Positions 1-30,535 of a stretch of DNA of 30,535 nucleotides are shown piece by piece (within the stretch, counting starts at the first letter, position 1; each line of letters starts with the position of its first letter). Both the position numbers and the translations under genes were made by a program. Origin of the DNA: an archaeon (lineage in GTDB: Archaea; Iainarchaeota; Iainarchaeia; Iainarchaeales; CSSED10-239). The notes below the pieces were generated by a model, which saw only the letters and a program-made list of their open reading frames with translations, searched no databases and was not told the DNA's origin. The DNA is taken from positions 1 to 30,535 of the forward strand of contig JBAYPN010000008.1 in assembly GCA_041677685.1 (NCBI GenBank), given 5' to 3'.

Positions 1-205
1 CTAATTTGAAGTTTAAAATATTAATATTTGTTTTAATAATATATAGTGAGAATATATTAATTGAAAAATAGGTTATTAACGAGAAGAATAAAGCCCAGAT
101 TGTTTTTTCAAAAGAAGCATTATCTTTAAAATATACAAGTTCCTTAATTATTTGAAAAATAATAAAACCGGGTAAAATATATATTAAAAATAATATTTCT
201 TGCAT
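1..205 (-). CDS. hypothetical small hydrophobic protein, truncated by window edge
   Basis: Own minus-strand translation from ATG (complement of 203-205): MQEILFLIYILPGFIIFQIIKELVYFKDNASFEKTIWALFFSLITYF... It stays open to position 1. It is absent from the supplied track because it runs off the edge. Confidence 0.3.
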   Translation of the reverse strand, partial: MQEILFLIYILPGFIIFQIIKELVYFKDNASFEKTIWALFFSLITYFSINIFSLYIIKTNINILNFKL

Positions 206-210
206 TTAAT

Positions 211-339
211 TCATTTTTTATTATTTTTAGAATCAGATAATTTAGCACCTAAAGGTTTTACGACTTTTTTAGGGTCTGGAAATTTATAACTTTCTTTTCT
301 TTCCCATTTTGATTTTAAATTTGGTTTTTCATTTGTCAT
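211..339 (-). CDS. hypothetical 42-aa Lys-rich protein
   Basis: Own translation: MTNEKPNLKSKWERKESYKFPDPKKVVKPLGAKLSDSKNNKK, TGA stop. It ends 5 nt before the ATG of the next minus-strand ORF, which suggests a small two-gene unit. It is below the length cutoff of the track. Confidence 0.25.
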   Translation of the reverse strand: MTNEKPNLKSKWERKESYKFPDPKKVVKPLGAKLSDSKNNKK

Positions 340-438
340 AATATATCACATTTAAATATAATATTTAACAATAGAAAAAATTAAAAACTGATCTAAAGCG
401 TACAAATTTTATTAGATATATATAACCCAATAAAAAAG

Positions 439-510
439 AGCCTCTAGAGGGACTTGAACCCCCGACATTCAGTTTACAAGACTGACGCTCTACCACTGAG
501 CTATAGAGGC
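439..510 (-). tRNA. tRNA-Thr (anticodon UGU)
   Basis: Reverse complement folds by hand as a cloverleaf: GCCTCTA TA GCTC AGTGGTA GAGC G TCAGT CTTGTAA ACTGA ATGTC GGGGG TTCAAGT CCCTC TAGAGGC T. All stems pair and the TTCAAGT T-loop is present. There is no encoded CCA, and an oligo-T tract follows. It is a G+C island in AT-rich DNA. Confidence 0.9.
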
Positions 511-536
511 AGAAGAAAAAAGATAATTTTTCTTGA

Positions 537-550
537 CTATAAATAAATAT
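537..550 (-). promoter_or_regulatory. candidate archaeal TATA box for tRNA-Thr
   Basis: The minus strand reads ATATTTATTTATAG, ending about 27 nt upstream of tRNA position 1. That spacing is typical of archaeal TATA-to-TSS distance. Confidence 0.35.
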
Positions 551-591
551 TAACACAAGAAAACTTTATAAACAAATCACTTTCCCTCTCC

Positions 592-1854
592 TTAACTTAT
601 GTTTTTTAAAGCATTAACGGTGTTCATCTTTGCTGCCCTTTTTGCAGGCAATATCCCAGCCAAAAAACCAATCACTAAAGCTAAAACCATAGCAAGAACA
701 ACAATTCCAAAAGTAATCTCAATACTTAATATCCCAAAGCCTTTAGTTATAGCATACCATTCAACTGCCTTAGAGATACCAATACCAATTCCTAAACCAA
801 CTAAACCCCCAAAGGCAGAGAGAATCAAAGATTCACTTACAAATATAAAATAAATATCTTCCTTTCTTGCACCAATTGATTTCAAAATTCCAATCTCTTT
901 TGTTCTTTCAAGAACAGAAGTATAAATTGAATTCATAATTCCTATACTTCCAACAATTACAGAGATGGTTGCAATTGAAATTAAAATAACTTTAATTGAA
1001 TTTAATACATTTTTAATAATCTCAAGAATCTGTACAGTTGCAATAACAATAAAAGTATCCTTATCATGAGTTTTTTCTAATCTTTTAATAATCTTATCTT
1101 TTACTTGTATAACATCTGCATCTGATTTAGTTTTAACTAAAATCTGATCAACTACTTTATTACTAGAATTAAATATTTCTGAAGAATAAGTATTAGTAAT
1201 ATAAACTTGAGAATCCTTTTGAAGGTTTCCAGTGGAATCTAATATTCCAACAACTTTAAATTCTGTGTCCTCAATTAAGATTTTATTTCCTATCTTTACT
1301 GGAGAGTCATATAACTTCTCTGCAAAATAAGAACCGACAACTGCAAAATGCCCTCTTCTATCTTGGAGACTAGTTCCTTCTTTAAGTTTAATATTTAAAT
1401 TTTCAAAAAGATCATCTGCTTGTTTTTCATCAATTGCAAGAATGAAAACAAAATTTACTTGATTTTTATATTCTATCTTTAATACCTTGTAAGCCCAAGA
1501 GTAAACATCTTCAACTTCTGGAATCTTTTCAACAATTTTTACATCATTTGTTGTTAAAGTTGCATCAGAGCCTAATCTACTTGACCCCCCAAAGTCCCCA
1601 CCACTTGGCGGTCCTTCAAACTCTCCATTTGTTGCTGTTCCAAAGCTACTTGGGATTATAAAAATAGAATTAGCCCCCATTGATTCAAATTGCTTTTCAA
1701 CAGTATTAAATAATCCATTACTGATCAAGACTAGAGAGATGATTGCAGCAATTCCAATTGTAATTGAAAGTATAGTTAGAATTGAACGTAATCTTCTTCT
1801 AAATATATTTTTTATAGTTAGGTTTAATAGTTCTTTAAATTTTGCAGAATTCAT
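592..1854 (-). CDS. ABC transporter permease, MacB/FtsX family (permease 2 of operon)
   Basis: 420 aa. N-terminal TM (RSILTILSITIGIAAIISLVL), a large extracytoplasmic domain, then a C-terminal FtsX-type 3-TM block with SVLERTKEIGILKSIGARKEDI. Paralogous to ORF 4180-5373. Confidence 0.8.
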   Translation of the reverse strand: MNSAKFKELLNLTIKNIFRRRLRSILTILSITIGIAAIISLVLISNGLFNTVEKQFESMGANSIFIIPSSFGTATNGEFEGPPSGGDFGGSSRLGSDATLTTNDVKIVEKIPEVEDVYSWAYKVLKIEYKNQVNFVFILAIDEKQADDLFENLNIKLKEGTSLQDRRGHFAVVGSYFAEKLYDSPVKIGNKILIEDTEFKVVGILDSTGNLQKDSQVYITNTYSSEIFNSSNKVVDQILVKTKSDADVIQVKDKIIKRLEKTHDKDTFIVIATVQILEIIKNVLNSIKVILISIATISVIVGSIGIMNSIYTSVLERTKEIGILKSIGARKEDIYFIFVSESLILSAFGGLVGLGIGIGISKAVEWYAITKGFGILSIEITFGIVVLAMVLALVIGFLAGILPAKRAAKMNTVNALKNIS

Positions 1855-1935
1855 TTTTCGTGTCTCGTTTATCTTGTTTTATATTTTTATATTTCCTTTT
1901 TTTAAAAAATAAATTAAATTTAAAAAAAAGAAATT

Positions 1936-3210
1936 TTATTTTTTCTTTTTCTTAAACAATTCTGAAATTATGTTAATTGCTGGCTTTATTAATATCTGAG
2001 TTAACCATCTAAGAATAACAATTAGTAAAGCTAAACCAACAACAATTCCAAGAATACTTATAATACTTAATATTATTGTTTTTCCTGAATTATTATCAGT
2101 TCCTTGCACAACATTAACTTCAATTGTCTTTGATATTTTTTGTTCTTTTAAATTTCTATCTTTATAATGTACATTGATTGTTAGAGGGTATGAGCCTGTT
2201 TCAAGTTTATTTGTAGTAAATTTAAAATCTACATTGTCATAGTTGTCTTTCTCAATAGAGCCTACAAAATACTTAGAAAAATTATTTGAAATTCCATTAT
2301 CTTCAATTTCAACATAAACAGATTCTGCATCTATATTACCTATGTTGTAAATTTCTAAAGAAAGACTTTCTTCAGTAAGGGTCTTGATTGTGCTATTGTC
2401 TCCGATTGATAAAACATTAATTACAATTTCTGGATTGTCTATAATCTCTATACCTAAGTTTTTAGTTGTGGTATAGGTACCATCATCATCAGCATATGTA
2501 ATTGTTATTGGAAGAGTGTAGCTTTTGTTGTTTGCAGTTTTTGAAATTGTTATTGTGAAATTGACTTGCTGTTCATTTCCAATATCTATCTTAGGTATAT
2601 ATTGTGTTTTTAAATTTAAAATTTGTACAGTTTCATCTTGTGAATCAGATAAGGTAACAAAGATGTCTTTTGCATTTTTTCCACCTAGATTTTTTAAAGT
2701 AAATTTAACATTTGAGTTTGCTCCAATACTTGCTTTATCAATATTTGAGTTGATAACATCAATTAAGGCAGGATCTCCTTTAACATCTATGTTGTATGTT
2801 TGAACTGAGTAGGTGTTTATTTCTTTTCTTTTAAATTTAAAGTCAAGTTTATAAGTTCCATCTAATGTTTCTTTTTCAGATTTTAAAGTATATTTTATAA
2901 TTCTTGATTGGTAGGGTGCAAGGGTTGCTATTATTCCTGTGTTGTTATTACTAACAATACTGAAAGGATATTTTGTATCTAAAAAATATTCAACATCATT
3001 TGCAACTTTGTTACTGTTGTTTGTTATTTGGATCCAGATATCAAAATCTTTGCCTGCAACTGTTGGGGTTGGTTGATAGTTGAATGTTTCTGCAGAAATA
3101 TTAATTATATCATAATCTGTTATTGCAGCATTGACTTGTATTGGGACAATTAACATTAACAAAAATATAATTAAGACTCCTATTTTTTTAATATGATTCA
3201 TTATTTTCAC
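1936..3210 (-). CDS. membrane-anchored cell-surface protein with CARDB/COG1361-like beta-sandwich repeats
   Basis: 424 aa. Sec-type signal peptide (IVPIQVNA/AITDYD). Repeated motifs of the type VKFTLKNLGGKNAKDIFVTLSD and LSLEIYNIGNIDAESVYVEIED. C-terminal TM (IILSIISILGIVVGLALLIVIL) and a KKKKK tail. Confidence 0.6.
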   Translation of the reverse strand: MKIMNHIKKIGVLIIFLLMLIVPIQVNAAITDYDIINISAETFNYQPTPTVAGKDFDIWIQITNNSNKVANDVEYFLDTKYPFSIVSNNNTGIIATLAPYQSRIIKYTLKSEKETLDGTYKLDFKFKRKEINTYSVQTYNIDVKGDPALIDVINSNIDKASIGANSNVKFTLKNLGGKNAKDIFVTLSDSQDETVQILNLKTQYIPKIDIGNEQQVNFTITISKTANNKSYTLPITITYADDDGTYTTTKNLGIEIIDNPEIVINVLSIGDNSTIKTLTEESLSLEIYNIGNIDAESVYVEIEDNGISNNFSKYFVGSIEKDNYDNVDFKFTTNKLETGSYPLTINVHYKDRNLKEQKISKTIEVNVVQGTDNNSGKTIILSIISILGIVVGLALLIVILRWLTQILIKPAINIISELFKKKKK

Positions 3211-3231
3211 CTTTTTTAAATTTTAATTATT

Positions 3232-3501
3232 TTATTTTTTTAAAAGTTTTTCTAATTGCTTATTTAATTTTTCTATTGTTTCTGCATTTTTTAATTTTTT
3301 TGCTTGAGCAATTGTTTGAGCAATATTTGCTGAAATCTCTTTTATTTTTTTATTTTCTGAAGCTAGAAGAGTCTTTAGTAATACTTCACTTCTTGCAAGT
3401 TCTGTTTTTAGTTTTGGTAAGGGCTTTGCTAATTCCTTCATACTTGCTCTACGTTTTTTTGTTGCTATTTCTTTTAAAATTTTTCCTTTTGGTCTTGGCA
3501 T
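3232..3501 (-). CDS. hypothetical small basic coiled-coil protein (89 aa)
   Basis: Intact ORF packed tightly between operon genes (15- and 21-nt gaps). Lys-rich with heptad-like helical sequence. No recognisable family. Confidence 0.5.
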   Translation of the reverse strand: MPRPKGKILKEIATKKRRASMKELAKPLPKLKTELARSEVLLKTLLASENKKIKEISANIAQTIAQAKKLKNAETIEKLNKQLEKLLKK

Positions 3502-3516
3502 TTTAAACCATCTCCT

Positions 3517-4176
3517 TTATTTTTTTCTTGTTATTTCAAAATAGAAATATTTTTCATTTTCATTAATTTGGTTAATATTAAATTCTGCAGTTTCTTTAAA
3601 TTGTTTGTTAAATAACTCATTAAATCTATTAAACTTCTCAATTAATTTTTTATCTTTTAAAACCTCAACATATGCTTTTCCATTTTTGTTTAATAACTTT
3701 GAGGTTATAAACAAATTATAAGCAACATGATCAGTGTACACCCCAACACTTAATGGAGCAACAACCAAGTCATACTTCTCCTTTATAATATTTATTAATT
3801 TACTATGTTCTTTAAAATTAATTGTTTCTAAAGCTTTATTAATTGAATAATCTTTTTTAATTTCTTTCTTTGCAGTTTTACTTATTGATTTTGTTAAAGA
3901 AAAAACATCTACACTTGGGTTAACATTGTTCTTTTGAAGTTCTGCTTTTAGTAACTTTATATCCTCCCCAAGTCCTGCCCCTAAGATCATAACTTTTGGT
4001 TTTTTGTTTTTACTTTTCTTTAAAAATTCTATTGGTAATTTTTTAAACTTCTTATAATATACAATTTCAAATCTATGTTCTTTTCCAAAAGCAGGCCAAT
4101 TTTCTTTTTTATTTTTTATAAAAAGACTAAGTCCTCTTTTTTCAACTCTCTTCTTAATAGATCTAATAACACTCAT
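3517..4176 (-). CDS. hypothetical protein, possible class I SAM-dependent methyltransferase fold
   Basis: 219 aa. Motif I-like VMILGAGLGEDI, followed by DVFSL, YDLVVAPLS and LLNKNGKAYVEV in the order expected for a Rossmann-fold MTase. The function call is weak. Confidence 0.35.
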   Translation of the reverse strand: MSVIRSIKKRVEKRGLSLFIKNKKENWPAFGKEHRFEIVYYKKFKKLPIEFLKKSKNKKPKVMILGAGLGEDIKLLKAELQKNNVNPSVDVFSLTKSISKTAKKEIKKDYSINKALETINFKEHSKLINIIKEKYDLVVAPLSVGVYTDHVAYNLFITSKLLNKNGKAYVEVLKDKKLIEKFNRFNELFNKQFKETAEFNINQINENEKYFYFEITRKK

Positions 4177-4179
4177 ATC

Positions 4180-5373
4180 TTATTCTTCCTTTAATGCATC
4201 TATTGCTTCTTCATTTGAGGCTTGGTAAGCTGGTAAAAAACCAGCAACTATCCCTAAGACAAAAGAAACACCTAAAGCTAAGGCAATAATACTAAAGCTA
4301 AAATCAATTGCAAAAGTTGCACCAATTGGTGTTCCTATAATTGTGACAGAGTAGGCTAACAAAAACCCTCCAATAGTTCCAATAATTCCACCTAATAAAC
4401 CAATCATTCCTGCCTCTAAAACAAAGATAAGTAAAATATCTTTCTTCTTAGCACCAATTGCTTTCATCACTCCAATCTCTTTTCTTCTCTCAAGAACAGA
4501 AGTGTACATTGAGTTTACAATTCCAATTCCTCCAACAAGTAAGGAAATTGATGCAATTCCAATTACCACAATTGAAATTATATTTAAAATATCTTGTTGG
4601 TCTTCTGCAGCTTGTTTAGGAGTAGTTACTACAAAATCACTTTCTCCTTTCGCTCTTTCTAATTTTTCTTCAATCTTTTGACCAACAACCTCTACATCTT
4701 TTCCTGTTTTTATAACAGCATAAATAACATCAACTATTTTTTCATCTGTGTCTGTTAGGTCTCTTAACACATCTATTGATATATAATTATTTTGATTTAA
4801 GGAAGGGTTGCCAGTATCTTTTAAAACCCCAACAACTTTATAGTAACTATTATCAATTTTAACTTTGTCTCCAACATCTAATCTTTTATTAAATAATTTT
4901 TCATAATCATTATAATAATCATAACCAATAATAATTTCATTAGACTTTTTAGAAGTAATCAATTTTCCTTTTAGTAAAGATATGTTTTCTTGAAAGAACA
5001 TTTTGTCTAAGTATTCTATATCATAACCAATAAATGACATAAATTTTTTATTATTATTATATTCTGCAAATACAGTTCCTGAGATACTTCCTGCAACATA
5101 ATCGATGTCTGCTATTTTTTCAATAGTCTTTACATCATCTGTACTTAATCCAATATTTGTTTCTGAAATAAATTGTGAGTATTTAGAAGTAATTGTTATC
5201 TTTTGAGCTCCAAGTTTATCAAATTCAGAAGAAACACTTGCTTTTAGACCATTAGATAAAGACATAAGCGCAACAATTGACAACACTCCTACAATTACAC
5301 CAATAATTGTTAACCAACTTCTTAATTTTCTTCTTTTAATATTTTTTATAATAAAAGGGAATACTTCATTCAT
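4180..5373 (-). CDS. ABC transporter permease, MacB/FtsX family (permease 1 of operon)
   Basis: 397 aa. Same TM1, large loop and FtsX 3-TM architecture, with SVLERRKEIGVMKAIGAKKKDI. Separated by 3 nt from the upstream ATPase gene. Confidence 0.8.
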   Translation of the reverse strand: MNEVFPFIIKNIKRRKLRSWLTIIGVIVGVLSIVALMSLSNGLKASVSSEFDKLGAQKITITSKYSQFISETNIGLSTDDVKTIEKIADIDYVAGSISGTVFAEYNNNKKFMSFIGYDIEYLDKMFFQENISLLKGKLITSKKSNEIIIGYDYYNDYEKLFNKRLDVGDKVKIDNSYYKVVGVLKDTGNPSLNQNNYISIDVLRDLTDTDEKIVDVIYAVIKTGKDVEVVGQKIEEKLERAKGESDFVVTTPKQAAEDQQDILNIISIVVIGIASISLLVGGIGIVNSMYTSVLERRKEIGVMKAIGAKKKDILLIFVLEAGMIGLLGGIIGTIGGFLLAYSVTIIGTPIGATFAIDFSFSIIALALGVSFVLGIVAGFLPAYQASNEEAIDALKEE

Positions 5374-5376
5374 AGT

Positions 5377-6072
5377 TTATTTCTTCTTAGTTTTATCTTC
5401 AACAATTTTTCCATCTTTTAAAGATATTTTTCTATTTGTGTAGTCAGAGACATTATCATCATGTGTAATTATAATTACTGTTTTTCCTTCTTTATTTAAT
5501 TTTTTTAAAAGTTGCATAATTTCTTTAGAAGATTTAGAGTCAAGAGCACCTGTTGGTTCGTCAGCAAGAATCATTGCAGGATTGTTTGCAAGAGAACGAG
5601 CAATTGCTACTCTTTGTTGTTGACCACCTGAAAGTTCAGTTGGTTTGTGGTCCATTCTATCCCCTAAGCCTACTAAGGTTAATAGATCTTTACAATATTG
5701 TTCTTTTTTAGAAGTAACTCTTTCATCTTGGAAAAGAGTAGGAAGTTTAACATTCTCAAAAGCAGTTAATGTTGGAATTAAATTAAATTCTTGAAAAACA
5801 AAACCAATTGTCTTTCCTCTAATCTTTGCAAGTTGATCTTCTGTTAATTTTGATAATTTATTATTGTCTATATATATTTCTCCTGAAGTAGGTAGGTCTA
5901 AGGCTCCAATAATATGCATCATTGTTGATTTTCCTGAACCTGAAGGTCCCATGATAGACACAAGTTCTCCTTCCATTATCTTTAGAGACACTCCATCTAA
6001 AGCTTTTACTTTAATTTCACCCATCTCATAAATTTTAGAAACATTTTTTAATTCAACAACTGTTCTTTTCAT
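5377..6072 (-). CDS. ABC transporter ATP-binding protein (MacB/LolD-like)
   Basis: 231 aa. Walker A GPSGSGKST, Q-loop FQEF, signature LSGGQQQRVAIARSL, Walker B ILADEPTGALD, H-loop ITHD. Confidence 0.9.
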   Translation of the reverse strand: MKRTVVELKNVSKIYEMGEIKVKALDGVSLKIMEGELVSIMGPSGSGKSTMMHIIGALDLPTSGEIYIDNNKLSKLTEDQLAKIRGKTIGFVFQEFNLIPTLTAFENVKLPTLFQDERVTSKKEQYCKDLLTLVGLGDRMDHKPTELSGGQQQRVAIARSLANNPAMILADEPTGALDSKSSKEIMQLLKKLNKEGKTVIIITHDDNVSDYTNRKISLKDGKIVEDKTKKK

Positions 6073-6170
6073 ATTTTCTCAAATTTTAATATTTATAAAA
6101 GTAGTAATATATATTTATGTTAGTTTTATTTTATAAACATATTGTTATATAATATATTAATAATATAAAG

Positions 6171-6334
6171 AAAAAAACTTAAAAATTAAAAAACTTAAAA
6201 TTAAAAAACTTAAAATTAAATAAAATTAAAATTAAATAAAATTAAAAAACTTAAAATTAAAAAACTTAAAATTAAATAAAATTAAAATTAAATAACTTAA
6301 AATTAAATAACTTAAAATTAAAAAACTTAAAATT
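6171..6334. repeat. A/T-only tandem repeat array, about 11 copies of a 15-16 bp unit
   Basis: Parsed by hand into units AAAAAACTTAAAATT, AAATAAAATTAAAATT and AAATAACTTAAAATT. It lies in the divergent intergenic region and ends 15 bp before the mscS ATG. Confidence 0.85.
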
Positions 6335-6349
6335 GAAATGTGATTATGT

Positions 6350-7411
6350 ATGGCTTTTTTAGATATAACTTTTTTAGGAAATAGTTTAAAACAAATTTTA
6401 TGGTTTATAATATTTATATTTATTGGAATGGTTGTTAGTTGGACAGTAATCTATTTTAGTAAAAATGTATTTATAAAATTAGCAAGAAGATCAAAAAATA
6501 AAATAGATGATATTTTAGCAGACATCCTTTCTAGACCTTTACCTTTAAGGATTGTAATTATAACAATCTTTTTTAATATTGGTTTTAAGATATTAAATGC
6601 AAGTGATTGGTGGATAAAGGCTGTAAAGCAAGTTTCTTTTTTAGTTTATGTTTTTGCAATTAGTTTATTTATAATTAAATTTTTATTAGGGTTAATAAAA
6701 GAATATTTACAAGTTTATGCAGCTAAAACTGAATCAAAATATGATGATCAATTAATTCCTTTATTAAGATCTTTAATTAAAGTTGTTGTTTGGATTGTAG
6801 CAGTTTTAGTTGTTCTATCAAACTTAGGTTATAATATTAGTGCTTTATTAGCAGGACTTGGAATTGGTGGTCTTGCTGTGGCTATGGCTTCAAAAGATAT
6901 TGTTGAGAATTTTTTAAGTGGAATTGTTATTTTTGTAGAAAAACCATTTAAGTTAGGAGATGTTATAAAGACTTCTGATGGTTTAGGTTCAATTGAAGAA
7001 ATTGGAATTAGGTCTACAAGAGTTAGAACTTTTGATGGAACTGTAGTAGTTGTTCCTAATAGAATACTTTCAAGTAATGCTTTAGAAAATATTTCAAAGA
7101 GACAAATGAGAAAAGAAACCATGAAATTAGGATTGGTATATAACACTTCAGTAGCTAAATTAGAAAAAGCAAAAGCAATTGTTAAAAAGATAATATTAGA
7201 TAATAAGTCAACAGATGATATTGTTTATGTGTCTTTTGATTCTTTTGGAGATTATTCATTAAATATAAGTATTATTTATTGGGTAAAAGAACTTGCTTAT
7301 GATAAATATTTAGTTGTTAAAGATAATATAAATATAGAAATTAAAAAACAATTTGAGAAAGCAGGAATTGAATTTGCTTATCCAACACAAACAATTGAAT
7401 TGAAGAAATAA
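6350..7411 (+). CDS. mscS: small-conductance mechanosensitive channel (MscS family)
   Basis: 353 aa. N-terminal TMs, then the MscS beta-domain signature GDVIKTSDGLGSIEEIGIRSTRVRTFDGTVVVVPNRILSSNALEN. Confidence 0.85.
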   Translation: MAFLDITFLGNSLKQILWFIIFIFIGMVVSWTVIYFSKNVFIKLARRSKNKIDDILADILSRPLPLRIVIITIFFNIGFKILNASDWWIKAVKQVSFLVYVFAISLFIIKFLLGLIKEYLQVYAAKTESKYDDQLIPLLRSLIKVVVWIVAVLVVLSNLGYNISALLAGLGIGGLAVAMASKDIVENFLSGIVIFVEKPFKLGDVIKTSDGLGSIEEIGIRSTRVRTFDGTVVVVPNRILSSNALENISKRQMRKETMKLGLVYNTSVAKLEKAKAIVKKIILDNKSTDDIVYVSFDSFGDYSLNISIIYWVKELAYDKYLVVKDNINIEIKKQFEKAGIEFAYPTQTIELKK

Positions 7412-7450
7412 TTTATTTTCTTTTAACTTATAAAAAATGGAAAAGTTAAT

Positions 7451-8311
7451 ATGTTTTTTTTAGCAATTGAGATTTTAGTTGTTCTTTTTTTCATTTTCTT
7501 TTTAATAATTTTCAAGGAAAGAGAAAAAAGAAGACTCCTTTTTTATTCAGTTGTCTTTGCTTTTCTTTTTGAGTTGTTTGGTGTTGTTTTTGGAGGGTAT
7601 ATTTATAATTCTAATTTTTTATTTTCAATTTTAAAAGTTCCACTCTTTATTGCTCTTTCTTGGGGGTTGATAATTACATCTTCTTATTTTTTAATTAAAA
7701 AGATTACATCTGATAGCTTAGCAATTGCAATATTAACTTCAATTTATGTTCTTTCTTTAGATCTATTTTTTGAAATGGTTTCTGTTTATTTTAATTTTTG
7801 GAATTGGGGTTTTGTTACAAATATTAATTATTTAAATATTGATCCTTCTAACTTTATTGGTTGGATATTAGTTACTTTTTGTTTTGTATATTTCTATGAA
7901 AGGAAACAAAATTGGTCTGTTCCTTTAGGATTTATTTCTTATCTTGCTATTGGATATGTATTAAAATTAATTTCAGATTTTTTTAAATTGTCATTAATTA
8001 ATATTTATTTGCCTGTAATTATTATTTTTATATTTTTTGTGGTTCTTGGAATTGTTTTATATAGGAAAAACGTTACTAAAGTTAAAAGAAATCTTAGTAA
8101 AGAAAATAAAGATTTAAAATTAAATTCTAATTTGAATTTGAAACAAAAATATGAAAAATATTTTTTATATCTTTTTAGGTTGCCTTACATCTTAGTTGGG
8201 GTCTTTGGTTTTTATATTTATAAATTATATAATTATAATTTAGCAATAATTCTTTTAAGTTTAGCAATAGTAATTGAAATTATTTTTTATTTTCTTTTAA
8301 AAAAGAGATAG
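7451..8311 (+). CDS. polytopic membrane protein, possibly DUF422 / carotenoid-biosynthesis-protein family (COG2324-like)
   Basis: 286 aa, about 8 TM. Motifs FGGYIYNS, KVPLFIALSWG, LDLFFEMVSVYFNFWNWG and IDPSNFIGWIL resemble my recollection of that family. Not verified. Confidence 0.4.
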   Translation: MFFLAIEILVVLFFIFFLIIFKEREKRRLLFYSVVFAFLFELFGVVFGGYIYNSNFLFSILKVPLFIALSWGLIITSSYFLIKKITSDSLAIAILTSIYVLSLDLFFEMVSVYFNFWNWGFVTNINYLNIDPSNFIGWILVTFCFVYFYERKQNWSVPLGFISYLAIGYVLKLISDFFKLSLINIYLPVIIIFIFFVVLGIVLYRKNVTKVKRNLSKENKDLKLNSNLNLKQKYEKYFLYLFRLPYILVGVFGFYIYKLYNYNLAIILLSLAIVIEIIFYFLLKKR

Positions 8312-8375
8312 AATATTATATAAGTCTTTTCTATCTTAATTTTATAAAAAATATATTTTTAGGAGAATTGATATT

Positions 8376-8972
8376 ATGAGTGTAAAAGAAAATGATTGGA
8401 TATCTGTTGAATATACAGGGAAATTTGAAGATGGTAAAGTTTTTGATAGTAATGTTGGAAAGGAACCATTGAAGTTTAAAATTGGTGCAAGAATGGTTAT
8501 TCCTGGTTTTGAAAGAGCAGTTGTTGATATGGAAAAAGGTCAAGAAAAAGAAGTTGTTATTAAACCAGAAGATGGATATGGTCCAAAAAATGATGAAATT
8601 GTAGAATTATCAAAAGCAGCATTCCAAGATGCTTCAGTTATAGAGGAAGGTAAGGAATTAGAGATGATGACAAATATGGGACCCTTGTTGGTTGAGGTTA
8701 TTAAAATTGAAGAAGATAAAGTTAAAGTAAAACTAAATCATCCAATGGCTGGAAAAGTAATTCATTTTAAATTGAAAATATTGGATGTTCTAAATGAAGA
8801 AGAAGCAAAAAAAGAAGAACTTAACTTTCAAGAACAAATTAAAAAGATGAGAGAAGCACAAGAGAAGATGCAAGAAGAACATCACCATCATCATGGCCAC
8901 GATTGTGATTGTGGAGAGGATAGTTCTGAAGAAGATGATTGTTGTGATTGTGGAGAAGAACATAAACATTAA
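8376..8972 (+). CDS. slyD: FKBP-type peptidyl-prolyl isomerase, SlyD-like, with insert-in-flap domain and His/Cys-rich tail
   Basis: 198 aa. VEYTGKFEDGKVFDS and IPGFERAVVDMEKG FKBP motifs, IF-like insert, NHPMAGK. C-terminus EEHHHHHGHDCDCGEDSSEEDDCCDCGEEHKH. AGGAG Shine-Dalgarno upstream. Confidence 0.85.
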   Translation: MSVKENDWISVEYTGKFEDGKVFDSNVGKEPLKFKIGARMVIPGFERAVVDMEKGQEKEVVIKPEDGYGPKNDEIVELSKAAFQDASVIEEGKELEMMTNMGPLLVEVIKIEEDKVKVKLNHPMAGKVIHFKLKILDVLNEEEAKKEELNFQEQIKKMREAQEKMQEEHHHHHGHDCDCGEDSSEEDDCCDCGEEHKH

Positions 8973-9056
8973 TTGTTTTTCTTAAAATAATATTTTAGAG
9001 ATTTATTTTCTCTAAGATATTTATTCATAATCCTTTACATCTTTTAAGTTTAGACA

Positions 9057-9112
9057 CTTTTATATAATTTAATTGCTTTTATATAATTTAAATGGTTTTA
9101 TATTTTTATTTG
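9057..9112 (+). promoter_or_regulatory. tandem 19-bp TATA-like repeat upstream of serS
   Basis: CTTTTATATAATTTAATTG (9057-9075), CTTTTATATAATTTAAATG (9076-9094), then a degenerate third copy GTTTTATATTTTTATTTG. Confidence 0.4.
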
Positions 9113-9195
9113 TGTATAAATACATTATGTTTATTAATATTTAATATTAAAGATAATAACAAATTAAAAAAATTAAATATTAGAGATGAAAGTTT

Positions 9196-10485
9196 ATGTT
9201 AGATATAAGATATATTAGAGATAATGTAGCTAAAGTTAAAGAAAATCTTAAAAAAAAAAATCTTGAGTATAAATATTCTTTTGTAGATGAATTAATTGAA
9301 TTGGATCTAGAGTATAGACAGCTAATACAAGATACAAATTTATTAAAAAACAAAAAAAACAAAATAACTGATGAGATTGCGCAGAAAAAAACAAAGAATG
9401 AAAATGTAGATGATCTAATTAAAGATGCAAAAGATTTACCTAACAAGATTAAAGAGATGGATGATAGACAAAGAGAACTAAAAGAAGAAATATTTAAATT
9501 GCAAAATGAAATTCCAAATATAGTTAGTGAGAAAACCCCAATTGGAAAAGATGAATCTGAAAATAAAGAAATTGAAAAGTACGGAAATATAGTAGAAAAA
9601 GATTTTAAAATTTTAGCACACTCAGAAATTGCAGAAAAATTAAATTTAGTTGATTTTGAATCTTCAAGAAATGTTTCTGGAAAGGGTTTTTATTATCTTA
9701 AAGGGGATTTAGCTTTATTAAATCAAGCACTTCTTAGATATGTGCAAGATTATCTTTATAAAAAAAAATTTACATATGTTTTACCTCCACTTATGATTAA
9801 TAAAAGGGCCTGTGATGGAGTAATTGATTTTGATTTTTTTAGAGATATGGTTTATAAAATTGAAAATGAAGATCTTTATTTGATAGGCACAAGTGAACAT
9901 CCTTTAATTGCAATGTTTATTAATAAGGTTATTTTTGAAAAAAATTTGCCAATAAAGATGTACTCTTATTCTTCTTGTTTTAGAAAAGAGATTGGAGCTC
10001 ATGGCTTAGATGAAAGGGGTTTATTTAGATTACATCAATTTGATAAAGTTGAACAAGTTGTAATCTGTAATCCTGATGATTCTGAAAGTATTTTTGAAGA
10101 ATTAAAAAATAATAGTGTTGAGATATTTACATCTTTAGGACTACCCACAAGAGTCTTAGAGATCTGTACAGGGGATCTGGGGTCACATAAACATAGACAA
10201 GTAGATATTGAAGTTTGGTCACCAAGAAAAAAAGCTTATATTGAAGTTGGTTCTTGCTCTAATTTGACAGAAGCACAAGCAATTGGTTTAAATATTAGAG
10301 TTAAGTCAAAGACAGAAAGATATTTTGCACATACTTTAAATAATACTGGTATTGCTACCTCAAGAGCATTGGTTGCGATTTTAGAAAATTTTCAAACTAG
10401 AGAAGGAACTATAAAGATTCCAGAAGTTCTTGTTCCATATATGTATGGTAAAACAGAGATTAAGAAAAATATTGAATTTTTTTAA
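9196..10485 (+). CDS. serS: seryl-tRNA synthetase (standard bacterial-like type)
   Basis: 429 aa. MLDIRYIRDN start, N-terminal coiled-coil arm, and class II core motifs (FRKEIGAHGLDERGLFRLHQFDKVE; TLNNTGIATSRALVAILENFQ). Confidence 0.95.
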   Translation: MLDIRYIRDNVAKVKENLKKKNLEYKYSFVDELIELDLEYRQLIQDTNLLKNKKNKITDEIAQKKTKNENVDDLIKDAKDLPNKIKEMDDRQRELKEEIFKLQNEIPNIVSEKTPIGKDESENKEIEKYGNIVEKDFKILAHSEIAEKLNLVDFESSRNVSGKGFYYLKGDLALLNQALLRYVQDYLYKKKFTYVLPPLMINKRACDGVIDFDFFRDMVYKIENEDLYLIGTSEHPLIAMFINKVIFEKNLPIKMYSYSSCFRKEIGAHGLDERGLFRLHQFDKVEQVVICNPDDSESIFEELKNNSVEIFTSLGLPTRVLEICTGDLGSHKHRQVDIEVWSPRKKAYIEVGSCSNLTEAQAIGLNIRVKSKTERYFAHTLNNTGIATSRALVAILENFQTREGTIKIPEVLVPYMYGKTEIKKNIEFF

Positions 10486-10520
10486 ATTTATAATCTTTAA
10501 AAAAGGAGAATTATTAAAAT

Positions 10521-10976
10521 ATGCAAAAAGAAAATTGTATTTTTTGTAAAATTGTAAAAAAAGAAATACCTTCTGCAATTATCTATGAAGATGAAGATTT
10601 TGTTGCTTTTTTAGATAATATGCCTAACACCAAGGGAATGACAATTGTTACTACAAAAGATCATTTTGATTCTTATGTTTTTGATTTGCCTGATGAAGTT
10701 TACAGTAAACTATTACTTGTTTCTAAAAAAGTTTCAAAGATTTTAGAAAAAGGCTTAAAAGTAAAAAGAGTTGCTATGGTTTTTGAAGGAGAAGGGGTTA
10801 ACCACATCCATGCTAAACTATATCCAATGCATAATATTGACACCTCTAAATTTGAAGAACTTTCAGGTGGAGTTTATTTTGAAAATTATCCAGGATATAT
10901 TACAACTCTTGTTGGCCCTCAAAAGACCTCTGAAAAATTAAAAAAAATTGCAAAAGAAATCTTAGATAAAAAATAA
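10521..10976 (+). CDS. HIT (histidine triad) family protein with a divergent triad
   Basis: 151 aa. CIFCKIVKKEIPSAIIYEDEDFVAFLD is a typical HIT N-terminus. The triad region reads VNHIHAKLYP (H95-x-H97-x-K99). AGGAG SD upstream. Confidence 0.75.
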   Translation: MQKENCIFCKIVKKEIPSAIIYEDEDFVAFLDNMPNTKGMTIVTTKDHFDSYVFDLPDEVYSKLLLVSKKVSKILEKGLKVKRVAMVFEGEGVNHIHAKLYPMHNIDTSKFEELSGGVYFENYPGYITTLVGPQKTSEKLKKIAKEILDKK

Positions 10977-11048
10977 CTTTTAAAGTTCTTAAAACAGATT
11001 TATATATATTTTGGTGTATATTTTAGTATCTAGTTAAAGTTGATAGAG

Positions 11049-14000
11049 ATGCAGTTAAAAGAACTAATTATAAAAAATTTTAAATCATTTGATTATACTA
11101 AAATTCCATTCAAAAAAGGACTACATGTAGTTGTTGGTCCTAATGGTTCTGGGAAAAGTAATATTATTGATGCTTTACTTTTTGTTTTTGGAGCTACTTC
11201 TTTAAAAAAATTAAGAGTAGACAAACTTGTAAATCTTATTAACCATAATAACAAAGCAAACACAGCAAAGGTTAGAGTTGTGATGGATAATGATGGAGAG
11301 GATATAGAAATTTCAAGAGAAATTGATAAAGATGGAAAATCAATATTTTTATTAAATAATAAAAGAAAAGCACTTCATGAAATAACATCTTACCTAAACG
11401 AACTTGGAATTGATATGGAAGGGTATAACACAGTCCAACAAGGAGATGTTACAAAAATAATTAATCTTAATGCAGAAGAAAGAAGAGAAATAATTGACAA
11501 TGTTTCAGGAATTGCTTTGTTTGATGCACGAAAAAAAGAAGCAGAAACTAATTTGAAAAAAGTGCAAGAAAGATTAGATAAAGTGTATATTGCATTAAAT
11601 GAAAGAAAGCCATATGTTGAGCAATTAAAGGAAGAAAAAGAATCAGCAATTAAATTTAAAGAACTTGATTTGTTGGAAAATACATACAATTTTTCTTTAT
11701 TTAAAAAACAAATAAATTCATTAACACAAGAAATTTATGATGAAGAAGATTTACTTGATAAAAATCAAACAAAGATAGACAACCTTATTTCCGAAAAGAA
11801 ACATACAGAAATTAAAATTAAAGAACTTGATAAAGAATTAGAAACTATAAACCAAGAACTAATATCTCATTCAGAAAAAGTGCAGTCAACCATTGGAAAA
11901 AATTACTCAGAAATTTCTGCAAACAAAGAAATAATTTTAAATAACATCAATATTAATAAAGAAAATTTAAATTATTTAGAAACAGAAAACTATAAAGCCA
12001 CAACCGAGCTGTCTTCTTTTAAAACACAGATAGATGACCTTCTATCTTTAATTGAAAATATTGATTTGAAACTTAAAAGTAAAATTACTCTAAAAACTGA
12101 ACTAAAAAAAAATCTAGACAAGACCCAAAAAGAATTTGAGAAAGTTAAAGTTCTACAGGACCAATTATATCTTGAGCTTTCAAACTATAATAAAAAAATA
12201 ATCTCTAAACAAGATCAGTTTTATGAAATTAAAAATAGAATTAATGCTTACACCCTTCAAAAGGAAACTTTAGAAATTCAAGATAAAGAGAGCCTAGAAG
12301 CTTTATCTAAATTAAAACAAAAAGCAAATAATCTGGACAAAGAAATAACTGAGTATACAAAATTAAAAGAAGACTTAGATAAAAAGATTTTAAATTTAAA
12401 AACAAACCTATCATCTAAAAAAGAAGAAAAAGAAAATATTTATAATAATTTAAATAATATAAAGGCAGAGATTAGTTCCTTAAAAAAAGATTTTTCATTA
12501 TCTTCTAACTTTTTAGATAAAAGAAAAGAAATTAATACACAACTAAAAAAATTTCCAAGTTATGTTGGATTTTTGGAAGACTGTGTGAAATTAAATGATT
12601 CGCAAAAATCCTATTACTCTTCCTATGTTGTCTTAAAAGATGATTTACAAATTGAGAAAATAGTTAATTTAATTGATTATAATTTATCTTTTGTAATCCT
12701 TTCTGCACTTGAATTAAAAGAAAAAGACTTAGAGAAGTATTTTAATAAATTAAAAGTTGTTTCTCCAAAAGTGTCTGTAAAAAATCTTTACTTTGATGGT
12801 TTTTCTTTTAAAAGATTAATTTTTAAAGACTCAAAGAAGTTACAAGACGCAATTAAGGATGCAGAGAAAAAGAAATCAGAACTTGAAAGCAAATTAGAAA
12901 CCTTAATTAAAGAATATGATTCTCTTGACAAAGACATAGACTTGAAGTTACCAAAACTTTCAAATACTGAAATAAAATTAAATACTTGTTTAGAAATCAA
13001 AAAGGATGTTGTTGAGAAATTAGATTCTATACAGTTAGAAAAAAATAACACACTTTTAGAAAGAATAACATTAAATGTTGGACACTTAGAATCAGAACTA
13101 ACCTCTTTGGATAAAGACATAAAAGAAAATTCCTCTAAAAAGGAGGAGATTGAAGAAAGTCTTAAAAAGATTAATTTTATTGAACAAAATAAGATTAGAA
13201 ATCAGTATGATGATTTAATCTCAGAAGTTAATCATCTAGAGCAATCATTAATGTCAAAAAATTCAGATCTAAAAATCTTAAATGAAAAAAAGGAAAACAA
13301 AATTAATTATATTAATAGTAATCTTTTAAAAATAAAAGAACTAAAAGAAAAAATAATTGTTTTAGAAGACAGGAAAGTGGAGATTGACAATTCACTTCTA
13401 AAAATAAAATCAGAATTTGAAAAAGAAGATTCTAAAAAAGCAAAGTTATTTGATAAAAAAACAGAAGTTAATAAGATGATTAATGACTTGTCTTATAAAT
13501 TAAATTCATATGATTCTACAATATCTGATATTAATCTTTCAATTAATAATTCAAAAATTTTAATATCAACTAATCAAAGTAAAATATCTCAATTTGAGCA
13601 GAATCTTAAACTTTTAGATTTAGATAAATTTAAAGATTTAAAGCAAGTCAATTTAGAGACAGAAGAAATAAATTCTGAACTTAGAAAGATTAGAAGGGAA
13701 AAAAATAGTTTAGGGAATATTAACTTTAATGCAATTGAGTCTTATGATAAACTTGCAAAAGAATATGATGAGATTATAAGTAAATGTGAGATTTTAGAAA
13801 AAGAAAAAGAACAAGTCTCTTTAATGCTTTCTGAAATTAATATGAAAAAGAAAACTGTTTTTGAAGATTGCTTTACAAAAATAAATAAAGAGTTTAAAAA
13901 TATTATTAAAAAGATGTCAAGTAATCTATCTGGTGATTTAGAATTGGTTGGAGATGATTTGCTTAAATCTAAATTGTTAATTAATTTAACTAAAAATAAT

Positions 14001-14291
14001 AAAACCAAAGATATTGATATTATGTCAGGTGGAGAGAAAACAATAACCGCACTTGCTTTCATTTTTGCTCTACATGCCTATAAGAATGCTCCTTATTATA
14101 TTTTAGATGAGGTTGATGCTGCTCTTGATGATTATAATTCTGCTACACTTTTAAATTATATTAAAGATCTGTCTAGTACAACTACTATTATCTCCATAAC
14201 CCACAACTCAACTATAGTTTCTGGAGCAAATCAAATTATTGGTGTAACCTTGAAAGAAAACACCACTGTTATTGGTCTTAATTTGAAATAG
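11049..14291 (+). CDS. smc: chromosome segregation protein SMC
   Basis: The track ORF starts at TTG 11040. ATG 11049 gives MQLKELIIKNFKSF, a typical SMC N-terminus. Walker A GPNGSGKSN, long coiled coils, signature SGGEKTITALAFIFAL, Walker B YYILDEVDAALD. No CxxC zinc hook, so not Rad50. Confidence 0.9.
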   Translation: MQLKELIIKNFKSFDYTKIPFKKGLHVVVGPNGSGKSNIIDALLFVFGATSLKKLRVDKLVNLINHNNKANTAKVRVVMDNDGEDIEISREIDKDGKSIFLLNNKRKALHEITSYLNELGIDMEGYNTVQQGDVTKIINLNAEERREIIDNVSGIALFDARKKEAETNLKKVQERLDKVYIALNERKPYVEQLKEEKESAIKFKELDLLENTYNFSLFKKQINSLTQEIYDEEDLLDKNQTKIDNLISEKKHTEIKIKELDKELETINQELISHSEKVQSTIGKNYSEISANKEIILNNININKENLNYLETENYKATTELSSFKTQIDDLLSLIENIDLKLKSKITLKTELKKNLDKTQKEFEKVKVLQDQLYLELSNYNKKIISKQDQFYEIKNRINAYTLQKETLEIQDKESLEALSKLKQKANNLDKEITEYTKLKEDLDKKILNLKTNLSSKKEEKENIYNNLNNIKAEISSLKKDFSLSSNFLDKRKEINTQLKKFPSYVGFLEDCVKLNDSQKSYYSSYVVLKDDLQIEKIVNLIDYNLSFVILSALELKEKDLEKYFNKLKVVSPKVSVKNLYFDGFSFKRLIFKDSKKLQDAIKDAEKKKSELESKLETLIKEYDSLDKDIDLKLPKLSNTEIKLNTCLEIKKDVVEKLDSIQLEKNNTLLERITLNVGHLESELTSLDKDIKENSSKKEEIEESLKKINFIEQNKIRNQYDDLISEVNHLEQSLMSKNSDLKILNEKKENKINYINSNLLKIKELKEKIIVLEDRKVEIDNSLLKIKSEFEKEDSKKAKLFDKKTEVNKMINDLSYKLNSYDSTISDINLSINNSKILISTNQSKISQFEQNLKLLDLDKFKDLKQVNLETEEINSELRKIRREKNSLGNINFNAIESYDKLAKEYDEIISKCEILEKEKEQVSLMLSEINMKKKTVFEDCFTKINKEFKNIIKKMSSNLSGDLELVGDDLLKSKLLINLTKNNKTKDIDIMSGGEKTITALAFIFALHAYKNAPYYILDEVDAALDDYNSATLLNYIKDLSSTTTIISITHNSTIVSGANQIIGVTLKENTTVIGLNLK

Positions 14292-14522
14292 TTGTTGCCT
14301 TCTACACAGCAAAAATTTGACTTAGTTATAAACTCCCTTGTATTTATAGCTTTCCTTTTTTCTAACCAAACATCAAGCTTTTTAAAGCTTATTCCTCTTT
14401 AATATACTTAATAAATAATTGTTCTTAGTTAAATAATTAATGTTTACCTAACATCAACAATTCCCTCCTTTTCTTTTTAATTTAATTTTTTAAAAAAAGG
14501 AAAGAGAAGTTTAAAAGGATTG

Positions 14523-15389
14523 ATGAGATTTATGAAAAAATATAAGAAAGTAATTTCAATTATGATATTTTTAATTTCAGCATTATTTATAACAATATCT
14601 TTATCTCACTTTGCTCAGGCAAATCAAATTGATTTAGATTTTTCACAAGTAATTAATCTAACAAATAGTCCAGTAACAAAGGATATTACAATAACCAATC
14701 TTTCCTCTCAATTAAAAAATTATAACCTTGAGATCTATTCAGCACCATTTACCTCACAACTAACCCCAAGTTCCTTTCAATTGGAAGCAGGTCAATCAAG
14801 GAAAGTAAGTTTAGAAGTTTTTCCTTTAGAAAACACCTTATACCAAAGGTATATTGCAAAGATCAAGGTAAACACAGACAATCAAGAAACCTATTATGAG
14901 TTTTTAATAATCCAGAATGATAATTTCTCTTGTGACACCACAATTCAGTCAGACATAAGTTATGATTCTAATTTAGACAATTATTCTTTATCTTTAGTTT
15001 TGTTAAACAAATCAAATAATATTCAATCCATATCCTTAGAGTCTTTAAAAAATTCAAATTTAGATGATGTTGATGGCTTTAAAGAAACAGAGGTTAGTTT
15101 GGAAAAAGATGAAGAAAAGATAATTAATTTTAATTTAAATTTAGAAGAGAAGGATGATTTGATTTTAAAGTATAAATGTAATGATATGTTATTTACAAAG
15201 AACATAGATTTTCAATATAAGGAAGAATTTAAAGAAGATATAAGTAACTTAACTTCTTATTTTTCATTTGTTAATCTAAAAGTTATTATCAATTCAATTT
15301 CCTTTCAATTAATTTTAGTTTTGATATTAGTAGGTTTAGTTTTATCTTTCTCAACAAGATATATAAAATTACTTTATAAAAAGAAATGA
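14523..15389 (+). CDS. membrane-anchored secreted protein (signal peptide plus C-terminal TM)
   Basis: About 288 aa from ATG 14523. Sec-type signal (LSHFAQA/NQIDL), CARDB-like strand pattern (KDITITNLSSQLKNYNLEIYS), C-terminal TM LILVLILVGLVLSF and a YKKK tail. Confidence 0.5.
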   Translation: MRFMKKYKKVISIMIFLISALFITISLSHFAQANQIDLDFSQVINLTNSPVTKDITITNLSSQLKNYNLEIYSAPFTSQLTPSSFQLEAGQSRKVSLEVFPLENTLYQRYIAKIKVNTDNQETYYEFLIIQNDNFSCDTTIQSDISYDSNLDNYSLSLVLLNKSNNIQSISLESLKNSNLDDVDGFKETEVSLEKDEEKIINFNLNLEEKDDLILKYKCNDMLFTKNIDFQYKEEFKEDISNLTSYFSFVNLKVIINSISFQLILVLILVGLVLSFSTRYIKLLYKKK

Positions 15390-15519
15390 TTTTGTGAAAT
15401 TAAATTAGATTAGAGATTTATAAAGTTTAAAAATTTTAAAAATTTAAAAAAGTTTAAAAATTGAAGAAAAATAAAAAAGGGGTTAAAATAAAAATATAAA
15501 TTAAAAAGGTGTGATTTTT

Positions 15520-17352
15520 ATGATAAAGAAAAGAAATAAAATATATTTATTTTTTGGAATACTTTTAATTTTAGGGGTATTATTTACAACAAATATCTTT
15601 GCATCTCAACTAGATAATGTAAACATTAGTTTTGAAAAGGAATATTATTCAGTAATTGAAGACAATCCTCTAACAGTTGTGTACACTCTTGAGAACAATA
15701 ACTCAGAGGTTGTTAATCTATTAGTTTATGCAAGTTGTGATAATGATGAGCTTAGCTGTAATTATTCAAAGACCTTTAATCTTGTAGGGAATTCAAATTT
15801 AAAAACCTCATTAGTTGTTAGAGCCTTAGATGATGACACAACAGATTTAAAATTATATATAAAGGACATGAATAACAATGAAGAGAAAAGTTACACAATT
15901 AGGATCTATGCAGAAGATGGGTTGGATGATGGGGACTTTGAAGTTGATATTCAAAAGACTTCTTTTTGTAAAGGGGAATCAATTACAAATTATATAATGA
16001 TTGATGATGTTTTATATTCTGGTCTATATAATTTAAGTTTAACAAGCCAAACATTATCAGTTGCATTAAAAGAATCAAATCCAATTTACTTAAATAGAAA
16101 TGAAAATAACATACCTTTTATGATAAGTATCCCAAAGGATCAATCTGAAGGAAATTATAATTTAAAATTAAAAATATATAATGAGGATGTTACAGTTGTT
16201 AAAAACTTTAGTGTCTATGTAAATGATTGCGCAGAGGTTGTTAACTCTGATCTCTTTGTTTCAGGACCAACAACAATAAGTTATATAATGTATAAGGGAG
16301 AGCCAATAACTTTTACTTTTACTTTAAGAAACACATCATTAAATAAAACTAAAGATTTCTTTATATCTTACGATAAAGATACACAACTTTCTGTTAGTCT
16401 TTCACAAAAACAAATAAGACTTTTGCCTGGTGAGATAAAGAAGATAGATGTTACAGTCTTAGCACCAATTACAATTCCTGCTGACGATTATGATCTAAAT
16501 TTAAGTTTCTTTGATGAGTTAGGTGTTATTAATAAAAAATATATTTTTAAAGTTCAACCTGACTATTACTTTAAAGCAAATTTGCAAGAAAGTAATTTAA
16601 TTTTAAATATTGGACAAATTACACAAACTAAGTTATTTTTGGAAAATATAGGAGATATAAAAGACACAATTAATATTTCTTATATTTTGTCAAATGATTT
16701 AAGAGTTACAACTTCTTCAACTAAGATTACATTAGATTCTAAGGAAGGTAAAGCAATTAGTTTTAATATTTTTTCAGGAGCAAACACTACTCCAAGAACA
16801 AGTGTTATTAGCTTTATTCTAAAAGGAACAAATAGTGATTTTTATAAGAAGATTGACTTAACAGTTGTTGCACTTAAGGAAAGTAATAAGTTAAAGATCT
16901 CTATGTTATCCTTTCCAACTGAATTAAATGTTTATAAAAATTCAACAAAGAAGTTTTCTTTTGAAATTAAAAATGATGGTCTAAATAAAATTAATATTTC
17001 AAAAATTGAATTAACATTTGATAAAGATTATAATCTAACATACACTTTCCCACAAAATATTTCTTTAGATTCAAAAGAATCAAAAGCAATTAATGGAAGT
17101 ATCAATGTTTCTGATCTACCAAATCAAAAAATAGAATCAGAGATTGTAATTTATGAATCAAGTGGTGTCTTTTCAAAGCCATTGGTAATTAATATTGTTG
17201 ATGAAAAAGACACTTCAAAGAAGAAAAGCATAATTGGTGGATTTTTTAGTTTAGGTAACTCAATTTTGTTTGGAATAATATTTTTAGCATTGCTGTTTAT
17301 TTTACTTTATTCTACAAGGGTTATTAAACACAAGCAATACAATAGACTTTAA
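15520..17352 (+). CDS. large membrane-anchored cell-surface protein with repeated CARDB/NEW3-like domains
   Basis: ATG 15520 is preferred over GTG 15511 because AGGTG lies 8 nt upstream. Signal peptide (TTNIFA/SQLDN). Repeated patterns FTFTLRNTSLNKTKDFFISY, TKLFLENIGDIKDTINISY, FSFEIKNDGLNKINISKIEL. C-terminal TM plus basic tail. Confidence 0.55.
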   Translation: MIKKRNKIYLFFGILLILGVLFTTNIFASQLDNVNISFEKEYYSVIEDNPLTVVYTLENNNSEVVNLLVYASCDNDELSCNYSKTFNLVGNSNLKTSLVVRALDDDTTDLKLYIKDMNNNEEKSYTIRIYAEDGLDDGDFEVDIQKTSFCKGESITNYIMIDDVLYSGLYNLSLTSQTLSVALKESNPIYLNRNENNIPFMISIPKDQSEGNYNLKLKIYNEDVTVVKNFSVYVNDCAEVVNSDLFVSGPTTISYIMYKGEPITFTFTLRNTSLNKTKDFFISYDKDTQLSVSLSQKQIRLLPGEIKKIDVTVLAPITIPADDYDLNLSFFDELGVINKKYIFKVQPDYYFKANLQESNLILNIGQITQTKLFLENIGDIKDTINISYILSNDLRVTTSSTKITLDSKEGKAISFNIFSGANTTPRTSVISFILKGTNSDFYKKIDLTVVALKESNKLKISMLSFPTELNVYKNSTKKFSFEIKNDGLNKINISKIELTFDKDYNLTYTFPQNISLDSKESKAINGSINVSDLPNQKIESEIVIYESSGVFSKPLVINIVDEKDTSKKKSIIGGFFSLGNSILFGIIFLALLFILLYSTRVIKHKQYNRL

Positions 17353-17386
17353 AAATAGTTTAGAGAGATAAGAAAGTATTTATTTT

Positions 17387-19075
17387 TTACTTTTTTATTC
17401 TTTCATTTAAATATTTCATATTCTCATTCATTTTTTCTATGTTCTTGTCAATTACAGCAATAAATTGTTTTTTAAAATTATCAAGTTCATCAATTTTTTC
17501 TTGTAACACATCTGCAAGTACCAACTTTTCCTGAAGTTTACTTTCTGCTTTTTTAATATCATTCATTTTGGATCTAAATTCTTGATTTATTGATGATTCA
17601 TATAGCTTTAGAGATTGGCTTATTTTTTCATCAATTGAGATAAGCAAGTCTTCTTCAAAGATTTTTAGTTCTCTTAATTTTCTGGTTATTTTTTCAGGAT
17701 CAGTTTTTTCTGCAATTTCTGTTCTTACTTTTTTAATTTCCTCTAGTTCCTTTTCAATTTGTTTAGTCATTGCATTTTTTGCTTTATTTAAAAATTCAAT
17801 TTTTACATTTTCAAATCTTTCTTCAAATCTGTTTGACAGGGTTAACTTAAAATTATCTAATTCTTCTAATTTTGAGTACAGCTTTTTTGGATCAATTTGT
17901 GATCTTATGTTTTTCTCAAATTCCACCAACTCTCTAATTTGTTGTTCTACACTTTGTTGTGTGTTTTTTACAAGCCCCTGTGTTATTCTAGATTGTAGTG
18001 CAAGGGTTGTATTTATTTCTTTAATTTTATCATTTAGTTTTGTTGTAATTGTAGAGATTATTTGTGTGATATTTTGTTGAGTTTCAACAATTATTTTTTT
18101 AGTTTTTTCTTTATTATCAATCAGGTTACTATTGATCGCTATATTTTTAGCTTCTGCATTTTTAATTAATTCATTTAATTTATCTTTACTTTCTTCAATT
18201 GTTGAAATTTTATTATTTAACTTGGCTTCAATTATTTTAAACTTTGCAAGTTCTGTTATTACTTTTGTGTTTATTTGGCTTTTTTCTTTTGATAGAACTT
18301 CTGTGATGTTATCAAATAACATTTGTTTACTTGAAAGCTGTATAGTGTTAATTTTTTTTATCTCTGAAGATAGTTTTTGTTTTAAGTCTTCTTCAAATTT
18401 TTTTTGTTTAAATTCTAGTTCATTTAATTTACTATTGATTGTTGTAAGTATTCCTGTTTGCCAAACAGAATCATAATTTTCTTGGGTAGGTTCTATGTTG
18501 TCAAAAGTGTTTTTTTGTTCAAAATTAAGATTATCAAATTTAGGTGGAGATATAGTTTCTTCTTTGTAATCTTCATTTTCAAACTTTGGTAAAGGTATAG
18601 TATCTTCTTCAAAGCTATTAAATTTTGGTGTTGGGAGTGTTATACTCTCATCAGTATCTATTTTTAAATCAGGCATTTTAGTTTCTGTTTTTATAATAGG
18701 GATTTCTGTTCTTTTTTTCTCTTCTTTGCTTGTAAAAAAGTCTATTGGTATTTCATTTTGTTTTTTAGTTTCTATAGTGTTAGTATTTTCTTGTTCTTTA
18801 GTTTTAGAAGTAATATTTTCTTTTTTGTTTTCACTTTCTTCTTTTATTTTATGATCTTCACTTTCTTTTTTTACCTTATTACTTTCTTCTATCTTTTCTT
18901 TTACTTTATAATCTTCATTTTTCGGTTTATTTTTCTCTTCAGTTTTATCAATTAGTTTTTGGCTATCTTCTTTTGATAGACCTATCTTTACAAGGTTATC
19001 AATTATTTCTTCATTTGTCATTCCAAGTTCTTTTAACTTAATAATATTTTCAATGACTCTATCATCAGCGATCAT
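17387..19075 (-). CDS. hypothetical long coiled-coil protein
   Basis: 562 aa. Small helical N-domain (residues 1-45), a K/E-rich linker with three PxPKF[DEN] motifs, then about 360 aa of heptad-rich sequence. No TM and no P-loop. Its start overlaps the adk stop (ATGA). Confidence 0.6.
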   Translation of the reverse strand: MIADDRVIENIIKLKELGMTNEEIIDNLVKIGLSKEDSQKLIDKTEEKNKPKNEDYKVKEKIEESNKVKKESEDHKIKEESENKKENITSKTKEQENTNTIETKKQNEIPIDFFTSKEEKKRTEIPIIKTETKMPDLKIDTDESITLPTPKFNSFEEDTIPLPKFENEDYKEETISPPKFDNLNFEQKNTFDNIEPTQENYDSVWQTGILTTINSKLNELEFKQKKFEEDLKQKLSSEIKKINTIQLSSKQMLFDNITEVLSKEKSQINTKVITELAKFKIIEAKLNNKISTIEESKDKLNELIKNAEAKNIAINSNLIDNKEKTKKIIVETQQNITQIISTITTKLNDKIKEINTTLALQSRITQGLVKNTQQSVEQQIRELVEFEKNIRSQIDPKKLYSKLEELDNFKLTLSNRFEERFENVKIEFLNKAKNAMTKQIEKELEEIKKVRTEIAEKTDPEKITRKLRELKIFEEDLLISIDEKISQSLKLYESSINQEFRSKMNDIKKAESKLQEKLVLADVLQEKIDELDNFKKQFIAVIDKNIEKMNENMKYLNERIKK

Positions 19076-19638
19076 AAGCCAACCTTTTTTAATTTTATTT
19101 TTATTTCTGCAGCAACATTTTCAATTGTTTTATTTCCATTGATTTTTATTAATTTATTTTTTTTATCATATCTTTCAATTACAGGTTTAGTTTCTTTAAA
19201 ATAATTATATAATCTTGTTCTTATTGCTTTTGGGGTGTCATCCTCTCTTTTTCTTAGAACCAATCTTTTTATACATTCCTTCTCTGTTAGATTAATATAT
19301 ATGATTCCTAAAAAATTTATATTTTCTGTATATATAAAATAATCTAAGACATGTACTTGTTCCATTTGTCTAGGAAAACCATCAATCAATATATTTTTTG
19401 ATTTAGTTTTTTTTAATTTTTCATATAATAATTTGCATGTTATCTCATAAGGTACAAGGTTACCTTCTAACATAATTTTATTAATTTGTAAACCAACTTT
19501 TGTTTTTTTCTTAACTTCTTCTTTTAGAAGATTACTTTGTATAATTTGTTTAAATTTAAATTCATTTTCAATAATTTTTGCTTGTGTACTTTTACCACTT
19601 CCTTGTGGTCCAAGGATGATGAGAAGATTTTTTTTCAT
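19072..19638 (-). CDS. adk: adenylate kinase family nucleoside-monophosphate kinase, short-lid type
   Basis: 188 aa. P-loop ILGPQGSGKSTQ, LIDGFPR motif, short lid RKREDDTPKAIRTRL without Cys4. Classical Adk family, not the archaeal AdkA type. Confidence 0.8.
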   Translation of the reverse strand: MKKNLLIILGPQGSGKSTQAKIIENEFKFKQIIQSNLLKEEVKKKTKVGLQINKIMLEGNLVPYEITCKLLYEKLKKTKSKNILIDGFPRQMEQVHVLDYFIYTENINFLGIIYINLTEKECIKRLVLRKREDDTPKAIRTRLYNYFKETKPVIERYDKKNKLIKINGNKTIENVAAEIKIKLKKVGL

Positions 19639-19752
19639 AGTGATGCTCTTTTTAATTTTTTTGTTTATAAATATATATATAATTATAACTTGTTACTAAA
19701 ATAGTTGTATGTTGTATTTAAAAATGTTTTTCTTTAAGTTATTTTATTTTCT

Positions 19753-19827
19753 AGGCCGGTAGCGAAGTCTGGATATCGCACAAGCCTCCTAAGCTTGGGA
19801 TCGTGGGTTCAAATCCCACCCGGTCTG
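19753..19827 (+). tRNA. tRNA-Arg (anticodon CCU)
   Basis: Hand fold: AGGCCGG TA GCGA AGTCTGGATA TCGC A CAAGC CTCCTAA GCTTG GGATC GTGGG TTCAAAT CCCAC CCGGTCT G. All stems pair (one G-U). No full CCA is encoded. Confidence 0.9.
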
Positions 19828-19991
19828 CCTTATACTTTCAATTGTTAAAGGGGTTTTCATTTTTAAAAAATTTAATAATACTTAATTTTAATAATTACCT
19901 TAGTTCTAAATTTAAAGTTGTATTTTTAATTAATTATTTAAATTGTATATTTTCTAAAAATAGTATTTCTGTGTAATTTACCACAATAACC

Positions 19992-20005
19992 TTTATAAAT
20001 ACTTT
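19992..20005 (+). promoter_or_regulatory. candidate BRE/TATA promoter (TTTATAAATACTTT)
   Basis: Strong TATA-like element about 150 nt upstream of the acidic small ORF. The identical 14-mer recurs at 24943-24956 upstream of the PHP-like gene. Confidence 0.3.
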
Positions 20006-20060
20006 CGCTATTTTCTTGCTTGCAAATACATTTAAAAACACATGCGTGACTTGAAATATT

Positions 20061-20082
20061 TATCAATAATAAACTATTGATA
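20061..20082 (+). promoter_or_regulatory. perfect 8-bp inverted repeat in the leader (TATCAATA-n6-TATTGATA)
   Basis: Read directly. It lies between the candidate TATA and the GGAGG SD of the acidic ORF. It could be an operator site or an RNA hairpin. Confidence 0.3.
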
Positions 20083-20153
20083 CCTTAGTTTATTATAAGG
20101 GTTATAGGTTAAGTTCTAATCTATAATAAAAAAAATTGGAGGATTGATCTATC

Positions 20154-20324
20154 ATGGCAAAAAATGAAAAATGGGATGATGATTACGATGACGATGAATA
20201 TGTGGATGACGATGATTACAAGCCCAAACAATCTGATAAAAAACCAGTAAATAAAAACAAGAAAGTTTATGAAGAAGAAGATGACGAAGACTTTTATGAC
20301 GATGATGACGATGAAGAATACTAA
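20154..20324 (+). CDS. unannotated hyper-acidic 56-aa protein
   Basis: Own translation: MAKNEKWDDDYDDDEYVDDDDYKPKQSDKKPVNKNKKVYEEEDDEDFYDDDDDEEY, TAA stop. GGAGG lies 11 nt upstream of the ATG. 27 of 56 residues are D/E and 8 are aromatic. Below the track cutoff. Confidence 0.5.
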   Translation: MAKNEKWDDDYDDDEYVDDDDYKPKQSDKKPVNKNKKVYEEEDDEDFYDDDDDEEY

Positions 20325-20387
20325 ATATGATAGATAATTAGTTTTTTACCAAAATACGTTTTAATAAAAAAAAAGAGGGAAATTGAA

Positions 20388-20489
20388 ATGGTTCAAAAGA
20401 AAAAAGCTGAAAAGAAAGTAGCTGCACCAAAAGCTAGTGCAAAACCTAAAAAATCAACAAAAAAGAAATAATTCAAAAATTAGGTTTTA
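20388..20489 (+). CDS. unannotated basic 33-aa peptide
   Basis: Own translation: MVQKKKAEKKVAAPKASAKPKKSTKRNNSKIRF, TAG stop. AGAGGGA SD-like sequence 7 nt upstream. The stop abuts a hairpin plus T-tract. Confidence 0.4.
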
Positions 20490-20535
20490 GAAGATAAAAG
20501 TGTATCTTTTATCTTTTTCTCTTTCTTTTTCTCTT
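20488..20535 (+). terminator. stem-loop plus T-rich tract terminating the small-ORF unit
   Basis: AGATAAAAG (20491-20499), loop TGTAT, CTTTTATCT (20505-20513): a perfect 9-bp stem extendable by 2-3 pairs. It is followed by TTTTTCTCTTTCTTTTTCTCTT. Confidence 0.5.
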
Positions 20536-20613
20536 GGTCTATAAAAATTAAGTTTAAAAATACTTGCTACTTCTTAATATACTATATTAAATATAAAATT
20601 AATTAGATATGTT

Positions 20614-22062
20614 ATGAGTTACAATTGGAATTACAGAAATGTTTTAAAAACAACTGGAGAAATTTTACAGTATAGTAGTTTTATTCATCTTCTACCTATA
20701 ATCTTAAGTTTATTTTTTAAAGAAGGTTTATTTGTAACAAATACCTATATTTTAATATTTTTATTACAATTTACTTTTGGTTTACTTTTAGCAAGATTAG
20801 TTAAATCAAAACCTCTTTTTGGAATAACTACTTCTCAATCATTAATTGTTGTAATTTTAGTTTGGTTACTTTTCACATTCTTTTGTGCATTACCTATTTA
20901 TTTTTTATCACCTATGGGTTTGTTTGATTCTTTCTTTGAAGCCATGTCTTTATTAACAACTACAGGTCTGTCACTTTATGAAAATATTTTTGTATTTAAA
21001 AGTTTACTTGTTTGGAATTCTTTTGTGTCTTGGATTGGTGGACTTGGAATAATTATTCTTGCTTTTCTTGGATTTACAAAAGGGCTAGCAGCAGGTTCAA
21101 CAAAAGTAGTTATGGCTGAGGGACATGAGAGATTAAGACCAAGCATTAAAAAAACAGTTTTTAATTTATGGGTAATCTATCTATTACTTACAGTTGTTGG
21201 AGTTGCTTTACTAAAAATATTTGGAATGACACTTTTTGATGCCTTTAATTATTCAATGTCTGCGATATCAACAACTGGACCTCCATACGGTTCAGAAAGC
21301 TTAGCCTTAGTAATAACTCCAGTAATCAGTTTAATTTTAATTTTTATAATGTTATTAGGTGCAACCTCTTTTATCTTACATTTTAAAGCTCTACAATATA
21401 GAAAGAAAAATCTACTTGTTTATTTAAAAGATAAACAATTTTTAGGTATGTTAACAATTATTTTTATTGCTTTTATTTTGTGTGTTATAAAGTTAGGAGG
21501 TAAACATAGCTTAATTGATTTACTTTTAAATGTTGTAAGTTTTATAACAGGAGGAGGAATAACTACTTTTTCTTCAAACATCTTAGTTAGCCTATCTCCA
21601 TTTATCTTGTTAATATATTTTGGTCTAATGTTTATTGGTGGATCAAGTAATTCTACAACTGGTGGAATAAAAGTTGAAAGATTTGTTTTATTTTTAAAAT
21701 CAATTTTTTGGAAGATAAAAGAAACTACTCTCCCAGACATTGCTTATTTTCCAAAAAAATATAATGGAGAGATTATTGAAAATTCAAAAATTAGAGCTGT
21801 GTATTTTTTAATATTAATTTATTTCTTTTTTATTCTTTTAGGTATATTTGTATTTGTATTTAATGGTTATGGATTAACAGAAAGTACATTTGAAGTAATG
21901 TCTGCACAAAGCACAGTTGGTATTAGTTCAGGAATTACATCATTTGATATGCCTTTTGCTACAAAATTAATGTTAGTAATTAATATGTGGGTGGGAAGAC
22001 TTGAAATAATTCCAGTCTTAGCAGTCATTGGCATAATTTTTTCAAGAAAATATAATGTTTAA
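20614..22062 (+). CDS. trkH: potassium uptake protein TrkH/KtrB family
   Basis: 482 aa polytopic protein. Four pore-loop glycine motifs (LLTTTGLS, SAISTTGP, NSTTGGIK, QSTVGISSG). Confidence 0.85.
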   Translation: MSYNWNYRNVLKTTGEILQYSSFIHLLPIILSLFFKEGLFVTNTYILIFLLQFTFGLLLARLVKSKPLFGITTSQSLIVVILVWLLFTFFCALPIYFLSPMGLFDSFFEAMSLLTTTGLSLYENIFVFKSLLVWNSFVSWIGGLGIIILAFLGFTKGLAAGSTKVVMAEGHERLRPSIKKTVFNLWVIYLLLTVVGVALLKIFGMTLFDAFNYSMSAISTTGPPYGSESLALVITPVISLILIFIMLLGATSFILHFKALQYRKKNLLVYLKDKQFLGMLTIIFIAFILCVIKLGGKHSLIDLLLNVVSFITGGGITTFSSNILVSLSPFILLIYFGLMFIGGSSNSTTGGIKVERFVLFLKSIFWKIKETTLPDIAYFPKKYNGEIIENSKIRAVYFLILIYFFFILLGIFVFVFNGYGLTESTFEVMSAQSTVGISSGITSFDMPFATKLMLVINMWVGRLEIIPVLAVIGIIFSRKYNV

Positions 22063-22090
22063 AAATTTATAAAAAGGAGTGTGAAACAAT

Positions 22091-22747
22091 ATGTATATTA
22101 TTGTAATTGGAGCAGGGAATATTGGTTATTATGTAACTCAAATTTTAGCTTCTGAAAATCATGATGTTATTGTTATTGAAAAAGACTTAGAGAAGAGCAC
22201 AAAAGTATCAAATGAACTTGATGTGCTAAGCATCCATGGGGATGCAACAGAACTTTCAGTTCTTCAAAAGGCAGGAATTGAAGGTGCTGATGTTATTGTT
22301 TGTTTGACAGAGTTGGATGAGATCAATTTAGTAATTGGATTAATTGCAAAGGAGCTAGGCGTAAAAACTGTTGCTGCATCTTTAAGTAAAGTACATTATC
22401 AACAACATGTTTTAAAAAAATTAGGAATTGATGTTGTTATTCATCCTGAAGCTGCTGCTGCTGGTTACATTTCTCAATTAATAACTCAACCAGATGTTTT
22501 AGATTTAAGTTTCTTTTCAAAAGGAGATGCAGAGATTGTAGAATTAACAATTAATGATAAATCAAAATTTATTGGAAAAACAGTTTCTAAATTTAATGAC
22601 CATATTCCTGGAGATACAAGAGTAATTGGGATGTATAAGTTAGGAAAGTTTATGTTCCAAACAGATAAAACAATTTTAGAGAAGGGAGACAAATTACTTG
22701 TAATTTCTAAAAAGAACCAAGTAAAGAGTGTAAGAAAACTTCAATAG
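22091..22747 (+). CDS. trkA: potassium transporter regulatory subunit TrkA/KtrA (RCK: TrkA-N plus TrkA-C)
   Basis: 218 aa. Rossmann motif IIVIGAGNIGYYV...VIVIEKD. The C-terminal TrkA-C-like part has GDKLLVISKK. AGGAG SD upstream. Confidence 0.85.
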   Translation: MYIIVIGAGNIGYYVTQILASENHDVIVIEKDLEKSTKVSNELDVLSIHGDATELSVLQKAGIEGADVIVCLTELDEINLVIGLIAKELGVKTVAASLSKVHYQQHVLKKLGIDVVIHPEAAAAGYISQLITQPDVLDLSFFSKGDAEIVELTINDKSKFIGKTVSKFNDHIPGDTRVIGMYKLGKFMFQTDKTILEKGDKLLVISKKNQVKSVRKLQ

Positions 22748-22854
22748 TTTTCTTTTATTCTTTTAATTGATAATAGAGAATGTGGTGTTAGAATTTAAAA
22801 AATAATTATTGAAACTAAAAAATTTCCTAAAAACATTTATTTCTAAGCCTTCAA

Positions 22855-23595
22855 TTAAGATTTTTCTTTATTTCCGAAATGGACTGCAAAGGTAGTTCTG
22901 TAGGTTCTTTGACCTTCTTTATTAAGACCAACTAAGGTCTTAGAGGTATTAAAGTTGATTGCTGTTTTGTGCTTCATTAGATGTTGGACAAGATTATAAG
23001 CTAACTTTAAGTTATCAAGATACAAGTCAAACCCAGTCTTTTGTTTAACTTCTTTAACAATATGTAAGTTTGCTGAGGGTTTTGCACTTCTAGAGTTTAG
23101 ACTATTTTTTATACTTTCAATTTCTGAGTAGATTTTTGGAGAAAGAATCTTTTGTAATTTCTTGTCATTAAACCTAATTTGTAAAATTGTTGTATAATAG
23201 TTTCCTGCAATTCTTGAGCAAATAACACACGTATCTTTTTTAACAACAACATCAACATCTTTTTCAATATTTTTAAATGTTCCTGAAATTATAGTTTTAA
23301 CAATTATCTTTGCAGTGTAATTATTTTTTTCAAAATCTAAATCTAATTTTACTAGGATTTTAGACTTTGGGATATCTTTTACCTTAATGTGTTTTGCAAT
23401 ATCTCTTTCAATATCTTCTAAGTTATCATACCACTTATTTGTGTATCTAATTCTGTTACACTTTACACAAAAGATAATTTCTATTTCAGGTATAATAATT
23501 ATATCATTATCTTTAAGGTAACAATTAATACAGAAATTATTAATCATTTCCTCTTCTTTAATTTCCTTTCCACATTTAGGGCAAAATCTATTCAT
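22855..23595 (-). CDS. NMD3-family protein (short archaeal form)
   Basis: 246 aa. N-terminal Cys clusters CPKC-x13-CINC-x17-CVKCNRIRYTNKW match the NMD3 zinc-binding N-domain pattern. The start overlaps the upstream stop (ATGA). Confidence 0.6.
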   Translation of the reverse strand: MNRFCPKCGKEIKEEEMINNFCINCYLKDNDIIIIPEIEIIFCVKCNRIRYTNKWYDNLEDIERDIAKHIKVKDIPKSKILVKLDLDFEKNNYTAKIIVKTIISGTFKNIEKDVDVVVKKDTCVICSRIAGNYYTTILQIRFNDKKLQKILSPKIYSEIESIKNSLNSRSAKPSANLHIVKEVKQKTGFDLYLDNLKLAYNLVQHLMKHKTAINFNTSKTLVGLNKEGQRTYRTTFAVHFGNKEKS

Positions 23596-24908
23596 AACAA
23601 TTTAATTGTATCTCCAACCTTAGGATTAAAAACTTCATAACCTTTATTTTCTAAAGTCTTTTTAAATTCAAGGATAACATCTGAGTCCCCATGAACAGTA
23701 ATTATCTTTTTAGGTTTAACTAGATCAACTAGCTCCAATAGTTCCTTTTCATCAGGATGTGCAGACAAAGATACATGTTCAACTTTACACTTTGGTTGGA
23801 AAAGCTCTCCATCAATATACAATTTTCCTGTTGTTTCTAGTCTGTGACCATTTGTACCCTTTACTTGGTAACCTGTAAGTATTATTTTAGTACTTGGGTC
23901 TTCTCCAAATTCCTTAATATACTGTATAATTGGTCCACCTTCAAGCATTCCTGCAGTTGTTATAATTATTGCTGCTTTATTACTTTTTAGAACTTTCTTT
24001 CTAACTTTATAATTTGAAATAAATTCAATTCTATTTATTGCATTTTTAAATTCTTTATAGTCATTAAAATATTCTGGGTAATCTAAAAAAACCTTAGCTA
24101 CCTTTATCCCCATTCCATCAACATAGATAGGTGCTTCAATTTTATATTTATGCATTAATGCAATTAGTTCTTGTGTTCTTTCAATTGCAAAAGCTGCAAG
24201 TATTACTTTTCCATTTTTTTCAATACTTTCAAGAACAGAGTTTATAATTTTTTTTTCTTTCTCTTCTCTTGCTTCATGTGAGGTATCCCCATAAGTACTC
24301 TCCATAATCAAGTAGTCTACTTTTGGTAAGTTTCTATCATACCCTGGAAAAAGAATACTTTTAGATGCTCTAAAATCCCCAGTGTACATTATCTTTTTAC
24401 CTTGCATCTCAAGAACAGAAATCACACTACCCACAATATGTCCAGCATCATAAAATGTTAGTTTTACGTTTTCTGAAATTTCTGTAGTCTTTTTTAAATC
24501 TAAATAGAATGCAGAATCATATGCTGTTGCAATTTGTTCTTTTTGAAAGAATGGCTCTTTTTTATCATACTTTGCAATCTTAAGAGTATCCAACCATAAG
24601 ATATTTGAAAGATCTAAAGTTCCTTCTGTTAAAAAAAGATTAGGTTCATCCTTTTTAAATAGAAAAGGAATATTTCCAGAATGATCTAAGTGAGCATGAC
24701 TTAATATCACAGCATCAAGATACTCTTTTATTTGTAGAGGTTGTTCTGTATATCTTTCTGAATCTATTTTTTTAGAGTCTGCTTTTCCTAAGTATTTTGG
24801 GTGCAATTTTAAACCATAATCAAACAATATATTTTCATCATCTGTTTGAATTAAAAATCCACTTCTCCCAACTTCTTGTCCAGCTCCTAGACATTTTAAT
24901 TTTATCAA
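23592..24908 (-). CDS. beta-CASP metallo-beta-lactamase RNase without KH domains (aCPSF2-like)
   Basis: 438 aa. LGAGQEVGRSGFLI, HAHLDHSGNIP (HxHxDH), DAGHIVGS, ESTYGD, and C-terminal SAHPD and VHGD motifs. It appears to use a TTG start preceded by GGATGTGA. Confidence 0.8.
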   Translation of the reverse strand: MIKLKCLGAGQEVGRSGFLIQTDDENILFDYGLKLHPKYLGKADSKKIDSERYTEQPLQIKEYLDAVILSHAHLDHSGNIPFLFKKDEPNLFLTEGTLDLSNILWLDTLKIAKYDKKEPFFQKEQIATAYDSAFYLDLKKTTEISENVKLTFYDAGHIVGSVISVLEMQGKKIMYTGDFRASKSILFPGYDRNLPKVDYLIMESTYGDTSHEAREEKEKKIINSVLESIEKNGKVILAAFAIERTQELIALMHKYKIEAPIYVDGMGIKVAKVFLDYPEYFNDYKEFKNAINRIEFISNYKVRKKVLKSNKAAIIITTAGMLEGGPIIQYIKEFGEDPSTKIILTGYQVKGTNGHRLETTGKLYIDGELFQPKCKVEHVSLSAHPDEKELLELVDLVKPKKIITVHGDSDVILEFKKTLENKGYEVFNPKVGDTIKLL

Positions 24909-25084
24909 GTTATCACATCCGTTTTTGTGTATTTTTGTTATATTTATAAATACTTTGTATAATTTATATTTAATTATAATAATATAATAAATTCATATAT
25001 AGAATATATAAATAGATATATATTTAAAGAGCAAAAATTATATATAAGTATCTCTAAAACTTAAAAATTTAAAAAGAGGAAAAA

Positions 25085-25996
25085 ATGCTTTACAATTTAG
25101 ATCTACATACTCATTTTAAAGTAAGGACTAAATCTCCAAGAAGATATTGGTCAAAAGTAATTTCAGAAAATCTTTTAGGAACAGCCATAACTGAGTATAA
25201 CTTTTCTAACCCTAAAAAAGCATATTTTGATCTAATTACAAGAAAACCAAAAGACAAGATCTTAATTCCAGGAATGAAAATAAAAACAGATGGTGGAGAG
25301 GTTCTAATTTTTTCAGAGTCTCCAGACATTTACAATTATAGTTTATTATATGAGGATAACATTTCTTTAAACAGACTGATTGATTTTTGTAAGAAAAAAA
25401 ATTACTTAATCTCAATTGCACATCCATTTGGATTAATTTCAAATTCTGCAACATACATTCTAGGTTTAAATAAATTAGAAAAAATAATTAAAGAAAAAAA
25501 GATTGGTGTAGAGGCGTACACAGGAACAATTGGTTATTTGTCTTATTATTTGTTTGATTCTTTCTTTTTAAGGAAATTAAGAGTGTTATTAGATTTTTTG
25601 GAACTACATAAGATGTTTAAAGTTATTGGGCTTTCAGAAATTAGTGAGTTTTTTACACAAAAGCTAGATCAGAAAAGTTATGATATTGTTTATAAATTTG
25701 AAGCAGCAATCAAGCTTGGAAAGATTGCAAGTTACATTACTGCAGGGTCAGGTAGCACAGAAATTAACTCCATAGGCAGTGGGGTAGTTACTCTTGATCT
25801 TCCAAAAAGCCTAATTGAAGAGAAAGATGAGCTTATAAGAAATAAATTAATATTAAATAGAATAAGTAAGAAAAAAATAAAAACTGTTGGTCCACCAGGC
25901 AACTACACAGACAAACTGTTCCAAAGATCGACTGCAAGGAAAACAAAAAGAAAAGCATATGTGGATTTAATGTATTTAACTAAGAGGTCTGTATAG
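25085..25996 (+). CDS. PHP-domain-like protein with degenerate metal-binding motifs
   Basis: 303 aa. LDLHTHF (motif I), ISIAHPFG and GVEAYTG resemble PHP phosphoesterases. The positions expected as TDH and GSDAH read TEY and GSGST. Confidence 0.4.
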   Translation: MLYNLDLHTHFKVRTKSPRRYWSKVISENLLGTAITEYNFSNPKKAYFDLITRKPKDKILIPGMKIKTDGGEVLIFSESPDIYNYSLLYEDNISLNRLIDFCKKKNYLISIAHPFGLISNSATYILGLNKLEKIIKEKKIGVEAYTGTIGYLSYYLFDSFFLRKLRVLLDFLELHKMFKVIGLSEISEFFTQKLDQKSYDIVYKFEAAIKLGKIASYITAGSGSTEINSIGSGVVTLDLPKSLIEEKDELIRNKLILNRISKKKIKTVGPPGNYTDKLFQRSTARKTKRKAYVDLMYLTKRSV

Positions 25997-26023
25997 AATA
26001 ATTTTTATAAAATATTACATAGG

Positions 26024-26066
26024 TTCTCTTTTTAGAAATGCAATTAAATTTGTTTTAAAAAGAGAA
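26024..26066 (+). terminator. 10-bp perfect inverted repeat between the PHP-like gene and the peptidase gene
   Basis: TTCTCTTTTT (26024-26033) and AAAAAGAGAA (26057-26066), separated by 23 nt. Possible terminator, attenuator or operator. Confidence 0.3.
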
Positions 26067-26086
26067 TTAAATTTATTTGAGAAACT

Positions 26087-26830
26087 ATGAATGAATTATA
26101 TATTCCAATTATTGTTTTTACAATAATTATTTTAGGCTATATGACCTATCAGGATTTTAAATATAGAGAAATAAATATAATTTCTTTAATTGCTTTAGCT
26201 TTATTTAGTATCTTGTACTTGTGGTTATTTATTTTTAAATCAGATGTAGTTTTATGGAATAAATATTTATTGCAATTATTAATCTCTTTTGTTTTTATTT
26301 TAATATTTTTCACTTTAGGGAAATTTAGTAAATTTGTGTATATTGGGGAGGGAGACCTATATACAATTTTGGCAATATCATTTACAAACATATTTAGTGT
26401 TTTGTTTATTTTGTTTTTATTTTTATTATCTTTGTTAGTTACCTTGTTAATTCCTATTTCAATATTTGTTTATAATTTAAGTATGAGACATAAACCAAAC
26501 TATGGTTTTTTAAGTTCATTGTTTTTGATGTTTTTAGGTTACCCTTTAAAGTTAAAATCAATAACTAACTTTTATACACCTTTAGAGAGATTTGAAGAAA
26601 TTAAGGATAACAAATATTTAAAGGTTGTAAATTTTAAACCAAACATTGAGCCTACAAAGGAGCTTAGTAAGATTAAAAAAATTGCAAATTTAGAAAAGGT
26701 TGAAAAGATATGGGTTTCTCCCTTAATCCCATTTGTTATTTCTATTCTTATTTCTTACATAATTTTAATAATTATTATAGTAAATGATGGACTTTTAGTA
26801 GTTAGTAATTTTATAATTAATATTTTATAA
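26087..26830 (+). CDS. type IV prepilin/preflagellin peptidase (A24 family, FlaK/PibD-like)
   Basis: 247 aa polytopic protein. First catalytic Asp context YQDFKYREIN and second Asp in the GxGD motif YIGEGDLY. Confidence 0.7.
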   Translation: MNELYIPIIVFTIIILGYMTYQDFKYREINIISLIALALFSILYLWLFIFKSDVVLWNKYLLQLLISFVFILIFFTLGKFSKFVYIGEGDLYTILAISFTNIFSVLFILFLFLLSLLVTLLIPISIFVYNLSMRHKPNYGFLSSLFLMFLGYPLKLKSITNFYTPLERFEEIKDNKYLKVVNFKPNIEPTKELSKIKKIANLEKVEKIWVSPLIPFVISILISYIILIIIIVNDGLLVVSNFIINIL

Positions 26831-26900
26831 TATATATATTTTATAAATATAATGAACTATATAAAATATAGAATAGAACTATAAAGTAATTTGCATAATT

Positions 26901-29795
26901 ATGGGTAATATAATGGAAGAAAGTAAAAAAGTAGAATTTGTTAATTTAAAAAAAATTAATGTACTTGATAATTCTTTCTCTATTAAAAAAAATGTTAATC
27001 CTGTTTATGATGATAAGGGATCTTTTAAAAGAAGCTTAGAGAAATTTAAAGTAAAGGATACAAAAAAGGTAGAAGATTTTAAAGGTTTTGTGGATTTAAA
27101 AAAAGTTGATAATTTAGATCTTGAAATTAAAAAGCAAACTGTTTTTAAAAAGCAAGTTGATGCTTCTAAAAAAAATGAAATTATTGAAACATTAAATAAA
27201 GATATTAAAAAAGATTTTTCTAAAGTTATTAAAACTAATTTGCAGATTTCTAAATTAGAAGATAAAAATGAAATAAATATTGTAAATAAAAATTTAAATA
27301 AAAGAGCTGTAAGTAAAAGAGATTTAAAAGATAAAGGCAAAGATAGAGATGAAGACAAAAAAAAGAGTAATAATTTAGGCATAGTAATACATGATATTTC
27401 AGTTTCTAATGTTGAAGAAAAAAATATTAATGATCTTTTGTTAGAGTTAGAAAATAAAACCACAAAATTAGAAAAAGATTCTGATTTTATAGAAAGTTTT
27501 TCTTTTTTAGATGATGTTCCTTCTGTTAAAAAAATATCTTACAAATCTTATAAATCAAATAATCTATTTTCTAAATTAGATTCTGTTTCTAAAAGTAATA
27601 AAGAAAAAGGGAAAGAAAGTAAGAATTTAGAATATGGTAACTTTGCAAACATTAGCTTTGAGGATAGTAATTTTGAAGAATTAGAGATTCCTAATATTAT
27701 TCCTTTAAAAGATGTGTCTGAAGGGAATTATAATAATGATGAATTTATTAGTTTTGAAAAGGATTCTAAAGAGACTCAAATAAATGAACCTGTTTTTTTA
27801 GATTCAAAAGACGGACTTTCTTTAAATTCTGATTTAGAGAAAAGAACTTTGCAAGTAGATAAGTTAATTGTAAACAAATATAAAAATAAAAGAAATAGCC
27901 AATTTGGAAAAGATGAAATAATAAATAAGGCAAATGAAGATGATGATGTTACTAAAAAAGTATTAAGCCCAGATTTCATATATAAAAATAATTTGAATTC
28001 AGGAAAAGATATTCAAGTTCCAACTAATGATGTAAACCTTAAAAGAGCTGATTTTTCTAATGACAATTTAGATCTTAAAAGAGAAAAAGCTTACAATCAA
28101 GATTTAGATTCTAAAAGAGAAAAAGCTTACAATCAAGACTTAGATTCTAAAAGAGAAAAAGCTTACAATCAAGACTTAGATTCTAAAAGAGAAAATGAAC
28201 TTAAAACTAAGAATGAAAACTTTGAAAATCTATCTAAAAAATATTCGAAGAAAATGTCCAAAAATCAAAACCAAGACACACAAAAAGAATCTAAAATAGA
28301 ATTCTTATTTCCAAAGGATAGAAATATTTCAAAATATATTTTGCCTGATGAAAAAGTATTTGACTCAAATTTATCTAAATATGACTTAAATGAAAAAAAA
28401 TACCCAAGCTTAGTTTATTCAGTTGATCTTGAAAAATTTGAACATGATAAAAAAAATATTTTTAGCAAATATAATATAGACGAGTTTACATATGTTACAA
28501 TTTATTTTAAAAAAGAAAAAAATGAACTTCTTTACAGTATAGTTCAACCAGAATTAAGTAAAGACCAATCTAAAGAATACTTAGAAATTAAAAAAATATT
28601 CTTTAACACAATTGATAAAAGTTATTATTATTTTAATGGAGATAAATATAATGTTGATCAATATATCTCAAAGATATTTGATCTAACCTTAGACAAATTA
28701 TCCTACTCTCTTGACTCATTAAAAAAGAAACTATACTTAAAATTTATTATTAGAGAATTTTCAGGTCTTGGTTTTTTAACAAATTTATTATTAGATAAAA
28801 AAATATTAGAAATAAGTTGTGCTGGAGAAGATTCAGACATTTCTGTATACCACATAGATTATGGTGTTCTAAACACAAACCTAAAATTTAATTCAATTCC
28901 TGAACTAAATCACTTTGTAATTACTTTAACAAAGAATATGGGGTTATTTATTAACTCCACAAACCCTGTAATTAATGGATATCTACCAAATGGGTATAAG
29001 GTAGAGGGATTATATTCTGTAGGAGACACAAGCAGCAAAGGTTCTTCTTTTGTTATTAAAAAATATTTAGATCAACCATTAACTCCAATTTCTTTAATCA
29101 AAACAAGCATAGGTGTTATAGATGTCTTCTCATACATTTGGTCTGCAATGTCACAAGGTTATAAAGTTGTCTTGTCAGGAAATGATGACAGCTACACAAT
29201 CTTTAATTCAATTACACTATTTTTACCTAACAAAAAAATAATCTCTGTTCAAGCATATGATAGATTGAAGTTACCTCAAAAGGAATGGGTTAAAAAAACA
29301 TTTATAGGTAATGACAAAATCACTAAAAAAGATCTAATAGAGCAAACTATATCACAAAGACCTGACTACATTATTGTTGATGAGTTTGATAATTCTATGT
29401 TTGATTTAGCATGGTATAATCTTGATTTGTTTACTATTGATAAAAAGATATTGCCTAAGTTAAGATCTAATTTAGAATTAATTAATTTAAATGTAATTAT
29501 TATTGATCTTAAGAAATTAAAGTATGGTTTAAAAGAAGGAATCCAAATTACAGATGTTCATGAGTATTCTGACAGAAAGGAAACAAAGGTAATTGAGTTT
29601 GATGAAGTTAATAACAGCTACCATATTAATCTCTTATCCTCTCAAATAGATGTTGTGGAGTTTACAAAGAAAAAGAAAATGTTAAGATGGATGAGAGACT
29701 CTAAAATATACAATTATAAAGACTTTAATAATATTTGCTCTCAATATATATTAGATAAAAATAAAATAATTAAAAGATTAGGTATTGAATTGTAA
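26901..29795 (+). CDS. FlaI/PilB-family (T2SSE) secretion-ATPase homolog with degenerate nucleotide-binding motifs and a long low-complexity N-terminal extension
   Basis: 964 aa. Residues about 505-964 follow the FlaI pattern: YSIVQPEL, LGFLTNLLLDKKILEISCAG, PVINGYLPNGYKVEG, GSSFVIKKY, PLTPISLI, RPDYIIVDEF, and C-terminal MLRWMRDSKIYNY. The Walker A position reads SGNDDSYTI and has no Lys. Confidence 0.7.
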   Translation: MGNIMEESKKVEFVNLKKINVLDNSFSIKKNVNPVYDDKGSFKRSLEKFKVKDTKKVEDFKGFVDLKKVDNLDLEIKKQTVFKKQVDASKKNEIIETLNKDIKKDFSKVIKTNLQISKLEDKNEINIVNKNLNKRAVSKRDLKDKGKDRDEDKKKSNNLGIVIHDISVSNVEEKNINDLLLELENKTTKLEKDSDFIESFSFLDDVPSVKKISYKSYKSNNLFSKLDSVSKSNKEKGKESKNLEYGNFANISFEDSNFEELEIPNIIPLKDVSEGNYNNDEFISFEKDSKETQINEPVFLDSKDGLSLNSDLEKRTLQVDKLIVNKYKNKRNSQFGKDEIINKANEDDDVTKKVLSPDFIYKNNLNSGKDIQVPTNDVNLKRADFSNDNLDLKREKAYNQDLDSKREKAYNQDLDSKREKAYNQDLDSKRENELKTKNENFENLSKKYSKKMSKNQNQDTQKESKIEFLFPKDRNISKYILPDEKVFDSNLSKYDLNEKKYPSLVYSVDLEKFEHDKKNIFSKYNIDEFTYVTIYFKKEKNELLYSIVQPELSKDQSKEYLEIKKIFFNTIDKSYYYFNGDKYNVDQYISKIFDLTLDKLSYSLDSLKKKLYLKFIIREFSGLGFLTNLLLDKKILEISCAGEDSDISVYHIDYGVLNTNLKFNSIPELNHFVITLTKNMGLFINSTNPVINGYLPNGYKVEGLYSVGDTSSKGSSFVIKKYLDQPLTPISLIKTSIGVIDVFSYIWSAMSQGYKVVLSGNDDSYTIFNSITLFLPNKKIISVQAYDRLKLPQKEWVKKTFIGNDKITKKDLIEQTISQRPDYIIVDEFDNSMFDLAWYNLDLFTIDKKILPKLRSNLELINLNVIIIDLKKLKYGLKEGIQITDVHEYSDRKETKVIEFDEVNNSYHINLLSSQIDVVEFTKKKKMLRWMRDSKIYNYKDFNNICSQYILDKNKIIKRLGIEL
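28065..28195 (+). repeat. in-frame 36-bp tandem repeat, about 3.6 copies (DLDSKREKAYNQ)
   Basis: Units at 28065-28100, 28101-28136 and 28137-28172, plus a partial unit at 28173-28195. The central copies differ at one nucleotide. Confidence 0.9.
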
Positions 29796-29844
29796 AAAGA
29801 TAAAAATTAAAATTATATAAGATTAATTAAAAAGGAAAAGAAAC

Positions 29845-30535
29845 ATGTTTGGAAAAGTAATTACAAAAATATCATCCTATTTTTTTAAAGACATAGTCCA
29901 AAAATTAGAATATAGATTTAAAGATCTTTCCTTAGTTTTAGAACACACAAGTATAAATGAAGATGTTGTTTCCTATCTTTCTAATATTCTATTTATCTCT
30001 TTGTGCTTTACTCTTGTTTTAGAATTCTTTTTAATATTTTTAATGTTAAAGTTAAACATATTTTTTAATTTCTTTAGCTTTATAGTAACCATCTTTGTTT
30101 CTGGAACCTTTGGGGTTATGGTTTTTTTAATTCTTTATAAATTTCCATATTATCTTTTAGATTCTAAAAAGAAAGAATTAAACTTAGAGGTTGAGAGAAG
30201 TGTAAAGCACCTTTCTGTTTTAAAAGATGAAAAATTAACAATTAAAGATGTTTTAGTTATTTTACAAAATTTAGAAGGAAACAAGATTTTAACGATTGAA
30301 GCTACAAGGCTTTTGACTCTTTCAAATCTAAATAATAACCTAAGGGATACTCTTTTGTCAGCAATTAATAAAACCTACTCAGAAGCAGAAAAAAATTTCT
30401 TTTTTAAACTAGTAGATGTTATTGATAAAAAAGATACTTTATCAAATGTAGTTATGGATTATTTAGGGAGCTTAGAGCAATCTAAAAAGGAAATTAATGA
30501 ACAAAAGAAAAGTAGAATCAATTTATTATTTCAAG
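29845..30535 (+). CDS. FlaJ/TadC-like (T2SSF family) membrane platform protein, truncated by window end
   Basis: Own translation from ATG 29845: MFGKVITKISSYFFKDIVQKLEYRFKDL..., two TMs, then a cytoplasmic helical domain (VERSVKHLSVLKDEKLTIKDVLVILQNLEGNKILT...). Open to the window end. It sits directly downstream of the FlaI-like gene, as in archaeal pilus and archaellum operons. Confidence 0.55.
   Translation, partial: MFGKVITKISSYFFKDIVQKLEYRFKDLSLVLEHTSINEDVVSYLSNILFISLCFTLVLEFFLIFLMLKLNIFFNFFSFIVTIFVSGTFGVMVFLILYKFPYYLLDSKKKELNLEVERSVKHLSVLKDEKLTIKDVLVILQNLEGNKILTIEATRLLTLSNLNNNLRDTLLSAINKTYSEAEKNFFFKLVDVIDKKDTLSNVVMDYLGSLEQSKKEINEQKKSRINLLFQ

What the first reader, a model, noticed from the sequence alone, without database searches (positions are those of the whole stretch)
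26087..30535. Pilus/archaellum-like assembly locus whose FlaI-family subunit appears to be a pseudo-ATPase with a ~500-aa disordered extension
The locus order is A24 peptidase, FlaI/PilB-family protein, FlaJ/TadC-like platform, which is the classic archaeal type IV filament assembly core. The C-terminal ~460 aa of the 964-aa protein track the FlaI family closely along their whole length.

The catalytic positions are substituted within an intact reading frame:
- The Walker A position (family consensus G-x-T-G/A-S-G-K-T-T) reads SGNDDSYTI. There is no Lys or Arg anywhere in SGNDDSYTIFNSITLFLPN.
- The Asp-box position (IEDTxE) reads VQAYDRL.
- GEVRGxE reads DEFDNSM.
- No T-x-HA His-box equivalent is visible.

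Residues 1-504 are Lys/Asp/Asn/Ser-rich low complexity with no TM and no recognisable domain. A motor-family protein kept in its operon position but apparently unable to hydrolyse ATP suggests one of two things. It may have become a scaffold or adaptor, with the extension as an interaction platform. Alternatively the filament may be energised by a paralog encoded elsewhere. I do not know of a described FlaI-family pseudo-ATPase of this architecture.
Basis: partly seen in the sequence, partly recalled or inferred. Interest (0 to 1): 0.72.

Follow-up and report, generated by a model that had tools for sequence, protein, structure and literature searches.

The report
Dead motor protein in archaeal pilus operon
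A small group of tiny symbiotic-type archaea (Iainarchaeota) keeps, under strong selection, a pilus-assembly "motor" protein that has lost every residue needed to burn ATP and has gained a long floppy N-terminal tail, while a normal motor ATPase is encoded a few genes away.

Summary
Window 26087-30535 holds an A24 prepilin peptidase, a 964-aa FlaI/GspE-fold protein and the first half of a split FlaJ/TadC platform. Residues 505-964 match archaeal GspE/FlaI over their full length by sequence, profile and predicted fold. Walker A, Asp box, Walker B Gly-Glu, the arginines and the His box are all replaced or deleted.

It is not an artefact or a decaying gene. About 24 orthologues share the same substitutions. 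The core has dN/dS of 0.06-0.14 and diverges as slowly as housekeeping genes.

The family is restricted to Iainarchaeota (DPANN), including the complete Forterrea genome. It always sits in one cluster: PHP-like protein, peptidase, pseudo-ATPase, two FlaJ halves, DUF192, pilins.

The N-extension (290-750 aa) is mostly disordered and fast-evolving, with lineage-specific tandem repeats. It also carries four to six conserved short islands.

The same genomes encode a canonical ATPase fused to a 4Fe-4S domain, with its own two TadC genes, 0-25 kb downstream.

Most likely the protein is a non-catalytic structural or adaptor subunit on its platform, with energy supplied in trans. I found no published description. 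Verdict: new variant of a known kind, interest about 0.6.

The parts
25085..25996 (+). 303-aa PHP-fold protein with an incompletely conserved metal-binding motif set. It is the conserved first gene of the cluster.
   Evidence: No Pfam or PDB sequence hit. AF2 gives pLDDT 81.7. Foldseek hits PHP phosphoesterases: 7rty at 5.7e-7 and 7ug9 at 3.1e-5. The HxH motif and the terminal D/H motif are not conserved. It has the same phyletic range and lies on the same contigs as the pseudo-ATPase. It is syntenic in most loci.
26087..26830 (+). A24 (FlaK/PibD-type) prepilin peptidase, apparently active.
   Evidence: Arc_PepC_II 3.5e-13, Peptidase_A24 0.0025, NCBIfam FlaK 8.4e-10. Both catalytic Asp are present: D23 in YQDFKYREI and GEGD at 87-90 (sequence). 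Syntenic in all loci with enough flank.
26901..29795 (+). 964-aa FlaI/GspE-family pseudo-ATPase (whole gene).
   Evidence: NCBI records MCK9292689.1 and MFA7575932.1 call it a 'hypothetical protein'.
26901..28412 (+). N-terminal extension, aa 1-504. Mostly disordered, K/N/D/S-rich and fast-evolving.
   Evidence: pLDDT below 50 for most of it. Composition and absence of a TM segment. 25% identity to the Forterrea orthologue against 59% for the core. dN/dS 0.26-0.81. Length varies from about 290 to about 750 aa among orthologues.
27426..27590 (+). Conserved island 1 in the extension (aa 176-230: D..L..L...T...PF.E..SFLDD.P..KI...NLYSKID). Predicted as a small helix/hairpin/helix unit.
   Evidence: Invariant or near-invariant columns D177, L179, L183, F196, E198, S201, F202, L203, P207, I212, L222, Y223, K225, D227. 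pLDDT 60-65, with H176-188, E196-201, E208-213 and H222-234.
27663..27716 (+). Conserved island 2 (aa 255-272: E-E-[IL]-E-I-P-x-I..L.DD).
   Evidence: E259, P264, D271 and D272 are conserved. By a strict regex the motif was detected in 17 of the 33 family sequences scanned, plus the distant member P0186 and two canonical proteins. By eye it is also present in the closest canonical relative P0187 (IEGIEIPEI) and in P0251.
27795..27893 (+). Conserved island 3 (aa 299-331: hairpin plus helix, N-P-x-I-E-x-K-I-K).
   Evidence: N309 is invariant. pLDDT 75-79, with E299-302, E305-308 and H310-331.
28068..28195 (+). 36-bp x 3.6 tandem repeat encoding DLDSKREKAYNQ units, inside a predicted long helix (aa 393-452).
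   Evidence: TRF score 235 with 96% matches. Variant P0037 (952 aa) has exactly one unit fewer. The Forterrea orthologue has an unrelated 15-aa x 5 repeat. PMC5905446 shows repeats inside a 'secretion-related ATPase'.
28290..28325 (+). Conserved island 4 (aa 464-475: [FI]-x-Y-I-L-P-x-D), just before the folded core.
   Evidence: Y468, L470, P471 and D473 are conserved.
28413..29078 (+). FlaI/GspE-type N-terminal domain (aa 505-726), the most conserved part. The canonical nucleotide-contacting arginines are replaced by Lys (K700, K720).
   Evidence: pLDDT is about 90.
29079..29795 (+). RecA-like C-terminal domain plus C-terminal helical subdomain (aa 727-964), catalytically degenerate.
   Evidence: hhalign is full-length. 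Foldseek TM 0.71 on 2OAP.
29175..29231 (+). Walker A (P-loop) remnant SGNDDSYTIFNSITLFLPN. It is 2-3 residues shorter than canonical, has no Lys/Thr, and has invariant G760 and D763.
29247..29267 (+). Asp-box remnant VQAYDRL. Canonical E..E is replaced by invariant Q784 and D787.
29358..29387 (+). Walker B remnant RPDYIIVDEF. The canonical Gly is replaced by invariant D827. The Glu position is variable in the family, and the Arg of GEVRG is lost.
29406..29450 (+). His-box position. There is a 5-residue deletion and no conserved His.
29842..30535 (+). First half of a split FlaJ/TadC platform protein, cut by the window end. The full gene is 280 aa in L008:12945-13787. It is followed there by the second half (378 aa), DUF192 and two class III signal-peptide pilins.
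   Evidence: NCBIfam ArlJ 5.4e-8. T2SSF 8.5e-5 and 6e-6 for the two halves, DUF192 4.3e-11. Pilin N-termini are KKA|LSPIISVILLILVAA and EKS|LSPIISVILLVLVAA. Synteny.

Best explanation
**What it is.** The 964-aa gene encodes a catalytically dead paralogue of the archaeal FlaI/GspE (T2SSE) assembly ATPases. It is retained as a non-enzymatic structural or adaptor subunit of a type IV pilus-like machine in Iainarchaeota.

**Shown.**
1. The two-domain FlaI/GspE fold is complete, but every nucleotide-binding or hydrolysis element is substituted or deleted. This covers the P-loop Lys/Thr, Asp-box Glu, Walker B Gly-Glu, the Arg residues and the His box. The same substitutions occur in all orthologues.
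2. The core is under strong purifying selection and evolves as slowly as the active ATPase and housekeeping genes of the same genomes.
3. The gene always lies between an apparently active A24 prepilin peptidase and a split FlaJ/TadC platform, followed by DUF192 and class III pilins.
4. The same genomes encode a canonical T2SSE ATPase fused to a 4Fe-4S domain, with its own two TadC-like genes. That module has no peptidase or pilins beside it, and lies 0 to about 25 kb downstream.

**Inferred.**
1. The dead protein still docks, probably as a ring, on the cytoplasmic face of its cognate FlaJ platform. Its highly conserved N-terminal domain and its conserved operon position suggest this.
2. The variable-length disordered N-extension, with its conserved short motifs, acts as a tether or interaction hub.
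3. The ATP-dependent step of pilin extraction and polymerisation is supplied in trans by the Fe-S ATPase/TadC module. ATPase/TadC modules are known to act on pilins encoded elsewhere in other archaea.
For: **Fold and homology.**
- PDB sequence hits: 2OAP at 5.3e-35 and 4II7 at 1.1e-27.
- hhalign probability 100, E 1.9e-39, full length.
- AF2 pLDDT about 90 for residues 505-964.
- Foldseek 9e-32 to 2OAP and 1.6e-30 to FlaI.

**Loss of motifs.**
- Alignments show canonical invariant residues replaced: G-K-T by D763-x-x with a deletion, E by Q784, G by D827, R by K700, K720 and S818, and H by D847.
- All 13 family representatives in an exhaustive search lack Walker A and the His box. Nearly all lower-scoring hits have them.

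**Selection.**
- Core dN/dS is 0.06-0.14.
- Window versus Forterrea identities are: core 59%, canonical ATPase 62%, beta-CASP 63%, FlaJ halves 52-56%, peptidase 57%.

**Not an artefact.** The identical sequence is present in several NCBI, JGI and ENA assemblies.

**Context.**
- Conserved gene order in L001-L004, L008-L022 and L029.
- Pilins with class III signal peptides.

**Active paralogue in the same genomes.**
- L016:10080-11870 has an intact GNTGSGKTT, VEEVRE, IGEIRN and TTFHS, directly adjacent to the cluster.
- NCBI accession pairs from the same assemblies: MFA7575932 versus MFA7575951, MCK9292689 versus MCK9292506, and others.
- On one Forterrea contig, the DUF192 and pilin genes of the cluster and the Fe-S ATPase lie 10 kb apart.
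- Forterrea's complete 839,632-bp chromosome carries both genes.

**Precedent.** ATPase/TadC modules using pilins in trans are described in PMC4858521.
Against: - No biochemical data exist. Inability to bind or hydrolyse ATP is inferred from motifs only.
- No multimer model could be made, so ring formation and docking on FlaJ are untested.
- From my own knowledge (Reindl et al. 2013), FlaI hexamerisation is nucleotide-dependent. A protein without a P-loop might therefore not form a ring at all.
- The Fe-S ATPase has its own TadC genes and is widespread in DPANN without the pseudo-ATPase. It may therefore be an independent machine.
- The linkage of the two clusters could simply reflect general synteny of these small genomes. 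Only in L016 are they adjacent.
- No evidence shows what the N-extension binds.
Confidence: 0.6

Rival explanations
1. Negative regulator or static cap. The dead protein occupies the motor-binding site of its FlaJ platform to block or lock it. It would hold an assembled filament in place or prevent assembly until displaced. It would not cooperate positively with the active ATPase.
For: - It retains the fold and the operon position but not catalysis.
- The cognate platform genes are separate from the platform of the active ATPase.
- The long regulatory-looking disordered extension carries short conserved motifs.
Against: - A pure inhibitor would not be expected to be the only ATPase-family gene in the one cluster that carries the peptidase and the pilins, across all lineages.
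- There is no evidence for a second ATPase able to bind this particular platform.
Confidence: 0.17
2. Repurposed, filament-independent machine. The peptidase, dead ATPase, FlaJ, DUF192 and PHP-like proteins form a membrane complex that only processes or positions class III signal-peptide proteins, or serves another envelope function. It would not polymerise anything, so no motor is needed.
For: - The cluster contains two extra conserved, lineage-restricted genes that are not standard pilus parts: the PHP-like protein and DUF192.
- Two enzyme folds in the cluster look degenerate.
- Large secreted proteins follow the pilins.
Against: - Typical pilins with class III signal peptides are in the cluster.
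- The FlaJ halves are conserved at the same level as in active systems.
- An active ATPase/TadC module without pilins is nearby, which fits a shared filament system better.
Confidence: 0.13
3. Cryptic enzyme. The protein still binds and hydrolyses a nucleotide, or binds a nucleotide-like ligand as a sensor, through a non-canonical site.
For: - The former active-site region keeps invariant polar or acidic residues: D763, Q784, D787, D827 and E888.
- The window copy has E828 at the Walker B Glu position.
Against: - The P-loop is shortened by 2-3 residues and has no Lys, Arg, Ser or Thr in the right places.
- All three phosphate-contacting Arg and both His-box His are gone.
- E828 is not conserved.
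- The invariant replacements are acidic, which would repel phosphates.
Confidence: 0.06
4. Artefact or decaying pseudogene. A frameshift or assembly error masks a normal ATPase, or the gene is a recent relic.
For: None found. The only hint is that the repeat region in the extension is prone to assembly collapse.
Against: - The reading frame is intact, and no Walker A peptide exists in any frame.
- The identical protein occurs in independent assemblies.
- About 24 orthologues share the same substitutions.
- dN/dS is 0.06-0.14.
Confidence: 0.01

Closest known systems
Archaeal secretion ATPase afGspE (PDB 2OAP) and archaellum ATPase FlaI/ArlI (PDB 4II7, 4IHQ); Pfam T2SSE PF00437
   Same: - It has the same two-domain architecture (N-terminal domain plus RecA-like C-terminal domain plus C-terminal helices).
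- It is alignable over the whole length at 21-28% identity.
- It has the same gene neighbourhood, with FlaJ/TadC and an A24 peptidase.
   Different: - All catalytic motifs are lost and there is no Pfam T2SSE hit.
- The NCBIfam FlaI score is 130 against a cutoff of 550.
- It has a 290-750-aa disordered N-extension.
- No archaellum accessory genes are present.
DPANN FlaI-type pilus ATPases with a short N-extension (e.g. P0187, locus L030; P0025, loci L005-L007)
   Same: - They are the closest canonical relatives by profile score.
- Their loci also have two TadC-like genes and small putative pilins.
- P0187 shares the E-I-P-E-I motif in its N-terminal extension.
   Different: These proteins keep intact Walker A, Walker B and His box and are 520-580 aa long.
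Other degenerate FlaI-like proteins found here: P0186 (824 aa), P0251 (514 aa), P0242 (610 aa)
   Same: - P0186 has a K-rich N-extension, lost motifs and the same operon of peptidase, pseudo-ATPase and two T2SSF genes.
- P0186 and P0251 group with the family in a neighbour-joining tree (97 of 100 bootstraps).
   Different: - P0186 is only about 31% identical and comes from a 32% GC organism.
- P0251 keeps GxxxxGK but has His in place of Thr, and has no long extension.
- P0242 is an independent degeneration inside a canonical clade.
- Long-branch attraction cannot be excluded for the grouping.
ArlH/FlaH of the archaellum, and the GspL cytoplasmic domain and PilM of bacterial T2SS/T4P (own knowledge)
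   Same: These are non-hydrolysing or degenerate ATPase-fold proteins. They serve as structural or regulatory partners at the cytoplasmic face of type IV filament machines.
   Different: - They belong to other folds (KaiC/RecA-like and actin-like).
- They accompany an active T2SSE ATPase in the same operon.
- Here the degenerate protein is itself the T2SSE homologue and takes the motor's place.
Haloferax volcanii PilB3-PilC3 type ATPase/TadC modules that act on pilins encoded in trans (PMC4858521)
   Same: The Fe-S ATPase plus two-TadC module here lacks pilins and a peptidase. It would have to use those of the pseudo-ATPase cluster.
   Different: - In H. volcanii the pilin genes are stand-alone, with no pseudo-ATPase or second platform beside them.
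- The ATPase here carries an N-terminal 4Fe-4S domain.

Membership tests
T2SSE / FlaI-GspE-PilB secretion ATPase superfamily | Two-domain fold (N-terminal domain plus RecA-like C-terminal domain) alignable to solved members | tested here: met
   hhalign probability 100, E 1.9e-39. Foldseek 9e-32 to 2OAP with TM 0.71 on the target. phmmer 5.3e-35.
T2SSE / FlaI-GspE-PilB secretion ATPase superfamily | Walker A GxxxxGK[ST] | tested here: not met
   It aligns to SGND--DS with a 2-3-residue deletion and no Lys/Thr. It is absent in all family members.
T2SSE / FlaI-GspE-PilB secretion ATPase superfamily | Asp box (acidic residues E..E after Walker A) | tested here: not met
   The canonical invariant E is replaced by invariant Q784. 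The second E is replaced by Y or variable residues.
T2SSE / FlaI-GspE-PilB secretion ATPase superfamily | Walker B hhhhGE with the catalytic Glu, and the following Arg (GEVRG) | tested here: not met
   Gly is replaced by invariant D827. The Glu position is E, N, T, K or D across the family. The Arg is replaced by Thr or variable residues.
T2SSE / FlaI-GspE-PilB secretion ATPase superfamily | His box (GH....T.HA) | tested here: not met
   There is a 5-residue deletion and no conserved His.
T2SSE / FlaI-GspE-PilB secretion ATPase superfamily | Pfam PF00437 at gathering threshold | tested here: not met
   No T2SSE hit even at E<=1. None of the 24 orthologues carries a precomputed PF00437 hit.
T2SSE / FlaI-GspE-PilB secretion ATPase superfamily | ATP-dependent hexamer with ATPase activity | not testable with these tools
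   This needs purified protein, or at least multimer modelling. Neither was available.
Archaellum motor FlaI/ArlI (NCBIfam NF058587 equivalog) | Score above the equivalog cutoff, and an operon with ArlH, ArlF/G, ArlCDE or ArlX, and archaellins | tested here: not met
   130 bits against a cutoff of 550. No such genes lie within +/-10 kb in L008, L012 or L016.
Archaeal type IV pilus locus (as in the census PMC4858521) | FlaK/PibD-type A24 prepilin peptidase | tested here: met
   Arc_PepC_II 3.5e-13 and FlaK 8.4e-10. Both catalytic Asp are present.
Archaeal type IV pilus locus (as in the census PMC4858521) | FlaJ/TadC polytopic platform (often two genes) | tested here: met
   Two adjacent genes with T2SSF hits at 8.5e-5 and 6e-6 and ArlJ at 5.4e-8. 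Two TadC genes per locus are common.
Archaeal type IV pilus locus (as in the census PMC4858521) | Pilins with class III signal peptide | tested here: met
   L008:15469-16008 and L008:16116-16637 begin ...KKA|LSPIISVILLILVAA and ...EKS|LSPIISVILLVLVAA. Pfam Pilin_N and Arch_flagellin hits are only weak, at 0.075 and 0.036. This is therefore met by motif and not by HMM.
Archaeal type IV pilus locus (as in the census PMC4858521) | Active VirB11/T2SSE-family assembly ATPase in the module | tested here: not met
   The only T2SSE homologue in the cluster is the pseudo-ATPase. An active one lies 0 to about 25 kb away in a separate ATPase/TadC module.
Pseudoenzyme (general concept) | Clear homology to an enzyme family, loss of catalytic residues, and retention under purifying selection | tested here: met
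   Homology. Loss of residues. dN/dS of 0.06-0.14 and housekeeping-like divergence.

The most novel reading that the evidence does not exclude
Iainarchaeota may have evolved a two-module type IV filament machine. In it, the platform that handles the pilins is permanently capped by a nucleotide-free, constitutively 'closed' dead ring. Invariant Lys residues in the N-terminal domain and invariant Asp/Gln residues in the former active site would mimic the ATP-bound state. The ring's long motif-bearing tether would recruit a separate, redox-sensing (4Fe-4S) ATPase/TadC motor. Alternatively, the capped platform may work with no ATPase at all, as a static conduit or anchor at a symbiont-host contact. 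Either case would be a new way of building or controlling a type IV filament machine.
Probability: 0.18. Interest if true: 0.85.

Novelty: new variant of a known kind. Interest (0 to 1): 0.62.

Why it matters
The T2SSE/FlaI ATPase is the most conserved, defining engine of all type IV filament machines: pili, archaella, T2SS and competence pili. Genome censuses use it as the marker for these systems. A lineage that keeps the homologue in its operon slot for a long evolutionary time, while destroying every catalytic element, gives a natural separation of the motor's structural role from its enzymatic role.

It also shows that ATPase-based annotation ("archaellum biosynthesis ATPase" in IMG) can be functionally wrong.

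The case points to cooperation between two platform modules and to a role for a long disordered tether. It adds two lineage-specific candidate components, the PHP-like protein and DUF192, for DPANN cell-surface biology, where pili are thought to mediate host contact.

It is directly testable, because a complete genome (Ca. Forterrea) and many orthologues are available.

Tried and rejected
- **Literature.** Seven full-text searches found no description of a T2SSE/FlaI-family pseudo-ATPase. I also read the archaeal T4P census, the 'dark matter' review, the Forterrea paper and one further paper. The Forterrea paper only mentions repeats inside a 'secretion-related ATPase'.
- **Viral structure library.** A Foldseek search of the model gave nothing at E<=0.001.
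- **Same-contig proof for the window organism.** Listing more contigs of the Fe-S ATPase returned only short or unrelated records. Same-genome evidence for the window organism therefore rests on NCBI accession proximity. Direct same-contig evidence exists only for Forterrea and L016.
- **Whole-genome scan of the Forterrea chromosome.** A scan for further T2SSE genes, pilins or peptidases was not possible.
- **E-I-P-E-I motif.** I tested whether it is general in canonical DPANN FlaI-like ATPases. A strict regex found it in 17 of the 33 family sequences scanned, in the distant pseudo-ATPase P0186, and in only two canonical proteins. By eye it is present in P0187 and P0251. It remains a lead only.
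- **Context of P0251.** Its contigs are too short to be informative.
- **Phylogeny.** The first script timed out and a faster NJ version was used. Its deep nodes should be treated cautiously.
- **Artefact or pseudogene reading.** Considered and rejected on conservation, dN/dS and independent assemblies.
- **Archaellum reading.** Considered and rejected on the equivalog score and missing accessory genes.


Full report
**1. What is in the window**

The window is 25% GC and carries archaeal housekeeping genes. These include seryl-tRNA synthetase, SMC, NMD3, a beta-CASP nuclease, adenylate kinase, TrkAH, MscS, an FKBP, ABC/MacB-type transporters and CARDB surface proteins.

- 26087-26830 is a 247-aa A24 prepilin peptidase. 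It hits Arc_PepC_II at 3.5e-13 and NCBIfam FlaK at 8.4e-10. Both catalytic aspartates are present: D23, and GEGD at 87-90.
- 26901-29795 is the 964-aa protein.
- From 29842 an ORF runs off the window. It hits ArlJ/FlaJ at 5.4e-8.

**2. The 964-aa protein is a FlaI/GspE homologue over the whole C-terminal 460 residues**

- Pfam T2SSE does not hit at all, even at E<=1.
- NCBIfam FlaI hits at 9e-38, with 130 bits, far below the equivalog cutoff of 550.
- phmmer against PDB finds the Archaeoglobus secretion ATPase GspE (2OAP) at 5.3e-35 and Sulfolobus FlaI (4II7) at 1.1e-27.
- A profile of 20 orthologues aligns to a profile of canonical relatives with probability 100 and E 1.9e-39. The alignment spans 436 columns and covers canonical positions 47-535 of 546.
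- An AlphaFold2 model built on 32 sequences has pLDDT of about 90 for residues 505-964.
- Foldseek matches 2OAP at 9e-32 (TM 0.71 normalised on the target) and FlaI at 1.6e-30. CpaF, VirB11, PilT and PilB follow.

The fold is therefore complete, including the part after Walker B where sequence searches lose the signal.

**3. Every catalytic element is gone, and the loss is family-wide**

The pairwise and profile alignments agree.
- Canonical GG(T/V)xxGKT(T) aligns with SGND--DS, a 2-3-residue deletion that removes Gly-Lys. Family consensus here is TG-x-D, with invariant G760 and D763.
- The Asp-box Glu becomes invariant Q784.
- The Walker B Gly becomes invariant D827. The catalytic Glu position is E, N, T, K or D across the family. 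The window copy happens to have E828.
- The Arg-Gly of GEVRG is lost.
- The His box is removed together with a 5-residue deletion.
- The conserved arginines become K700, K720 and S818.

No Walker A-like peptide exists in any frame of the region.

**4. It is real, conserved and under strong purifying selection**

- The exact protein is present in several independent NCBI, JGI and ENA assemblies, on contigs up to 212,901 bp. A near-identical variant is annotated 'Candidatus ainarchaeum sp.'.
- A word-indexed search of 5.8 billion proteins found 24 orthologue clusters at 46-60% identity. All lack a T2SSE Pfam hit. The next hits, at 1e-30 and weaker, are canonical FlaI-like ATPases.
- An exhaustive HMMER profile search of 1.84 billion representatives gave 16-18 family representatives above 690 bits. 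There is then a gap down to 256 bits.
- All family representatives lack Walker A and the His box. Essentially all lower hits have GxxxxGKT, PDYxxVGE and GH..T.HA.
- Between the window organism and Ca. Forterrea the core is 59% identical. For comparison, the canonical ATPase of the same two genomes is 62%, beta-CASP 63%, the FlaJ halves 52-56% and the peptidase 57%.
- Nei-Gojobori dN/dS for the core is 0.06-0.14 in the five closest pairs. For the N-extension it is 0.26-0.81. dS is about 1-1.9, so the values are approximate.

**5. The N-terminal extension**

Residues 1-504 are K/N/D/S-rich, have no hydrophobic segment and are mostly below pLDDT 50. The extension evolves fast: it is 25% identical to Forterrea. 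Its length ranges from about 290 to about 750 aa among orthologues.

It is not featureless. The 20-sequence alignment shows conserved islands.
- An N-terminal (M)VELKK[IL] motif.
- aa 176-230, predicted helix-hairpin-helix at pLDDT 60-65.
- aa 255-272, E-I-P-x-I..L.DD.
- aa 299-331, hairpin plus helix with NPxIExKIK, at pLDDT 75-79.
- aa 464-475, YILPxD.

A 36-bp x 3.6 tandem repeat at 28068-28195 encodes DLDSKREKAYNQ units inside a predicted long helix. One natural variant has exactly one unit fewer. The 1116-aa Forterrea orthologue has an unrelated 15-aa x 5 repeat. The Forterrea genome paper shows repeats within a 'secretion-related ATPase' that confused assemblies (PMC5905446).

The picture is a variable-length tether carrying conserved short docking motifs.

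**6. Taxonomic range**

A scan of one genome per GTDB species found 14 loci. All are from Iainarchaeota/Diapherotrites or unclassified 'archaeon' MAGs. One is the complete 839,632-bp chromosome of Ca. Forterrea multitransposorum.

A distant member is P0186, 824 aa, with a K-rich extension and lost motifs. It occurs in a 32% GC archaeon with the same operon of peptidase, pseudo-ATPase and two T2SSF genes.

In a neighbour-joining tree the family is monophyletic in 100 of 100 bootstraps. It groups with P0186 and the partly degenerate P0251 in 97 of 100. Long-branch effects are possible. P0242 is an independent degeneration inside a canonical clade.

**7. The locus is larger than the finding**

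A metagenome contig identical to the window (L008) extends it. After the first FlaJ half (280 aa, T2SSF 8.5e-5) come:
- the second half (378 aa, T2SSF 6e-6);
- a DUF192 protein (4.3e-11);
- two 173-179-aa proteins with textbook class III signal peptides (KKA|LSPIISVILLILVAA);
- three paralogous secreted proteins of about 460 aa.

Upstream at 25085-25996 is a 303-aa protein with no Pfam or PDB sequence hit. Its homologues form 49 clusters at 56-77% identity. They occur only in the same lineage and on the same contigs as the pseudo-ATPase. Its AF2 model (pLDDT 81.7) matches PHP-domain phosphoesterases (7rty at 5.7e-7, 7ug9 at 3.1e-5). The HxH and terminal Asp/His metal motifs are not conserved.

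The order PHP-like, peptidase, pseudo-ATPase, FlaJ-1, FlaJ-2, DUF192 (then pilin) holds in essentially all loci with enough flank.

**8. An active ATPase is encoded in the same genomes**

No canonical ATPase lies within the cluster. In L016, however, the gene directly after DUF192 encodes a 596-aa protein. It has N-terminal 4Fe-4S cysteine motifs and an intact T2SSE domain (GNTGSGKTT, VEEVRE, IGEIRN, TTFHS). Two TadC-like genes follow it.

Its family is large, with 4951 hits at E<=1e-10, and is DPANN-wide.

Same-genome evidence comes from three sources.
- The window organism's copy (P0158/P0043) carries NCBI accessions from the same assemblies as the pseudo-ATPase, 19 to 385 numbers apart. Examples are MFA7575932 versus MFA7575951 and MCK9292689 versus MCK9292506.
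- The Forterrea copy (P0162) lies on the 839,632-bp chromosome.
- On a 663-kb Forterrea contig, the DUF192 and pilin genes of the cluster and the Fe-S ATPase lie 10 kb apart.

That module has its own two TadC-like genes but no peptidase or pilins. The archaeal T4P census documents ATPase/TadC modules that use pilins encoded in trans, and loci with two tadC genes (PMC4858521).

**9. Interpretation**

*Shown:* a complete FlaI/GspE fold without any catalytic motif; strong purifying selection; a fixed operon position between an apparently active peptidase and a platform with pilins; and an intact T2SSE ATPase/TadC module in the same genomes.

*Inferred:*
- The protein still docks on its FlaJ platform as a non-catalytic structural subunit. 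Its N-terminal domain, which forms the inter-subunit and nucleotide-clamping surface in active homologues, is its most conserved part.
- The extension is a tether or hub.
- ATP-dependent pilin polymerisation is provided in trans by the Fe-S ATPase module.

I put about 0.9 on 'conserved catalytically dead FlaI homologue that is a functional part of a pilus-type cluster'. I put about 0.6 on the full statement including the scaffold role and trans-energisation.

Rivals are:
- an inhibitory or locking cap (0.17);
- a filament-independent processing complex (0.13);
- a cryptic non-canonical nucleotide site (0.06);
- an artefact or pseudogene (0.01).

**10. Comparison with the known, and novelty**

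It works like other degenerate ATPase-fold partners at the base of type IV filament machines. Examples, from my own knowledge, are ArlH/FlaH, the GspL cytoplasmic domain and PilM. Unlike them, it is itself the T2SSE homologue and replaces the motor in the operon.

It fails five of the sequence-defined membership features of the T2SSE ATPase family while meeting the fold criterion. It fails the FlaI equivalog test. It should therefore be filed as a FlaI/GspE-derived pseudo-ATPase and not as FlaI.

Public annotations call it 'hypothetical protein' or 'archaellum biosynthesis ATPase'. I found no paper describing such a protein. The library does not cover all subscription journals.

I rate it a new variant of a known kind, with interest 0.62. 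It is surprising to specialists because the ATPase is the defining engine of these machines. The surprise is tempered by the nearby active paralogue and by the generality of pseudoenzymes.

Noticed in passing
window 25085-25996 (+): A 303-aa lineage-restricted protein lies directly upstream of the peptidase and is the most conserved gene of the cluster (71% identity to Forterrea). It has no Pfam or PDB sequence hit. Its predicted fold is a PHP-domain phosphoesterase, but the HxH motif (H8 in 22/45, H10 in 32/45) and the terminal Asp/His motif (here GSG[TS]) are not conserved. It may be a second degenerate enzyme in the same cluster.
   Followed up: yes
L016:10080-11870; L023:10001-11740; L027:10001-11764: A family of T2SSE ATPases is fused to an N-terminal 4Fe-4S ferredoxin-like domain and is followed by two short TadC-like genes and a VTT-domain protein. 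The family is large (4951 hits at E<=1e-10) and spread over DPANN (Iainarchaeota, Micrarchaeota). The archaeal T4P census read here contains no occurrence of the words ferredoxin, 4Fe or Fe-S.
   Followed up: partly
window 28068-28195: A 36-bp x 3.6 in-frame tandem repeat lies in the N-extension. A natural variant has one unit fewer (P0037, 952 aa). Orthologues carry unrelated repeats at the equivalent place, such as VPLDKVDNSNISKKE x 5 in Forterrea. This suggests selection on spacer length rather than on sequence, or assembly-prone variation.
   Followed up: partly
P0251, P0242 (loci L037/L038 for P0251): Further FlaI-like proteins have partly degenerate motifs. P0251 has GKAKSGKH, PDYFILD and no His box. 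P0242 has GTGRTS, GD in place of GE, and D in place of the His-box His. Inactivation of this motor family has probably happened more than once in uncultivated archaea.
   Followed up: partly
L008:14985-15350 (just beyond the window end); also L012:13519-13860: A DUF192 (COG1430) protein is invariably encoded right after the second FlaJ half in all orthologous loci. It is not a recognised pilus component.
   Followed up: no
L008:18497-22670: Three tandem paralogous genes encode signal-peptide proteins of about 460 aa with Asn/Ser/Thr/Ile-rich repeats and no Pfam hit, downstream of the pilins. They could be adhesins or surface proteins.
   Followed up: no
window 8376-8972 (+): An FKBP-type (SlyD-like) peptidyl-prolyl isomerase has a C-terminal His/Cys/Asp/Glu-rich tail (HHHHHGHDCDCGEDSSEEDDCCDCGEEHKH). 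The tail is probably metal-binding.
   Followed up: no
window 20154-20324 (+): A 56-aa ORF is made almost entirely of Asp, Glu, Tyr and Lys (MAKNEKWDDDYDDDEYVDDDDYK...). An ORF of the same position and size is called in L008.
   Followed up: no
window 1936-3210 (-), 14520-15389 (+), 15511-17352 (+): Three predicted surface proteins have an N-terminal signal or TM segment and a C-terminal TM anchor followed by a basic tail. One has CARDB domains (1.2e-12). This is typical DPANN cell-surface inventory next to ABC/MacB-type transporters.
   Followed up: no
window 17387-19075 (-): A 562-aa Lys/Glu-rich, probably coiled-coil protein has no Pfam hit. It is conserved in the same syntenic position next to adenylate kinase in L001, L003 and L008.
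   Followed up: no
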